A stretch of DNA of 64,000 nucleotides from assembly GCA_023920165.1 (NCBI GenBank), contig CP089279.1:2108001-2172000 (forward strand), in the 5' to 3' direction. Origin of the DNA: Curvularia clavata. Taxonomy: Eukaryota. The translations under genes and the position numbers were made by a program. The notes beneath the pieces are model-generated. The model made no database searches. It was not told where the DNA came from and saw only the letters and a program-made list of their open reading frames with translations. This document shows positions 1-64,000 of this stretch, one piece after another (the first letter of the stretch is position 1; the number at the start of each line of letters is the position of its first letter).

Positions 1-386
1 GCTTGAGTGAGACGTTTCTGACTTCTGCGTTGTTGATTTCCATCTTATCCGCACAAACTTTCAAGTCCTCTTTCTTCTTGTCCGCAATTCAAGACATCCA
101 CAATGTGGTATTTGCACTGCTGGGCACAGTTTTTCATGGACATATGCATTGTCGTGTAGCCGCGTAGTCTTCTAGTGAGGCTGGCACAGTTGCGTGCGCT
201 CTGTAGCGGCACCGCCTTTATTCTCACCTTCACCTTCACTCTCATCTCAACTGACGTCAAGCTCACTAACGCCATCCGAGCGTTTGCCAGACATAAAGAT
301 CTGCTCTATCACACTCAATCCTTCTTCCTTCAACTCCAACACAACTCCATATGCGCATGCCGGCGCTTACGAAGACGATATCAGCC

Positions 387-2722
387 ATGACCAACACCAC
401 CAGCAATACCGATTATCAGGACGCTGGTGCCCATGTCACGCCAACACACGTGGATCCAGATGGCGTTACAAAAAACTCTCTGCAGTCTCTGCAATCGGCA
501 GACCAGCGTAAGGTTATGGACATTGTCGACAAGCTTCGCCGCACTGGCTTGAGTGGTGTGGTCGAACTGCCTCAGCTTATTGTCTGCGGTGACCAGTCAT
601 CCGGCAAGAGCTCTGTGCTGGAGGCGATCACTGAGATTCCATTCCCTCGCAAGGAAAACCTCTGCACACGCTTTGCTACCGAGGTAAGACCCGCAACACT
701 TTTGAGTTTGCACTTTTTAACATGAGACAGATCATTCTACGTCGCTCTCCTACTGCGACGAGCACTGTTACGATCACACCCGACAAACAGCGCTCTCAAT
801 CTGAACAGGCTAAGCTCAAGGAATTCAAGAAGTCGATTCACGATTTCGGCCAACTTCCAGATGTCATTGAAGAAGCCACGCTCGCTATGGGCCTGGGCGC
901 CGTTGGTACTACCAATTCAAGGGCGTTCTCTCGCGATGTGCTCTCTGTCGAGATCATCGGTCCTGATAGGCCTCAGCTGTAGGTTCCGCTTTCCAAAGCA
1001 TACATATTTGTAGACTGACGTGGTCTAGGACTCTTGTCGATCTCCCTGGTCTCATTCATGCAACCAACAAGGCTCAGACGGAAACAGACAAAGAGTTGAT
1101 CCTTAACCTTGTCACTCAGTACATGAAGAATCCCCGTACCATCATCCTAGCCGTCGTCAGTGCTAAGAACGATTTTGCCAACCAGATCATTCTCGATCAC
1201 TGCCGCAAGATCGATGAGCAAGGCCGTCGCACGCTCGGTATCATCACCAAACCGGACTTCCTTCGAGGGAACCGCGAACGAGCTAAGCTGGATCGAGCTC
1301 GCTCAGAACAAGGGCATATACCTGGAACGCGGCTGGCATATGCTTAAAAACCGTGCTGAAGACCAAATGGATTTCTCTTTTGACGAGCGTAACGAAGACG
1401 AGGCTCTCTTCTTCAGCAAAGGTAGATATGCCGACCTACCTCGTGAGTGTGTGGGTGTCAGATCGCTGCGAGAGCGTCTCAGCAAGGTGCTACTGAATCA
1501 TCTGATCAAAGAGCTGCCTGCGCTTAAGCAAGAGATGATATGCAAACTCCAAACCACAGAGATTGAGATCGCGAAGCTAGGCGAGAAACGCAACACCACC
1601 CATGAGCAGCGCGTTGTCCTCATGAAGATCAGCACGCAAGCCAATGATATCCTAAAGTCTGCCACGAAGGGATACTATGAATCACCTTTCTTTGGTTCCA
1701 TCAATATGAACGCAGCTGTTGACTCTTCTGAGAACATTCGTCGTTTCCGAGTCGTCATCCAGCACCTCAATATGAAGTTTGCCAAAGACATGCGGCTCAG
1801 AGGCCACAAGTACTTGTTAGGGGCAGCCGACGATGATGAGGCAGCAAAGGAGTTGAAGAAGCTGAAGGAGCAAGAAGAATCCGACGATCTGACAGGTCTT
1901 CCAGTGCCCAAAAAGCTTACTCGAGACGAAGCTATTCAGTGGGTCAAGAAGACACTCGAGCGCTCCCGTGGCTACGAACTCCCGGGTACATTCCAGCCTT
2001 TGCTGATTTCGCAACTGTTCTGGGAGCAGTCTGGACTATGGGAGGAAATTGCCTCGCAACACATCTTCAATCTTGCTCGTGCCTGCAAGGAGTTTGCCTA
2101 CACCGTCGTCGAGACCACTGCGCCTGCGGATTTTAAAGACCGCATCATCGACATCAACGTAGACTCCGCACTCAGCAAGTCCCTTGCTAATGCAAAAGAC
2201 GAACTGCGCAAAATCATCAAGGACAAATCACGCCATCCATCAACTTACAACGACAATTTCACCGCGACGATCCAGAAGATTCGTCTGCGCAAGCACGTGG
2301 ACCTCACCAAAAAGGCGACTGATAAATCGAAACTAGATGTCGTTGACAAGGCCGATGTCAAGCGCGCCTACATCGAGCCGAACAAGCTCCCTGCCGAACT
2401 GGAGAAGCTGACTGAGTACAACATGGACAAGTTCTCCAGCGCCGATGCTCTTGACACGCAACATGCGTATTACAAGGACGAGTTGAAGTACTTCATCAAT
2501 AGCGTTGCCAAGGCAGTCATCGAGCGTCATCTGGTAGAGCCGCTGCCTGATTTGATTCTTTCTCCGCTCGTAATTACAGAGATGACGGACCGCCAGGTCG
2601 CGTACATTGCTGCTGAGCCGCCGGAGACGACGCAGCAGAGGGTTCATCTGGAGGCTAGGAAGGCCATGTTGGAGAAGGGGCTGGAGACTTTCAGGGAGGC
2701 CATGGGTGGATTGAGGCGCTAG
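387..2722 (+). pseudogene. Dynamin/Mx-like GTPase with one frameshift (pseudogene or sequencing error)
   Basis: Motifs G1 GDQSSGKSS, G2 LCTRFATE, G3 TLVDLPG, G4 TKPD and a GED-like C-terminus. GT-AG introns at 684-730 and 979-1028. Frame change at ~1264-1270 (TKPDFLR / EGTANELSW) with no intron to explain it. Confidence 0.75.
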
Positions 2723-3159
2723 TTGGTGCAAAGGACCAGCATTGCGATGATGCTGGTCGCGTGGCTGTATTGGGGAACGGGTTATGGTAAAGGCACTGCC
2801 AGTGTGACTGCGCGTTCCATTTTTTGTGGAAATGGGGTTATAGTAGCTCTGTTGCGTGGATTTTCCGAAGACTTGTTCGTTTTCAGTAGGCAGCACCGCT
2901 GTTCACAGTAAATGAAAAGCAGTTTCAAAATCTAGTACAAGTCGAATAAGATACTCATACTTGGCACCATGGCTATACTACAACGCCTTCACACGCCTCT
3001 TCCCTCTCTATCTCAAGCGATACGATACTTCTTGCATACATACACCCAATTGGTTCTCACCTCGCTCAATTCATCTCAGTATCGAGAAGACTTCACTCGT
3101 TTCTTCCAGCCCTGTCCCACCCAACCCAACCCTCGTCCCATACACATCCCTTCATCCTC

Positions 3160-3801
3160 CTATACCTGATGCGCCGCCACCGCGATCACCGCAATCGTAA
3201 CAATAAATCCCTGTAATCACATTCCGTCAGCACACCCATATCATACACCACACCCCTTCACTTAAAAATAAACTTACCATGGTGTTATGTTCCGGACCTG
3301 ACACCTGCTCAGGGTGATGATATCCCTTCCATGAATACAATACCGCATATGGGATACACGCGGCGCAGACGAAGAAGAACAAAGCGAGCATGGTGTAGGT
3401 CCACAGACGCTGAAAGTAAAAATCATACTCTAGTTTTGCGCGCTTGCGTTCAAGGCATTGGTACTCGAGCGCAGTGTAGTGCTTATTCTGTTCGTTATAG
3501 TAGTTGTATTCGGAGTCAGAGTCAGAGTCGGACTTGCAGTTGGACTTGTAGCTGATGCGGCGCTTCTTGGGTTGGCAGGACTTATGAATGTCAGAGAAGT
3601 CGTCTATGGTGTCTGTTGTTGAGCGGACTATTGGAGTTAGTGAATGATTGAGGGGAGATGGAAAGGGCGTGGTGATGCGTTACTTATGCTGAGTTTGACA
3701 AAGAACATGGTTAGGAGGATGAGGGCGAAAGTAACGTCGCCGCCAAAGTTGCGGAGGATCTGGCGGAGAAGGATAAGGAGGAAGATTAAGAGGATTAGCA
3801 T
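3160..3801 (-). CDS. Small multi-pass membrane protein (~172 aa, 3 exons), not in the ORF track
   Basis: Exons 3801-3684, 3627-3278, 3210-3160. Introns 3628-3683 (GTAACG..CTAAC..TAG) and 3211-3277 (GTAAGT..CTGAC..CAG). Frame stays open across both junctions. Hydrophobic segments MLILLIFLLILL, VTFALILLTMFFV, MLALFFFVCAACIPYAVLY, GFIVTIAVIAVAA. Confidence 0.6.
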
Positions 3802-4209
3802 GTTTGCGGTGGTTGTATTTGGGTTTTGCTGTGAAGTGGTGGTGGGTATAAGTATGTAGACGTAGACGCTATGCTTGTAGATAGAAATTACAGGTGGGAA
3901 ACCCTTGTGTATATAGGCGTGGTTGCGAATTTATCCATTGTGAATCAAGGCAAGGTGGTGAACCATGGTTCGACTACTGCCTGAAAACACCAACAGGCGC
4001 GAGCTTTGGTGCTCCACGTAATTCTCCGCTCAGACTCGTGAAACGAAGCGACATTGTGAGCGACCATGTAATATGATATCTGTAATGCGAATGCCCGATG
4101 TTGGTCCAGGACTTGCAATCTTGGGAGACCCAGTCCAACAACACTCATTAGTCCAGTAAGCGTCCCGGTGAAAAGTTGGACGTCTTTATTATTTGCGAAT
4201 ATTCCCGCA

Positions 4210-5189
4210 TCATGTCATACTGTAACTCCTTTCCTTGCCCTCTTCATTCTCCTCCGCCATCAGGGTAGGCTCGTACTTTTGTTTCCGAGCCTGAGTCGCG
4301 CCCGAGGCCTTCCACGCAGACAGAATCAAATCCACAATGGCGTCGACGCCCTGGTCCCTCTTGACAACGGCGAAGATGGTTGGTCCACCTTCGCGCATCC
4401 TCCTGCTGTCTCGCTCCATGACATTGAGATCCGCGCCTACCGCCTCGGCCAGATCAATCTTGTTGACGACCAATAGGTCTGACTGGGTAATGCCAGGCCC
4501 ACCTTTTCTGGGGATCTTGTCGCCGCCTGAGACATCAATAACGTAGATGATGAAGTCAGCGAGTTCGCGCGAGTAGTTTGCGGCCAAGTTGTCGCCACCA
4601 GATTCAATAAGGAGTAGGTCGGTGTTGAACTTGTGGTGGAGGTTTGTGAGCGTCATAAGGTTTACCGAGATGTCTTCGCGGACGGCAGCATGGGGGCAGC
4701 CCCCGGTTTCGACGGCGACAATGCGTTCACTGTGAGGTCAGATTAGAGTGGGTGATGGTGGGTGAGGTTGGGATGACCTTACGCGGGCAGGGCATTGTTC
4801 TTTGTCAAGAACTCGCAGTCCTCACGGGTAAAGATGTCGTTTGTCACTGCAGCTATGGAGAAGCGTGTGCGAAGGTGCTTGCAGAGAGCCAGCATAAGAG
4901 CAGTTTTCCCAGAGCCTACGGGTCTGTTTCCGTCAGCATTGTGGCACATGTACTATCTTGCTTGTAGCTGCAGTACGACCAAACGAGTCATGTGCAGGCT
5001 CATCAACGAGAACCAAGCGTACCCTCCAATGCCAACGGTAAATGACCGGTCCTCCCAGTCTCTTCCCTCGATGATTGGCAATTCACGTCCTAGGTAGCTT
5101 CCGGGTCCATCGAGAATCTCATGTGTATGGCCATGGTCGGCGGCCGAGTGCGAGTGCGAGGCACCGTCGTGAGAGTGGCTATGCGACAT
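4210..5189 (-). CDS. ureG: Urease accessory GTPase UreG
   Basis: His-rich N-terminus [10 protein letters not shown]-loop GGPVGSGKT, ETGGCPH, ESGGDNL, NKID. Introns 4924-5022 and 4730-4782. Confidence 0.95.
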
Positions 5190-6130
5190 TGCTTGGAGAA
5201 CCGGGGACAGTAAAATTACTTTGTAGAGGATGCGACCAGAAGAGGAATTGAGGCTTGGAAGTGTCCATGGTGGGGCACACGGAAGGGTCGCGCGGGGTTG
5301 ATTGTGCAAGCTACCCTGGTTCAGGGTGCCGGAGCTCCATCCCTGGAATCCTTCCAAACTACCCACGGACGACCTGTCAACAAACAACAGACGAGAGGTG
5401 GAGGCATATACCAGGCGATCTTATTAGGAACGTGTTCATCATCATCAAAGCCGGCCACAGGCACATGAGTTGTTTTGCTCCCGACGACGGCACGAAAATG
5501 CGGATGCGCTCGGATCGTTGGCGCAGCGCACTGTCTCCTTTTCCCATGCATACGTACCGTCAGCCTCATCACGATACTCGCACGACACGCTGCCGTCGAC
5601 GGTTTTGGTACCCGGCCAGGGAGCCCGCCTGTAGTGCATCAACTGGAACGCTACAGGGCTCGCCTACACAGCCGCAAGTGGCTGCAAAAGTAACGCACCT
5701 TTGCCCGCGGTGGAGACTTCTCCGGGCTTCGATGTCCTGTCAATACCGCCGAGGCGCGCCACAATAAGACAATCTTATGCGTCTAATTTCCGCCCTCTCA
5801 GCTTTTCTACTTCTGCTTTGGCACCTGCACGAGCATGACACAGTCTGGGACAGCTGCAATGTAAAAAGGACAGCGCACCGCCCGCACGCAGGCTGGTGGG
5901 CCTTGTTCCTAATTGACATCATTTCTGCGTCGCTGTCGTCCCAAACAAGCTTGTTGTCACTGCGCCGTCGTCCGAATACGGTACGGCCGCCCTAATCAAA
6001 CATCGCCTAACAGCTTGTTTGGGCGTTTCAGCTGTCATTCTCGCTTGCATTTAGTCGCCCTTGTCCCTCTATAACGATCTGTTTACGTCCTCTACTTTAC
6101 CCGCTATATTGTTTATTTACTTTTTGCATA

Positions 6131-7258
6131 ATGTCTACAAACGTCGCCATGTCGTGGGAGAAGACCCAGCACACATCCCTCACGCTGTGGGATATTGATC
6201 GTGTCTTCCAAGATGCACACGAGGCATACGAGCAGTGGCAGGCACGCCACAGGCGCACACGGTCCAAATGGATTTGCTTGGGCACCAAAAATCGAGATGA
6301 TGCTGTGGGCAGAGCCTTGAGCCTTGGCCGGCAGATCCAGAGAATCATGGAAGCCGGAAAAGAAGCATTTGGTGAGCGATTCGAAGAAGGAGATCGTAAG
6401 TCGTGCCTGTATGGCTTGAAGTGCAGGCATTGACCATGGACAGACAAATGCAACGCCGTACTCTCCGCACAGCTGCTACGAGTCCAATACGAAATCAGAC
6501 AGCCGCTCTACGACAGTGCATTCTCCCCAACACCAACAACACCCATCGACGACATCATCACGACCGCAAAGAGTGTACGACGCGCCTGCCTGAATGCATT
6601 ACGCGACCAATATGCACGCCTCGAAACGCCCATCCTCTCGCCAGTCCTGCCTCCGCCGCGTTTCAAGGTTGTCTTTTGCCCGTTCGCAGACCAGCTTCGC
6701 AAGGATCTCAAGGAATCCAAATCTAGCACATTACGAGCGAAAAAGGCACATCCCCACGATAAGCACGATGACCGAGAAGTTTGCCCGCACTGTAGCGCCG
6801 TTGTATCTGTGGCAACCCACTCTGGCCTGCCAGCTTCCAGATGCATCCTCTTCACCTCGCACATTGCACTCGACCCAGTTTCGAGAGACGACAGAGCGAC
6901 TTTCGCCTGCAACGGCTGCTACAAAACTTTTGAAGATTCATACGCCTTCCTCGACCATTACTTTCAAAAGCAAATTGGCAGCGAACGAAGCTGCCTGAAA
7001 GTGTCTATTTCCAAGACAACCTCGACTTGGTTCCTAAAGGAGGAGCTCATCGACGCTGATCCTTGGCTAGTTGAGCAGTGTCTGAAGAACTGCATAGCAC
7101 GAGAGACTATGCGGGGGAAACGTCACAAAAGGGCTGCCAGCCGCATTACGATACGAGAAGTGCGCTCGTCAGACGAAGACTTGACCAAGGCGGACGAGAA
7201 ACGATGGCATGACTCGGCACTCTCTGCGACGCCAATCGCAGGAGCGGGACGTCTATGA
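6131..7258 (+). CDS. Hypothetical protein with Cys/His zinc-finger-like motifs
   Basis: Exon 6131-6395 joins 6444-7258 in frame via intron 6396-6443. Contains CPHC..H and CNGCYKTF..FLDH. Confidence 0.7.
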
Positions 7259-8024
7259 ATTATTGGCGCACGTTACCTTTTACGCAGCCTGAAGTCGGAA
7301 CTCTGGGCGCTGGTTAATGCTATTTTCTACTTTGGTTTCCATGGAATGCGCACCCGACGGCGCGTTCGGCGCGCCCTCCGCGCACCCTCGATTTGACTTG
7401 AAGCAAAACCTTGTACCGAACAATGTGTTTAGCAGCTTTGCATTATACCACCTGTATTTCGCTTTCGGATTCATTTAGCCATCTACGGACTTTTTTCCGT
7501 CCCTCTTTAGATTATGTTAATGCAGTAATGTCTCATGAATATCTTGAGTCTTTGAGCTTTGACACCGGCGTTTGCGTATGCTCTATAGAGTAGCACAGAC
7601 ATGAGCACGGCTAAGCAGCTGTATAGTGTCATATACAAGCTTCTAGTTTCCTAGTATTCAGCATTAAGGTCGCTACAATTTTACAGACTTTGATCTACGG
7701 AGAATGTAAAGCAGCAGTTTCTCTTTCTTCGTCCGCCATGGTGCCTTGTGATCATCATCATTACCATCAAAGAACCTACCTACCCCCCTACCTACCATCG
7801 CAAAGGGGTTTCTCTAGCCTACTGCCAACATTAGTGCAGTCTGGTCATCAAGCCGTCTCCAAGCCAACTAACCCTCTTTCATCTGTCAAACCCCACGGGA
7901 ACTCTACCCACCCGTTCTGTCCCTATCTCCACTCCATACACATCCCCATTTTCCCCAGGCGGCCCTACTCGCGGTCAAAAATACCCATCTATCCGGTCTA
8001 TCCGACCCCACACTCCCTTCCCCT

Positions 8025-8052
8025 GCTCTCTCTCTCTCTCACACACACACAT
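8025..8052. repeat. Compound (TC)n(AC)n microsatellite
   Basis: ctctctctctctctcacacacacacat seen directly. Confidence 0.8.
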
Positions 8053-10369
8053 CGCACACTGCCTTCTCAAAGTCTCTTTCTTACCCCTATCCACTTCCCA
8101 TCTTCCCCGCCACGCACATATCCACAATCCAAGTCCACCATCTCATTTCGTACGCCTAGCTTGAGCTAGCTATGGGCCAGGATAGGTGACGTAGGAGTAC
8201 GTCGCCCTTTTCTATATGCATTAGCGTTGCAGGATAGAAGCGAAAATAAAAAGCAAGAGGATCGATAATGCAGGAGGCCCGTTTTGTCTCCTGTGGTAGA
8301 AGGGTGCAGACGCAAGCGGTCTTGGCTTGGACGACAAATCACCTTCCACGTACGTCCTACGTACGTATATAATACACTCTTCTTGGCTTTTTCATGCCGT
8401 AAGATCATCTCGGCAGTTTATCTGGCAGTCTGTCTGACGGACAGGCAAAACTAGTGAACGGGTGGGTATTGTATAATACTAAAATTTCACTTGTTTTTCT
8501 TTTCAAGGCCGGCCGAGTGAGGTGATTCAGTAAGATCGTGTATGAACCTTGTTTTCGCCCTGGTATTTGCTTTTGTTGGCCTGATGTCTAACTCGGTGTT
8601 TGGTTTCATCATGGTGTGTGCGCGCGGCTGTTTCGGCGGTATTGGCGGCGGTATACGTAGACAGGACGGAGAGGTCTAAGATGCGGGGTCTGGAGTCTAG
8701 AGCATGTAGATATGTGTGTGGGTATGTGGGTGGGCAGGTGGTTGGTTGAGTGAGATGGTGGTGGCGGTCCCAGCAAATACGCAACAGTAAGTTGAGAGGG
8801 AAGCGTGTGAAAAACGGTGCCTTGTTAAGTTTTATTGGCATTTTCTTCTTCCTCTTCTCTCGTGATTCCGCGGAGAGATAACGTCGAAGTTCGCTCTTTG
8901 GCTTCTGATACGCCACCACAACGCACAAGAGGTATTTCACTCGTCATTATTTCTCTTTTAATAGTATATCATGTTATCACTGAAGAAAACTGTCTTAAAC
9001 ATTCATCACGTGCTTCTCCCTCTGCGTCCCTGATATTATCATTGGAACCACTCTGTGCCAAAAACAACTTTCCAACAGCGGCAATAAAAGCAAGCCCCAG
9101 ACCCAGCAGAGCTATTAGAGTTGCAAAAAAGGAACTCGTCAGCCACAGAAATCTCACCACTAGCCCCACCCATGTACCCCGAACAAATTCCCCTTGTCCG
9201 TGCAGCCACGCAGATCAGGTCCCCCATCCCTCCCAACAGAGGAAGAAGGAAAAGCAAAGAGAGTGAAGCAAAAGAAAAGAAATACAAACTCATGGTTTTA
9301 TAACACTATCACCTCAAAGCAAAACAAACACTGACCTTGTTCCCAATACTGTCCCTCTCCATGGTCCCAAACGCCCAGCTTCTTAGGTTACAGCGAGATA
9401 ACAAGGGAGTAAGCGTGCTAGTCTCCCAACATCCGTGTTGGATAAGATAGGTGTGTAAAGGGAGTAGGGGAGTGTATGCCAGCATGTCCATGTACATGCA
9501 TACGGCTGGGCTAGGGTATTCAGGCTTTGCGTTGGGTTGAGTCACTGAGTCTTTGTTCCTTGCGCCCGAGGCCTGGATGCAGTGGTGAGTTGACGTGCTA
9601 TGTCGTTCACTCAACTTATCAATATTATTGTCATACTCAAACCTGTCTGCTTATTCCCTTTCTCTCCCCTCACTAACATTGGAGCCAGCAAAGCTAGTGT
9701 TTGTGAGTGGGGTACCAGGTCAGCGAACGGCGAGTGGAATAAATGCCGGGCGGCTATACCAGGTCGTAGAGCAATGTAGTATGCAGGGAGAAAGATTTAG
9801 TGGCTTGGTAGACAAGAATGCCAAACCTCGAGAAATATTGGCGGTGTAGCATCCTGTACACACGTACGCACGCAACAAATTCCAAATAGAGTGGAGTGCG
9901 GAGAAACCACCAGTTCGAACAAAGGACACTGGTGCGAGTGGAAAGAAAGACTAGTTGAGAAAAGCATCATCGTATTCGACAGGCAAACCAAAACTCCTGG
10001 TTGACGGGGGGTATATCATATCGGCATCCTTCTTTTCCCCTATCTCGATCGTCTTGCATAAGAACAATGCGACATCGAGAAGAACAGAGGAGAAAAAGTC
10101 CAACAAAAAAACACAAAACGCCATTTGCTGTCATGTTCCCTTTGACCAGCAGTTATCCCACTTCCATCCATGCCCAATTGAGACCCTTTCCCTCGCGAGA
10201 GACAAAAAAATTCCAGAACAGTACGCCATGGTATATGCCGCTTGCAAAACGCTCCGCTCCAATCCCGCCGTAGCTAGGAGAGCGTGAGAACAAAATATAA
10301 TGAAAAAAGAATACAGATCAAGAAAAATCTCATCATCCATAGTACATGTAGAATGTCCACCTCTTTTCC

Positions 10370-11369
10370 TCATGCATCGGTCTCCCTCAGTGCGCGGGAT
10401 AGCCATCTCTCCCACCAGTTGCGTACTCCGACAATGCTCTCGCGGCCATCGTTGTGGCCGTCGTGACCACCAGGGTCACCGAGTATGCATGAGAAGAACC
10501 AAAAGGCGGTGGCGGTCCAGGCGGCAATGGCAACACCAAAGGCGACGAGGGGTGAAAAGAGGTTGACGACGACAAGCATGGGAGCGCTGTAGCCGGTAGC
10601 CGAGTCGTGCGAATAGACCATGTGAAGTTGCATGTTCAGCGAGGGAGCAAGCCAGGAGATGATTTGCTTGCAAAGCGGTGCGCGTGTGGTGCAAAGGCGG
10701 AGAGGGGAGAGTGCGAGGCAGATGAAGAGGGCGAAGAGTGTCCACAGCGCGATGGCGGTGGAAAGGAAGGCGCAGGGTCCGCACAGCCAGAACTGGGAGA
10801 GGGTTAGCACGCGGTGCATGTCTAAGTTTGCGGCACGGATTCCTTACTAGCAACTGGCAGGCCTTCTCTTCGGGGCCTTTCTCCTGGAAGGCGCCCTTGT
10901 CGTAGACAATGGCATCGACCACGGATGGCAGTGCCGACAGGCGGTTTGGCGAGCGGCTCTGGGAAAGAGAGGCAGCATGCTTCTCCGGATCGATGTGTGC
11001 CTTTTGTGGATATTGAAGGAATTGTCGCTCGACTTGAGAGGAATGCCGGTTCGCTTGTGCAGAGGTGCGCTGGGGGCTTATGGAAGAGAGGGTGCTGTCG
11101 CTGCTGGGGCTTGGCGGCGAGGATGGCTTTGGCGAGAAGGGGTGGGAGATGACGGAGTCGTGGGCGCCACGATTGCTCGACTTGCTGAGGCGGTCGGAGC
11201 GGAGGCTGTGTTGGTGGTGTTGGTGGTAGGGATCCTTTTCACAGTCGACATAGTCGCTGGAGACGGCTGGGCTGGAGAGGCGGTGTTGGTAGTAGTGGTG
11301 TTGGTGGTGCGACAGGTGCTGGGGAGGCGCGGGCGAACCAGGCGCGGGCGGAGGCTGGGGTTCTTCCAT
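10370..11369 (-). CDS. Hypothetical membrane protein (disordered Pro/His/Ser-rich N-terminus, two hydrophobic segments)
   Basis: ATG at 11369 (MEEPQPPP). Intron 10793-10847 joins KACQLL to FWLCGPC in frame. Confidence 0.75.
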
Positions 11370-12574
11370 CGCCGGCAATCGTCAGTTAGTTCAGCGTCAC
11401 GAGCGGACGGGCATCAAGCGACGCTGGCAGAGGCTGCGAGGAGATGAGGCGGCGGGCATGTTATAGCGGAAGGCGGAGACTGGCCCCGGGCGAGGCAAGA
11501 CTCTTGTTACATAGAATTACGCTCTCAAGGCCTTGGGAGAAGGTCTTGGGCTTGGCGCTCATCCCCAAGGCTGGGCATTCTGGCTGGGCAGCCCATCGCA
11601 GCACAGGGACAGCCAATCAGCGGCGGCGCTGGCGGGCGCAGGCGGACGTAGGCGGACGCAGCGCACCTCTGTTCCACACGCCGCCACGACGAAGACGGGA
11701 TGCGCGGCAGTGACATGTCAAAGACAATGGCTCGCCCATGCTGAGCAGCGCCGTTGCTGGCCCAACTCGTCGTGATGCCCACACGCGCCGCCAAGCTGCA
11801 CCCACAGCGCCTCCGCTGGCCGGCCGCTGCAGCGCCCATGGCTTTGTTGACCACCTGCACCCGCGGCGCTGCAGTGTCGAGCTGGCGTACCGTTCATGTC
11901 TTGTCGTGCTGGGCTGCCGGCCTGGGCCTGGCCTGAGAGCCTTGCGAGCCTCCCCTCTCTGGGCCCCAGGCGTCGATGAAACCACGTCTGTCTTGTTGAT
12001 CTTGGGCTTGGCGTTGGCTCCCCAGACGGGAAAACCCCTCAGGTGCCATCAACACCGCCAGCTGCCCTAGGACGCCTTCGGTCAGTCACCTCTCGTCGTT
12101 GCTCGGCACACACCGCGCCTGTCTTGGTCAATGAGAAAAAAAAAAGCAGAGCCATGGACCCAAGCCTTTGCCTATCGACATACCTGCCCTGTGCCTGCCC
12201 ACCATTTCCGTACCGCACACTGCCGACCCCACCAATACCCGACGGATCCTGACCACAGCCGTCCATCGTTTCGACGTCACCTTTGCTTTCTCTGCGTCTA
12301 TGCCATCATACATGACCCTCTGCATGGTAGGCTGGCGGGTTTTCGTTAATAGTCTTCTGGACAATCTGCAGCGCACGCCGAGCCTAAATCACTCGGCAGC
12401 TCGGGAACCAAGGTCAGCTGACACCAGGTCAAAGCACGACACATGTTTGTGGATAAACACTATTACAAGGTAACAACATTCAAGCCGTCTACCTATCCAT
12501 CATCTAAACAACAACAACAACTCTTGCTTTTTTACAAACGCCAAAAAAATAAATGCCCTTTGACATGACCCATC

Positions 12575-15500
12575 TCAAACACCTCTTCGTCCACCTACCA
12601 GCTTCATTCCCTCGCGCATGGCATCTGTCAGTCGGCTCATCACCAGCTCCTTGATGCCCTTCGTTTCGGGCTTGGGCATGAAGCCAAGCTCAATCAGATA
12701 GCTGACATAGACGCCCACTGTATCTTCCGTTACCGCTCCGCCTTGGCTCCAATCCTCGCCTGTCCATGCCTGGTCCCGCTTCAATGCCTCTGCCGCGTTC
12801 TTGTCATCCAGCTCCGGCGCCTTGGTGTCTGCAGGCAGGTCTCCCGTCACAAAATGGTACAGAGGTAGCAGAGCATTCTCTTCCTTCGTCCCCGACCGGT
12901 CAGCCACGTACTTCTCCATGTTTTGCTTCCACTCTGCGTACGACACAAGGGGCACATTGTAGCCATACTTCTCCAGTGCTCCCAAGAACTCGTTGAATGT
13001 GATGCGCGGATGCGAGGTGACTTGCGCCACGCCCAGCGGGGAAACTGGCGGATTGAACGACGACGCCACGACAACCCGAGCAACATGCGTCACAGGCACC
13101 ATGTTGATCGTGTTTGTGATGTCCGGCCGGGACTTGAGCTGGATGCACCCCTTGAGGATTCGGACTAGGAAGTCGTCCGTGTTCGTCGTGCCGTACTCTG
13201 GGTCTCCCAAGACGTATCCAGGTCGAATCACGCATCCACTCAGGCCCTTGGTTCCAGCTTGGCGTGTAAGATACTCGGCTGCCCACTTGGACTGTCCGTA
13301 ACCAGTACCTAGGCCCTTGCGTGCTCCCTCTAGGTCGTCGGCCTCTGAGACACCTGTTCCACCCTCGGCCAGACTCTTCTCGGAAAGCTTGACAAAGTAG
13401 TCTGTATCCAGCACAGACGTGGAGCTGACGAGACCAAAGTTTTTAGCTTTGCCGGCAGCACACATGGAAAGTGCGGTCATGGTAGACAAGACATTGGCTC
13501 CTCGTAAGCGAGAGTATGGCAGCACCCAGTGTACCAAGGCGCCGTTGTGAATCACCACGTCGACCGAGTCAACCAGCTTGTTCCACGTGTTTGGCTCGAG
13601 TCCAAAGTTTTCCTTCTCCAAATCACCCACCAGTGGCTCCAGTCGTGACTCCCAGCTGTCTTCCCAGATCCCGTATGCTGTGCATGTTTGCCTCACTCGC
13701 CCCAGCGCTGCATCAATGTCTTTTGCACGTACAAGCACAGTCGCCTTTCCTGGTCGTGATAGAATGTCTCGTAGAATGTACGCTCCCAAGAACCCTGTCG
13801 CTCCAGTGAGGAAGGTGTGCACCTCTTCCTTTGGATTCAGTGGCTCTCTGGTCTTGAACTCAGTCAGCTGGTTGGCCAAGTCTCTGGCATCTGCCGAGTA
13901 GGCCTCGTCCTCAGGGTCATCCTCGAGTGCCTCAGCTGTGTCAAGACGCAGACCAATCGGGTCCATGGCTTGGTCAATATTTGCCGAGAAACCGCGCAAT
14001 GTAGGGTACTGGAAGATTGTCGTCATGGGCACATCAATGCCCTTCCACTCTTGTCGAATCTTGAAAAACAACTGTTGAGCAATAATACTGTGCCCACCAA
14101 GATCGAAGAAGGAATCGCTTCCGCCGATACTGTCAGCCGATACCCCACGATCACCGAGAAGCTCAGCCCAAATCTTGGCCAAAGTTTTCTCAGTCGGCGT
14201 CAGAGCTGCTCCCAGCTGCGAGGGACGCCTGGCACCTGCGGCTGCTAGGTCGGATGGTTCTGGGAAAGGTAGCGCGGGCCGGTCGATCTTGCCATTTGGA
14301 TTCAACGGAAATCGGATCAGTGGAACAATAACCGACGGTACGGCGTATGCAGGGAGCTTCTTCTTAAGGTGCTCCCGCACATCGTCTCGTAGGTATTTGA
14401 AGCGCTTGAGCAGTGTCACCATGCTTGTGTCTCCAGTGGCATCGTTTTCTTTTGCGCCACGTTCCTCCAACCAGTCATACCATCGCTTCATCTCAGGAAC
14501 GACATAGCCTGAAGCGTGTTAGCCAATATCCAAGCGAGATAGATAACCACTTCAACTTACTGACAAGCGTTGGCTCTTCGTAGGCGTCGCGCTTGAGCAA
14601 TGTGACATTTTCGCGCACCAGTGGGTGGGCAGAGAGATGTGAGTCGATTTCGCCTAGTTCAATGCGGAAACCGCGAATCTTGACTTGCGAGTCGACTCGG
14701 CCTGTGCAGTGAACATTTCCATCCTCGGAGTAGTGGCCCAAATCTCCGGAGCGATAAAGTCTGTCTCGAGGGCCTTTGTAGAACTCACGCCATGGCTCAG
14801 CAGCACCTTGGCTCTCTACCTGTTTCTTGTCCTCATCTATCCACTTCTGGTTGTCGACGAACCAGTTGTCGATGAATTTGGTGGCTGTGAGGTCTGGCAA
14901 ACCGAGATATTCTTCGGCAAGGCCACCAGCTCGTACATAGATTTCTCCGCTTTCGCCGGGCTTGCAGATCTGGTTTCGGTCCTCGCGATTGACAACTAGG
15001 AGCTGAACATTGTTCATTCCTCGACCAGCGGGTATGACCTCGCCAATGGTATCGAGGAAATCGGGCGCTTCGGTGCAACTCGGTAGCTCGTAGTAGCTCA
15101 CAGCTCGTTGCGTTTCAGTTGTTCCGTACATGTTGACAATACGCACGTTTGGTGCCAGATTCTGCAGTCTCCTACAGTCTCGCTTGATTAACAGATCACC
15201 CACGAAGAAGGAATGGTGGAGGCTGGGGAACACAGCCGATGCACCTCCGACGAGAATCTGACCCATGGCGGGTGTGAGATGGGTGACGGTAGCGCCATAC
15301 TTGCGCATCCACTCGGCAAGCTTCTCGTGCTGTATGTCTTCCTTGCTTGGTACAAGTAGCTGAGCACCAAGGAAGAGAGGTGTAAATATGTCTCGCTGGA
15401 TAGGGTCGTGGGCGATACCAGAAAGCATGGTGAACTTGTCCTTCTCCGATAGTCCGAAAGTTTCGGCCATCCAGGGGAAGTAGTGAGTGAGCGAAAAGTG

Positions 15501-16214
15501 TCGACCTTTGACACCTTTGGGTTTTCCTTCAGATCCAGATGTGAAGGAGAGCGTTGGCGTTGAGTCTGGGCCAACCAGTACACCAGGCAGCTCGGTCTTG
15601 AGCTGCTGCTGTTCCTCGAGTACGTCCTTTCCATCCTTGATACCTCCCACCAGCGTGCCGTCATCCTTGAGCTCTAGAGCTGGAACCTCTGTTCTTAGTT
15701 GTAGGTTGTCTTTGATGTAGTCTCGTACTTGATCCGAGATAGGGCCTGCCTCGCGCGTGGCCTTGTCGATGACTACGAGGGCACGTGGCTGGGAGACTTC
15801 GAGGTAGATGCACTGGCGATCTGGAGGATATCTTGGTGTTGTCAGTCGTTGACCTGGAGCCTTGACATGGGATGCTTACAGTGGGTCTAGGACTGAGAAG
15901 GTTGCTCCTGCCGCTAGAACGGCCATGATAGCCACGACGAGATCCACACCCCGATGGGCGAAGATCATGACCACCTCGCCTCTTTCCACGCCACTCTGCA
16001 CCAGGTGATGGGCCAGCACTGACGTAGCCTCGAAAATGTGCTTGTATGTGAAGGTGCGTTCTGGTGACTTGCCCGTGGCAGTCTCGACGACGCATGGCCG
16101 CTCTGGGTGCTTGCGAGCATTGCTGGCGAATATCTCGTGAATTGGTCCCTTGAAGTCAGACCAATGAAGGTCTGCCGTGGGGTCCGGGATGCTTCCCTTG
16201 GTTAGAGAGGCCAT
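12575..16214 (-). CDS. LYS2: L-2-aminoadipate reductase (A-T-R), ~1179 aa
   Basis: A domain [36 protein letters not shown]. Phosphopantetheine site FFDLGGHSI. Reductase TGATGFLG and GYGQSKW. Introns 15832-15879 and 14509-14560. Confidence 0.95.
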
Positions 16215-16816
16215 TGCCACGTCTCGCGGGTATATCTAGTGGTGGTGGGTGCTAGGTTGTGTATACTTGTGCGCATGCAGAGAAATGGCTTGGAGAAGGG
16301 CAATTGAAGGGCAACCAAGTGAAAAGAAAAGGGCTGTTGGAGGCAATCCTCTAATATCTGTCCAGCGGAAAAGAGGTGTCTTGAGGGACGAGTGGGAGAA
16401 TTGGGAGGGCACTCAGAAAAGTTGCCGTGGTATGACGCATCCAGTCAAAATGCTCCAGACTCAGGCGACATCGGCGCCCCCCACCAGCTCGCTGGATGCG
16501 CGGGGGAGGCCAAGGCCATTGCCATCAGCCCTATGCTAGCCCTGCACCTCGACTCGTCAAACTACGCTTGCAGACTGCGCAACGCGTCGCCCTCGTTTGG
16601 GCGACGCCTGTGAATGCATACGCATCCTGCTCCTCCGCCTCCTAGGCCCCGTTACGTGACCGCGCCACGCGTCCCCCACCAGCATCCTCAGACCCACTAC
16701 CTACGGCTATCGGCCTGTGCCTGCCTCGACAAAACCTCATGTTCCCAATGTCGCGATAACCGATAACCGTCTCTCCTCTGCCCTCTTCGCCCCCACCGCT
16801 GCATCGCAATTGCGCC

Positions 16817-18748
16817 ATGCCGACTCAGCATACCTTCATGGGGCGGCCCGTCACGCTCCAAATGCCCCCAAGGAGGTTCCAGATCGTTTTCATCCTCATC
16901 ATCTTTGTCGTGCTCAATCTGTCTTTCTACGGGCCTCCGTCACGTAACAACATACCCACCTACGACCAAGTAGCCGACGCCGTAAAACATCCCCAAGCAC
17001 ACGTCCCTGAACTTCCCTCGCTGCCATCCGTGCCCAACCCTTTCCGCCCATCAGCGCACAAGCCGCCGGTTCAGGCCAACAGCACTGCCGCGAGTGCTTA
17101 TGGCGCTATCGAGTGGTTCAGTGACTTCAAATGGCGCAATCCATTCTCTTCTTCGGTGACGCTCGACGAAAACAGAGCTCTGCTACCTCCACTGCGCGAA
17201 AGACCCCCGATTTACACCTACTATGAGGTCCCCGCAAAGCAGGACAAGGACGTATCGGCTGCCGAACAGAGACTCCTCTTGGCGTGGAGGAGGGCGTGGT
17301 GGGCACAGGGGTTCAAGCCAGTTGTGCTGTCGCGCGATGAAGCCAAGCACAACCCACTGTACCAGCTATTCCAGCGCCTGAAACTGGATCCGAAGATCGA
17401 GTTGGAGGTTATGCGCTGGCTGGCATGGGGACATATGAGAGGTGGAATTCTCGTCGATTGGTTGGCACTGCCCATGGCCGAGTATGAGAATCCTATGCTG
17501 AGCTTTTTGCGACGCAATGAATATCCCAAGTTGTCAAGAGTTCAGTCTCTCGACAACGCCATCTTTTTTGGAGAACAGATGGCTGTTGGCAATGCCATTA
17601 AGAAGCTCTCTGAAAATGAGCTGTTGAAGAATGTCACGGCAAACAAGGACAAACTAGCCAAGCTAGCTAACAAAGAGGGCGGGCCTGTCGTAAATCTCCT
17701 GGCGACGGCAGATGTGACAGTAGATACCAAAGCTACTGGCATTGCGTCTTACAATACCGCTACCGTCTCCAGCAAGTACAAGACCATCGCCGATAAATTC
17801 ACCAACACGACTCAGGCAGAAGCGCTCACCTTACTTGAAAACCTCATCAACTCGCACCTCCATTTGACCTGGCAGGAGCAACACCCTGAAGGTGTAACAA
17901 TTGTGAAGCCGGTACCAGAACATACGACTGCGCTCATGTTTGAAGCAACCAGTATCGCGCGCAACCTTACACAGTGTCCAGCCTCTCCCATGCCCAAGTC
18001 TTGCCCACCCAATCGGCCAAAGTGCAAGCCCTGTGACGCCAACAAGGCGATGAAGCTCCAAATGTTTCCCGAATTTGTCAACACCACCAAGTTCTTCACA
18101 ATCGGCACCGTTCCACATCCATATACGCTGACTTCGTTACATTACACGCGGGATACAGTCGATAGTGCTTTTCTGCGTAACAATGCAGAGCGCGATCTCT
18201 GGATCCGGAAGTTGACCGACAAGTCTATCCCAGGCGACCATACCGAAGATCTCCGCGTACTCAAGTTCAAGGAGCTCGTAGCAGCAATCCCTGCACATTC
18301 GTTGTGGTTGACTGCTGAACGCACCACCCAAAGTGATCTCGACTGGGTTTTCGGCTTTGGTCTACCTCAGGTTGCGTCCGCTACCGCTGAACCTAGCCTA
18401 GCGAGCAACGACTCCGAGCTCATCATTTTCCCCCGTCCGGAGCCCCCCAAGCCCATTCAAGGCGTCGATATACCTGACGATAAGTGGGTCGAGAAGGAGC
18501 AAGAGCGCCTAAACAAAGCTCGCGATGCCATCAAAAGCAAGGATAGGAACATGAAGAAAGTTGTAGAAGCGGTAGAACAATGGAATTTGGCGGACACGGA
18601 GGCCTGGAAATTTGCTAGGGCATATTCTGCAAGGAGGCGACAGGAGAGAAAGAAGTGGGAGGCAGAAGAGGCCAAATACTCGGGCAGTGAGAAGAAGGCT
18701 AGTGCCCGGCCTGGCCAAGGTGGGGGAAGATGGATCGATAGGAGGTAA
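16817..18748 (+). CDS. Hypothetical type II membrane protein, 643 aa
   Basis: Single long ORF with an N-terminal TM (FQIVFILIIFVVLNLSF), luminal region with AWWAQGF and a Cys cluster. Divergent from LYS2. Confidence 0.85.
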   Translation: MPTQHTFMGRPVTLQMPPRRFQIVFILIIFVVLNLSFYGPPSRNNIPTYDQVADAVKHPQAHVPELPSLPSVPNPFRPSAHKPPVQANSTAASAYGAIEWFSDFKWRNPFSSSVTLDENRALLPPLRERPPIYTYYEVPAKQDKDVSAAEQRLLLAWRRAWWAQGFKPVVLSRDEAKHNPLYQLFQRLKLDPKIELEVMRWLAWGHMRGGILVDWLALPMAEYENPMLSFLRRNEYPKLSRVQSLDNAIFFGEQMAVGNAIKKLSENELLKNVTANKDKLAKLANKEGGPVVNLLATADVTVDTKATGIASYNTATVSSKYKTIADKFTNTTQAEALTLLENLINSHLHLTWQEQHPEGVTIVKPVPEHTTALMFEATSIARNLTQCPASPMPKSCPPNRPKCKPCDANKAMKLQMFPEFVNTTKFFTIGTVPHPYTLTSLHYTRDTVDSAFLRNNAERDLWIRKLTDKSIPGDHTEDLRVLKFKELVAAIPAHSLWLTAERTTQSDLDWVFGFGLPQVASATAEPSLASNDSELIIFPRPEPPKPIQGVDIPDDKWVEKEQERLNKARDAIKSKDRNMKKVVEAVEQWNLADTEAWKFARAYSARRRQERKKWEAEEAKYSGSEKKASARPGQGGGRWIDRR

Positions 18749-19656
18749 ATTGCGTATCATTCACATAGCTGCAAGGTGTTTGGCGTTTTGGGTGTAACAT
18801 AGACGGCTTTCCCATATGTTCATCATCCTAGTAGATACAGTTTGGAAGCATGGCCTTTCGGACTAGTGGTCATAGCCAGTACATACTACTCAGCATTTCC
18901 GATAGACAGTAAATATATTTGTTCAACTTTACTTTCGCTACAAGACGTCTGATCAAGAATTGAAGATCTTGACAGCATAGTACAGTCTACTAGAGCCTGA
19001 AGCAAATTACGTTTACACAGCAACCGAGAAATTCTGGTTGGCCAGGCTAACGTGGGTTCAAACTTTCATGTACCGAACGGCAATGCTCGAGCAGCCAGTA
19101 ATTTTTCGGTTGCATGCTCGCAATAGGCCGGGAATTCAAATCTAGAACATATACAGACTGCCCAAGGGTCCTGTGATAACAAGAGTCGGATACAAGCCCC
19201 AGTGTCTACATCTGGTTCGCCTCACATCCCCTTGACCATGGGAGCAGGGTGGTACGTGACTTGCACACACAATCCAATTGCACGTCTCGTTTGCCCCTCT
19301 TCAAAGCCAAAGAAATATCTCTGTCGCCTCAGTGGACAGATCAAAGCCTGTTATTTCTGTGTAACTTCACGCCATGCCACGTCATACACAGTTCAGCATA
19401 CTATTGAATAGGATTATACCATAAAAATCAAGAAATCACATATTATCCCCCTCCTGTGGTATAGACCTTATGTTGACGCAGTAGCTAAATCTTCTCCATG
19501 GGCATAATAGTACTCTTTGTCAATATTGCTCCGGGATTCTTCTCCTATGTCACCACCACACAGCGGTTAATACACCGGCATTACATAACTCCAGCCGATA
19601 AGCCCTCTTCCTTAGAGTCTAGATCCTTGATCTGATCAGATAAGAGGACCACGAAT

Positions 19657-20490
19657 TCCATAACCTGCGGCACTGACGAACGAGAAGACAACCTTCTCGA
19701 AGCACCTTGTAACCAGCACCTCGTCTACGCAGCCCGCGTAGCCATTAATTCAAACACGCAACCAACGACAAGAGTCTCTTTACCCCAAGACGCTGCAACC
19801 AAGCTTTCATGCTACATGATTATGAGCATCATGTCCCGGCTGAGATATCATCAGCATACTTGGCCAAAGTACAGAGAGAGTACACTGTCCTCGCGAAGTA
19901 AGTTCTCAATCGCCCTACCCAAACAAATCCAAAACCCCAGGACTAAAAGGGATAGAGACCGCGTTTACTGCGCGAATCCGCTCTGTGCAAGATCCCTCCA
20001 CCCAGCACAGCATGTACAAGACCCGCGAAATAATATCACATACGCCGTATGTGATGCCGCATCTTGTGGAAAAAAGACTTGTGTACGCTGCAAGACACTT
20101 TTGAATAAGATGCTTGATCACGCATGCGGAACCAGCGAAGAAGACGCCAAATTCCAGCAAATCGTCCTTGAAAAAGGGCATCAAGAATGCCATGTCTGTG
20201 GCGCAATTATTGAACCGACCGAAGCATGCAATCACATCACGTACGTCCCTCTTCTTCTCTCTCTAAAAGAAGGAACCCATAAACTTACCACAAACAAATA
20301 TAGCTGCCTCTGCGGCACCTCCTTCTGCTACATTTGCGGCAAGCCCTGGCCCGGTCCGCACGGCTGCCCCGCCTACGGTCCCGCCGTATACAACGCCCTC
20401 GGCTACAATCAAGACGGCTTCCATCGTTCGACCGGCCTAGATGCACAAGATCGCACGCGGTGGGAGCGAGAAGAGCAACAAGAAGAAGAA
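19657..20490 (+). pseudogene. Degraded RBR/IBR-domain E3 ubiquitin ligase
   Basis: Recognisable IBR (RVYCANPLC..CDAASC..TCVRC) and RING2 (CHVC..EACNHIT/CLCGTSFCYICG). RING1 is decayed, with a frameshift and TAA at 19746. Introns at 19898-19955 and after HIT. Confidence 0.7.
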
Positions 20491-20928
20491 AAAAGCCTAC
20501 CGTGCTTGCTGCCAGTGCTCCCACGCATCGGGTTTATATTGTGTGTTCTTCTGTTACCCTGCATGTCGCTGGCGGAACGTATGTTGTGCACGCTGTACGT
20601 GTCACTTTTTTTGCCATTTTCAGATTGGTTGCCATGCACGTTTGGGAATGAGTATGTTAGATTTGAGTTCTTGTATGGGGAGGATTGAGTGGGAATACTG
20701 GATGTGGGTGGGCGGGGTGGGAGGTTGATGCTTCTTGACAGCAGACACACGTCTGGAACAGCTATCAAGAGAAAATATCATTCCATCGCGAATATTCACT
20801 CGCTCGATTTTTTTCAGAATCGCCATTGGGCCCGGACGGGATGGAGGAATGCAGTTCGATTGATAGACGAGAACGCTATGGACAAAGAACACGGAAAAGT
20901 AGTCTACAGACAAAGAATTACAAACAGC

Positions 20929-23083
20929 TTACAGCTTTGCACCGCCCTCTACGTTCTTGCTCCCCTTGAGCAAATCCCAATCGGCGATGGTGTACACAAC
21001 ATAACCGCCGTCATCGGCCTTGCCCTTGCCAGCTCCAAGCAACGACGGGTTCCAGTACATGGTATCGTACTCTGCCTGGTCTTTGCCCTGCTCCTTTGCC
21101 TCCTTGTCCGCTCTCTCCATAAGCTTGCGAAGGTCAATACCATCGTTCCTCAGCGGGACCTTGTTCTGCTTGTTGTTGTGCATAGTGGTTTGCTGTTTCT
21201 GTACTCTCAGGAAGACGGGGACCGCATACTTTGGCAACTTTGCTTTTGCATGTGCGAGCAGTGCGTTAAAATCGAAGGAATCGCGGTGTGCGGGATCAAT
21301 GTAGATGGCGGCACAGCCTGCTCGGCCGTCGTAGCCTGGTACCTCGACACCGTAGACGTTTGCTTCTTGGATGCCCGGGAAGGAGCCAAGGGCTTCGCTG
21401 ACTTCGGCTGTGCTTACGTTTTCGGATTTCCAGCGGAAAGTATCGCCAAGTCGGTCCATGAAAAACCAGCGGCCGTCAGCGTCGCGGCGAAGTGCATCGC
21501 CTGTGCGGTAATAGAGGTCGCCCTTCTTGAAAACGTTGCGTTCGAAGCGTTTTTCGGTGGCCTCGGGGTTGTTCCAGTAGCCAACAAAGGCGTCTTCGCT
21601 AGGCAGCTGGACCAGAATCTCACTGCCCTCCTCATAAGATTTACGTTTACAGAAGCCGGTTTTGGGGTCGCGAAGGAGATCACCCGTGACAAAGTCAATC
21701 TCGACCGGGACATAGGTGTTGTGGAACCGCCACCGGTCAATGAGACCTTGGTGTCCGACCGAGGTGGCTGTGAAGGGCCCGCGAGAGCCATTGAAAAGCG
21801 CCATAACACCTTCTGTGCTGTTGAAGAATTCTCCAACGGTTTCGATGCCGAAACGATCGACGAAACGCTGCCATACATCTGGACGTAGACCGTTTCCAAA
21901 CATGGCTCTGACATTGTGCTTTCGATCGAGATCGCTTGGAGGAGCATTGAGAAGGTAGCGAGCCGTCTCTCCAACATATACAATGGCGGTTGATCTCGAG
22001 TCACATACGTCGGTCCAGAATTTTGATGTGGAGAACTTCTTGCCAATGCAGCAGGTGAGGCCAGTAACCATACACACAAGCGCGGTAGTGCCTCCGGTGC
22101 CGTGGTAAAGAGGCATGCAAACATACCATCGATCGGCATTAGGACCTGGCTTTAGGCCCATAGCACCCACTCGGCCTGTCAAAGCGGCTGCTCTTTCTGT
22201 CGGGAATGGACAGGCTTTCGGGTGTCCAGTTGTGCCACTACTCTTGTTAACTCATCAATCCTCCAAAGGAACGTATAGTTTCACCAACCTTGTGTAGAAC
22301 AGGAAGAGCGGGAATTTGCCCTTTGCGCCTTTTCGGAGCTCATTTCCCGGCCGCTTCGGCTCCGACCTCGAAATCTCGCCCTTGAGATTGTTGTCCAGAA
22401 CCAAGATGGTCATACCAAGGTCCTCCTCTAGTCTTTGGCGTATATCTTCTATCCTCTTTCTGCAATCTTGATCTTCGTCCACAAGCAGCACCTTGGCGCC
22501 GCTCACCTTCAAGCAGTGGAACAGCGAATCACCCGCCAAGTTGTAGTTGATCCATGCTGGCGCACTTCCTATGCTCCAGCTGCCCAGATGAGCAAAGAGA
22601 AACTCGGGTCGGTTCATCATGTACATGGCGAAGAGCTGGCCGGGCTGGACGCCATGTTGGTGGAGATATTGGCCATAGCGACAGGCGTTTGCGTAGGTTT
22701 CGGCCCAGGTATAGCAGCCGTCGCGAGACCAGATGCATTCTTCAGTCGAGGGGAGACGGCGGACTTGGGTTTCGAATTGGTACCAGAGAGACTGGCCTTT
22801 GCCTCGAGCTGCGGGTCTGTCAGTGAACGGGCGTCTGAGGATCTCCGCAACCAGAACATACAGTTCTTCTCCAAGGCGCGTGCTGTCGCTTTTTGGCCGC
22901 GGATACCTGCAATGTCTTTGGTGATGTGGTATTTGGCGTCAATGTATGCGGCAGCAGCTGTGACGCCTGCAATAGCGGCGCCTGCAACGGGTGCTACAAA
23001 GCTGGGTTAGCAAGGGTGCACAGCGCGCTGCGATAGCTTGATAGCACGGGAACAGAAGACGCACCAAGATCCTTGATATCCAT
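20929..23083 (-). CDS. FATP/very-long-chain acyl-CoA synthetase (Fat1/CefD1-like)
   Basis: YTSGTTGHPK rebuilt across an intron, PLYHGTG, YVGE, FNSTEG, DRLGDTFRWKSENVST. Three introns. C-terminal AKL is a PTS1-type signal. Confidence 0.9.
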
Positions 23084-23801
23084 GATGATATGTCTAAACT
23101 TTCTTCTAAATGTACAAGTATACCGCTGTGAAGAAAGATAGAAAAATATGGAAAGCAGGGGATCGGAGAAAAAGATAATCCAAAAGTGTGCGCAATCCTT
23201 CTTGATAACCTGCGACACGTCCGTCCGCAACGTGATCAATTGCCGACTTGCCCTCGGCCTCAGCGCCGCGCGCCGCGCCTCAACCCCAGAAGCCTCCCCA
23301 CGTGCCGGGAGCCCCACACGGCTTCAACTGTCTTGTCAATTGCAACGGACCCCCTTTGTACATGGCGGATCGGGAGAAGGTAAGATTCCCGTTTAGTCGA
23401 CAAATATGCCGACCCAGAGTGCCGCATGCTCATTGGTAACAAAACCTGCCGAATGAAACTCGGACTCCTATCCACGGCAAACTTGCAATGGTGCCAAAGC
23501 GCATATTATCGTCAATCCAGGCCTCTCGTACCACTACAGCTCATTCCAGTTACCTATGCAACTATGGGTGCTACGATCCTCAGCGCTAGCTCCCCGAAAC
23601 TAGGCTCGACGCGCACTTTTGGGTGATCCTCGGCTGCCGGGTACCACCAGATCCACACCCACTCGGCCAATTGTGTTGCCCCAACAAATGCATCTCAATA
23701 TACCCGGCCGATTCCTGGCAACTTTGATCTGGACAGGCTTGCTGAGTCTGGGCAATTGGGATGAGTATTTTCTTGTTTGACACTTTGCCATATCAAATCA
23801 G

Positions 23802-23887
23802 GGCTCGGTGGTGTAGTTGGTTATCACGTCAGTCTAACATCCAGTTAGGCACACTGAAGGTCCCGAGTTCAAACCTCGGCTGAGTCA
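23802..23887 (+). tRNA. tRNA-Val(AAC) with a 12-nt intron (23840-23851)
   Basis: Acceptor stem GGCTCGG/CTGAGTC, A-box TGGTGTAGTTGG, anticodon arm TCAGT-CT-AAC-A^C-ACTGA, T arm CCGAG-TTCAAAC-CTCGG, T-run terminator at ~23920. Confidence 0.95.
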
Positions 23888-24312
23888 AAAGCCGGAGCTC
23901 GCTGAGAGCTCCAATTCCTTTTTGCTGGCTTCGTAGCACTCTTGGGTGGCGAACAGTGACCAGGGGCTTTCTTTTTGGAAAACTGGTCACTGGGGAAGAG
24001 ATCCACGCACAGGTGACAACCACACAAGATCATCGTGAAGAGAATGAGAGGCACATTGGAGACAATCCATTGTAAAAAAAAAAACAGTGCACAGAAACCA
24101 GTATGATCATCAACCACAAAGGGCCTTTTTATTTCTCATCATCAGCCAGTAGCCGAATATATACACGGAATGTAAAACATATAGATACTCCTCCCAACCC
24201 GTTCCCAACCAGTCATAAAAGTAAAACTCGACATCACGATACGCCTAAAAGCGACATGGAATTGTTGCACAGCCCGAAAAAGGGCGTGGACAGCAATATA
24301 AGCTAGCTCGAC

Positions 24313-25961
24313 TTAGTACGAGGGAGAGGGAGTCTGCTTGGAGCCAGAAGGCTGGACAGTCACCGTCTCAGTCAGTGTCTGGTAGACGGTGGTCTCGGCA
24401 GCGCATGTAGATGCGTCAGCTACATTGGCAGCGCTGGCGGTGACGGTGACGGTAGGCGTATATGTGACAGTGACAGGGGCTTTGCAGTCCTCGTCGGCAC
24501 CGCCAGAGACTGGGCTGGGGGTTGGACGGGCTGAGACAGCGGGACCAGTGGGAAAGCCACTGCCAACGGATGGTGCGGGAGTGAGCTTCGAGACGTCATA
24601 GCCACCGGTTCCCTTGTCGATGCCCTTGTTAGGGAGACCTGCGGCGTACGAGGGGTAGACTGAGGAAGCGGGGGTGACCTCAGGTGCGCTAGAAACAGCT
24701 TCAGGGGTGACGGTAGCGGAGGCCTTGGGCGTGGTCTTGTAGTCGGCGGCGGACGACATGCTAGCAGCGGGAGTCTGGCTTGCTGCCACAGACGACGCCT
24801 GGGAGCTGTTGCCGGATGAAGGAGCAGATGGAGCAGCAGTGCATCCAGCGCCAGAGGCAGGGGTAGCAGAAGCAGGGCCGTTCTGAATAGGGTTGCAGCC
24901 AGGAAGGACATCGAGGACTGGGGAATCAGTTGCATACTGAGAATTGGCACCAGCAGAGCAGCTCTTCCACGACTCGTCGCTGTCCTTGTTGACGTTTTCG
25001 GCACCAAAGCACTGCTCCATTTCTTGTTGACCACAGCCACAACCACACTTGCAGCCGTCATTTTCGCTCACGGCCTTGTCGAGGACACCTTCTTCCCATC
25101 CGTTCATCTTATTCTAATGTCAGCATGGTTATAACCAGAGTAGAGTGATGTGTAACTTACAAAGTCAGCGTGGAAGCCGTAGCCAGTTGCGTCGCCGTTG
25201 GAAAGGACCCAAGGAGCCTCATCAGGACCGAACTTGAACGACGAAACATCCCACCAGTACTCAATAAACAGAGTAGGGAAACGTGCGACTCGGTGGGTGG
25301 TAGGGCAGTTCTCGATACCAACACCAGCATTGCCGTTGGGGTAGGCCATGTGTGCGTAGCCGTCCTTAGGGTCCATGTCCTTGCCGTTCCAGCAAGAGGG
25401 ATAGGTGACTTCAGAGGCAAAGCCGTACTTGCAAGAGCTGAAGCCCTTAGGGAAACCGTTGTCGAAGATGGGGTTGGAGGCGCCGTCAGGTTCGTGGCAT
25501 CCCCAACGGACACCAGCCGCATTGTCGTCACTGTTGCTACGCCTATTGGGCTTTCCAGCGACCATGTTGAATCCTTTGGGGTATGCAGTGACGTTTGCCC
25601 AGTTGTTGCCATCACCGTACTTGTAGTAGATCTTGGTGGCCTGCTCAGGGACACGGTAGAAGCCAGTGCTGTTCTTGTAGAACAAGGTAGGACGCCAGTA
25701 CAGAGATTTGTCGCTCTTGACACGAGCGGTGGAGCAGGAAGAGCCCACAAGTCCATCATAGTCCACTGACTGGCTCAATCCGTTTCCTCCGTCGAAAGAG
25801 TGAAGGTGAGGGCTCTCGGTCCCAGGAAACAGGCCGGGATCGAGACGTTGGTAGCTCATAGCTGGACCAGCGCGGTTGTAGAAGCTGAAGTAGTTGCCAT
25901 GGCACTGGGCGGAGGCAGTGGCGGCAAAGCCAGCCGTGAGGGTTACAATGTCAAAACGCAT
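24313..25961 (-). CDS. Secreted DUF1996-domain protein with Ser/Thr/Pro-rich tail
   Basis: Signal peptide; RLDP..SPHLH, DKSLYW.P, FHADF|MNGW. Intron 25108-25160. Confidence 0.85.
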
Positions 25962-27919
25962 GGTTGCTTAGTGACAGTGCTCAGGTATCTGGACAGTGGA
26001 TTTGCGTCGTGAAGAACGGAGTGAGCTATTGTTAATGAAGGGATCGAGTCACGGACTCTAGATGCTCGTAGGTTCAAAAAATGAGTGTGGATGGACAAGT
26101 CCAAGAGAATGAAGGGATGGTATTCCTGTACCGGAAGCCAGAAAAAGAGAGTGTGGTAGTGATGCAACAAAGCCAGACACAAAGGTGTAAGACGGGAGTG
26201 AAGGGAGCGAGGGCCGTGGATAAATATACGCCAAAAAAGTCTCCTGCATCTGGAATTACATGCAAGCCACGGCAGGCTGCAAAGAGGCGCCCACTGCCCC
26301 CATCCCACGGACTGTGACAAGATAAGCCTAGGCGTCTAGAAGTGACACCAAAAATGACTAGATCCACACCCGTTTCTGGGTGGCGATCTGAGCCAGGGGA
26401 GCCGCGCGCAGTTTACAAGCGGCACGGGGCTATCAGGGGTTAGGATAAGAAGATCCTTCGCGCGAAGCCACCAAGAATTTCAAAGAACATGTCTCGGTAA
26501 TCGTAATGTCACGACATGCCCAAAGAGAGAACGCATCAGTTAGTGTGTAGTGAGGCTTACATTTTTGCCGTGTCGGTACCTGAAACGAAACGATATGCCG
26601 TTCGCGTGACGCCCTGTAAGGATGCGTTTTTTTTTCTGTCTTTTCCCCATTTTCGATAGCGGGTCGAACGTATCGATAGGATAGGAACGAGCCAGACCTG
26701 TTCCTGAGGAGCTTTGAGGGGGCGCTTAGTGGCACGATCGTCGCTAAAGTGGCTGATCGTCAAACGGTGATGTCTGCCCCTGCTTAAGATTACCGTCAGC
26801 CCTCGCATTCGATTAGCTGCGATAGTTTCCTGTTCCGTTTCCGTAGACAAGCGCCTTTCTTCCGGTTGAAACGAGATCTCTCGGCAAAAACGACAACGAT
26901 GAAGGTTTTTTGTTGTTGTTGACTTCGCATTGTGGACCTGAATGTTTCTCTAGCCGCTGCGCCGCAGCCATGAAAGCTTGTCCAGGGATTGCCTTGCAGG
27001 TGCCAGGAAACAAGATATCCTCAAGGGTAAGGCATCTCCACTATGCACGCAGGACAAGTCTGTCAGAGTTTCGAATCCCGAATGGGCGTCTGTCGCTTAC
27101 GCGCATTGTACGGGGGCCGGCGACTCGTTGTTCGGCAACCTTCACATGGTCCGACTCTGGCGTAGCCACTAATGGTACCTTGCTTCAGCAGCTAGCTTGA
27201 GTAATCCCGCGTTCCCGCAGTTATGCTCCGGTTGGTAGAGAGCGGCCACCAACACGCACGACTGCAGTAGTCTGGGTTTGTTTTTCTCCCTGACGAATTT
27301 TACTTGCTGGTTCCTGAGGGCCCATTTCCGAGCAATTCAACAACTCTTTGGCGCCGACTAGTATCGATAAGGACATGGCAATCTCCACTTTTCATCAAAC
27401 ACATGTTGTCCGGAAGCGAGCCACGTGGACTACACTGATCGACATATTACACATTTTCTCTAGCAGGTGCGGCTGGAAGCATCTCGCCGTAATGTGCGGT
27501 TCATCGCGGGAGCGATGATGTATCGGGGTGGCGGGAGCTCCCCACAAATGGTGGGATAGCGTTCCAGTAAGGACACAGGATTGCCTGGATGATGACGACA
27601 TTCCGACGGGTTATTTGAGAAGAAATAAAAACGGGTGGGTGCTAGAAGAGGGATGGTTATTACGTGACTTGATTACCTCTTGCCATGGCTGCTATGGAAG
27701 AGACGTGCCTGTCTACTATCCTTCCACGTATCATGGCGGAAAACCCTGCTTGGCGGCATGCCGGCAATGCTCTCACCCCAACAAACCCGAACATAGCGGA
27801 GAAGCCCAGACAATCTCAGGATTGAGACTTTAGCCTCGAAGGTTTCTATGCACTTTATCTCGCCCCTATCAAGTTCCTGCTTGAGTAGCAATACCACGAT
27901 TCACTGCTAGCATATACTG

Positions 27920-27953
27920 CAGCTTCGCCTCGACCAGCTTCGCCTCGACCAGC
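27920..27953. repeat. 15-bp tandem repeat CAGCTTCGCCTCGAC x2 plus a partial copy
   Basis: Seen directly. Confidence 0.85.
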
Positions 27954-28432
27954 CTCGGAAGCACCAGAGGTTATATGTACATAGCTGAGAGTGTAAAATT
28001 ATACAAAGACATGTTAGGAGGGTACTCCGAGCGAAGTGCTATAGCATTCTTAGTTGTGGCGCTGTTGCGCAGGTATATTTATATAAGAAGTCTGATAGCA
28101 GCGAGCAATGAGTGAGGACAGAATAAGATTGACACATGCCTATCTAGGGCTCCTGGCTATCGATATTTATATAGGCAAGTAATACGTTCCTACGGGACGT
28201 CTTCTCGACGTTCTTCCTACACCATGGACGTGTGTGCGTGTGTGGTGGGGAGTTGAGTCGTATATCCATGAGACGTGATAGAACACATGCTTAGACACCG
28301 CACTGGAATCCATGCACGCCTATTTTAAGAGCGAATCATGAGTAGTAGAGGTAGAGGCTTACATACAGTCCTGTAGTAGTATTGAAATTGGCTTAGAGTA
28401 ATTGATACATAGAGTTGCAGAATCTGTTATCT

Positions 28433-31400
28433 CTACCTCACGGACTTTGAGCTTCTAATGCCTAGCTTTGCTAGCCCTTGTACCAGCTTTGACTGTTTGC
28501 CTGCGTATGCACGTCCACTACTATCCGTAGTTGGAGAAGAGACAGCAAGCTGGTGCTGCTTGTGCAATGCAAGCGCGTCAGTGTAGTGCTGGTGACACTT
28601 ACGCGTGGTTAAGTGAGCCCTCCCAAGCGCAGTTTCATACCCAGTGACCGCTCTCTCGTATAGAGCAAGAGCTTCGTTATAGTAATACTGATTTGTAAGA
28701 AGATTGGCAAGGCAGTGTACGCTCATCAGCGTAGATGTGTGCTTATGCCCGAGTACCTTCTCCTTCCGCGCCAGCGTCTGTCTGTTTATCGCTTCTGCCT
28801 CTTCGTATTTACCCTGGCTGCTTAGTACTTGTACTAAGTTATGCATACTTGTCAGCGTATCTAGATGCTCATGCCCAAGCACCTTTTCCATCAACGCTAG
28901 CGTCTTTCGGTTTATTACCTCCGCCTCTTTGTAATTGTTTTGCCTATTTAGTACTTGGGCTAAGTTGTGCATACTTATTAGCGTATCTGGATGCTCATAT
29001 CCAAGTACTTTCTCCCTCCGCGCCAGCGCTAGTCTGTTTATCGCCTCCGCCTCTGGGTACTTGCCCTGCCCGTATAGTAATAGCATCAAGTTGTGCATAC
29101 TCGTCAGCGTGTCTAGATGCTCAGGCCCAAGCACCTTCTCCCTCCACGCCAGCGTCTGTCTACTTATCGCCTCCGCCTCTTCGTGCTTGCTCTGGCTGTC
29201 CAGCACCAGCGCCAAGTTGCTCATGCTTGCCAGCGTATGTGGATGCTCATTCCCGAGCACCTTTTCCCTCCGCGCCAGCGCCTGTCTGCTTATCGCCTCC
29301 GCCTCTGGGTACTTGCCTTGGCTATCCAGTACTAGCGCCAAGTTGCTCAAACTCGTTAGCGTGTCTGGATGCTCGTACCCGAGTACTATTTCCCTCTGCG
29401 CCAGCGTCTGTCGGTTCATCGCCTCCGCCTCTAGGTGCTTGCTCTGGCTGTCTAACACTACCGCCAAGTTGCTCATACTCATTAGCGTATCTGGATGCTT
29501 ATACCCAAGCATCTTCTCTCTCCGCGCCAGCGCCTGTCGGTTTATTGTCTCTGCCTCTTCGTGCTTGCCTTGACTATTTAGCACTTGCGCCAAGTTGCTC
29601 ATGCTTATTAGTGTATCTGGATGCTTATACCCAAGCACTTTCTCTCTCTGCGCTAGCGTCTGTCGGTTTATCGCCTCTGCCTCTAGGTACTTGCTCTGGC
29701 TATCTAGCACTAGCGCCAAGTTGTTCATACTTGTCAGCGTGTGTGGATGCTTATGCCCAAGCACCTTCTTATACCCTGCCAGCGTTTGCCTGTGCATCGC
29801 CTCTGCCTCTTCGTACTTACCTCCAAGCTCTCTAGCTAGTCCTACCATCTCCATACTGTTCAGCGTTCTTATATCTTCTTCTCCAAACTCTTTGCTTCTA
29901 GTCTCCATCGAAATCGTCGCCATCTCTTCTGCTTCGCCTGCCCTCCCCTGTCGCCACGCATACCATGCTGCTCTATATAGCAACAACGCCCACTCTTTTC
30001 GTGACTCTCTACTCTTAGGCTGCTGTGATAGTGCCGCTCGTGTATGTGGAAACAGCGCTTGACACTTCTCCCAGTTTTCGTGCTCTCCTGTTGGCAGCTC
30101 TACGCACAGGTTTGAGATGAATTGCTCTCTCCACTTGTCTAGCTGCCCTTCGTTTTCAAGCCACGTACGCGTCGCTAGCTGTACTAGGCTGTGCATCTCA
30201 AACGTGTCTCTGGTTGCTGTAATAAACGAGTAGTCTCGCAGGGCTAGCACGTCGTCTTCAAATCTGTCATCTACTATACTACACTGTTGGTGGAGTAGAG
30301 CTTCCTGGATCCCCTGTCGGTCAAAGAAGCTCATTAGCGATAGCAGGTCTGCTGCTGACTGTCTTATACTTCGTATGTGGTTGAACGAGATCTGCCACGT
30401 TACTAAGATAGAGTTACTAGCCTCTAAGATGGAGTTGCTAGCTACTATACCTCGGCGAAGGTGACCCGCTTCGCGATTCAGTAGACTCGTTTTCCTGCGA
30501 TCGCTCTGCTGGTACTCCTTGAGATACTGCTGCACAGAGCACCGTGGTGCTCGCTCTCGAATATATGCTGCCGCCTGTACGAGAGCAAGCGGCATGTAAT
30601 CGAGCGTCGTAGCTAGTGTAGCGATGCTGTCGTCATCTTTGTCATCTATATCGCCTAGCTTCTTACGGAGCAGCGCATGTGCAGCCGCATCGTGCATTGG
30701 CTCAACTAGTATAATGTCACTATTCTCCACAATCTGCATCGCTGCGTGCTTTGCCCGACTCGTTATCAGGACTGTGCCGTATCTGCTGGGAGGCAGATAG
30801 CTCGATAAATGCTGCCGGAGACTACTGCTATCTGTCGGAGAGACTATAGCAGCATTGTCTATGTTGTCGAGCACTAATAGCCACTGTCCATTCTTCGCAT
30901 CGTGCAGCCAGTCGTGTACTAGCTTAAACACATCCACTTGCGGGTTCTTGCGCCCATAAGCCCTGACTTGGTTGGCGATCTCCTGGAAGCTCTGCTTAAG
31001 TCGCGCGGTGTTACTCGCATGCGCCCAGAACACCCATGTGTCCGGCGACTGTTCGGCAATGCGGTAGCAGTACTCGATGGCTAGCTGCGACTTCCTGTGT
31101 CGTATGTTAGGTGTGAGCACCAACCTAATGTTCCTTCCTTGGGCTTACCCCACGCCGCCGAGGCCCACCAGCGCTACCCGCGATGCTGGTGCTGCGCATC
31201 GCTTGCCAATCTGATCGAGCAGCGTTCCATGGTCGACGAAGTCTGGGTCGCGTCTAAACGGGACGTTGAACGACGGCTTAGGCGGCGTCTCGGGTCGTTC
31301 TAGCGTCGCGCTGTCGTCAGCGGCTAATAAACAAGCGCACGTATTTCAATAGCATTCAAGGCTGAGCTTACCTGGTGGTAGATAAGTGTAATTATATGCT

Positions 31401-32142
31401 AAAACCAGCATGGTCAGTACGAATTCATCGAAATGGACTTGGGCACGCTGTGAACTGATGCTAATAAAAAAGAAACCGCCTCGATTGAGAAATCAGTGTG
31501 ACCACGCGAGGACGGTAATTACGTACTGGAAGGGCCCTCATTGTACACACCAGGACTGATGATCTGCCGATTGTTGCTTCCACCAACTACATAATTCGTA
31601 GGACTGCCGCCTTCATTTGCAATAATGTTGCCCGCTCCAGCATGTGTATACTTGCCGTCCTCATCCCCTAGTGCTTCCGTAACTTGCTGCAGTGCATCCA
31701 GCTTGTCGCCAATAACATAGATCTCCTTCTGCTCTAACAGTCTCAAGTTGTCTTGAATGGTCACCAGAAGCTTCTGTACCTGGCTATCTCGGCCGAAGAA
31801 GACAGTCTTTGCGCCTCTCCAGATGCGCTTGGTACGATTCTCCCCATCTTTTGGGCACGCTTTCCTAAATATATCTCTTAGTTCAGCTAAAGCCTCCTCG
31901 CACTGTTTCAAAATCGGCTGTGCCTTCTTGCTGGCATCCTCTTTGATACTCTCTTCCTCGTAGCTCTCCTGCGCACTTTCCAACAGTTCTTGGATCGCTG
32001 GCAGCTTTTCGAGCAGGTCTCGAAGCTTTGGCGGTAATCCTTGAGCATCGTGAACGGCACGCCCAATGTCGATGATCGTATTAGCGATGCCGATGCAGGC
32101 GTCGATCAGCTGGATGGCGGTAATGGCTTCGGCACCGGACAT
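28433..32142 (-). CDS. NLR-like protein: SesA-like N-terminal domain, Gly/Asn-rich motif, NB-ARC, TPR array (~1151 aa, 4 exons)
   Basis: Exons 32142-31527, 31398-31372, 31299-31149, 31094-28433 join in frame (3456 nt). Splicing rebuilds ERPETPPKP..VPFRRDPDFV and P-loop GLGGVGKSQ. Walker B WLLVLDNID, LPLAL-like MPLAL, about ten 42-aa TPRs. Confidence 0.85.
28620..29880 (-). repeat. 126-bp tandem repeat array encoding TPR units
   Basis: Repeated xHPDTLxSMxNLAxVLxSQxKxxEAEAxxRQxLAxREKVLG units. Confidence 0.9.
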
Positions 32143-33000
32143 TTCGGATCATCGGTGCGTACACAAGCTGGGTGTGTTGGGTAGGTATGGGCGCGTATTC
32201 CGGAGGCAGGAGGGTATTCTAGCAATGCAGGCAGGCAGGCAGGCAGGCAGACAGGAAGGCGAGCAAGTCGCTTATAAACCAGACCGACAAGGTCCTCGTG
32301 GGGCTAGGACTAACATAGGCGCTTGCGCATGCATCAGAGGAGCTGCATGTTCATATCTTAGGCTGGGCTGAGAGCTGTCGAAGGCCCCCGGGGGTTCCAC
32401 CTTTCGGGCAGGCAGGCGCTTAGCTACCGCTCGCGATATGTGATAGATTATTACCGCTAATATACTTGCGGCTTTTCTATACGACCTGCAGCTAACGCCT
32501 TAAGCCGTTGATCCTGCAGAACTTGCACTGCAGCGCCACAATATTAGATACCGTGATACTTCGCTCGGGACAGACTCTTTGTATATGTTTGTATAGCCTT
32601 ACGAACTCTGAGATATATGCGAGAACCCTGCAGTACTTCCGAGGCCGCCACACGTGGAGGAATAGTAATCTGTATTCGTGTCACTTGATATTCATGGCTA
32701 TGGCTGCGTGTGCAGTCTTTGCAACGAGTGCAGTCATTCGTGTGTATGCACGCATGTGTACAAGACCCATCTTATCACCATCCTCCTTTTTAACGGTAAC
32801 GTACCGTAATGTGCTCAGGAAGTTTGAGTGTGTCTCTGGGTTTGCAGATCCCGCATCACCTGCCTCAGCATCCTCTGTCTCTGTTCTGCGAGTCAAGGCC
32901 TACATCCAGCAATCTCGCGCGCCTCTTCGTCCTGTGGAAAAGGGGGTAATCAACCCTTGGAGTCGCATTTCATATTCTTTGCTCGTGCGTGCAATCTTAT

Positions 33001-34038
33001 TCAGGCTCTCCCGTCCAATCCAACCTGAACAGCACCCCACCGATCAATGCTCCTTTTAATTAGACCCGCCATCTGCTCTCTACTCACGACACCGCCACCA
33101 CTTTTCTCTACCCTCTTGATCACCAGATCCTTCGTGCCCTTCTTCCCATCTCTGCAGTCTACGACTACGCTGACCGTCTCTCTGCATACAGCTTCCTCAA
33201 AGGCATCAGGGTCGCTGAGTACCCAGTCCACTTCCTCATCTTCTTCTTTCCTGCCTTCGAAAACCGCAAACGTGCTGGGTATTGGCAGACCTTGAAGCTG
33301 CAGTCGGCGCGCTTCTTGGGGATCGTCAGAGCATAGTATTCCCTCATACTCTTCGTCAAAGTATGCATGTGGTATCAGAGTGTCGCGCAGAGCAGCGAGG
33401 ATAGAGATCCATGCTGCATCAAACGCATTGCCATCGATGCTTATGAAAAAGATATCCAAATACAGAACCCAGTAGCCCTTGAGTTGTGTCTCTGGTTCCG
33501 ATTCGGGGTCCTCAGGGTTGGTAGAGGGCCTGTATAGAATGCGGAGGTCGGAGGCGCGGAGTAGGCGTGTTGAGTGAATGAGCGATCGTATCCGAGTAAT
33601 GAGCGTTTGTGCGTATGTCGACGGAGCGTTGCCTGGAATATGCGACGGTGTGCTGCCAGTGGAGAGCTCGACGTTGGGAACTACGAGTCGCAGCGCTTCC
33701 ACTTCTTCGCTACTTTCCTCTTGCTCTGCCTCCTGATTTGTGGACGCGCCGGAATACTCAAAGGTACCTGAAATATCCTCCTCCTTCAAGATTTCCGCGC
33801 GAACACCACAAACCACACTTGTGTTGCCTAGACGCACGACTGCACTGCCATTGCAATGGGTCAGGCTACCCGTATTTATCCCTGGCGTTCGGAATTCATT
33901 GGCTGTTCGACCATTCGCGCGTACGGACTTCTTCTTCTCAGCAGAGAGGTGTGCTTGGAGGAAAGGATGTGGAGAGACGGCGGCGAAGATGGGGCGGGGG
34001 AATGTGAGCGCCGGCGGTGGACGGGCCTCGGTTGCCAT
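33001..34038 (-). CDS. RRP43: Exosome complex RNase PH-like subunit Rrp43
   Basis: RANGR..EFR, NGSAVVRLGNTSVVCGVRAE, LVVPNVELSTG, WVLYLDI..IDGNAFDAAW. Confidence 0.85.
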   Translation of the reverse strand: MATEARPPPALTFPRPIFAAVSPHPFLQAHLSAEKKKSVRANGRTANEFRTPGINTGSLTHCNGSAVVRLGNTSVVCGVRAEILKEEDISGTFEYSGASTNQEAEQEESSEEVEALRLVVPNVELSTGSTPSHIPGNAPSTYAQTLITRIRSLIHSTRLLRASDLRILYRPSTNPEDPESEPETQLKGYWVLYLDIFFISIDGNAFDAAWISILAALRDTLIPHAYFDEEYEGILCSDDPQEARRLQLQGLPIPSTFAVFEGRKEEDEEVDWVLSDPDAFEEAVCRETVSVVVDCRDGKKGTKDLVIKRVEKSGGGVVSREQMAGLIKRSIDRWGAVQVGLDGRA

Positions 34039-34448
34039 CGCAAGTCAATTCGTATGTCGTGGTATTCACGGAGAGGAAGAGCGGAATGCGGCGCGGCTGA
34101 TCGTGTTGGGTGAATGTCGATGTTGGGAAATTTTGGAGCTCAGAGCTATGACGCGCTAAGTTTAAGCTTATTAGTGTGGGGCATCGAGAATCACACGCAT
34201 AAAGAGATCGACAATCTGTAAATGAAACAGATAGACCGTAGGATCAGGGACAATTAGTTCCCGTTAATCGGGATTCGAACTGTAATGCTAGTAAAACCGC
34301 ATGCTCAACGTGCGCTGTGCAACAGGGGGTATTCGATCGAAGAAAAATGCACCACGAAGCTCCTCTACCGCACCCATACATCCAAACACGATCCGGATGC
34401 TACGATTTGTAACAGCCACCCTGTATGAATTTCAACAGCGATTGGAAA

Positions 34449-35729
34449 CTAACCAGTGCTCAGGCCGGCCTTGCCAGTCTCCTGCACAGGCGTCCACTTG
34501 CCCTCCTTCTTGAACTGGTCACCCCTTAATGTGGCCTGGGCAAGCTGGGAAATCAAGTAGTCTCGACCCTTGATCATCCACACCATCTGGCTGGGTACCT
34601 TGAAACCATTGAATGCACCGACACCCTTCTGCGTACCGATAGGGCAGATTTGTTGTTCCTTTAGGTTTGCAGTATAGTGACGGTCGCCCTTGTGCGGCTC
34701 ACCAGTCAAGTGAGCAAGCAGATCGTTTTTGAGGTTCGTCATGGCTACAGGTATCGCATCGTACATGTCCATGACGCCTCCTCGTGTGTATGAGCCAACA
34801 TCGCCGACTACGTAGACCCGGGGACCGGCGGATTCGTGTTCGACGCGGAGGGTCTTTGGGTTACAAGCAACACGGTTGCGGTTGTCGAGCCACTCTTTAG
34901 GGAGAAATCCGGTATTTGGACGACTGCCGGTCGCATCGATGTAGATGTCTGCCTCGAGAATCTCTCCATTTGAGAGATCTACTCTTGTCTTTCCGCCTTC
35001 CTCCTCGCTCATCTTGGCTGACCCGATGACCCGTACGTCATAGGTGACATTGCACCCAAGTCGCTTTAAGAATTGCTCAGCAGTCTTTCCAATGGCAGGT
35101 CGGAGAAGAGGCAGGAGCTGCCTGTCGGCACAAAAGAGCTTAATTTGTGCTTTGGGATTCTTGGGCCCAGACGCCATGAAGCCTGGTCTTCCATTTAAGA
35201 TCTCTGCGATCTCTCCTGCTGCCTCGACACCCACTGGTCCACCCCCGCCGATAATTACAGTCTTAGCCGTCTTGAGCTCATCCTGGAAAGTAGCGTGCAC
35301 TTTCTCAAGGGCTGCGCGATCCGTGCTTTGGGTAAAAAGTGGACTGGGCGTCGTAAATCCGGTTGCAATCACGAGTGCTGCATATTGAATAGATTGCATT
35401 TCGCCGGATGTTGTCTGAACGGTGACAGTTTGCGCAGCGGCATCCACCTGGGTTGCAAGGCCTTGGACAAACTTAAACTTGGGAGAAGCATAGGTAAACG
35501 CAGGCTCGATAGGTAGGAAGGTCTTGTCGGACGGCATCATCTGCTTAGAAACGATTTCTCGCGGTGCAGCGATGCGCCACCAAAGATCCTTCGATGGGTT
35601 AACAATAGTGACACTGTAATTAACTCCCTCCTTCTTGGGGAGCTGCGGTAGCACATGCCGGAGCACATAGTGAGCAGCACTAATGCCGGCAAAAGATCCG
35701 CCGATTATGAGAATGGTTTCGGTACTCAT
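34449..35729 (-). CDS. AIF/AMID-like FAD-dependent pyridine nucleotide-disulfide oxidoreductase
   Basis: IIGGSFAGI, LVIATG, IGGGGPVGVEAAGEI, VYVVGD. Confidence 0.88.
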   Translation of the reverse strand: MSTETILIIGGSFAGISAAHYVLRHVLPQLPKKEGVNYSVTIVNPSKDLWWRIAAPREIVSKQMMPSDKTFLPIEPAFTYASPKFKFVQGLATQVDAAAQTVTVQTTSGEMQSIQYAALVIATGFTTPSPLFTQSTDRAALEKVHATFQDELKTAKTVIIGGGGPVGVEAAGEIAEILNGRPGFMASGPKNPKAQIKLFCADRQLLPLLRPAIGKTAEQFLKRLGCNVTYDVRVIGSAKMSEEEGGKTRVDLSNGEILEADIYIDATGSRPNTGFLPKEWLDNRNRVACNPKTLRVEHESAGPRVYVVGDVGSYTRGGVMDMYDAIPVAMTNLKNDLLAHLTGEPHKGDRHYTANLKEQQICPIGTQKGVGAFNGFKVPSQMVWMIKGRDYLISQLAQATLRGDQFKKEGKWTPVQETGKAGLSTG

Positions 35730-36613
35730 CTTAGGTCGCGTTGCTTGATGGTGCGCTCGAGATGAATATTTGGCAAAGGAAACAAGGAGTAAACAAAGGG
35801 GTCGAAGAAGAAATTACTGCGAAGACGCGCCGTATTAAAGTTTGGACGCGCTTCAAGCCTCAAGGAAAGTCGCAGTGGGGAGCCGTTGGAAGGCGAATCG
35901 AGAACACAAAAGTGTCTTGGGCGTTTCGTCGCAAGTGCTTACCCATGCGTACCTATATAGACTTTGCAGATTCCCCTTGTCGCTGTCTGAGCTCCGCATA
36001 TGCTCAACCTCCTGAATCGCATTGATGATCGGACTTCAACAAGCGTGTCGCAATATCTTGGAGGCTTGCGGGCGCGACGCTAAACAAGACACGCTAGCCC
36101 CTTTGCACCTAGTTTTCATGACCGATCTGTCCCTGACAAGCGTTCGGGAATCTGACTTGCGGCAGACACGTGTGCCAGCCATTCCAATGAACACCAAGCT
36201 ATACCCCATCTATACTCCAAGCCTCCGGTTCACGAGTATTGTATACGAGTCATGGATGTACATCGTGATCATCGATAGGCCTGTGAATGCCTGGACAGGG
36301 ACCCAAGCATTCGGGCCATGTTGAGTCCAAGACGTGACAGTTCACGAAGCATGCATGCGCATACTTGTCGAGCTTGCAAGCGGGGCGCAGCGGCAACATG
36401 GAGAACGTGCTAGAAGACTTTCATTCATATCCTTTTTTTCTGATATAACGCCAGCCGGCATTTGCATGCTAAACCCGCCGCGACTGCTGACCGTAATGAT
36501 CATTGCATTCATGAAGCCCTCAATATCAATATACATGCGGCAGGCCGTCGTTGCACGTAACCTCCTTCTCAACTCTGCCTAAGTCTTTCTTGAGCTACAA
36601 CTTGGATAGCTGC

Positions 36614-37485
36614 TTACTCGACCTCGGCCTTGGTCTCGAAGTTCTCACCAGCGACGAGCTCAGGGATGTCATCGTCATCCTCGTCATCCTCGTCCTTCTT
36701 CTCGCCGTCCTCGCCCTTCTCCTTCTGCATGCTCTGGTAAGACTCGGCCAGTTTGCGTAGCGATGCGAGCGAGTCGGGTCCGAGCTGGTTGAGAATGCCG
36801 GGGACGAGCTCTGTCAGCTCCTTGTCCTCACCGTGTCCGTAGATGGCAAAGGTGTTGGCGGGAACTGAGGCGTGAACTACAGTGACAGAAATGTCAGTTT
36901 CTGTTTCGACATCAAAGCGAAGAGTGTCCAGTTGACCAAGATGTTTGCGCGTCTTCCACGGCGCAACACTTGCTCAACTTGAACTGCCCCTGTAGTATAA
37001 CAGAGAGCGGAGATCTGGTGACATACCCTTGGGCGCCGAGAAGTGGATGACGTTGCCGTCGCTCTTGAACATGTTGACCTCCTCAATGGCCTGGATGGGC
37101 TGGACGTTGAGCTTCTTCAGGGCAGTCTGGAGCTTCTTGTCGTCGGTACCAGCGCCCCTGTGGACCTTCTTGACCTTCCTGCGGGGAGTGCCCTTGCCGC
37201 TATAGATCCAATTAGCTTCGTCTACCTCATGAGCTCAATCTCCACTCCGGACTGGTTCTTCGATTATAGCGGGGTGCGGCGGGAGTTTCACAAATTCCGT
37301 GTGGTACTCGGTGCGGGGCTGTCAAAATAGATGATGAGAGTCTTGCTTACCCTGTGCACATGTGTTAGCAGTTGTATATCAGAGAGACACAACCAATGGC
37401 CTCCTTAAACAAGCTCAAGCTTGAATTTCCTCGACATACCAATGCGCACTGACGCCTGCATACGCGCCAACTTTGCGTGATCCAT
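36614..37485 (-). CDS. EGD1: Nascent polypeptide-associated complex beta (BTF3), 160 aa; exons 37485-37440, 37351, 37199-37027, 36876-36614
   Basis: [63 protein letters not shown]. The frame requires a 1-nt exon at 37351. Confidence 0.93.
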
Positions 37486-38276
37486 ATTTGCGGTGTTGAG
37501 AGAGAAGGCTCGTGAGTGGAGAGAACTGTGGCAGCCAAACGTCAGCGGTCGGTTCCAATTGCACGGGGGTTCGAGCGGTCGAAACTGGAGCGGGCACGGG
37601 ATCGTACGCACCTAAATTCGGGATCGTGGCCGAGTCTTGGAGTGTGGTGTAGCTGGTGAAGTTGTTGCGGGCATCGGCGAAACTCTACGGAAGCGCCGAT
37701 TGTGTGCTTGCCTCGCTTGTCGAATGCTCTTCCCCGCAACGTCAGAGGGCGCGCGCTCTCCCACAACTAGCATGAATGACTGTGACAGATACCGCTACTT
37801 TTGGAGGCAGAATCGTTCGTGCTAAGAACACAGTAAACAATAAGTAACTGTGACAAGTACAGCTACTTTAAAAAAAACAGAATGCCATCTCCGGTTTCAC
37901 CAGCTGTGGGAGAGGTGCGCCACCGACAGTCAATCAGAGCGCTCACGAACACGACATGCATTCTTCACCATGCGGGACCGTCATTTGAGAGATACTTGGT
38001 TCTATTATAACCCATACCGCTGACATGCACTCAGCAAGCCATTGGCTAAACGTCAGTCGCCTCTCCAATATTAGAAGCTTTCTTGGCACCAGCTGCTTCA
38101 CATACAGCAGGCCATCTGAACGTAAACTAGACGCAAACACCATTGAGTCGCATGCGCTGGTTGGCGAGAACCTGCTGGAGAAAAAAGTAAAGGGCTCAAT
38201 TGTACACGCATAAATACGCTATGAAATCAGGAATTTGTTAAACTTGCTGCCACCTCCATCCACTCTAAAACGCTAC

Positions 38277-39023
38277 TCAAAGCATGGCCAATCCAGCAAG
38301 ACCAGCAGCACCCAACACCCATAAGATGGCCTTGGCCTGTGTTGTTGCGCCGTTCGATTTACCGGTCGATTGAGGCGCTGCTGCACTACCGCTACCAGAA
38401 GCCTGGGGCTTGTCGTCGTCGTCACTTCCGCCTGATCCCGAAGATGTCGAGTTAGGGTTACCAGAGATGTTCTCTTGAACCACCTTTACACCCGTGTTGT
38501 TCTTGCAGTTGTTGTCAAAATCCGACTGGGAGAGCTGCTTGTCGACCAGGGTAACGTCGGCGCACTATGCTGTCGTCAGCGACTCGGCGCATGTAAGACT
38601 GGTGATTCAATGACTTACCTGGTACAGACCGCCCTCGCCGTGGGCGTTAGATACGACTTGAATAGATGCCTTGGTGCCAGCAGTCACGTTGAGGCCCTTA
38701 GGAATGGTGACCGAGCCCATGCAGAAGTCACCCAGGCCCTCGACCATCAGCTGCTGCTTTGCGACTATGCTGAATCCGCTTCCTGGGTTGTCACCAATCG
38801 CCATGTATACTGCGACATTCGTCTGTGGGTGTCCCATGACCAACTGGATAGGACCACCGCTGATAGGAAAATCGGTACGATCCTGTGAAACGTCGTTGTA
38901 TCCTCCACACGGGAAAGTGCCTTCAATATCGTCGTTGAAACCTCGCGACTTGGGAAAGTTGAGGTTGAAGTGAGCGAGGGAGAGAGGGAGAAAAGAAAGG
39001 GCGAGGAGAGTATTGGAGAGCAT
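38277..39023 (-). CDS. GPI-anchored BIM1/X325-like (LPMO-like) copper-acquisition protein
   Basis: Signal peptide followed by His1 (HFNLNFPKSRGF..PCGG), MGHP, GLYQ|CADV across intron 38565-38618, Ser/Gly linker and hydrophobic GPI tail. Confidence 0.85.
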
Positions 39024-39136
39024 TCTGGTGGTTTGACAGGCGTAGGACTACAGTTGTTGATAGTGTCTGAGGTTTGAAGAAGGAGAGCGAAGGAGAGAGC
39101 GAGTCGACGATTAAAAGAGAAGTCTATTGGTACGGG

Positions 39137-39437
39137 AAATCTGCTCACACGTACCGGCTTCCTTTCGGAGGCGCACCGCCTTTTGTATCAGACCCAGGAG
39201 ACGGGCACACTTGCCGCCATGCCGTGCATTCTGTCCTACTACTACGTCGCGTGGCTCGCGCGTCGAGCCAACAGCCGTACATATGCGTCTGCCGGACTCT
39301 GATACGTTCTAACTTCCTGAAGAACACAAGCCGCTGATCTAGGTGTTTTATACCTGATACTCTCTCAATGGCGCTGTGTTCTGGTTGGAAAGATTCAGGG
39401 TAGGCTATCCCGTGGATGCAGAAGCGTGAGCAAGTTT
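39137..39437. promoter_or_regulatory. Two candidate Mac1/Cuf1-type copper-response elements upstream of the BIM1-like gene
   Basis: AAATCTGCTCA at 39137-39147 (+) and AAACTTGCTCA at 39427-39437 (-). Confidence 0.65.
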
Positions 39438-39818
39438 CTTACCAAAGCAGTGGTGCTATGGATCAATGGTCGCTAGCGCACTGCAGGGATCCATTTCACT
39501 CCGACGCCACCGCTACATATGTAAAGTCTAAGCTTTGACATTGCGATCAGCCACACCACAAGGATGTCACGGAAATAACTGGGTTGATTCCTGGGGTCGG
39601 GCACAGGCACGAGAGGTGAGAAAGAGCACCCCCGCGCTGCATTGTAGCAAATGACCGAAGCCAGATCTGTCAAAGCGCGGAGTAATTATTCCTTGCAAAA
39701 TAAGGCTTATATGAGAACTAATAGGTACATGGGCCTCTATTACACCAACACTGGCAGGTTTCAGTCCCAGAACAGTAATCTACGAAGCGAAAAATCAAAA
39801 GCAGAGCCCAATCGGTCG

Positions 39819-40470
39819 TTAATGAGGCGCGGCCTGATTGAATCTGCCGAAAGCCAATTCACCAATAAATGTGCCTGCCAAAACAGACATGAAATATCCA
39901 ACGTTATAAGTCATGACTGCCAACATGCTGTTGACACGTTAGTGCTGATCAGGAAGGGGTTAACTTTGATTGTGCTTACAGGAGGTATCCGACACCTGCC
40001 GCGACCATCATCAAGAATGCGCGTGGGAGGTCAATGCCAAACCTCCAGGGTTGAATGTGAGATACGGGCGCGGAGACAATACGAACGTTCTCCTGAACGC
40101 CGTTGGTGGTAAGAATGCCGGTTGTTGAGTTGGAATCGTTGGCTGCGCTTTCGAGCACTGTCTTATCGCCGGCCACGACCACATAACGGCGGTTCAGGGC
40201 GCTTTTGACAGCCTTGATTTCCAGGAAAGTTTTGGCTGTGAAAAGGGCGCGGAGTAGGATGGCGAGGAAGATGAGGAAGATGCATGTTCCTGCATATTGG
40301 CCAGCTGTCGACGGGGTCCACGCATTGGAATACAGAGGCGTATTGGTAGCCGTGAAGAAGGCCATTGCCATGCCACCATGGCCGCTGGAAGTCGAAGAGT
40401 CCATGGGCATATCAGCGCCCATATCCATGCCAGCCATGGCCATGCTGTCGTGATCCTCATGTGCAACCAT
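39819..40470 (-). CDS. Ctr-family high-affinity copper transporter
   Basis: Met/His-rich N-terminus (MVAHEDHDSMAMAGMDMGADMPM), MAMAF, W.P.T.GQYAGTCIFL, MxxxM (MLAVM) and GxxxG after intron 39928-39979. Confidence 0.93.
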
Positions 40471-40759
40471 GATGCAGATGTGATGGTACGGTTGTCAAGA
40501 GGATGTCTAGTGGTGGTCGTGATGTGGCTTCACAGAAGCTACGTTTACCGTTGTGTGGGAGGGACAGGTATTGATGATCAGGTACCGAGTTCCAGACTGC
40601 AGAGCCAATATTCGGGCAAGAGGTCGCTTAAAGGTTTCCTTGGTCAAGTGTGGGGTTACACACTGGGCGGTTCTGATCTGGGATGATACCGGCGTATAGG
40701 GCTTGGTAGGGACGCATAAACCTGAGGTGTCAAGATATTGCTTCTGTGTAGAGAGCTGA

Positions 40760-41047
40760 GAGCAAATGCGTGGGATCTTGCGACAGTCAAGAGCCCGTCA
40801 AGTCTGGGCTGAAGCGTGAAGCGTCGGGACAGGTAAGGATATGGCCCGGCAGCACCATGGAGCCGAGATGCCAGGCTGAGGACTCATTCGGCCATGCTAA
40901 GCTTACGATTATGCCGGGCCAAGTGGGCCAGTGCATGTTGCAAGGTATTCAAGAAGGGGCGAACCCCTTCATGGCGCCGTGTGAGCCAGGGAGCCATGGA
41001 GCGACTTTGAGCAGATTTAGCCGCTTGCGGTTAGATAAACTTGCTCA
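40760..41047. promoter_or_regulatory. Candidate copper-response elements in the Ctr/FRE divergent promoter
   Basis: TTTGCTC on the minus strand at 40760-40766; inverted pair TGAGCAGATTT (41008-41018) and AAACTTGCTCA (41037-41047). Confidence 0.7.
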
Positions 41048-41456
41048 AGCAACGCCAGCGCCCGCGGCCTCGACCACACCCGCCACTCCAGTATATACAG
41101 GCGGCAATTCGTGGCTATTGGAATAACATAATGTGCTGCAGTGACAGGCTGCATTTGCTACTAGAGCCAAAACAGGTGGCACCCTCGGTCTTTTGCTTGA
41201 GCCACTACCACACATCATCACATCGTTTACTTTGAATCACTTCTGCGCCCCAAACTTTCCCGCAGGCTTTATCGGTAGTCATCATTGCGAGAAAAGCCCT
41301 CGTTACTCCTGTTCACAACTACCAGCATGCGCTGAAGGCCAAGCTCTAGACCCATGTTCCTCCTGATTCCGTGTCTGCACGAGAACCGTTCCGAAGACCC
41401 GTAACTGCAATACAACCAAAGCAAGACGCTACGCCAGCGCGCCAACAACAGATACC

Positions 41457-43565
41457 ATGAGCCACGATCATATGTCCATGGGCTCCATGGGCTCGCTGCC
41501 CGCCCTCACCGAGTTTCCGGGCTTCTACTATGCAGTAGTGGGCAGCGCAGTCGCAGTCGCTACACTCTTCAACGTCTACAACTACCTGCTGTACCGACAA
41601 AGATTGTCTGCTGCAGGGCGAGGTGATCCGACACCTGCGAAACCGAAGTCATGGTTTGCCCTCGGAAACGCCACAATATATGCTTTAACACGGGAGGCGT
41701 CCAACTATTCGATACACATACCGGCAAAGAATCGCGTCATTAAGTTACCTACCATTGGTCGAACTTCATTGATTTTGGCAAACTTGGTAGTTTTGGTTGT
41801 GCTGTGTCTCTACGGGCTGGACTTGCAGAATCAATTCACTCGAGAAAATGTTGGGTTCCGGTGTGGTGTCATCACAATCTCACAAATCCCAATCATCGTC
41901 TTACTCTCAAGCAAGAATAACATCATCGGCTGTCTCAGCGGCATAAGCTACGAACGACTCAACTGGATACACCGGTGGTGCGCTCGATGTATGCTTTTCA
42001 CAGCAACCATGCATATGGGCTGGTTCTTCAGTGCATGGGCGCCATACGATTATATTGGTTATCAGCTCAAGAACAGCAATATTGTATGGAAGGGCCTTGC
42101 TGCTTGGTGTACCTTGTTTTGGATGGTTTTCAGTTCCATGACGCCTATCCGAGGGTGGAGTTATGAGATTTTCGTCATTCAACACATCATCTCTTTTGCC
42201 GTTTTTCTTGCGTTCGTCTACCTCCATACCCCCGTCGAGATGCACGGCTACGTTTGGGCACCGGTTGCTATCTTCCTCTTTGATCGCCTCTTTCGTGCGT
42301 TACGTCTGTTGTACATCAACGTCTCGTTTTTCCATCCCTCGCACAGACAACAAGGAGGAAAGAAGGGCCTCTGGGCATGCGAAGCCGAATTTACATCTCT
42401 TCCGCACACCACGACAAAAATAGTTGTTCGAAACCCGCCCGTGGGTTGGAAACCCGGTCAACATGTTTACCTGTCCTGTCATTCGGTTGTGCCTCTGCAA
42501 AGCCATCCTTTTACTATTGCCTCGATACCAGAGGACGGACGGATGGAGTTTTACGTCAAGGCCGAAAAGGGTGGGACAAAGCGCTTCTTCAGTCATGCCG
42601 AGAAATCAGGAAGATTGCCTGAAGCATCAGTGAAGCTCAAAGCGGTAACTATCGAAGGTCCTTATGGTACCTTACGACCGCTCCGTCAGTTTGACAGTGT
42701 TATTCTTTTAGCAGGCAGTACTGGAGGCACTTTTACCATGCCACTACTTCGCGACCTCATCCAGGGCTGGCAGGAAAACGCCAACCGGGATATGTTGAAG
42801 TCAAGTTCACTCCTACAAGCACCTAGCGGCGCTGTCACACGCCATATTCGCTTTGTCTGGGTGGTCAAGAGCAGCGGCCAACTCAGCTGGTTCTCCGAGC
42901 AACTCTCCTCCATCTACACAGCATTCCAAACCCTGCAAGAAAAGCTCCGAGACATCAAGCTCGAAATGAGTGTCTACATTACCTGCGACCCCTCGTTCAC
43001 CGAAGGCCACAAATCCCTTCTTTCAGGCGTAGCAACCGCCACCTCGTCGCGACAGAATAAAGCACCGCACGGTGCCGTACACTACAACGACGCCACCAGC
43101 AAACCCGAAGCAGAGAAACAAAAAGACATAGCCATCCATGAAATTCGCTCCAATGGTACCACCAGCGCCGAACGCTCCTGCACTCAACCCATCAGCCTCC
43201 CAAACTCCTCCTCCTGCTGCTGCTACGCGCCCATCTCAGAAAAAGACCCTTTAACCCAACGAAAAGTCTGCCGTTGCTCCACACAATCCGCCTCATCAAC
43301 AGGATCCGCGCAGTCTCGCCCTGCGTCTTTTATGTCCTCGCCACACCCAGGCATAGCCGTCTTCGCGGGTCGTCCTCAGACACGCGACATCATACGGAGG
43401 TCGCTTGAGCAGGCGTGGGGTGAGAGTGCAGTCGTGGTGTGTGGGCCGCATGGTCTCGTTGCTGATGTGAAGAGGCATGTTGTAGCGCTGAGTGATGAGA
43501 GGGCGGTGCATAAGGGGACAGGCGCGCAGGGAATATACCTGCATACTGAGAGTTTTGGGTGGTGA
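41457..43565 (+). CDS. Ferric/cupric reductase (FRE family)
   Basis: Heme His pairs (WIHRW..MHM, IQH..YLH), FAD motif HPFTIAS, EGPYG, VVCGP, HTESF. Confidence 0.93.
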   Translation: MSHDHMSMGSMGSLPALTEFPGFYYAVVGSAVAVATLFNVYNYLLYRQRLSAAGRGDPTPAKPKSWFALGNATIYALTREASNYSIHIPAKNRVIKLPTIGRTSLILANLVVLVVLCLYGLDLQNQFTRENVGFRCGVITISQIPIIVLLSSKNNIIGCLSGISYERLNWIHRWCARCMLFTATMHMGWFFSAWAPYDYIGYQLKNSNIVWKGLAAWCTLFWMVFSSMTPIRGWSYEIFVIQHIISFAVFLAFVYLHTPVEMHGYVWAPVAIFLFDRLFRALRLLYINVSFFHPSHRQQGGKKGLWACEAEFTSLPHTTTKIVVRNPPVGWKPGQHVYLSCHSVVPLQSHPFTIASIPEDGRMEFYVKAEKGGTKRFFSHAEKSGRLPEASVKLKAVTIEGPYGTLRPLRQFDSVILLAGSTGGTFTMPLLRDLIQGWQENANRDMLKSSSLLQAPSGAVTRHIRFVWVVKSSGQLSWFSEQLSSIYTAFQTLQEKLRDIKLEMSVYITCDPSFTEGHKSLLSGVATATSSRQNKAPHGAVHYNDATSKPEAEKQKDIAIHEIRSNGTTSAERSCTQPISLPNSSSCCCYAPISEKDPLTQRKVCRCSTQSASSTGSAQSRPASFMSSPHPGIAVFAGRPQTRDIIRRSLEQAWGESAVVVCGPHGLVADVKRHVVALSDERAVHKGTGAQGIYLHTESFGW

Positions 43566-44318
43566 CGAAGAAATTCAAACAGAGTTGAAACGTCGAAAGG
43601 GGGTTGGAGGTAATTTTGTTTGTGTCGCTGGATGGGATGAACTGATGCTTTGTCCCATCATCTTTTTGATATACCCTAGATAACACTCTTCCTATTACAT
43701 CAGCTTTAGGTGTACGGTTCTGTTTCTTTGCTACATATCTTATCACTTTAGAGGGTTTGTTTTCTCTTTCTTCATCGGGTGCGCAGCACAACGATATCAG
43801 CAAAGGTCATTGCAAATCATTTCTAGGAACTTCGGGTATCTGCCATTATGAAGTATGATAATAAGATTCGTGCCAAAAATGAACAGAAAAAAAAGACAAT
43901 AAAGTACAAACGCACCGCAGTGCAATGCAACACCTGTCCCAAGACGAAACGCCTTATCCAACCCAGAGTATCAAACACTTTGAAAGGTGCTCCCCGTATG
44001 CGTTCCGAAATAGTGGCTAACCCACTTTTGAAAGCGGGCAAAAAAGTAGCCATGAGAGAAATTATGTAACAAAGGGAAGAGTCGGATAGACAGGACGCAA
44101 AAGCTCAAAGCGAGCTTTTCATTCACCAATCCCACTCTTACGCCAGGCACCCTGAAACCATTTGAACTCCCAAGTGAAGCAGTCCTTAAGACTTGCTCGT
44201 CTAACGCCGTAAAATGTTTGTGTGTATCTCCAGAATATTCGTTTGTGTGTCACTCCGCTTCTTCATCGTGCTGTCGTAGTTGTCGTAATCGTTCCGGTGC
44301 TGTTACGGCCCGTCCACC

Positions 44319-46721
44319 CTATAGGACTACCCGCTTGCCGCGGGCGATGAAGGGCGATGGCATATCAGTCTCAGTGTTGGGATCCCATACTGCAGGTGAG
44401 CCAATAACGGCGGTTCGCTGCTTGGCCGGGCTTCTCCGCCCGCCGTAGCCAAAGCCCTTCTTTGCGCCACTTTCGTCTTCACTCATGGTCTGCGTGGGAA
44501 TACCGCGTGCTTGTTGGAGTTCCACAAGCGTACGGCCTTGAACTCCGCCGTTGTTGCGCATAGCTTGGGCGCGGAACGCTTCGTTGCCCTTCTTTGACGG
44601 GAGGCCGGTAAATGGTACTGCCTTGGTGGTAGCACCCGCCTTGCGTGGCGATGTCGATGCATGGTCAGTTGACTTGGACTTTGGCCGGGATGGAGACGCT
44701 GCCACGATCGGAACGGCAGAAACTGGTCGTGGCTTGGTAGTCCTGGGACCAAGAAGGTTTGGTGCGCTTCCGAGACGTGTGTTCGCTTTGAGCAGTGGAG
44801 CCTGGGCATTCGCAAGTACCTTGAAAGGATCGTCTGTTCGAGCACGGCTGCCAGAGGCACTTCGAGCTCGAGTGGGTGATGGCAAAACTGGGAGGTCATC
44901 ATCGTCATCAAAGTCACCATTCCACTCTGCCTCTGTTGGTGATGGAGGAACGTCAGCCTCCCACTTCTTTGCACCTTCCTTGGCGGCAGCGAAAATGTTC
45001 AGTTTGGGCTGAACGTTGCGACGGGGAGAAAGAGAGAGACCCTTGAGGGAAACGGGCGCAGGCGAAGGCTCGGCCATCTGAACATCCATAGGAGAATCTG
45101 GGGCCTGCATAGACGAGGGCTGGTTGAACATGGTACGGGCGCGTGCAAGGGGACCACGAGATGGGCGCTTCGCCTTTGGCTTGGCTGCAAGGGCAGCATC
45201 TTCGGCAGTGTCATCAAGAGACAGCGACGACAGGTCTGTTCCACTCGCGAAATCGGAGTCTGTGTTAAGTGTGCTTGTCGAACTGGTTGCAGTGGAAACC
45301 TCAGCGTCAACTGGGAACAAGGCGGCCGATGGCATAGTTGCCGTTGTGGTTGGAGTGTTGGAGCGAGGAGCGAGCTTTGGAGAAGTGCTGAGGCGGTTAG
45401 GATACATCTTTAGAGCGCGCTCCACACGCCTGTTCACTTCGCCCTCGAAGGTAGCCTGAAGAAGGGCAAGCTCCTTCTGGACGCGTTGCTCAGTCTGCAG
45501 CTTGACTTGTCGCTCAATTTCCAGCTGGGCCTTGACTTCCCATTCTCTGCGCAGCTGATCATCGAGTTCTTTGCGGATCCGCGAAATGGCCTCGCTGGCT
45601 TCCTTTTCGCGTTTCGCAGTAAGCATTCTCTGCTCGCGTAGATCCTGGCCAAGTTTGACCACTTCCTGCTCTTTACGCATGAGCTTGACGATGGGCAAGT
45701 TCAGAAGTGCGGCGGTATCTGGGCGGTGGTCGGGCGTGGTGTTCAGGCAGCTAGCAATGACTTTTCGGAGTTCGTTCGAGTAGCAGGCAGGAATGTCAGG
45801 GTAGCGTCCCAGCTTGATCTTGGAGATGAGTTCGAAGTGAGTTTTGGCGTTGAAGGGAGGAGTCTTGGTGCACATCTCGTATATGATGCAGCCCAGTGCC
45901 CAAATGTCCGAGTGCGGTCCATACTGCTCGGCCTTGCAGATTTCAGGTGACATGTAGAACGGGGTGCCAACATATGTGGATGCAAAGTCGTGGGACTGCA
46001 GAATCTTGGAGAGACCAAAGTCACCAAGCTTCACGGAGTTGTCGTCGCCGAGGAAGACTGGTGCTGTTAGTAGGTACATCCGAACGTAAGCACGATGGTC
46101 TAGTACTGACTGTTCTCAGGCTTGAGATCCCGATGAAGGATCATGGGTTTCCGCGGGTCACGAACAGGCTTGACATTGCCCATGAGACCCATAACATTGC
46201 GGCCAGCCGCAGGCGGATCCTCACCGTAGTGGCAGCGGTAAAGGGCGCTGACAATCTGGCTGAAGATGCTCCAGATGAACTCCTCCTCACACATCTGGTT
46301 CTTGTTTTTCAGGTCACGAATGACACGTCCCAGGTCGCCATTTCCGCAGTACTCCATGTAGAGGTGAAGGTCTTGGGATGCCTTGATGTGGTCGCGTTCG
46401 AAATATGCGACAATGTTTGGGTGTCGGAGTTCTTTCAGGATGGAAAGCTCGGCCTGCAGCTGTTCGCGCTCCTTCTGGGACATCTTGAGGTAGCTGATCT
46501 CTTTGCGGCACAGGATCTATTTGGCGGTCAGCAGGCGTCGAGCATCAACACTTGCAGGTACTGCGTACGTAGCCATCCGACTTGCGCTTGACCTTGCGGA
46601 TAACTCCAAAGGAGCCATGGCCTGGGCATTGTTAGTATATGCAAGGCGTGTACATGTGTTGATGGGCAACTGCATGCGTACCGATCTTTTCAAGGACGTC
46701 GTACTTGTCTTCCTCGGGCAT
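44319..46721 (-). CDS. nimA: NIMA/NEK G2-specific protein kinase
   Basis: MPEEDKYDVLEKIG, KEISYLKMSQKEREQLQAE, HRDLKPEN, VKLGDFGLSK, STYVGTPFYMSPE, coiled coil and MPSPF tail. Three introns. Confidence 0.93.
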
Positions 46722-47073
46722 GGTTACGGTATGACTATTGTGCAAAAGACATGCAAGAGGAGGATGCAAAAACAAAAAGAGTAGCAGGCTGCTGTGTTAG
46801 TAACGGTCGAGGGCCAGTGACGGAGGAGTGCAGAGAACAACAGGGAACGGCGGGATAGAAGGCCAGGTTTCTTAGGTGTTTGGTGGCTGTTTACGCTAGC
46901 GCCGTCAACCCAGCAACGCAGCGCACTAGCCTCGCGCTGTGTTGTTGGCCGACCGGGGTCGCCCTTTGCAGACAGGCTTATCGATAGCAAAAGAACCGAT
47001 GTCCGCCGCTCGTCATAACTGGGGCGATTGAGGCCATGGCAGATTGGAGGCATCCTCGACATTTGCCACAGCA

Positions 47074-49069
47074 ATGGATGTCAAGAAAAAGTACGAGATT
47101 GAGGCCGCCCTCGCGACTGAGGCGCAGGCCATCTCGTCGGGTCAGCTCAAGGAAGAGAACCCGCTCGATCTCAGCGATGACTTTAGGGTCTTCTGCGAGG
47201 CATGCCGCCGCGGGGACCTCAAGGTCTGCCAGGAGATGATTTCGACGGGCGTGAATATCAATGCCAGAGATAAGTTCGACTACACGCCCCTAATTTTGGT
47301 ATGCCGTTCTCCTGCTCTCTGCTCAATTGATTGAGGCGCGCTGACTGCTCAAGGCCAGTCTGTGTGGCCATTACGAAGTTATACGCCTACTGCTTGAGAA
47401 TGGCGCCTTGTGCGAGCGAGACACCTTCCAAGGCGAACGATGTTTATACAACGCGCTCAACGACCGGATACGAAACTTGCTTCTGTCCTACGACTATGCC
47501 AAATCCTCGAACCCCCTGCAGCCGCTCGCGGCACACATCACCTCTCTCCTTACGAGGACGGAGCCGAAGACGACGGATATAACCATTACAGCCTATGGGC
47601 AAGAGTTCCATCTGCACAAGTTCCTCCTTGCGGCGCGATCGCCTTACTTTGCAAAGAAGCTGGAGGCAGCGCCCAGCACATCATCGTGGAGGTTGCCGGA
47701 TGCCATACCAGCAGAGTCGCTTGGAGTGGCACTGCAATATCTGTACTTCCAAGAGGTGTCTATCCGGAGAGCGCTATTTGGGCTAAACGACGAACAAGAG
47801 CGGGTGGTGCTGAGCGGTATTGACAAGATAGGCAAACACCTGGAAATAGAACGCTTGTTTGAGGATATCACCGAGGTTTCAGACCGGCGGTTGTTGCGCC
47901 AACGGCGGGCCGACGAACTAGAACGGGGACGAGACCAACTGGAAGCCTGGTTCAAGAACAATGTCCTCCGGCACAAGAAGGTTGTGGATACCGACAAGGT
48001 AGACAGTATACGATGGGATCGCCAAAACTCCATCTTCGCTGACATTCTGCTGCGTGCCGACGAGGATGAAGAGGTTGCTGAGACAGGCCAGCCATTGGGG
48101 CCGTCAGAATCGTCAACCCCTCCCGTACGAAACACTTCTGGACCCCTATCAGGCATTCCAGTCGGTCCAGGCCTTACACGCTCGCAATCACCTTCGCGAC
48201 AGCGAGCGCCGCGCAGATCGACCGTCTTCCCTGCGCATCGGGCCATGTTGCTGCGCTCCGAGTATTTTTTGACCATGTTCAGCTCCCAATTCAAGGAAGC
48301 ACAAGACACACCCCATCTGCAAATAGTAACGATTGACTGCTCGCCGGCAGTTCTGGAGACTATCTTGACATTCTTGTACACTGAGCGTGCAGATTTTGGT
48401 CTTGATATTGCCATTGATGTATTGTTCGCAGCTGATCAGCTCTTCATTGAAAAACTGAAGCAGCGCGCGGCTATTATTATATCTGCCCTAGGCAATGGTT
48501 CAACATCTGCGGTGGAGTCTGATAACCCCCGGGGCGCTACTGATGCTGATGAGGCTGTTGATATCTACGAAGTCATTCGGGCAGGCTGGGATACCCGGGT
48601 ACAGCGTCTGGAAGAGTTTGCAGCACGCTACATTGCCTATCGCCTGGAACATTACATTGACCAGCCCGAATTCGCTGAGCTGGTGCAGGAATCTGCCAAT
48701 CGCGTCAAAGGCCGTCAGGAGACGGACACTGTTGAACTTGTTGACGATATACGGTACTACCTCTCTGAACGCTTCAGGCTTCGCTTCGAAGACAGTGGCT
48801 TGGACGAGATGATGGATGAGAATGCAGCAAACAAGGCAGCTCAAGACGATCTCACAGACGCAATGGACGACCTCGCGCTGGAAAACGGCGCACTGGAAAA
48901 GGCACAACAGAATGGAGGCATTGCATTGGAGCAACCAATTACCACTGGTGTCATCAGGAACCTAGATGGCGAGGAAGTTGGCGACGAATTCGCACAGGAT
49001 GCAATGAACTACCAGATTCTGCTGGGAAAGATAGATACTCTGCTAGAAAGGCTCAATCTAGACGCGTAG
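47074..49069 (+). CDS. Ankyrin repeat and BTB/POZ domain protein (Btb3/ABTB1-like)
   Basis: EACRRGD..NINARDKFDYTPLIL|ASLCGH across intron 47299-47353; two BTB segments (FHLHKFLLAARSPYF, FPAHRAMLLRSEYF). Confidence 0.9.
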
Positions 49070-49163
49070 ACGGCGGGCAAAACATGCCCAGCGCCCTATG
49101 TCGTAGAATCAACATACATGCTTTATCTCCGATGGACCGCAAGGGTGATGACGATGCATTCAG

Positions 49164-49277
49164 CCGGCATTCCTCGGGTGTGACAAAACAAAGTCGTACG
49201 CAAAACCACATGTGGCGTATCAGGCAGTAACTGTGGCGGTGATACATTCTTCCTGGACCGGCATTCCTCGGGTGTGA
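49164..49277. repeat. Direct repeat of 20-bp CCGGCATTCCTCGGGTGTGA, 94-bp period
   Basis: Exact copies at 49164-49183 and 49258-49277, with weaker similarity in the flanks. Confidence 0.85.
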
Positions 49278-49410
49278 TAAAGACAGGCTGTACGTGAAGC
49301 CATGGGCGGGATATCAAAAAGCTGGTGACATCATGAGAGTGGGGTAACGCCAGTGGCAGCTTCCCCACCAGAGGTGGCTGCCAGCTTGACAAATACCAGT
49401 CCAGCTCATA

Positions 49411-50418
49411 ATGCGCGCCATTGCTCATTCAAGATCGCTTCTTCAAACTTCGGCTACTCGACTTGTTGCACAGAACCTGCGCCGTGCTTCAATTGCTACT
49501 CCACGACTTGCACATAGCTCCCAGAGACCAAGTGCGCGTAAACAACAACTAACACGACCCATTGCCAACATGTCCACTGAATCTACACAGTCTCAGGCAT
49601 GCTGCAACACGCCAGCTGTCGTCAGTCAGGGCTACCAGCCCAAGGGCGACTACATTCAGGTTGACGGCCTGAAGACATGTACGTTCATCAATGCACTACT
49701 ATAGTCGGTACTGACAGTAACCTAGATGCAACTGGTCCCAAGGATGCAAAGATGGGTATTCTGGTCGTCTACGACATTTTTGGCTTCTTCAATCAGACCC
49801 TGCAAGGAGCCGATATTCTCGCCTACACGGACAGCCAGAAGTACCAAGTCTTTATGCCTGACTTTTTCGAGGGCAGCCCAGCAGACATCTCCTGGATGCC
49901 ACCAGACACTGAGGAGAAGCAGAAGAACATGGGCGAGTTCTTCAAGACAAAGGCTGCGCCACCAAAGACATTGCCGCGTATCCCTAAGATCGTGGATGAG
50001 TTGAGCCAGAAGAATGGCATCGAGAAGTGGGCTATTATTGGCTTCTGCTGGGGCGGAAAGGTAGGCTGGTGTAATATTGCGAACCGGGGTATGCGCTAAC
50101 ACCAAACAGATTGTCAATCTTTCGTCCATGGAGGGCACAAAATTCAAGGTCGCAGCAGCATGCCACCCTGCTATGGTTGCTGGCGACGATGCGCCTGGCA
50201 TTACCATTCCCTACATCATGCTTCCATCTGGCGACGAGGACAAGGGCGACGTTCAGAAGTGGCAAGAGGGCATCAAGGTCCCGCATGTCGTCGAGTGGTT
50301 CCCAGACCAGATCCACGGCTGGATGGCGGCGCGCAGTGACTTGAGCAAGGACGAGGTGAAGAAGGGTTACGAGCGTGGATACAAGATGGTGTTGGATTTC
50401 TTCCATAAGCACATGTGA
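49411..50418 (+). CDS. Dienelactone hydrolase family protein
   Basis: ACCNTP, YDIFG, MPDFF, nucleophile elbow GFCWGG, HP, HGW. Introns 49679-49725 and 50061-50109. Second in-frame ATG at 49570. Confidence 0.9.
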
Positions 50419-51631
50419 GTTGAGAGATTTGGCGACTGTCGAGGGGAGACTGAGTTTGTTAGGGTTGGCGAGGCGAAGCTCTAGAGATGAAGTCTGGAGC
50501 AAGATCTGATGAGAATAATAATGAATCTACTGTTTACGCTACAAGTCAAGGGTACTGAGGTCTTGTGCGAGTGTCGCATTTAGCTACACTTCAATTGGTC
50601 GGGCGTAGCGAGCGAATGTTTAACTTTTGTAACACCTTACACCAGTCATGGATACAGAACTTTTATACTTGCTATCGACACCATCCGCGATGTCCGCCAA
50701 CTACCATCTATTAGCTCACTGTCAATACAACTCTCTTCTCCATACTGCCCCAATCCACATACAGTGGAGCCTGACAATATGCCCAAACCACCAATCGCAG
50801 TACCTGCGTATCACCACTCTCCCGACTAGCCAACCGCGAGCCATGGTTTAGAAAAATATTGTCACCACAAAAAAAGTCGAACAACGAACCATCGAAATAC
50901 GAAGTCTATCATGATGTGTGCATGTACTTTCCATCTCAGAGAGAAGAGTGTGTGCAAAGCAAAGGGAAAGAAGGATGTGACGGAGGAGGACATGAGACGC
51001 GGGAAGGAAGTGTAGAGAGAAGAGAGAAGATGTAAAACGTGTAGTAGGGTATGAAGGGGATGATATCAAGACATGGAAAGGCTAGGCGTTTGTATCTCCA
51101 GCCTCAATGTAGAAAGCTGAAACTATCGGCATAGCCACGACAGATGAAAAGTACCAAGCCTCCGTACAATTCCAAGAGAAAAAAAAAGATAGACAGAAGA
51201 AGGAGAGGCCATACACAAACGACTCAGTAATAGGACGCTAGACATGTATTATAGCACAACAAAGGGGATATATTCAAGACCACTTCTTACATACATATCT
51301 ACATCTTCTTTACCAACAACCCTGTATATGCATCTTGCATTCCCCACCTTCTCTAAACCTCCCCCCAACTTGAATAAAATGCAAAACAAAGGAGCGATAT
51401 AATGCCCGACTCTCGCCGATACCTCCCAGTATAACCCTAATCAAAGGAAAAGGAAAAGAAACGCCGCTAACAATGCAATGAAACTAGTAATTTCCCCAAA
51501 GCACAGCCCTTTTCTTTCTGAAAAAACAAACAAATGCTGGCTGGCTGGCTATAAATGACCGTAGATAAAAAAAAATGTCGTTAGATGCTAAACAAGTTGA
51601 AAAAAAAGTATTGCGCTTTCAACACTCAAGT

Positions 51632-54111
51632 CTATGCATATCGCATACTGCTCCTATGTACGGGCGGAGGCATCGGGACATCACCGTTGGTCGGCTGGCG
51701 ATTTGGTGTCCAAGCTGGGGGAGGACCACTCGGGGGCGGGTAACCATTATTGTTGTATTGGCCCATTGGGGGTTGACCCGTGGGACCATGTCTATGTCGT
51801 CTGCTGGAGCCACCATTTTGGCTGCTCTGGTAGGGCATGGGTGGCGGCGCAGCAGCAGCGTATTTCCTGAGTCTGGCTCGGCGACGGAAGGAGCGCAGAC
51901 AACAGCAGAAGATGCAGAGGAGGAGGGCACCGCCAACACCTGCGGCGATACCGATGACGACATTGAGATGGCGTTGGATCCAGGTGGTGATTTCTTTGCC
52001 GACGGAGCCGCCTTGACAGACACCCTGGGTTACTGTTAGTAAATTGCGAGAGGATATGGATGGTAAAGTTAACATACGTTTTGACAAGTTCCTCCTCCCG
52101 TGCAGCTTGTGCCGTCCAAAAAGTTCTGCTGCAGGCCATAGCACCTAGCACCAAATTCTGGGCTCGCACAGCTAAGCATACAGTTGCTGTTGTCACACGC
52201 ATATGTGTCGTTGCCTTGGGTGTAGCTGCCCATGATAGTCTTACACTGCATATCTCTGCTCGTGCACTGGCCAGAAGCGCATGTGAGCCCGTTGCCACAG
52301 TCAGAGCCATCTTGCTTTGTCTTGTCCTCGGGGCAGTATGGGGAGCTGCCAGTACATGTTTCTTCGGGATCGCACACACCGACGGAACTGCGGCAGACTG
52401 TGGTGGCCGAGGCGAATTTGCAGTCGCGGCAGCAGTCTTCATTGGAATCATCGCACTGAGCATTGTTGATAAACTTGCAGGTTGTTGGGTTGCAGCACTT
52501 GTTGTCTTTGCAGCCTGAGACACCACCGCAATCACATTCTTCATCGCCTTCAACGATACCGTTACCGCAAGTGGGTCCAGACAGCAGGGTGACATCGCGG
52601 TTGTTGGTCAGACACTGGGACTTGACACTGTTGCGTCCGAGCGCAGAGCAGATGTTACCAATGGTGCACGGAGAAAAGCGCGAGATGCCGTCCTTGGTCG
52701 ATGGGTTCATGATAAAGCCACCGTTGGCATCGCAACTATCCGCAGTAAAAGGACAGCACTGTTGGGCATTTACGACGTCCTTGTTGGCGCATGTTTGCGA
52801 AGTGCAGTCGTGTACGGCGCCGTAAGTGTGACCTGTCTCGTGGGCAATGACCTCCCATTCGTTGTCGGTCCTGATAACTACGTTGGCACCCGCAACTGTC
52901 TCACCAGCGCTACCCGTATTATCTTGGGAGCCCTGGGTACAGGCCTGTCCCAGCCACGCGAGTCCGACGGCAGATCCAGTGTTGCAGGTCGACAAAAGGG
53001 TCCAGTGAGAATAGCTGTCGCTTTGCTGTCCTCTCCACTTTGAAAATTGGTTCAAACGGTCTTGAATTGAGATGCTGTTGCTGCAGGCCTGGTTCCAGGG
53101 GGTTGCTTGTTGCTGCTGTGTGGGGCAGTCCGACTCGGTAATGAGGAGGTTGGCGACACCAAGGGAGATGTTGAAGGAGCTCTCGAAGACCTCGGAAGCC
53201 GAGTTCATTGCGGCCATGATGTTGGACTGGGTTTTGTTCTTGTCTCCATTAAAGGACGAGACGTAGGTGCAGTCGGCAGCTACGCCTACCAGCGCGACCT
53301 TGCGCGTACTGGGACATCCGGCAGTCTTTCCAATGGTAGACGAGAGGTCAACACCAGCACCGTTGCCTCCGGGCTGGAGGTCGTCCTGTCGCTTGAACAT
53401 GGATGTGATGAGAGAAGGCGACATGGCCGAGGCCTCGTCTCGCGCGCGCATGCTCGCATACACGGGATGGTGTTCCTGCGTGTTAAAAATGAGCTCGTCT
53501 GAAGGGCATCCAACTTCTTTTGATCTCTTTTTCAGTTCCATGTTTTCGCCCGAGTACCGGCCTTTGCCCATGTCTGAGTCGCGGAAGACGACCATGAAGT
53601 CCTTGTCGCGCAAGTCGACGTCAGGGTCCTCGGACAGGCGCGTGGCCTTGTAGCTGGATGCGGTTTTCACATGGTGGTGGTCGTGGTTGATAGAAAAGGT
53701 TCCTTCGAATAGCGGTTCCAGGCCATCCTCGCGCAAGCCAATGCGCGCCCATCCGACATTGTCCCATCGGTTACCTCTCTTGAGCCAGGTCTTGCCCTTG
53801 TAAAGCTTGTGCTGCAGGCGGTCTATGGGCTCTGAGCGGGCTATGGAGCCGTCTGCGTTGAGATGTGTGATGCGGCCGCCCTCGACAAACAGGTCGTGGT
53901 TCGGCTCGAGGCTGAGGCGGATGCGTTGGCCCGACACGTCGAATGCCAGGTCGAAGGAGGACACGGCAGTTACACGGTGTGTTTGGGTGAGGATATCGGC
54001 ATTCTTGACGCGAGCAATTCGTTGCAATGGTTCACGGGCGTGCGAGGCAGCGGTTGCTATGGTGGCGAGGCCAAGGACAAAGGCAGTCTGTAGACTGCCA
54101 AAGAGGCGCAT
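51632..54111 (-). CDS. ADAM family zinc metalloprotease (fungal ADM-type)
   Basis: Signal peptide MRLFGSLQ, HETGHTYGAVHD, Met-turn FIMNP, disintegrin CGNGIVEGDEECDCG, TM segment after intron 52025-52077. Confidence 0.93.
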
Positions 54112-54900
54112 TCTCAAATCGGGTGGCGGTGCTCTCCGTCCAGGAGATGGGGCCAGAAAGGGGATTGCAGAGGAAGGGGACGCGGACAGCCAAATACTAA
54201 CAGCGCGCAGCGAGAGACATGGGTGGGCAAGAGTGTGTCGGGAGAGTATATGGGCAGCAAAGGCTAGCAAGAGGCAAAATGGGCTATTACAGAGCAACTG
54301 GACAGTGGATGGAGTCGTAATCGTTGTGCACAGCCCCTGCCAGCCTCTAGCTTGGCGGCCGGATAGCGGAAGCAACGAGGGGGGCCTGGGCGCGACACGG
54401 ATGAAACTTTGGCCCTCTGCTGCTCACCCAAATGCCGCCCGAGGCCCACGACGGCTGCGTTACTGGCTGCTATACGCCCGCGTGCGCTTCAGTGGGTGCG
54501 CTACACCTGACAGCTCCCATTCTCGTTACCGCAAACTGAGTCGGCGGAAGGGGGAACGGGGAGCGGATGAGGGGTGCCATGCAACCGTCAGTCCCGTCGT
54601 GCAGTGCACCAAGCCTTTTGACATGGATAAATGCGACGTAGGACAAGCGCCCAAACACCTTGGTTCTCCTGCTACAGCGCGCGCATACCCCAAGCGTCTC
54701 ATGGTCTGAACGCTTGTACTTGGCGCCTCTCATAAATCAAAATAGAACCAACCATTCAGCTGCCAGCCTTGCCGACTTGGTTGCTAGGTTGCATTTATTT
54801 ACTACTACTCCTCCATACTACAGCTACCTGCATTATTGATTCCCCAACCGACTCCCAACCGGTTGCCATCCCAACCGTCCCTAGCCATTCATCGCGTCCG

Positions 54901-57414
54901 CTATTTCTTCTTCGATTGGTGCACAATGTCAATGATCTTCTCGACTATTGACGGGTCCGAAAGCTGTCCGAACTAGTTAGCCCGCATCATCCCACAAAGT
55001 ACGCGTCTTCGTCACCACCACCAAGGAAAAATATTCGGCATTTGTCCCACTTACCGTTGTAATGTCGCCCAGCTGGTCCTCCTCTCCCGCCAAGATCTTG
55101 CGCATGATGCGACGCATAATCTTGCCCGATCGCGTCTTGGGCAGGTCTGGCACCACAAAAATCGCCTTGGGTGCGGCAAATGGCCCAATCGACTTGCGCA
55201 CCTGCATCACCAAGTCCTTCTTCACCTGTTCGCTTGTCTCGGCACCGTCCTTGAGCGCCACAAACGCATTGACCGCCTGTCCAGTGAGCTCGTCATGGAT
55301 ACCCACCACGGCCGCCTCAGCCACTTGATCTGCGTAATCGTCAGCCACCTGCATCTCCCATTTGGTCGTCGTTTCGGCTTACGGTGCTCAATAAGCGCGG
55401 CTTCGATTTCCGCAGTAGACAGCCTGTGTCCCGAGACATTGACAACGTCGTCGACACGGCCCCGGATCCAGTAGTACCCCTCGTGATCACGCCCCGCACC
55501 GTCTCCAGTGAACTGTCTATAGTTAGCAACCCTACGGTGGTTTTTTTTGTTTGTTTGTTTTTTGTTTTTGCATCTTCAAACTTACGTAGTAGCCCTTGTA
55601 AACGTTCAGGTATGTCTCCATGTACCGTCTGTGCGCTCCCCACACTGTGCGTGCCATGCTGGGCCATGGCTGCTTGAAGGCCAGTACGCCCTCAACGTCG
55701 TTGCCGTGAATCTCCTCGCCAGAGACGGGGTCAATAATAGCAGGCTCAATGCCAAAGAAGGGCAGAGACGCTGATCCAGGCTTGGTGGGTGTAATACCTC
55801 CCAAGGGCGTAATGACGTGAGAGCCGGTCTCGGTTTGCCAGTATGTCTATCAAACATCAGCACAGTATCTCGCAAAGCACACCACTGCAGGAAAACTCAC
55901 GTCAACAACATGCGCCTCCTCCTTGCCAACAACCTCAAAATACCACTTCCAGACCTCAGCAGCAATTGGCTCACCAACGGATCCGAGCACTCTCAGCTTC
56001 TTCATGTCATGCTTGACATGCTCATCACCTGCACGCTTGAGCAGCCGCAGCGCCGTTGGCGCAACGTAGAACTGGCTGACGTTGTGCTTGGCAACAATGT
56101 CCCAGTAGCGCGAAAAGTTGGGGTAAGCAGGTGTGCCCTCAAAAACAACAGTAGCTACACCGAGCAGCAGAGGGGCGTAGACAACATACGTGTGGCCTGT
56201 GATCCAGCCTACATCACCGCCACAGAAAAAGACGTCGTTGTCGTGGATATCGAAGACATACTTTCCAGTTGCCGCAGCTCCGACAAGGTAGCCTCCGGTT
56301 GTGTGCATGACACCCTTGGGCTTGCCCGTGGAGCCAGATGTGTAGAGCAAGAAGAGAGGGTCTTCCGAGTTCATTGGCTCTGGTGGAATGTAGTTGGGCC
56401 ACTTGTCCACCTCTTCGTGCCACCACCAGTCCCGGCCCTTTGTCCAGGGCACCTCGGCGCCGGTGCGCTTGTAGACCAGGCAGTGAGTGATGCCCGAGCA
56501 CTGCTTGAGCGCATCGTCGACAATCTTCTTGGTGCTAATGGTCTTGCCACCGCGCTTGCCCTCGTCCGTGGTGATGACAACCTTGCACTCTGCATCGTTG
56601 ATACGGTCACGCAGCGAGTCCGACGAGAAGCCTGCAAAGACGACAGAGTGGATGGCGCCAATGCGCGTGCATGCCAGGAAGGAAATGACGGCCTCGGGAA
56701 TCATGGGCAGGTAGAGAGCGACTGTGTCGCCCTTGCGCACGCCCATCTCCTTGAGTGTGTAGGCTAGCTTGGAGACCTGGCGGAGCAGCTCTCCATATGT
56801 GATGATGCGGCCGTCGCCCTCGTCGTCGGCCTCGTAGATGATGGCGGGCTTGTTGGGGTCCTTGAAGGCATGGCGGTCGACGCAGTTGTAGCTGGCATTG
56901 AGTCTGCCTTCGAGGAACCAAGCATTGTCGCCGTTCTCAAAGCTGCCCGAGTGTACGGTTTGGAAGTCGCGCTCCCACGTGAGCAGCTCGCGTGCTAGCT
57001 TGCCCCAGAAGCCCTTGGGGTTGGTGATGGACTCCTTGTACAGCTTCTGGTACTCTTCTAGGTTTTCAAGATGCGGCTTCGAGTGCGGATGCTTGCTGCA
57101 CAGCGGAACAAGAAGAAAACACAGGTCAGCTGCTGGTCGTACAGAAATGCTCACTTGGTTGATTGTAATAATGATAACAATAATAATCGCGTGTCGCCAA
57201 TTCGGCCTAACGCTCGGCGCCGCGGGGTCACCCCGCCCAGCTGCGAGCTCGTCGAGCTTGCAACGACGCCGCCGCCGTCATGGTCTTGGTACATGATGCA
57301 ACAACCAAAGAAACGCTCGACTCACTCGAAAAAGGCCTTTGGGACATGGAAGGTGTCGACCTCGTGGGCCTCTGCCACAACGGGCGCCGACGGCTTGACA
57401 TCGCCTTCGGACAT
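54901..57414 (-). CDS. facA: Acetyl-CoA synthetase
   Basis: [55 protein letters not shown]. Several introns. Ends [20 protein letters not shown]. Confidence 0.95.
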
Positions 57415-59119
57415 TGTGTTTTTACCGGCGTGTGTCGCCTTTGGGTGGGGTGAGTTGAAACGAGAGAGCTCGGCTTTGGCGCGCTGGAAATTCGGCGACG
57501 GGGAGCAGGGTCGAAGGATTGAGCGCCGCGGGCGAGCGAGAGTGAAAACGGGTCTCTGGAGTAGCAGATATATATGTCCGTCTCAGAGGCCGGGTAAAGG
57601 GGTCGGCGAATACTGCTCGACTTGCTGCAGGGGCCGCTCAGTCGAAGGCTGCTTGATCTGCGCGAAGGCGAGCTTGCAGGCAAAGTGGAGCGGCGCGTTT
57701 CTACTTGAAGTCGAGGAAATATCGAGGATGGGCCGCGGCATGCGAGTAGGCCATGCAATGGGCAAAGGGCTATCCTTATGAAGAAAGCCGTGCCCGCGGC
57801 GACGACTGCTGCTGTGGCCCTTTGGTGTACCCCTCCCGTGCCACTCGCGCGGGGACATGGAATATGACGAACCCTCTGCTGCTTGTCTTTGGCTGGGCCC
57901 ACCCTCCTTTGCGAGCCAATGCGCATCCCATCAGCCACGCGCTCCGTTGCTCCGGATTATTAGTCGAGGCCGCCTGCGACCGTCGGTCAAGTCACTTTTC
58001 CCTCGGCCATGTCGATCCTGCAGGTCCATCGCCATTGTTTCTGCGTGGCCGTGAGAGGTTGCTCGTGGTTGCGGCTGTGTGGAATGCATATTTCCGCGAC
58101 ATTTTGGCTGTGCATGCGGCGACGTCTCTCCAATGCCCGATATACGGGCTCTCCAAAGAAGTAGGGCAGCTCGGATAGACAACCGGCCCACTCATTCGCA
58201 TGAGGGCTAGACAATTAGCGTCCGAACAGACCCTAATTGGCCCGCCGCTTATGTAGGTGCAGCCCTTCCCAATGGTACTTTTGCCAGTGTTGGGAGCGTC
58301 AGAAGACACTGCATAGCGCGGCCCCAGTGACGCCGGGACAGTCTTGCAGAAGGCTCGTGAGACTCCAACAAAATCCACTCATCCTCTCTCCCCAAGGTCC
58401 AGCTACCGTGTACATGCAAATGGGCAACCTGTGGAGACGGGTCGCATGTACCTCCCTGAAGGAATGAGGCTTGACCATGCCATGAGACCAAGACTAGCAT
58501 CAGTCTCGCGCCAACTCGGACGCCAATTCGGGCGTGGGGAAAGGGAACTTGGCCTTGTGCATGTCCGAGGCAAACGCACCGGCAATTCTTACTGCAGCCC
58601 TGATCCCGTGTGCGCTTATGCCAGCCCGTCTCATTCGTGGATGTAAGCTGCAAATAACATAGGCTACAATATTGAATATTGCTGCTCGAGTGCGGCGTCG
58701 TGTGCGGTCTAAGCTAAGCTTTGTTGTGGCTGTGAGCAATCTATTTCGTCTGCTATCGGCAGACGTCTATCTGGCCTGTACTCTCCAGAGAGTGCAGGGC
58801 AGAATTGTGTCAAAGTATGTAGTCGTACAATTGAAATGCCAAAGCACAAGACTCCAATGCTGTTATCTTGGTACTTGCACTTCCGTCGTCATAGCGACTG
58901 ACTATCAGCCTTGGTGACTACCACGCAGCATTGGCTGACGTTAGCCAGGGTCTGGGCATGTACTGCGGATAGCCAATGAAACAGAGTATCCTAGCACAGG
59001 ACCCCAGATGCGGAGCCCCGCAGAACAGTGGCAGCCAGAGACGTCTTGTCACCCAGTTTCAAGGCAAAAGGAAAATGCATCGACAATGTAGAAAGCGACA
59101 TGGCATTGACATGTTCAGA

Positions 59120-60591
59120 TTACATTCCTACGACCGTGCCCTCTACGACCATGGTTTCCTGCTCTTCACCATGTGTGACTGTGCGCTTCACCAACCCTGG
59201 ACTAATCAATACGCCTCCCCTACCAGCCCCTTCCCATTGAAACTCATACCTGTCCGGCTGTCCAAATAACCAGATACTAATTTCCAGTGCTTCCATGATA
59301 ATGAACGTTAGATCCTCGTCTCTTTGATGATCACTGGATGTGGGATTTGCCCAGGGGAAAAATGTCAGAGAAAAGTGCTCAGCTGCCTCACGAGCACTGG
59401 ATTGAGCCATCCAAGACTGACGGGACTCACGTGTACCAGCCGTAGTGGTATAGAGGTATGCGCTGACCCGTCTGAGCAAAGAAGCTGCTGCTACAACGTT
59501 CGAATCTACATACAGTGTTAGTTGATAATCAGGAGTAAGATTGAATACAAGAAGAACATACCAGAGCTGTTACTTCGACTCCCTACTTCTGCGCCACTGA
59601 GTTCCTCTGGAAACAACGTGCCTGCGCCCTCGCCCTGCGTCTTCGAGCCCGTTATGCTCAGGACATACGCCACGAGCGCATACTTGAGCGCCGTAGTAGG
59701 GCTTGAGCACTCCCGCAGCAACTCCGTCATGTCCACACCCCTGGCCCCAAAGCTAGCAATTCCAGTTTCCATACTCGGCGTGATACTGGCATGTACGTCG
59801 CGGTAGTTTCGCTCAATGTGCTCATGCATCTTCTCAAACAGACCCGAAACTCTCTCGCATACCTGACCATCGTGGGCAGCCGGCGGTAGAAAACCAGCGA
59901 TATCCGTGTGGGCGGTATTTTCCATAGCCACTACAAGTGGCATTGCGGGAGGTGGAACCGCTCGACGAGCTATCATAGGCGTCTGGGACACCTGTACATA
60001 CGGGCTATGTACATCTCCTAGACTACCCAAGCTTTTGTCTAGCTCAGGTGCTGAATGCCCATAACTCTGGTACCCGGTCCCTCGAATGTCGCCCTCTCCT
60101 TGCTTGTTCCGGCGCTTAAAGAGAAAGAACGCTGCGATGAATGCGAGGACTGCACCAATGATCAGAGTTCCAATGGCAATGCCTGCTACTGCTCCCGAGC
60201 TCAATCCATGCTTGTTCCCAGGCGCCTCTACCGCTCCAACGGGTACCAACGTGGGATCTGTATCGGTTGCAGTTGGCAATGAAGTAGCTATTACAGTGGT
60301 CTTCACTATGCTGGAGGTAGTAGTTGTACCCATTGATCCGTTGGACCCTAATTCCCCTCCAACCAGCGTATTGGACGTGTCAGTCGGTTCCTCTTGCTCT
60401 GTAGTAGTCTGTGCCGTCCGCGAAAACACATCATGCGTATCTGGCAGTACGCCGTTTTCCTCCACCACACCCAATGGACACATTATCACTGTACCGTCAT
60501 CACCGTAACACCGCGGACGGGCTGCCTTCTGACCACGTGGACGCAGCCCAGAAGCCTCATTCCTGGCTCTTGCGCTCAGAAGTTGCGCCAT
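59120..60591 (-). CDS. Hypothetical single-pass membrane protein
   Basis: Thr-rich region, TM AVAGIAIGTLIIGAVLAFIAAFFLF-KRR. An intron at ~59506-59561 joins the 59120-59479 ORF in frame. Start codon uncertain. Confidence 0.7.
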
Positions 60592-62541
60592 ATCCTAACA
60601 AACACCTCCAGATTTGAATGGGTAAAGCGAAAGTCGAGCAAGAGGAGGGCGAAAAGGGAGATCAACAGTCCAAAACAGCAGCAGCGTAAGAAAAAGAAAC
60701 AAGAGAGAGAGAGCACCAAACCCGGTGCGACTGCGGCGGCGAGCGAGCTGAAGAGTAAGACAAACTTGCATCGCTTCCATCCAAGCGTCAATGAGGCATC
60801 CAGCTCAGCCTCGCATCCTCCAGCTTTGCTGCGCGGACACCGATGCATCCACTCGGGACAATCAAAAACTGCTTACTGTCGCACTACATTCCTTCCCCGC
60901 CTATCCTTCATAGTGCTGATGGCCGCCCCCGCTGCTGAAGTTCCAGATAGCGCACATGACATGCAGTGGTGCTGATACGAACTTGAACCCAAAATATGTA
61001 CTCTACATATCGATAGTCGGGCTAGGGTGGGGGCGGCTTTGCCCCAATGAGGTATAGAATGACAATTTTGGGGGCTGCGCAGAGCGACACTACGCCGCGC
61101 CGTCGCCCGCGCTGATGGGTTGACATAGCCTCGCTGTAAGGCGTCGTGCTACAGGGCGCGGTTGTTGTGAACGGTTGTGCAGTATGTACGTGTGCATCAA
61201 ACCCCGCACAAGCGTGGTCAGCGGAGAATATCGAAAAATAAAGGAATAAAGAATCTAAGGCTGATTCTGGAATATGTGGGTGGCTAAAGAGCTCAAATGC
61301 AGTATCACATCGTGTGGCACTTTTTTCTTTCTTCTCCCCATAACTCTGAAACCATTTCAGCTCCTTGTACAAGCATCGCCGCCGCCATGCCATAGACTCA
61401 AGAAAATTGTTCGACCCATGCCTTTCCATCCTGTTGTGTCTGCCCCACTTAACGCTCTTGCATCCCCACTTGCGACTGCGGCCCTTTGTTCCTAGTAGGT
61501 TCCCTAGGTAGGTAAACTAATGGGGGCACTGACCAGGTCTACAAATAGCATAAAATTACAAATTACCGTTTGGTGTCTTTTTGAAAGAAAAGCAGCCTAG
61601 GTAAAGGAAGGTCTATATCTAGGATTTGTTTTGGATGCAAAGGTTTGAACAAATGTAAAGAGAGGTGGAGGAAGAGGTAAAAAGCTTGTTTGATACTACA
61701 TATACAGACATGTTGTTTTCTAGACCTGAGAGACACATAGAAGACTTGGTGTAGGAATACACTCGCTTGCACAATCGGTTTCGGGTCTGCGCATTATATG
61801 GAATACTGAGCCTACATGAGCTCTCCCTTGCTTAGCATAGCCTTAACTTTTATGGAAATAGCCCTAGTGTATAGGTGCTACTAGTTACTCGAGAAGGCGA
61901 AAGCTCACTAACAGTCATCGCGATATCACATGGTGTGTATGGAGCACAGCAGCAAAGACAGTAATAAAGAAAATAACCAAAACACTCGCATCCTGACTTT
62001 ACGGATAAGTTGTGTTAAGCTACATCGTGATATCGCTAGATAATATTCTGCTAGGGATCATATGATCGATTATGACGTGCTGCGATTCTGCGATTCTGGG
62101 GGCCATGGCGAGTTTGTATGCCACAGGTAGTAGGTTGCGGGGAAGACTGTTGACATTTGGTTATCCGCAACGTATGATCGAGCCGCAGTATTGGCGCGAA
62201 TTTCCTCACAGGCCAATAATCTTCGCAAAGCCATCGCTGCATCTCAAAGACGTCCCTGGTAGCAGGGCTTGAACCACCGATCATATGGTCGTCAAACGGC
62301 ATATGTAGGTGCAGTTGTTATCGAACTGTATTTAGGCAGTGGCTCAGCCTTGGAATCCGTGACTCGATGGATGCGCTGAACGTTGCAGCCCAGCCGCACG
62401 CCTATCAGGGTATACAGCTTCACTACCCCTCTGCTACGGAACAGCCGATCCTTTGATATCGACACACAAAATACTTGACTGAATGACAACGTGATCTAAC
62501 ACAATAGTGTAAACCTGTCATCCAGACGACGGTGTGGAGAC

Positions 62542-64000
62542 ATGTCTGGAGACCCACGACCCCACCAGCAAAGCATCAGTCATGTCTCTGGGCAACAAGG
62601 CTCCCGAGTGTATGTAGGGACCTTTAGCAACTGCCATTTGGGCAACAATGATGAACCCCAAAGTAAATTCACCAAGCCCTTACCGTATCTCTCAATCTTG
62701 AGAATCTGCAGCTGATGCGATCGCCTTTCAGAAGCGCCAGACCAAGCGGCCGTCGCGTGTCGCAACGCCCTCTTCCTCACCGATCCCTACGTCGACCGCG
62801 AGAGCGTGATCAGCGCAAAAGGCAAAAGAGTCGCGGGTACGTGTGAGTGGATCACACAGAACGAGAGCTACCGCGCCTGGTCGAACAGCGATAGCGACAG
62901 AGATGGCATTGGAGATACGCGCCTACTGTGGATCTCCGGCGGGCCCGGCAAGGGCAAGACAATGATGTCTGTCTTCCTGACGGAAGAGCTAGAGAGACAC
63001 ATAGAACATACAGACAACGCAGACCTAGTCTTCTTCTTCTGCAGCGCTCAGGACGAGAAGCGCAACACAAGTATTGCTATACTACGCGGGCTAGTACACC
63101 AGATTATTGTTAAGCGCCAGCAGTTAGTCCACCACGCGCTGCCGTACTTTGAGACGCCTGAGAGGACGCAGCAGACGCTGTCATCTCTAGAGACACTATG
63201 GATTATCTTCAGTAAGCTTATCGCTAGCGCCGAGCTAGGCACTGTATTCTGCGTACTTGACGGACTCGACGAGTGCGAGGATAGCACGCTAAGAGTACTG
63301 TTGCCTAGACTTGTAGACCTACTTGCAGATAGAACGCCATCGCCAAAGAATAGTGCGTTTAAGCTGGCGATTGTTAGCAGAGACCTGCCTGGCCTGCGAG
63401 GCTGCACGACGAGGGTGAAACTCGATCCTGATAATGACGAGAAAGTAGCCGGTGACATTGAGCTGTTCGTGTCCACCCGAGTAGGAGAGCTATCGACCAT
63501 CGAAGGGTTTAGCGAGAACTTTCGAGCATCAGTGCAGACAGCTCTCCTCCAACGCGCCGAGGGAACGTTCCTATGGGTGGGCTTTGCAATGTATGAGCTG
63601 TCGCAGAAACAGACGTGCGTTGAGATCTTAGAGGCGCTCAAAGAACTACCAAGCGGTCTTCCGGCCATTTATAGCCGCATGCTGCTGCAGATCCCAGCTA
63701 GGCAGAGAGAACTGAGCCAGGCGATCTTGCGGTGGGTGACTATGGCTGCCCGCCCTCTGCAGCTGCGAGAGCTGGCAGCAGCAGTAGGCGTGCAGGCTAC
63801 ATCACCTCAAATAACAGTGGATCAAGCAGTCCGCGACGCTATTGCGCTTTGCGGGCCATTGCTCAAAGTGCAAGAGAAAGAAGTTAGCCTTATCCACCAA
63901 TCGGTGCGGGACTATCTGCTACGCAAAGAGCGTGATAGCGATGCCGTGCTAGAGGCCTTTCGACTTATAGTAGAGCCTTCGCATCTTGAGCTTGCACAGA
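62542..64000 (+). CDS. NACHT-domain NLR-like protein with short N-terminal HET-s-like motif (partial, runs off the window)
   Basis: Exon 62542-62662, intron 62663-62731, then an open frame: CRNALFLTDP..GTCEWI, Walker A WISGGPGKGKT, Walker B FCVLDGLDEC, RAEGTFLWV, LPSGLPAIY. Confidence 0.85.

Follow-up and report, generated by a model that had tools for sequence, protein, structure and literature searches.

Fungal NLRs occur either as two-gene amyloid pairs or as all-in-one proteins, and whether these layouts arose by fusion or fission has been left open (PMC3321046). In Nectria haematococca, SesA comprises 210 codons (PMC516043) and forms amyloid in yeast (10.1101/205690); sesA is tied to σ propagation and to pigment, and sesB to a growth defect (PMC3321046, PMC516043). 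The sections of PMC9815663 drawn on here propose internal motifs as oligomer scaffolds, list NLRs that carry a HeLo-like domain with an internal σ or PP motif (ERS98545.1, KIH87757.1, KFY17804.1 and RBA11842.1) and report that a tag placed C-terminal to PUASM abolished foci. The plant TIR-NLRs RPS4, N and RCT1 need truncated isoforms in set ratios (PMC4100160).

The window analysed here, a 64,000-nucleotide stretch of the Curvularia clavata genome, carries on its minus strand a gene that had been predicted to encode both a SesA-type NLR and, through alternative splicing, a free SesA effector. All coordinates of the predicted layout hold, with the ATG at 32142, and the four exons, foreseen to give a product of about 1151 amino acids, translate to exactly 1151, in the order SesA, G/N-rich motif, NB-ARC and TPR. 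The peptide said to follow the SesA-like domain is encoded at 31656-31528 (-). The features of the locus are as follows.

32670..32804 (-), intron upstream of the coding sequence (5′ UTR intron); joint 32669/32805, CT..AC, depth 9.5, with a contig inside the intron at depth 14.5
31527..32142 (-), coding exon 1, encoding the SesA domain, a linker helix and the G/N-rich motif; X1 contig 1 spans it with 0 differences
31735..32106 (-), SesA (PF17107) helical-bundle effector domain, residues 13-136; Pfam E 1.7e-25
31528..31656 (-), G/N-rich candidate amyloid signalling motif with three sub-units; σ/PUASM-like by eye only
31519..32142 (-), 207-aa SesA-plus-motif ORF, the putative short isoform; transcript unseen in RNA contigs
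31519..31526 (-), intron-1 donor with an in-frame stop at +6..+8, TAA at 31521-31519; read from the sequence
31399..31526 (-), intron 1, 128 nt, with a branch-point-like CTGAC at 31417-31413; RNA joint 31398/31527 in X1, X9 and X10
31372..31398 (-), 27-nt microexon (YNYTYLPP); position corresponds to the tail of the motif exon in PP-type NLR paralogs
31300..31371 (-), intron 2, 72 nt; RNA joint 31299/31372 in X1 and X10; at the position where four PP-motif paralogs have their first intron
31149..31299 (-), exon 3, NB-ARC from its start to the P-loop; closest paralog 84% identical
31095..31148 (-), intron 3, 54 nt, within Walker A; RNA joint 31093/31148 in X1 and X9
28433..31094 (-), exon 4, remaining NB-ARC (Walker B, MHD-like) and TPR array; RNA contig over 31093-30308
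28628..29761 (-), nine TPR repeats of 42 aa in tandem; the first eight average 78% nucleotide identity

These data show an expressed four-exon NLR of Dothideomycete type, arranged SesA-motif-NB-ARC-TPR. Each of the three predicted introns is seen in the RNA contigs as a CT..AC joint, and one contig from run X1 extends from exon 1 to exon 4, as far as 30308, each piece showing 0-4 differences. SesA and NB-ARC exons are therefore joined in transcripts, as the original prediction held, which removes the objection that the two might never be. The gene has what defines a fungal NLR, namely an effector domain, a NOD and repeats, within a single transcript. Pfam matched TPR_10 (10 stretches) and TPR_12 in the C-terminal part; NB-ARC gave no Pfam match on the exons of the window itself, intron 3 interrupting the P-loop, and was assigned by Walker A, Walker B and MHD-like motifs together with PF00931 on homologs, among them B. 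maydis homologs with 91% identity. An AlphaFold2 model places helices at residues 3-159. Fold comparison aligned the SesA bundle with MLKL (6ux8; Z 10.0, rmsd 3.4, 140 residues aligned), with unrelated bundles ranking above it (Z 13.1), and Foldseek returned no match at E 0.001; neither MLKL nor HET-S is singled out by these comparisons. No sesB neighbour was found among the flanking ORFs scanned.

Intron 1 is spliced in the RNA contigs of three of the four runs (X1, X9 and X10); X14 covers part of exon 1 only and is uninformative on splicing, and runs with small shares do not enter the analysis. No transcript that retains intron 1 or is polyadenylated within it was present in the contigs of the three spliced runs, contigs being prone to drop minor forms. 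Bin depths follow the exon-only expectation (X1, 11.6 versus 11.55 and 23.9 versus 23.86; X9, 3.43 versus 3.43; X10, 3.0 versus 3.0, with exon-1 depth in X10 including reads from relatives). Both spliced and unspliced forms of the 5′ UTR intron occur in X1, while intron 1 is only spliced there. Skipping of the microexon, which would be in frame and give 1142 aa, was not seen in RNA contigs; several annotated homologs are modelled with the microexon skipped.

The proposed stop two codons into the intron-1 donor is present: the donor, GTACGTAA at 31526-31519 (-), opens a phase-1 intron and contains TAA. Exon 1 and the first eight intron bases together make a complete SesA-sized ORF, and computed retention of intron 1 yields the anticipated 207-aa SesA-plus-motif product; retention of intron 2 or intron 3 would yield 222 or 265 aa. 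An alternative intron-2 acceptor (GACAG) was discarded, since it gives a 217-aa frameshift and differs from the joint in RNA. A stop near a donor is not remarkable in itself, given the base rates in window and genome: of the window's 148 donor-like hexamers, 24 have a stop in phase 1 no more than three codons on; a stop falls at +6..+8 in 5 of 55 matches to an intron-like pattern; and 5 of the 11 other SesA-profile matches in the genome end at a phase-2 GTAA, donor-embedded stops being common after effector exons. Within one gene the stop is unremarkable; what lifts it above chance is solely that the family as a whole conserves it.

That conservation, extending beyond one gene to the family as a whole, is what is new here. 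Counting a stop where the ORF ends at most 8 residues from the last Tyr of the motif, 108 of 120 homologs among the matches listed (156 in all, 36 without listing; median identity 67%) end at one common position. Their endings are ST in 89, SM in 6 and GT in 5, with SK or SE in none, and are incompatible with the donor in 4 of the 108. The stop is found in all 19 clusters formed at 70% identity and, among 98 further cluster members, in 85 by pattern and in another 2 by eye; variants that a deletion shortens by three codons likewise end ST, and read-through homologs end 11-78 residues past the Tyr. DNA context covers only seven homologs, and some of the 108 may be stand-alone genes. In all seven intact DNA loci (window included) the donor reads GTACGTAR, whereas these loci differ from one another in donors 2 and 3, and position +8 varies only between stop-forming purines, with TAG in six loci and TAA in the window. 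In each of the seven, a branch point and an acceptor are followed by an exon in frame, and in six NOD-domain sequence then follows (L004 ends after the microexon). Outside the donor, the introns diverge to 57-79% identity in more distant pairs. One locus with a NACHT-type exon downstream (L009) keeps GTACGTAR at a four-fold-site identity of 0.23-0.47, where silent sites are saturated. Under a neutral model, a rough Poisson calculation of our own, ~30 changes would be expected at +7 and ~13 transversions at +8, about 43 stop losses in all, against about 4 read-through lineages seen, none of which reads on with Tyr. Excluded from this tree test were four truncated proteins, P0007, in which intron 1 seems to be spliced and intron 2 is kept, and P0085, whose motif contains a frameshift. 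The stop looks to have been kept under purifying selection, and comparison across the family shows a SesA-plus-motif module that is spliced onto either an NB-ARC-TPR or a NACHT(-ANK) chassis. No relatives were found in prokaryotic genome contigs, and the donor-plus-stop pattern had no match in viral contigs.

The G/N-rich motif is conserved as strongly as SesA (top-residue frequency 0.73 versus 0.79) and is present in 26 of 29 long homologs; P0161 is an NB-ARC protein with the motif at its extreme N-terminus and no SesA. The motif sits directly N-terminal of the NOD, occupying the slot of the N-terminal PP-type motif in the genome's closest NB-ARC-TPR paralogs (L032-L036), and is C-terminal solely in the unspliced ORF, for which the transcript is unseen. 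The original prediction called for comparison with σ and PP profiles, and no match above cut-off to Pfam σ or PP was obtained. For NACHT_sigma (PF17106), 0 of 13 proteins pass, the best E value being 0.95, in one of them; a σ search of the genome found C4:4002543 alone and not the window motif. Nor does the window motif give a score against the σ and PP motifs present in the genome itself: the score of the genome's own σ motif is attained by 258 of 1000 shuffles, and the hhalign probability is 0.2%. The PP core (G-hydrophobic-Q-x-G) and the PUASM pattern FxGxGxQxxG each occur in 0 of 116 homologs, the window is absent from the six genome matches to Ses_B (PF17046), and HRAM or HET-s_218-289 had no Pfam match in the 13 proteins. 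Strict σ units are found in 22 of 116 homologs (A, GxGxQFN) and in 1 of 116 (B, GGTQN), with one cluster carrying GSGRQFN; loose unit patterns of our own definition match 112, 105 and 97 of the 116. Only the short HTGxGN unit resembles the validated PUASM peptide printed in the consulted part of PMC9815663. Membership of σ, PP or PUASM therefore failed by profile or pattern, and the motif is a candidate for a new amyloid signalling family. A narrow motif profile (7 sequences) gave 18 matches, comprising SesA proteins, fragments, two NB-ARC proteins and one 3394-aa repeat protein, and a motif-only search among long proteins was weak, with 4 family members in 9 candidates. Scoring of the best candidates in the window's genome found neither a second SesA-plus-motif copy nor a motif-only partner. 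The motif has pLDDT <50 in the monomer model, and structure prediction with four motif copies (score 0.02, mark 0.32) is not evidence either way.

We regard it as an evenly balanced proposition that this one gene produces a receptor and a minor free SesA-type effector recruited via their common motif. The stop would be kept because a minority or condition-dependent transcript, arising by intron-1 retention or intronic polyadenylation, yields a 207-aa SesA with a free motif. A ligand at the TPRs would cause the long form to oligomerise, its internal motifs would stack into an amyloid seed, and the seed would template the short form at its free motif, bringing together many more SesA bundles than are present in one NLR oligomer. 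Amyloid amplification would then come from one gene, where HET-S/NWD2 and sesA/het-eN need two. Selection for a free motif C-terminus would be explained by the blocking of PUASM foci by a C-terminal tag, as described in the sections of PMC9815663 cited above. The predicted derivation of receptor and effector by alternative splicing gains from the joined exons, a stop kept beyond neutral expectation, the SesA size and the PP slot, but the contigs contain no retained transcript and the motif matches no profile. The accompanying suggestion of a fusion intermediate suits the anatomy when read as an account of origin, but a transient state is at odds with the persistence of the layout across saturated silent-site divergence.

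The RNA contigs, which show the spliced form alone, would suit an all-in-one NLR whose internal motif scaffolds its own oligomer, with no short protein acting; its octamer would be kept for a role in RNA, either as a weak donor under regulation or as a switch of unproductive splicing and NMD by which receptor dose is set. Invariance of the whole heptamer GTACGTA is as expected of such a cis element, and the part of PMC9815663 considered here both proposes the scaffold role for internal motifs and lists HeLo-like NLRs with σ. We think this unlikely, if still worth serious thought, since a retained 128-nt intron would probably reach a stop within a few dozen codons anyway and cause decay without need of an exact position, and since +8 varies solely between two stop-forming purines. 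The same stop conservation would follow if the short isoform were instead a brake or decoy which, as certain truncated NLR isoforms do in plants, keeps the receptor inactive by buffering either the motif or the SesA bundle; the need of plant TIR-NLRs for such isoforms in set ratios (PMC4100160) agrees with this, as do the putative status of any SesA pore-forming activity and the association of N. haematococca sesA with σ propagation and pigment and of sesB with the growth defect. This function seems improbable for a product with canonical SesA architecture and size, SesA being an amyloid-converted component of the σ system.

It is very improbable, in our estimation, that the stop is a passive relic of the capture of a stand-alone sesA gene upstream of an NLR with an amyloid motif, and that recent copies or stand-alone genes account for many of the 207/208-aa homologs. 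The microexon and intron 2 do match the first-exon end of the PP-motif paralogs, as a fusion would leave them, stand-alone proteins of 207/208 aa are listed by eukaryotic annotations for Bipolaris, Acidomyces, Cercospora and Hortaea, and most of the 120 homologs are without DNA context. However, every intact locus has the branch point, acceptor and in-frame next exon, with NOD sequence in six, and the octamer is unchanged between L009 and the rest, where silent sites are saturated. The introns otherwise show only 57-79% identity in the more distant pairs.

If a receptor and a free effector do come from one gene, the locus would link the two-gene and all-in-one layouts, and splicing would tune how far the signal is amplified. 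The split among annotators between a 207-aa stand-alone protein and a long NLR would also be explained, and surveys of short N-termini and neighbouring genes would miss the family. More tentatively, we suggest a Dothideomycete-wide NLR family that holds a whole amyloid signalling pair in one gene: splicing at the conserved donor-plus-stop would set the receptor/effector ratio, receptor and effector would communicate through an unclassified amyloid motif, and exon 1 would be a cassette portable between NB-ARC-TPR and NACHT-ANK receptors. Such a family would add a third architecture to the other two and form a living bridge in the fusion-or-fission question.

Internal motifs are already in print in the portion of PMC9815663 referred to here; splice release of an effector was not found in the literature searched. 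The HeLo-like NLRs of that portion similarly place an effector domain, a motif at about residues 185-212 and then the NOD. They are a handful of Sordariomycete and Leotiomycete proteins with a NACHT-type or unannotated NOD, interpreted as scaffolds at most, with no splicing or short isoform described there, whereas the present family is widespread in Dothideomycetes and has a conserved intronic stop. The σ system (sesA/sesB/het-eN) shares SesA followed by a C-terminal G/N/aromatic-rich three-unit extension and the link to an NLR (PMC3321046), as well as size (207 aa here, 210 codons in N. haematococca; PMC516043), but effector and NLR are separate genes there and the NLR is without SesA, whereas here exon 1 is spliced into the NLR. 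All-in-one SesA/HeLo-like NLRs of the P. anserina NWD3 type likewise have SesA N-terminal to NOD and repeats (PMC3321046); in contrast, a conserved motif separates effector from NOD in our gene, and its stop would set the effector free. Two-gene PP systems of the HELLP/PNT1 type are represented twice in the same genome (L011/L013 and L012/L014), and L032 shares with our gene the NB-ARC-TPR chassis (76% nucleotide identity over 1666 nt) and the first-intron position, but the first exon of the PP systems is an ATG plus PP motif, replaced here by SesA, another motif and the microexon. In plant TIR-NLRs, intron retention or a cryptic exon similarly gives a short product required beside the full receptor (PMC4100160); that product keeps TIR-NBS, loses the LRRs and has no amyloid motif, whereas here it would consist of nothing but the effector and its free motif.

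The gene lies on the minus strand, and re-analysis of the sequence bore out the coordinates, exon structure and alternative products of the original prediction, a spliced protein of 1151 aa and an unspliced one of 207 aa, the putative short isoform. Its features are as follows.

32142, minus strand: ATG
31656-31528, minus strand: motif peptide of the original prediction
31526-31519, minus strand: intron-1 donor GTACGTAA, the first eight intron bases (octamer), with an in-frame stop at +6..+8
32142-31527, 31398-31372, 31299-31149 and 31094-28433, minus strand: the four exons, giving a spliced product of 1151 aa

If intron 1, 2 or 3 is retained, the predicted product has 207, 222 or 265 aa, respectively. 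Residues 13-136 match SesA in Pfam (E 1.7e-25) and TPR repeats were also matched, but Pfam gave no NB-ARC match on the split exons; NB-ARC identity is assigned from homologs and from intact Walker A, Walker B and MHD-like motifs, which are followed by nine 42-aa repeats. The closest named homologs among the matches listed are from Dothideomycetes. Across the NB-ARC/TPR region (28000-30500, minus strand) TpA/ApT reaches 1.2-1.8, and G>A dominates the changes between TPR repeats (50); this bias looks like repeat-induced point mutation, although the frame stays open. A cryptic acceptor may lie midway along intron 1 (31461-31495, minus strand), where a branch-like CTGAT is accompanied by a U-rich tract and TTAG; the CTGAT site is absent from two related metagenome loci (L001 and L002).

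Four of 24 listed sequencing runs were aligned to 29900-37800, all as assembled contigs. The RNA nature of three runs is a guess, yet they carry GT-AG joints here and in the neighbouring gene (36876/37027). Contigs spliced across intron 1 were found in runs X1, X9 and X10, across intron 2 in X1 and X10, and across intron 3 in X1 and X9. Since a single X1 contig of 2109 nt spans 32670 to 30308 (0-4 differences per piece), with exactly 27 letters left over that correspond to the microexon, the SesA and NB-ARC exons are joined in transcripts, as had been proposed, and the long receptor is transcribed. No contig in these three runs covers intron 1, and bin depth there equals the exon-only expectation (X1, 11.6 versus 11.55 and 23.9 versus 23.86; X10, 3.0 versus 3.0; X9, 3.43 versus 3.43). 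X1 retains both the spliced (depth 9.5) and unspliced (depth 14.5) forms of an upstream 135-nt intron (32804-32670), so intron 1, if it were often retained, should have been visible; because contigs lose rare variants, low-level retention or a short form ending inside the intron may escape, and the short isoform is thus unseen in these contigs. P0007 and P0169 (226 and 222 aa), both database proteins derived from assembled runs, have sequences that fit splicing of intron 1 with retention of intron 2, which may represent a second route to a short SesA-plus-motif product. The X1 transcript of the upstream exosome-type RNase PH gene (32670-34120, minus strand) reaches 32805 and is joined to the NLR 5′ region through the 135-nt intron, possibly reflecting read-through or overlapping UTRs; contigs cannot demonstrate a single transcript.

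In this single gene, the donor stop is no more than chance. Among 148 donor-like hexamers in the window, a stop follows within three codons in phase 1 for 24 and in phase 2 for 59, and 5 of 55 intron-like pattern matches have a stop at +6..+8. A phase-2 GTAA stop at predicted donors also ends the first frame in 5 of the 11 other SesA/HeLo-like-profile matches of this genome (32.4 Mb, 8 contigs); these stops are forced by the donor consensus, and the five loci could give effector-only products.

Across the family, the donor stop appears conserved beyond chance, a new result that is not visible from the single window sequence. In 108 of the 120 homologs listed (of 156 matches; median pairwise identity 67%), the open reading frame ends no more than 8 residues from the final Tyr of the motif, while eight read on and four are truncated; all 19 clusters at 70% identity contain the stop. 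The last two residues of the 108 are ST in 89, SM in six, GT in five and others in eight; none ends in SK or SE, the endings that GTAAGT and GTGAGT donors would produce, and four endings are incompatible with the donor. The eight read-on homologs comprise one spliced form, one frameshifted sequence and six others from about 3-4 lineages, none of which continues with Tyr. Among 98 further cluster members the stop lies at the motif end in 85 by pattern and two by eye; four read on, four are long annotated NLRs and three lack the motif end.

DNA context came from the window and nine metagenome loci, giving seven intact cases. The octamer is GTACGTAG in the six intact metagenome loci and GTACGTAA in the window; two identical broken copies (L007 and L008) keep it, and it is deleted in L003. 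Branch point, acceptor and in-frame next exon are present in 7/7 intact cases, whereas donors 2 and 3 vary. Downstream of exon 1 lies NB-ARC in the window, L001, L005 and L006, and a NACHT-type domain in L002 and L009; L004 stops after the microexon. L009 shares only 0.23-0.47 identity at four-fold sites with the other loci, yet its octamer is the same. By this comparison, exon 1 is seen to behave as a portable cassette with a conserved donor-plus-stop at its end. Our rough neutral model, calibrated on these loci and applied to a tree of 121 sequences (length 17.2), assumes that the proteins come from spliced loci (verified for seven); it predicts ~30 changes at +7 and ~13 transversions at +8, against ~4 losses seen (Poisson P of 5e-14 for both sites and 2e-6 for +8 alone, where none was seen; 6e-6 and 2e-3 at half rates).

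The motif has ~41 residues, and its composition over 116 homologs is 19% Gly and 15% Asn; its conservation comes close to that of the SesA domain (0.73 versus 0.79). In an AlphaFold2 model, helices extend to residue 159 and pLDDT is <50 for residues 162 to 207. By eye only, its three units recall the A-B-A layout of σ (A GxGxQFNxx, B GGTQNINT; PMC3321046). GSGRQFN occurs in one homolog cluster, and there is a likeness between the first unit and part of the validated PUASM peptide (PMC9815663). Profile tests gave no match: none of 13 proteins reached the Pfam cut-offs for amyloid signalling motifs, the family profile gave no score against the genome's own σ motif (equalled by 258/1000 shuffles) or PP motifs (58-219/1000), hhalign gave 0.2%, and assignment to σ, PP or PUASM was rejected. 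Separately, a canonical σ motif above the Pfam cut-off lies in a short frame at contig C4:4002543-4002647, possibly a remnant, with no obvious adjoining NOD within the locus.

Position makes what seems a stronger case for an amyloid-type motif than profiles do. It is present in 26 of 29 long homologs, mostly between SesA and the NB-ARC-TPR or NACHT domain. The five paralogs that most resemble exon 3 (L032-L036, 61-84% identity; L032, 76% across 1666 nt) begin with ATG and a PP-like motif directly ahead of the same NB-ARC start, and four have an intron at the intron-2 position. The motif occupies the slot of their PP-like motifs, and the microexon corresponds to the tail of their motif exon. 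One record, P0161, has an N-terminal motif and NB-ARC but no SesA (55 bits, 0/1000 shuffles) and could be a truncated model; P0161, P0138 and P0142 are labelled Quercus suber but belong to this fungal family and probably reflect contamination by fungal DNA. Besides the NLRs of the two-gene PP systems in this genome, L034, L035 and L036 are three NB-ARC NLRs whose N-terminus carries a short PP-like motif, and paralogs L037 and L038 share a short G/T-rich N-terminal stretch with AAGGTTNF, unlike the other motifs and possibly a further type.

Joined exons and a family-wide stop lend partial support to the proposal that one locus encodes receptor and free effector through splicing, while its intron-1-retaining transcript is missing from the contigs. 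We give an even chance to a gene producing the receptor and a minor SesA-type effector recruited through the shared motif. A minor transcript would encode a protein of SesA size whose motif is free, internal motifs of the oligomerised receptor would seed it, and many SesA bundles would cluster and then deliver an output that is probably damage to membranes. This final step draws on a reported remote likeness of SesA to HeLo domains (PMC5485727) and on an MLKL fold match (Z 10.0) that ranks below unrelated bundles. The N. haematococca SesA has 210 codons (PMC516043) and forms amyloid in yeast (10.1101/205690), NLRs are reported to switch on SesA-like effectors through templating (PMC5485727), and a tag C-terminal to PUASM blocked foci (PMC9815663).

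Internal motifs have been interpreted as scaffolds (PMC9815663), and a somewhat unlikely but serious reading is that the motif serves as a scaffold while the octamer works as a control element in the RNA. An inhibitory role for the short isoform, itself unseen in the contigs, is improbable, and a stop that is a passive vestige of fusion is slightly less probable still. Whichever reading holds, the gene likely arose when a sesA-like gene was captured upstream of an NLR bearing an amyloid motif. More broadly, and tentatively, we propose a Dothideomycete NLR family in which one gene would supply receptor and SesA-type effector in a ratio set by splicing, acting via an unclassified amyloid motif, with the exon-1 cassette mobile between NB-ARC-TPR and NACHT-ANK.

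Known layouts are all-in-one SesA NLRs and two-gene pairs (PMC3321046, PMC12881547), and the available text of both papers does not mention splicing. This genome has classical two-gene systems of its own, head-to-head pairs of a PP-motif-ending protein and a PP-motif NB-ARC NLR (C7:953143-954255 and C5:867914-869060). Published NLRs with an effector domain and internal motif comprise four HeLo-like with σ and one HeLo-like with PP (PMC9815663). In the mostly open-access literature, including part of the PMC9815663 supplements, searches found no report of a fungal gene that gives an NLR and an amyloid-motif effector by splicing; PMC9815663 mentions splicing once, for truffle mini-exons, and PMC13449251 in connection with gene curation, truffle and brown algae. 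Plants are known to make truncated NLR isoforms that are functional (PMC4100160).

Follow-up and report, generated by a model that had tools for sequence, protein, structure and literature searches.

Evidence for a constitutive one-nucleotide exon in the NAC-beta gene of Curvularia clavata and related filamentous ascomycetes

Introduction

Exons of a single nucleotide have been described in both plants and fungi. In Arabidopsis thaliana, the single-nucleotide exon A333 of APC11 was proven by a base substitution that was tracked into the cDNA, and the authors favour intron definition, with sequential removal of the flanking introns (Guo and Liu, 2015; PMC4674806). A one-nucleotide exon in the CYP621A P450 genes of Fusarium was presented by its authors as without precedent in fungal genes (Nelson and Syed, 2026; PMC12940212), and a long-read annotation of Coprinopsis cinerea is described as containing thirteen 1-nt exons (PMC12230235). 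A related phenomenon is the stwintron, in which the donor, branch or acceptor element of an external intron is split by an internal one (PMC5587772; PMC6616335), as exemplified by the alternatively spliced [D1,2]/[A2,3] stwintron (Fekete et al., 2017; PMC5587772).

A reading of one stretch of fungal DNA from its letters alone (hereafter, the sequence-only reading) had proposed that a Gly codon of the gene for NAC-beta is split over three exons, the middle one consisting of a single G, and had described such exons as very rarely documented. The rarity of the kind stands, whereas the description needs updating in the light of APC11, CYP621A and the thirteen cases in Coprinopsis cinerea. The present locus is an addition to this known but rare class, in a housekeeping gene and with an unusually wide fungal span; no published report of a one-nucleotide exon in NAC-beta, EGD1 or BTF3 was found in the literature searched.

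The closest parallel is Fusarium CYP621A, likewise a fungal case, in which a lone G in an AG-G-GT context occupies the second position of a Gly codon within a conserved motif; that exon bridges a phase-1 end and a phase-2 start, is shared by orthologues, has RNA support and was missed by annotation (PMC12940212). The two differ in that CYP621A is a rarely expressed P450 described from one genus and 20 orthologues, whereas NAC-beta is a highly expressed housekeeping gene with the layout present in loci nearest to four classes of Pezizomycotina. APC11 resembles the present case as a constitutive, frame-essential 1-nt exon between two GT-AG introns, but it is a plant gene, its base is an A, it is described as not conserved in rice (the paralogues being intronless) and it was proven by substitution (PMC4674806), whereas the NAC-beta case concerns a G and rests on sequence and RNA contigs. 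The Coprinopsis cinerea annotation shares with it the occurrence of 1-nt exons in fungi and the breakage of gene models when they are omitted; it comes, however, from a basidiomycete and as a genome-wide count (PMC12230235). Finally, the [D1,2]/[A2,3] stwintron similarly consists of adjacent GT-AG units in Pezizomycotina with boundaries differing by a single G, the units being removed by consecutive reactions, but its internal introns are described as overlapping by one G, each interrupting a signal of an external intron (PMC5587772); in NAC-beta, by contrast, the introns are separated by one G, both are complete and the G stays in the mRNA.

Results and discussion

Gene anatomy and coding frame

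The window, that is, the whole stretch of 64,000 nucleotides of Curvularia clavata DNA that was analysed, carries the gene on its minus strand (Table 1). Its identity as NAC-beta (EGD1/BTF3), the beta subunit of the NAC chaperone that associates with ribosomes, follows from a match of the exon segment 37198-37028 to the Pfam NAC domain (PF01849, E 6e-16), the basic N-terminal stretch RRKVKKVHR and a product of 160 aa, within the about 150-165 aa typical of such proteins. The RRK..KK stretch of NAC-beta has a role in ribosome binding. The 57 residues of that exon segment are 88-100% identical to proteins named nascent polypeptide-associated complex subunit beta, and the records closest to the window come from Pleosporales (Exserohilum, Bipolaris).

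Table 1. NAC-beta and its neighbours in the window, listed in the direction of transcription
Feature	Position	Strand	Length and signals	Evidence
Ctr copper transporter, upstream of NAC-beta	39979-40470	-		PF04145, E 1.3e-21
BIM1-like copper acquisition factor, upstream of NAC-beta	38610-39023	-		PF20238, E 2.6e-29
5' untranslated exon	37612-37800	-		Pieces of RNA contigs X1, X10, X16
5'UTR intron	37526-37611	-	86 nt, GT..AG	Joint 37525 to 37612 in contigs of three of four runs; X3 contig ends short of the intron
Exon with ATG (37485-37483) and first G of the split Gly codon (37440)	37440-37525	-		Sequence, frame test, RNA contigs
Intron A	37352-37439	-	88 nt, GTATGT..CTAAC..CAG; motif to acceptor AG, 12 nt	Sequence; layout in 66 of 66 related versions
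One-nucleotide exon G, second base of Gly codon GGC	37351	-	1 nt	Frame; RNA keeps one G; invariant in 66 of 66 versions
Intron B	37200-37350	-	151 nt, GTAAGC..CTAAT..TAG	Sequence; branch motif within final 25 nt in 63 of 66 related versions
Exon with C (37199, third base of the split Gly codon), GKGTPRRK.. and first part of NAC domain	37027-37199	-		PF01849, RNA contigs
Intron C	36877-37026	-	150 nt, GTATGT..CTGAC..TAG	Joint 36876 to 37027 in four of four runs
Last coding exon, stop TAA (36616-36614)	36614-36876	-	3'UTR runs on below 36614	Frame and RNA contigs
Downstream neighbour, pyridine nucleotide-disulphide oxidoreductase domain	34452-35729	-	Uninterrupted 426-aa ORF	PF07992, E 6e-26

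The upstream edge of the 5' untranslated exon is variable: the X16 and X10 contigs end at 37634 and 37646, respectively, and the X1 contig extends 157 bases beyond 37800, which would fit a long alternative 5'UTR as well as read-through from the BIM1-like gene upstream.

The first coding exon closes with ..GTG CGC ATT G, its last base being 37440, and the exon that follows intron B opens with C GGC AAG GGC ACT at 37199. Between them, the segment CTAAC..CAG-G-GTAAGC at 37368-37345 sets the lone G between a complete acceptor (branch motif and YAG) and a complete donor (GTRNGY). All exon and intron coordinates and motifs that the sequence-only reading had listed for 37200-37440 are present in the sequence. 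Its further claims, that the 160-aa protein depends on the lone G and that omission of this base shifts the frame, were borne out when the exons were joined by coordinates: with the G, the joined sequence spans 483 nt and encodes 160 aa; without it, the frame shifts after RI and a stop follows after 42 residues. Retention of intron A or of intron B in the joined sequence likewise introduces stops.

One G is retained in the RNA

Transcript structure was assessed on contigs from four public runs belonging to four studies (X1, X3, X10 and X16), all of them assembled contigs; X10 and X16 are on record as RNA, and X1 and X3 are RNA by guess only. Contigs of all four runs connect 37199 directly with 37439, a skip of 239 bases whose placement is ambiguous by one base, and this is the junction that had been predicted for the RNA. 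Because introns A and B and the lone G together comprise 240 bases, a skip of 239 implies that the mRNA retains exactly one G. The contigs with this skip have word depths of 906.6, 416.9, 22 and 11.5 in the four runs, and intron C is removed in all four as well. Across the exons, the contigs show no letters other than those of the window in three runs, and a single one, located in the 3'UTR, in X16. A low-depth X3 contig (3.1 versus 416.9) that covers 36849-37009, starting in the last exon and continuing into intron C, represents either unspliced pre-mRNA or carried-over DNA; it is the closest to an intermediate that was seen.

The three G residues that could stay in the mRNA (37439, 37351 or 37200) are indistinguishable in the RNA contigs, and the aligner reports the joint as one cut with the ends TA..AG or GT..TA. 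The contigs could thus be read as the product of a single 239-nt intron with a non-canonical boundary, removed in one step and with the internal AG-G-GT left unused: the aligner places the joint exactly so, and molecules with only intron A or only intron B removed were not found among the contigs of the four runs, nor was any lariat from the internal sites seen, assembled contigs being unable to show rare intermediates. A skip of 240 bases, from the intron A donor to the intron B acceptor, was likewise found in the contigs of none of the four runs, but assembled contigs drop rare variants. Since the runs are available as assembled contigs, the absence of half-spliced and of 240-base-skip molecules carries no weight. 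Against the single intron stands its boundary, as neither GT..TA nor TA..AG is, to our knowledge, a recognised intron class. Further evidence on this point comes from the relatives of the window.

The AG-G-GT site is conserved between diverged introns

Metagenome contigs scanned with the exon-2 peptide yielded 80 loci. The end of exon 1 (..RI followed by GGT) was found upstream in 79 of these, the remaining one (L028) being cut 128 nt upstream of exon 2. Together with the window, the 80 loci represent 67 distinct intervening stretches, 66 intron-bearing and one intronless (L078). In the 66 intron-bearing versions, no single GT/GC-AG or AT-AC intron leaves the required 3 nt, and all 66 are solved by splitting the codon as G, G and N around a YAG-G-GT, with exactly one such site in 62 versions and two in 4. 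The conservation of the site in orthologues, which the sequence-only reading had proposed as a check, thus extends to every distinct intron-bearing version, and the split of one Gly codon over three exons is upheld by these versions and the RNA contigs alike.

In 66 of 66 versions, the lone G is preceded by C or T at position -3 and by AG, and is followed by GT, the G itself being invariant. The intron B donor has A or G at +3 in all 66 and G at +5 in 60, and a CTRAY branch motif lies within the final 32 nt of intron A in 61. Intron A measures 61 to 487 nt (median 98) and intron B 68 to 252 nt (median 133). In keeping with a synonymous site, the base at the third position of the split codon varies (C in 23 versions, A in 23, T in 19 and G in 1). 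The intervening stretches have otherwise diverged, with a median pairwise identity of 0.58 and 49 clusters by single linkage at 70%; the closest match to the stretch of the window reaches an identity of 0.71. The 66 versions have no conserved element other than the splice signals. As a control, the intron interiors were subjected to dinucleotide-preserving shuffling, 200 shuffles per sequence. A usable YAG-G-GT at the frame-solving position was present in 66 of 66 observed versions versus 4.1% of shuffles, and a strict form, which combines a CTRAY branch motif 8-45 nt upstream with a GTRNG donor, in 58 of 66 versus 0.07%; the comparison overstates significance, because the loci are relatives rather than independent draws. 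The pattern indicates that selection acts on the internal branch motif, acceptor, G and donor.

The relatives bear directly on two objections. Were there a single 239-nt intron, the would-be 3' boundary, which in the 66 versions is always a normal YAG or AAG, would be off by one base in every one of them, and there would be no reason for the internal branch motif, YAG, G and GTRNG donor to be conserved in 58 to 66 of the 66 versions at a median identity of 0.58. We therefore consider one-step removal of a single intron highly improbable. An assembly or sequencing error, with a base missing at an exon edge, is suggested by nothing more than the a priori oddity of the layout. It would have to be reconciled with the same layout in all 66 distinct versions, which come from independent assemblies, and with RNA contigs that match the window across the exons without a single other letter in three of four runs; such an error is next to inconceivable. 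The objection of a base missing at an exon edge, foreseen by the sequence-only reading itself, is accordingly contradicted by the RNA contigs and by the 66 versions.

What remains is one retained base, a complete acceptor and a complete donor on either side of it, and no single canonical intron that solves the junction; this is a one-nucleotide exon. We conclude with high confidence that G37351 is a constitutive exon of NAC-beta, with independent U2-type GT-AG introns on either side, one of 88 nt and one of 151 nt.

Several loci deviate from the common architecture. L078 (1017 nt) is without all three introns of the coding region and encodes NAC-beta in a single open frame of 156 aa that reads RI-G-GKGT. 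It resembles a contig derived from a transcript of another lineage, or possibly a retrocopy, and its reading implies that this junction also occurs in a spliced product from a different lineage. L025 contains an extra intron in exon 1, about 300 nt upstream of exon 2 and between ..KLAR and MQNAARI, in addition to the layout of intron A, G and intron B; this looks like a lineage-specific intron gain. In L020, L060 and L071, intron A reaches 475-487 nt (against the median of 98) and intron B is 82 nt long, with the AG-G-GT site retained.

Taxonomic breadth

Taxon labels were assigned to the loci as guesses from the nearest named protein by a crude tblastn sum, in which overlapping matches in the acidic tail were added up, so that the percentages are rough. 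On this rough scale, the nearest names include Alternaria, Epicoccum and Ophiobolus (99-100%), Pseudocercospora, Oidiodendron, Mollisia (about 93%), Letharia (about 93%) and Sarea, as well as Sphaerosporella and Choiromyces (92-94%). Taxonomy look-up places Choiromyces in Pezizomycetes, Letharia in Lecanoromycetes and Oidiodendron in Leotiomycetes; with the classes of the remaining names, the span also takes in Dothideomycetes. The sampling lies outside Sordariomycetes, Eurotiomycetes and non-Pezizomycotina. Judging from these loci, the layout appears to be common to very distant filamentous ascomycetes, those nearest to Dothideomycetes, Leotiomycetes, Lecanoromycetes and Pezizomycetes, and its presence in loci nearest to four classes of Pezizomycotina implies that it is old.

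Two complete introns one base apart

The sequence-only reading had also suggested that the introns are removed in order, as in a stwintron or by recursive splicing; in a device of this kind, one intron would have to leave first so as to create the signals of the other. There is a steric argument for sequential removal, namely that two spliceosomes could hardly act 1 nt apart, and the authors of the APC11 study argue likewise (Guo and Liu, 2015; PMC4674806). An obligatory order of removal is plausible. Introns A and B are, however, both complete, with donor, branch motif and acceptor, before any splicing takes place. The intron B donor reads GTAAGC with G at -1 both before and after the removal of intron A, and the intron A acceptor reads CAG/G both before and after the removal of intron B. 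Because neither intron interrupts a signal of the other, the arrangement is not a stwintron. A recursive ratchet point is an AG/GT that leaves no base behind, its donor being restored when the first ligation takes place. The present site, AG-G-GT, by contrast leaves one base in the mRNA, and the intron B donor exists beforehand, so that no donor is regenerated. With the signals of both introns intact from the outset, the likeness to either arrangement did not hold, and we regard a stwintron or recursive-splice device of obligatory order as very unlikely.

For the constitutive exon, we propose that each intron would be recognised across itself, by intron definition, through a donor, a branch site and an acceptor of its own. 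The single G would then serve twice, as the base after the intron A acceptor and as the base before the intron B donor, and in the mRNA it would stand at the centre of the first Gly codon of VRIGGKGT. Removal of the two introns is probably sequential, because a spliceosome on the intron A acceptor and a U1 snRNP on the intron B donor would hardly fit 1 nt apart, and intron A, being the earlier transcribed, is likely to be the first to go. Either order is compatible with the sequence: removal of intron A leaves the intron B donor as ..TGG/GTAAGC, and removal of intron B leaves the intron A acceptor as CAG/GC.

Skipping of the lone G could, alternatively, be a regulated switch, whereby direct joining of the intron A donor to the intron B acceptor yields a frameshifted mRNA that is targeted by NMD and tunes the dosage of NAC-beta. 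The skipped product stops after 42 codons, upstream of intron C, so that such a transcript would be eligible for NMD by the exon-junction rule. The 240-base skip is, however, found in the contigs of none of the four runs (contigs in which rare variants are dropped), only the splice signals are conserved and the site looks constitutive; a regulatory switch is accordingly quite unlikely. More far-reaching still would be the proposal that the one-base exon of NAC-beta is the oldest and most widely kept one known, predates the split of the Pezizomycotina classes and has been kept because it enforces a two-step, recursive-like splicing whose failure product, the 240-base skip, is an NMD target that tunes the dosage of a protein equimolar with the ribosome. 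We consider this combination of claims unlikely. A small RNA hosted by the introns, as a reason for having two lariats, was rejected: an Rfam scan of 36500-37800 with E up to 10 returned one chance-level match only, to mir-1197 (E 0.2), which lies in intron C on the plus strand and scores 20.3 bits where the gathering score is 80.

Instead of serving regulation, the constitutive exon is probably a frozen accident under double constraint, kept since the Gly codon and the consensus positions of both splice sites all need a G. That G is preferred both after an acceptor and before a donor is a point made for Fusarium CYP621A (Nelson and Syed, 2026; PMC12940212).

Public gene models at the junction

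The correct junction, RIGGKGT, is present in 6 of the 35 named public proteins examined. Among the 120 proteins listed, 26 have the correct junction, 29 contain the exon-1 peptide with a wrong junction, 64 are without the exon-1 peptide and one is without GKGT; the 64 include many simple ORF calls from metagenome contigs, which are not eukaryotic gene models. The variants seen at the junction of public proteins comprise VRIGTGKGT, VRIGIGKGT, VRIGNGKGT and VRIAILQTHRGKGT, and further models read through intron A, start with other N-termini or are fused to the upstream gene (332-432 aa). In seven models (P0012, P0016-18, P0042, P0059 and P0073), it is the upstream BIM1-like gene that is fused to the NAC-beta exons, probably because the one-base exon defeated the predictor.

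Concluding remarks

Most of the public records examined for this housekeeping gene are wrong at the junction, and application of the AG-G-GT rule would correct them. Phase mismatches of a like kind elsewhere may hide further one-base exons. Beyond annotation, the gene offers a natural, highly expressed and deeply conserved test case for the way in which the spliceosome handles an acceptor and a donor one base apart and for the minimum size of an exon, in readily manipulated fungi whose splicing relies on intron definition.

Follow-up and report, generated by a model that had tools for sequence, protein, structure and literature searches.

Three adjacent genes were found at positions 38277 to 43565 of the window, the 64,000-nucleotide stretch of Curvularia clavata DNA that was analysed. 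They encode a BIM1/X325-like protein, a Ctr transporter and a FRE-type metalloreductase, and the two ends of the interval are the stop codons of the X325 and FRE genes. A preliminary description of this DNA had given the same order and orientation, and this was borne out by intact, spliced gene models carrying PF20238, PF04145 and the FRE domains. As also described there, FRE diverges from Ctr: Ctr lies on the minus strand and FRE on the plus strand, and the two share a promoter with opposed Mac1-type boxes. The features are as follows.

38277..38564, minus strand: BIM1/X325-like gene, exon 2 (domain end, Ser/Gly linker and hydrophobic tail, a putative GPI signal)
38565..38618, minus strand: predicted X325 intron, 54 nt, GT-AG, skipped in the contigs of 4/4 runs
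38619..39023, minus strand: BIM1/X325-like gene, exon 1 (leader, His18, His65 and His128 loop); PF20238 E 2.9e-29, LaX325 6IBH E 3.5e-8
38640..38642, minus strand: His128 codon, probable third copper ligand; Asp in most distant relatives
38829..38831, minus strand: His65 codon, second His of the brace, in register with the internal His of 6IBH and invariant in 28/28
38970..38972, minus strand: His18 codon, His1 of the brace and predicted first mature residue; aligns with His1 of 6IBH, invariant in 28/28
39137..39147, plus strand: Mac1-type box AAATCTGCTCA upstream of X325; fits DHNTGCTCA of PMC11563359
39427..39437, minus strand: Mac1-type box AAACTTGCTCA upstream of X325; motif match
39819..39927, minus strand: Ctr gene, exon 2 (MxxxM motif, last membrane helix); splice 39927/39980 in the contigs of 3/4 runs
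39980..40470, minus strand: Ctr gene, exon 1 (Met/His-rich outer end, 9 Met and 3 His in 58 aa)
41008..41047: opposed Mac1-type box pair in the shared Ctr/FRE promoter (41008-41018 minus, 41037-41047 plus); motif match
41457..43565, plus strand: FRE-type metalloreductase, single exon, 702 aa; PF01794, PF08022 and PF08030

The X325 protein of 230 aa is encoded on the minus strand by two exons (39023-38619 and 38564-38277). Its membership of the BIM1/X325 family was confirmed by profile and by fold. The profile search matched PF20238 with 102.8 bits against a curated cut-off of 27 (E 2.9e-29). A structure model, with pLDDT mostly 70-88 across the domain and below 50 in the leader and tail, had LaX325 as its top Foldseek match (E 6.2e-9) and fitted the LaX325 beta-sandwich with Z 13.8 and rmsd 3.0 over 137 aligned residues, while the next family reached Z 8.6. 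Ala17-His18 was invariant in 28/28 aligned relatives and His18 directly follows the hydrophobic leader, so that the His1 X325-like identity first assigned to the gene holds. We infer that the leader is cleaved before His18. A hydrophobic tail at 215-229 behind a Ser/Gly-rich linker suggests a GPI anchor, and the protein is expected to bind Cu(II). The database protein P0001 has the same length as the 230-aa model and was 100% identical over the exon 1 query. X325-NAC fusion proteins are also held in the database; these are read as merged gene models, because contigs give separate spliced pieces for both genes.

Alignment with 6IBH revealed that the loop Asp of LaX325 and Bim1 is absent from this protein and that His128 and Glu130 are present instead. 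The preliminary description was silent on the missing Asp. Asp138, the initial pick for the third ligand, was dropped on the same alignment. A His was present in the loop in 88 of 226 parsed PF20238 homologs. The Asp is thus not invariant in PF20238, and the protein is still a family member, but with a site of a different type from His-His-Asp. His128 probably completes the histidine brace as the third copper ligand. In the literature searched, no description was found of His replacing the family's usual loop Asp in this lineage.

The neighbouring gene encodes a Ctr channel. Its 199-aa product matched PF04145 in the profile search (E 5.8e-21), and it has a Met-rich outer end and an MxxxM motif that falls at the exon junction. 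The FRE gene encodes a metalloreductase with FAD and NADPH domains and a heme-binding membrane domain with paired His (two H-x13-H, at 172 and 243); HPFTI is at 350. Two other Ctr/FRE pairs occur in the C. clavata genome, neither with X325 alongside, and the Ctr linked to X325 appears to be of the CtrA2-like type.

A synteny check of X325+Ctr+FRE triplets had been set beforehand. The survey, anchored on Ctr, covered 50 distinct metagenome loci, of which 23 locus clusters were long enough to be informative. The trio was present in 19 of these 23, and in 13/17 clusters where Ctr was less than 60% identical. In the other four, one was rearranged and three were without X325 or FRE. X325 and Ctr had consecutive locus tags in 5/5 assemblies showing both tags, and in some trio loci the best match of X325 was a Blastomyces protein. 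It might be argued that X325 stands beside Ctr and FRE merely through the conserved gene order of the block. A longer block was indeed kept in close relatives, with NAC downstream in 6/8 clusters and the kinase upstream in 3/5, and two distant clusters still had NAC no more than 10 kb away. In distant loci, however, X325 was downstream of Ctr in 13/15 whereas NAC was in place in 0/15, and FRE was upstream in 10/13 against 0/13 for the kinase. X325 also had its own Mac1-type boxes in 16/18 distant loci, which further argues against such passive neighbourhood, and we regard it as very improbable. The survey supports a real and widespread trio, whose X325, Ctr and FRE genes stay linked for longer than the flanking genes do.

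The ChIP consensus for Mac1 in Fusarium oxysporum is DHNTGCTCANNN (PMC11563359). The published DHNTGCTCA was found in 26/28 X325 upstream regions (shuffles: mean 8.9, maximum 13) and in 25/27 Ctr-FRE spacers (mean 9.4, maximum 17), compared with 4/23 control regions. A shuffle test of AAAYYTGCTCA within the window is circular, as this motif was derived from those same four sites; we therefore relied on the published consensus and on the window motif at other genes of the genome. This longer motif was present within 1 kb upstream of 3/7 other Ctr/BIM1-like loci (P about 6e-7). Neither spacer of the trio contained a yeast-type TTTGCTCA box or a GATA-type ATCWGATAA site. A Mac1-like factor is encoded in the genome, and together with the conserved TGCTCA boxes it places the trio in the predicted Mac1 regulon. 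Mac1 boxes on the X325 gene were not found described in the literature searched. In one run, X1, the contigs stop at 40977 and restart at 41101, flanking the opposed box pair, which is a weak hint only.

The trio is probably a copper-starvation module under Mac1 control, in which X325 captures copper, FRE reduces it and Ctr imports it. When copper is short, Mac1 would bind the TGCTCA boxes of both promoters, the one that Ctr and FRE share and the separate one of X325. The putatively GPI-anchored X325 protein would then bind surface Cu(II) by its histidine brace, probably completed by His128, and so raise the copper available at the membrane, where FRE would reduce Cu(II) to Cu(I) and the Ctr trimer would take in Cu(I). 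The genes, families, fold, splicing, conserved linkage and conserved boxes were computed or observed for this locus, while Mac1 binding, low-copper induction and Bim1-Ctr1 cooperation are borrowed from other fungi. It is our reading that this X325 works with this Ctr and FRE and that the steps follow in this order, and copper may be handed directly from X325 to Ctr. In complex prediction, the X325 domain and the Ctr outer end scored 0.00 in 2/2 runs, which were made without alignments and with an uncertain partner fold; this score speaks neither for nor against such a contact.

In Pseudogymnoascus destructans, the homologs BLP2, Ctr1a and the FRE next to BLP2 are up under the chelator BCS, although by locus tag Ctr1a does not adjoin BLP2 and FRE. 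With the conserved linkage and the Mac1-type boxes at both promoters, this induction upholds the earlier proposal of a linked, co-regulated copper-acquisition module. The same regulon could also contain X325 in a parallel job, storing or buffering wall copper or aiding wall remodelling under copper starvation without feeding Ctr directly. BLP2 is abundant at every copper level, which would suit such a job, as would the copper sequestration proposed in the accounts available for Bacillus subtilis YcnI beside its importer. According to the available text of PMC9258870, wall and high-copper phenotypes are seen in cbi1/bim1 mutants of Cryptococcus but not in ctr1 mutants. Moreover, an F. oxysporum mac1 mutant was rescued by Ctr3 and Fre9 alone, and no gene labelled BIM1-like was found in the listed Mac1 set (PMC11563359); an induced X325 may therefore be dispensable. 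Purified Bim1 was scarcely reduced by ascorbate, so it cannot be taken for granted that FRE reduces copper bound to protein. On the other hand, X325 is confined to one Ctr type in this genome, which suits a specific partnership, and the Bim1-Ctr1 interaction in Cryptococcus is both physical and genetic in the part of PMC9258870 available. We consider the parallel job unlikely beside the capture-reduce-import module.

That the cluster serves to take up iron or to defend directly against oxidants, or that X325 acts as an LPMO-like oxidase fed by FRE, is more remote still. The X325 fold is LPMO-like by Foldseek, and the altered third ligand could shift redox behaviour; however, no polysaccharide activity was found for Bim1 and other X325 proteins. 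The very probably corresponding Aspergillus fumigatus trio was induced by normal neutrophils and required for menadione resistance, but low iron did not impair growth of the triple mutant, nor did the mutant show H2O2 sensitivity (PMC2481287, available sections). Menadione sensitivity would also be expected from a copper-starved SOD, and the lack of ATCWGATAA in both spacers likewise speaks against this reading.

How Bim1-type proteins release copper to Ctr channels is an open question in the available text of PMC9258870. The conserved trio points to a likely partner channel and reductase of a Bim1-type protein in tractable filamentous fungi. Tentatively, and with clear reservations, the trio may be an ancient unit that filamentous ascomycetes devote to the capture, reduction and import of Cu(II), and its X325 may have changed in Pleosporineae to a three-His site (His18, His65, His128). 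If so, this site could reduce more readily than the His-His-Asp site of Bim1, and the linked FRE could free copper straight into Ctr, which would fill in the copper release that is missing from the picture of Bim1-type uptake. The natural Asp and His versions of the same loop offer a ready comparison for His-brace chemistry. Many crop pathogens belong to the lineage of C. clavata. Copper uptake is important for plant colonisation by F. oxysporum (PMC11563359).

Among known systems, B. subtilis ycnKJI resembles the trio in that, by the accounts available, a surface His-brace protein, YcnI, is encoded with the importer YcnJ and swaps Cu(II) with it; being bacterial, with unrelated proteins and no reductase, it serves as an analogy only. 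LaX325 of the basidiomycete Laetisaria arvalis (PDB 6IBH/6IBI/6IBJ) is the best match by sequence and fold, and both brace His align, but identity is about 30% and its loop is GGDG compared with NAHGEGG here. Cryptococcus neoformans Bim1/Cbi1 shares PF20238 and the His brace, and it has a GPI anchor, as our protein may have. It is induced by low copper and works with Ctr1, as far as the available part of PMC9258870 goes. Its third ligand is an Asp on a Gly-rich loop, which lacks Asp in our protein, and its regulator is Cuf1 whereas Mac1 is proposed here.

Divergent Ctr-FRE pairs that share a promoter with Mac1 sites, as here, are A. nidulans ctrA-freC, whose order is kept in 110/127 species (PMC7705104), and F. 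oxysporum ctr3-fre9 and ctr1b-fre12 (PMC11563359). Unlike the trio, they have no BIM1-like third gene described, and CtrA of A. nidulans belongs with the CtrC-like channels, a type other than the apparently CtrA2-like Ctr here.

The closest system is that of A. fumigatus. Afu6g02800 (GPI protein), Afu6g02810 (ctrA2) and Afu6g02820 (metalloreductase) are adjacent, co-induced and were deleted together, and the triple mutant was menadione-sensitive (Sugui et al. 2008, PMC2481287, available sections). The gene kinds and their order are the same as in C. clavata. In those sections the GPI protein was not identified as a copper binder, and neither Mac1 sites nor a copper-limitation test of the triple mutant was found. 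Two later papers mapped BIM1-like proteins onto the first gene; P. destructans BLP3 is paired with Afu6g02800, and BLP2, Ctr1a and Fre7 correspond to three A. fumigatus accessions in a row. The published probe for Afu6g02820 matched 0/101 loci. From gene order, the published homolog tables and the trio loci in which X325 best matches a Blastomyces protein, Afu6g02800-02820 is very probably the same trio. The preliminary description knew of no account that includes the linked X325 gene in this fungal group; in the literature searched, no paper calling the trio a BIM1 cluster was found, but, on the available evidence of PMC2481287, a like trio was described in 2008. Since that adjacent, co-deleted trio, other Ctr-FRE pairs and the role of Bim1 are all published, the novelty of the trio is modest. 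The advance lies in bringing known parts together rather than in a new kind of system; it gives the uncharacterised Afu6g02800 a testable function and the 2008 triple mutant a new reading.

The preliminary description placed three adjacent genes, X325, Ctr and FRE, at 38277..43565 of the window, and gene models and Pfam searches showed that all three are intact there.

Features of the X325-Ctr-FRE trio (window 38277..43565)
X325 (BIM1-like), minus strand: 2 exons, 230 aa; hydrophobic leader, His65, four cysteines, Ser/Gly linker, hydrophobic tail
Ctr, minus strand: 199 aa; Met-rich outer end, MxxxM motif
FRE, plus strand, divergent from Ctr: 702 aa; all three Pfam domains

His18 is probably the first residue of mature X325. 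A database protein with the label Curvularia clavata was identical to the X325 query. X325 matched PF20238 with 102.8 bits in a profile search. LaX325 was its sole significant PDB sequence match (E 3.5e-8) and headed the fold searches (Foldseek E 6.2e-9; second comparison Z 13.8, rmsd 3.0, 137 aligned). Splicing was followed in contigs from 4 of 22 public sequencing runs, two of the four only presumed to be RNA; the X325 intron had been spliced out in all four and the Ctr intron in three. In runs X1 and X5, which come from two studies and are only presumed to be RNA, a single spliced contig spanned Ctr, the full 795-nt spacer (39024-39818) and X325; in X9 and X14, 39337-39603 had no contig cover. 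It is possible that the Ctr-to-X325 contigs represent read-through or overlapping UTRs. Several relatives' database entries (P0007, P0010, P0011, P0034) carry models fusing X325 with the downstream NAC gene (window 36614-39023), which we read as annotation merges. The NADPH domain of FRE contains a Cys-rich insert with CCC and CxC (residues 587-607, window 43200-43290), possibly metal-sensing. Elsewhere in the window, an ORF with a SesA domain and a second ORF of 903 aa with numerous TPR repeats (28433-32148) form an NLR-like pair, which may be a single gene that is split or contains introns.

The block holding the trio is longer in close relatives, where it also includes a kinase, a BTB protein, NAC-beta and further genes, so that a control for gene order was needed. 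The flanking genes we take to be NimA-like (the kinase) and NAC-beta. A metagenome-contig scan anchored on Ctr confirmed 143 relatives, the best 80 of which were used and formed 50 clusters at 90% nucleotide identity; the scan favours this Ctr type, and none of its loci could be placed in Sordariomycetes. Among the clusters from these best 80 of 143, X325 shared the strand of Ctr and lay no more than 3 kb away in 24 of the 29 having at least 2.5 kb downstream, and a divergent FRE was present in 24/29 having at least 2 kb upstream. In the synteny check, of the kind that the preliminary description had proposed, the full trio was present in 19 of the 23 clusters long enough on both sides, a count excluding 27 clusters too short on one side, and was kept in 13/17 clusters with Ctr less than 60% identical. 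Downstream in these distant clusters X325 was found in 13/15 versus NAC in 0/15, and upstream FRE in 10/13 versus the kinase in 0/13. The best matches of linked X325 included Xylona, Exophiala, Blastomyces, Blumeria, Hyaloscypha and Viridothelium proteins, which are the nearest named rows and not identifications. X325 and Ctr locus tags were consecutive in all five assemblies showing both. The trio is conserved.

Four clusters missed the trio: L090 was rearranged, and three others were without X325 or FRE. At L090:3542-10384 a different FRE is divergent from X325, followed by another gene and then Ctr, with X325 4 kb upstream, an arrangement resembling the pair formed by FRE and the BIM1-like BLP2 of Pseudogymnoascus destructans. 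Since the misses were scattered among trio rows on the Ctr tree, the tree suggests that they are losses. Two further Ctr/FRE pairs exist in the Curvularia genome, with FREs 25-26% identical to the trio FRE; X325 was not found beside either.

The trio is probably under Mac1 control. The window has four AAAYYTGCTCA sites: one pair precedes X325, and a second pair, in opposite orientations, lies between Ctr and FRE. All four match DHNTGCTCA, the Mac1 ChIP consensus in F. oxysporum (PMC11563359). Four of the 25 DHNTGCTCA sites in the window fell inside the 1.8 kb of both spacers (0.7 expected, P 0.006). Across loci, where related loci are not independent, this motif was present in 26/28 X325 upstream regions (shuffles: mean 8.9, maximum 13), in 25/27 Ctr-FRE spacers (mean 9.4, maximum 17) and in just 4/23 control regions behind X325; at distant loci its core was found in 16/18 and 14/16 of the two spacers, respectively. 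Over the 32.4-Mb genome AAAYYTGCTCA gave 89 sites against 42 for the control, and it lay within 1 kb upstream of two of five other Ctr matches and one of two other BIM1-like genes (P about 6e-7). The genome also has a Mac1-like gene (L102, G000:C4:670935-674015), whose product carries two Cys-rich repeats. The matched exon of this gene is preceded, at a distance of roughly 0.9-1.1 kb, by two DHNTGCTCA boxes (440 and 572), which possibly reflect self-regulation or belong to a neighbour. Boxes on an ascomycete X325 gene were not found in the literature searched; Afu6g02800 may appear in transcriptome tables for A. fumigatus Mac1. A second Ctr (L002:2877-5368, G000:C5) has a box pair 32 nt apart upstream. 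The gene preceding it is presumably DJ-1/PfpI-like. This family also appears in the F. oxysporum Mac1 list (PMC11563359). Two unlinked BIM1-like paralogs, L016 and L017 (G000:C5:875338-875929 and C3:3970125-3970451), both have His in the ligand loop, and a box lies roughly 480 nt upstream of L016.

The ligand loop of Curvularia X325 holds His128 and Glu130; Asp was not found in it, unlike the loops of LaX325 and Bim1. The LaX325 loop Asp is Asp122 by count on the pairwise alignment. In Bim1 and LaX325 the brace is completed by Asp on a Gly-rich loop (PMC7529816), and two reviews give X325 as Asp-ligated in their accessible text. The loop position, five places before a conserved Leu, was parsed in 226 of 279 homologs. 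His occupied it in 69/91 homologs at least 60% identical; below 60%, Asp was found in 66/135 and His in 19/135. The Glu130 position was variable (Glu in 23 of the 91). On these counts His128 is the likely third copper ligand as judged from sequence. Against this, the Curvularia loop is one residue longer than that of LaX325, and pairwise alignment pairs Glu130 with the Asp. On the tree, His was present in 10/12 rows of one Pleosporineae group (support 88/61) and recurred in Periconia, Exophiala and Geopyxis; among trio-linked loci it was found in 7/10 close versus 0/14 parsed distant ones. The variant was not found in the literature searched and is possibly a new detail; the original X325 and Bim1 descriptions may already mention this variation.

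We consider it fairly likely that Mac1 induces all three genes at low copper and that their products form one uptake route. Copper shortage would lead Mac1 to turn on X325, Ctr and FRE; X325 would collect Cu(II) at the cell surface, FRE would reduce it, and Ctr would import the Cu(I). In P. destructans under the copper chelator BCS, CTR1a transcripts rose 12.0-fold and those of BLP2 3.8-fold (10.1101/2025.03.28.646060), and the proteins Ctr1a, BLP2 and the FRE adjoining BLP2 also increased (PMC13208438). An obligate chain is opposed by the rescue of F. oxysporum mac1 with Ctr3 plus Fre9, by wall effects of Bim1 that are independent of Ctr1 (PMC9258870) and by the slight action of ascorbate on Bim1-bound copper (PMC7529816). 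A parallel role, in which X325 buffers copper and does not pass it straight to Ctr, we regard as rather unlikely compared with the induced uptake route.

The trio is real and of an already known type. The preliminary description knew of no account including the linked X325 gene in this fungal group, and this is probably superseded by the 2008 report that Afu6g02800, Afu6g02810 and Afu6g02820 of A. fumigatus, coding for a putative GPI protein, a Ctr and a metalloreductase, are adjacent (Sugui et al. 2008, PMC2481287). The naming as a BIM1 cluster, in turn, was not found in a search covering mainly non-subscription papers and their main texts, and nothing on the trio was found in the accessible text of PMC8425704, PMC6354809 and PMC11509074. 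Normal neutrophils co-induce the three A. fumigatus genes, and the triple deletion mutant is sensitive to menadione and behaves normally with H2O2, at low iron and with neutrophils (PMC2481287). A Ctr-FRE pair was reported in 110/127 species (PMC7705104). AFUA_6G02800 is the listed match of VC83_07867 (PMC5810475), later named BLP3 (10.1101/2025.03.28.646060). BLP2, Ctr1a and Fre7 of P. destructans were matched to three consecutive A. fumigatus accessions; Ctr1a, unlike the Ctr of the trio, does not adjoin BLP2 and FRE (PMC13208438).

Follow-up and report, generated by a model that had tools for sequence, protein, structure and literature searches.

An orphan NACHT-ankyrin receptor of Curvularia clavata carrying an HRAM2-type motif, with candidate HeLo-like partners elsewhere in the genome

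The window analyzed here is a 64,000-nucleotide stretch of the Curvularia clavata genome (G000:C6:2108001-2172000; genome of 32.4 Mb in 8 contigs), and positions given without a contig refer to it. An NLR receptor gene begins near its right-hand end (Table 1), and its stop codon ends beyond the window at G000:C6:2173295. The ATG at 62542 opens the receptor frame, whose translation reads MSGDPRPHQQSISHVSGQQGSRVYVGTFSNCHLG, and removal of the intron yields an 894-aa frame in which exon 1 is in frame with the NACHT domain. No Pfam family matched exon 1 at an E value of ≤10, whereas exon 2 matched NPHP3_N (126.5 bits), NACHT (28.5 bits), and the winged helix GPIID_WHD, in agreement with a preliminary description of this DNA that had placed an exon without an effector domain before the NACHT of an NLR. 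Nine ankyrin repeats follow outside the window, and pairs of equal length share 71 to 89% DNA identity. The receptor is a fungal NACHT-ANK NLR with both Walker motifs, a winged helix, and internally conserved ankyrin repeats. The same description had assigned it an NWD2-type architecture; that assignment falls because Pfam detected no WD40 domain in the receptor and its C-terminal repeats match ankyrin families only, so that the protein is NWD2-like in logic only. Its closest named NACHT relatives come from Didymella, Pyrenophora, Alternaria, and Bipolaris.

Table 1. Features of the receptor locus and of the two candidate effector loci
Feature	Position	Strand	Basis or remark
Upstream intergenic stretch, where relatives hold a divergent HeLo-like gene; effector and remnant absent here	60595..62541		tblastn, blastn
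Three-codon upstream ORF within the covered 5' region (contigs of X1, X11, and X15), shortly before the start codon	62483..62494	+	sequence
Coding part of exon 1 (40 codons and one further base), without effector domain	62542..62662	+	translation, splice joint
r0 amyloid signalling motif, residues 8-28 of 894, HRAM2-type by position criteria	62563..62625	+	effector-only profile, shuffles
Intron, 69 nt, GT..AG	62663..62731	+	skipped in contigs of X1, X15, and X9
Exon 2, NACHT NTPase and winged helix; runs on beyond the window	62732..64000	+	Pfam NPHP3_N, NACHT, GPIID_WHD
Intact NACHT Walker A motif	62938..62961	+	read from translation
Intact NACHT Walker B region	63253..63276	+	read from translation
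HeLo-like effector, 295 aa, two Q3 repeats	G000:C6:887605-888540		head-to-head (424 nt) with a paralogous NLR
HeLo-like effector, 298 aa, two Q3 repeats	C8:258645-259595		in tandem with another NLR paralogue

The gene model was compared with contigs from four runs, which represent relatives 95 to 99% alike, and the splice evidence therefore comes from relatives rather than from the sequenced strain itself. Runs X10 to X14 made up small shares, and X11 was the only one of these used. The splice joint 62662>62732 was present in the contigs of three of the four runs (X1, X15, and X9), from three studies, and database gene models of homologues are annotated with the same first exon. It had been proposed earlier that the motif reading would fail if transcripts started downstream of exon 1. 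The contigs of X1 and X15 start upstream of the ATG at 62542, and X11, the sole run of the four recorded as RNA, covers 62461-62660; the other three have no RNA record. Exon 1 is thus transcribed in relatives, but contigs of such relatives cannot fix the start site. One database model of the locus (P0001) takes a later ATG as its start and does not contain the motif; its intron was not seen in the contigs of the four runs. A short first exon can be dropped by gene callers, which hides the motif, and P0001 at the receptor locus is one example. In exon 2 (62732-63998), 59 of 1,267 nucleotides are different in the X1 allele, compared with 9 of 740 across exon 1 and the upstream region; such uneven divergence would be expected of a polymorphic receptor.

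The motif in exon 1, r0, occurs as a single copy at the receptor N terminus, is rich in S, H, and Q, and has one charged residue. Its residues include Q3, I5, V8, S14, R15, V16, Y17, V18, G19, and F21, with Gly at position 10. In order to score it with a profile, as the preliminary description had suggested, we built a 21-position profile from effector repeats alone. Its source was a set of 94 proteins retrieved by searching with a HeLo-like gene's C-terminal exon, 92 of which are shorter than 400 aa; 53 of these 92 supplied the 106 repeats, a few of which are visibly out of register. On this profile, r0 scored 21.9 bits, the runner-up among the 68,395 21-mers of the window scored -1.1 bits, and no shuffled version of exon 1 out of 20,000 attained the r0 score. 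The value lies below the 10th percentile (26.7 bits) of the effector repeats themselves when scored leave-one-out. Seventeen of 30 homologues with an N-terminal extension scored above 5 bits at the same place, and in the Bipolaris homologue P0018 the motif is identical to r0 at all 21 positions while the NACHT domain is 79% identical. Two other Bipolaris proteins, P0014 and P0023, have closely related NACHT domains and differing N-terminal motifs, and at the metagenomic locus L050 a NACHT relative is paired with a different effector type, a C8-type gene, suggesting that motif and effector modules may have been swapped.

The class of the motif was judged against the descriptions of Daskalov, Dyrka, and Saupe (2015; PMC4518210). 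An HRAM motif of any class has G19, hydrophobic residues at positions 5, 8, 10, 16, and 18, and often R or K at 15, and receptor-side repeats are rich in S and H and poor in charges. At position 3, HET-s (HRAM1) has N, HRAM2 has Q, and HRAM3 has H; HRAM4 and HRAM5 are marked by a core Q at 16 or 18. The general features are present in r0 as I5, V8, V16, V18, G19, and R15, and the Gly at position 10 recurs in the second HET-s repeat (r2). Q3 together with V16 and V18, without a core Q at 16 or 18, corresponds to HRAM2. HRAM1 has N3 and N20 where r0 has Q3 and T20; HRAM3 has H3, and on a profile of 112 H3 repeats r0 scored at most -44.5, a profile so narrow that its own cognate r0 motifs reach just -7.4 and -1.2. 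The HELLF type of HRAM5 is likewise excluded, there being neither QxFG nor Q in 16-18. By these position criteria, rather than by published profiles or logos, r0 is a predicted HRAM2-type motif, and not a canonical HET-s repeat, given Q at position 3 and the absence of N3 and N20. Consistent with this, the HET-s model PF11558 has no match on exon 1, since no Pfam family matched there, and none above its cut-off anywhere in the genome, where a single match below the cut-off lies antisense to a transporter gene. Among related Pleosporaceae, Curvularia lunata and Cochliobolus sativus are each listed with one HRAM2 and one HRAM3 motif and no HRAM1 (PMC4518210, Table 1).

The earlier reading of r0 as a HET-s-like repeat thus stands insofar as a single HET-s-related repeat is carried by an effector-less NACHT NLR, and requires correction in its class, which appears to be HRAM2 (Q3) and not HRAM1 (N3). 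The seven ungapped identities to HET-s r2 on which it was based recur in a count by eye (S4, V8, G10, S14, R15, V16, and G19) against the r2 sequence printed in the supplement of PMC4518210. In bioRxiv 10.1101/2020.07.06.188508, HET-s and HELLF, which belong to two HRAM classes, do not cross-seed; a test with HET-s PFD-GFP may therefore well be negative even with a working receptor.

We then asked whether an effector gene lies beside the receptor. Searches with tblastn (six queries, E value of ≤1) detected no HeLo or HeLo-like gene in the window or in the 18 kb downstream, and blastn against paired loci detected no remnant of effector DNA beside the receptor, in keeping with the preliminary observation that 60800-62500 holds no HeLo/HET-S partner. 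The neighbours are a membrane-protein-like ORF upstream and a DUF726 gene downstream, and a transposase-like fragment (L009:6086-6592) lies approximately 3 kb downstream of the receptor gene. A HeLo-like match was present in 13 of 80 metagenomic loci. All three metagenomic relatives with a NACHT identity of at least 70% and upstream DNA (L049, L050, and L051) have a divergent, head-to-head HeLo-like gene with two Q3 repeats at its end. Adjacency of effector and receptor was reported in 98 of 155 cases (PMC4518210), and the two-gene arrangement is thus common and not required.

A second, separate NLR locus lies within the window. On the minus strand, an ORF with a SesA domain (PF17107, 90 bits) and a G/N-rich end (31519-32148) is followed by a nucleotide-binding TPR-repeat ORF (28433-31144); the two are possibly spliced into one protein. 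The G/N-rich end may hold a sigma-like motif. The SesA gene was rejected as a partner of the receptor because no Q3-profile score was obtained there and its own TPR-type NLR adjoins.

Six close NACHT paralogues, the receptor included, were present among 54 NACHT matches in the genome. The studied receptor and a copy at C3:3.39M are intact orphans, copies at C6:889k and C8:260k are intact and paired with effectors, and the remaining two, at C7:2.83M and C3:4.36M, are broken, their degenerate motifs scoring 5.1 and -19.2 bits. Since two orphan paralogues are broken, orphans of this family do decay. Among the best 30 of the 54 matches, 4 have an N-terminal score of their own above 5 bits; the Q3-type N terminus of the C8 receptor scored -5.9 on the profile, which had been seeded from C6. 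A quick NACHT tree, with support mostly unstarred, placed the receptor among HELL-paired relatives, beside the broken C7 copy and P0018; given that support, we base no sequence of evolutionary events on the tree. The broken C7 paralogue (L011-L012, C7:2.82-2.83M) has transposase ORFs and a long tandem array around it, and its non-coding upstream DNA is shared with the studied receptor.

Profile searches of the genome gave 14 matches to HeLo, 17 to PF17111 (named HeLo-like in PMC9815663), and 12 to SesA. When the examined loci of this genome were scanned with the effector-only profile, the top seven of 361,122 21-mers were four effector repeats and three NLR r0 motifs, and the four repeats belong to two HeLo-like effectors (Table 1), counts of effectors and receptors that are lower bounds for the genome because they cover the examined loci. 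Both effectors splice to full frames, and the one on C6 lies on the same contig as the receptor, 1.28 Mb away. The preliminary description had left the partner as downstream, unlinked, or lost, and had noted that its reading would suffer if neither the species nor its relatives had a cognate effector. The intact Q3 candidates on C6 and C8 favour an unlinked partner, probably HeLo-like (PF17111) rather than HET-S, and a downstream position finds no support within 18 kb. The genome-wide search for HeLo proteins with two repeats that was recommended at the same time also returned two H3-type HeLo genes.

These 280-aa HeLo genes with H3-type double repeats (L020, C7:2.79M; L021, C3:474k) each stand head-to-head with an NLR bearing an H3-type r0, forming complete HRAM3-like pairs. 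They were rejected as partners, since they have adjacent receptors of their own and their repeats match r0 at only 2 to 4 of 21 positions. Further HeLo or HeLo-like genes at L017 (C7:953k), L018 (C5:868k), and L035/L130 (C6:1.295M) have ends of the N-G-x-Q-x-G type, resembling the PP motif.

Between the two Q3 effectors, sequence likeness points to the one on C6. The receptor r0 matches the second repeat of the C6 effector at 9 of 21 positions (BLOSUM 38), the best of eight r0 motifs compared, while the NLR next to that effector matches the same repeat at 6 of 21 and r0 matches the C8 repeats at 4 to 5 of 21; such likeness is no proof of seeding specificity. The profile's own preference for C6 over C8 is partly circular, because the C6 effector served as its seed. 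In the N-terminal hydrophobic helix of this effector, residue 15 is Asp (L033:2098-2100), where close relatives have Gly and one database relative has Asp, and the hydropathy of this helix, 1.26, is the lowest among 10 locus-derived effectors (1.38 to 1.73 in the others). The C6 effector may be weakened because of these two features, and Asp15 may make it attenuated and prion-permissive, as HET-s is relative to HET-S.

A structure model of the C6 effector repeats (pLDDT 68.7) contained two rungs of paired strands. By VIA-align, it matched HELLF (6EKA) weakly (Z 4.7, rmsd 4.9, 51 residues aligned) and HET-s with Z values of 3.2 and 2.8. Foldseek returned no match at an E value of ≤0.001 for this model, HET-s and HELLF being among 19 weak rows. 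The predicted complex of exon 1 with the effector repeats (score 0.01, mark 0.34) speaks neither for nor against binding.

Taken together, these observations suggest that the gene encodes an orphaned HRAM2-type NLR that probably signals in trans to a Q3 HeLo-like effector by amyloid templating, a reading to which we give a probability of roughly two in three. The target would lie in trans because the studied copy has lost or left its neighbour; judged by motif likeness, it is most likely the 295-aa protein of C6 and less likely the 298-aa protein of C8. The proposed steps follow the NWD2/HET-S model as set out in PMC4518210. A ligand would bind the ankyrin repeats, upon which the NACHT domains would oligomerize; the clustered N-terminal r0 repeats would stack into a beta-solenoid seed, and this seed would convert the two C-terminal repeats of the HeLo-like protein. 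The freed N-terminal helix of that protein would then damage the fungus's own membrane, causing cell death.

The evidence was also weighed against other readings. The receptor may be stranded, with a real HRAM2 r0 but with its neighbour lost, without a functional target, and intact yet decaying. The missing adjacent effector, the two broken orphan paralogues with motifs at 5.1 and -19.2 bits, and the transposase-like fragment a few kilobases downstream would all be accounted for in this way. Such a receptor seems unlikely to have kept a full 894-aa frame with intact Walker motifs, splicing seen in three studies, and a motif unchanged in Bipolaris despite NACHT drift, in a genome that holds intact compatible effectors. 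Rather less probable still is an r0 that has no HeLo-like target and serves to stabilize the oligomer, to co-assemble paralogues, or to engage another effector class, such as an enzyme with a single C-terminal repeat. Q3-type N termini on four intact paralogues are compatible with such a role, and PMC9815663 describes HRAM-like motifs on PNP_UDP effectors that are often unlinked; but every neighbour with a matching motif beside a receptor of this family is a HeLo-like gene, and the seven top-scoring 21-mers of the 361,122 in the examined loci of this genome comprise effector repeats and NLR r0 motifs exclusively.

Two further readings concern the motif itself. That r0 is a canonical HET-s (HRAM1) repeat templating a HET-S-type HeLo protein draws on the 7 of 21 identities to HET-s r2 and is very improbable, given that Q3 and T20 replace N3 and N20, that PF11558 matches neither exon 1 nor, above its cut-off, the genome, and that the HeLo proteins with two repeats encoded in this genome are of the H3 type and share 2 to 4 of 21 positions with r0. 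We consider it the most improbable of all that the motif is untranslated or a chance likeness in a protein that begins at a later ATG: the downstream start of P0001 and the short upstream ORF before the ATG at 62542 would agree with this, but the observed splice joint sets exon 1 in frame with NACHT, and the shuffles (0 of 20,000) and the conservation of the motif in homologues argue against chance.

The reading of the receptor as an orphan acting in trans can be extended to the whole family. Four intact Q3-type NACHT-ankyrin receptors, two of them orphans, could converge in trans on two HeLo-like executioners, with the studied orphan fitting the C6 effector better than does that effector's own neighbour; for this wider arrangement we see an even chance. 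If true, this many-to-few network would be a named, testable case of a convergence that has been proposed. The set could be used to ask whether several unlinked NLRs can trigger one fungal cell-death effector, whether the HET-s fold is adopted by HRAM2 motifs, and whether a barrier to seeding separates these motifs from HRAM3 within one cell.

The receptor belongs to an already published family and is no new kind of system. HRAM2 pairs of HeLo-like proteins and NLRs were described by Daskalov, Dyrka, and Saupe (PMC4518210), and our literature search, which did not reach subscription papers, found no experimental study of HRAM2. As here, the published pairs have a 21-residue motif of the Q3 type, one on the NLR and two on the HeLo-like protein; the studied receptor differs from them in having no adjacent effector. 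The row for Cochliobolus carbonum Cocca1_9269 in that source has effector repeats almost the same as those of the C6 effector. An exact 6-mer search of its supplement gave 0 matches to r0, which is a variant.

Unlinked NLR-effector amyloid pairs, and activation of one effector by several NLRs, have been proposed in PMC9815663 and PMC5485727. As here, receptor-side motifs outnumber effector-side motifs in one genome there; those proposals mainly concern HRAM/NLR12 with PNP_UDP, or the general idea, whereas the present case allows a specific HRAM2 set to be named. FNT1/HELLF of Podospora anserina (bioRxiv 10.1101/2020.07.06.188508; PDB 6EKA) shares a HeLo-like effector with Q3 repeats, and the modelled effector repeats matched the structure of HELLF best, if weakly; the defining features of HELLF, QxFG and Q at 16-18, are both missing from the receptor r0, and the FNT1 and HELLF genes are adjacent. 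The HRAM1 system NWD2/HET-S of Podospora anserina shares a NACHT core and one N-terminal repeat that takes the place of an effector domain. NWD2/HET-S has WD40 repeats, N3 and N20, and an adjacent HET-S gene, whereas the studied receptor has ankyrin repeats, Q3 and T20, and an unlinked HeLo-like candidate partner.
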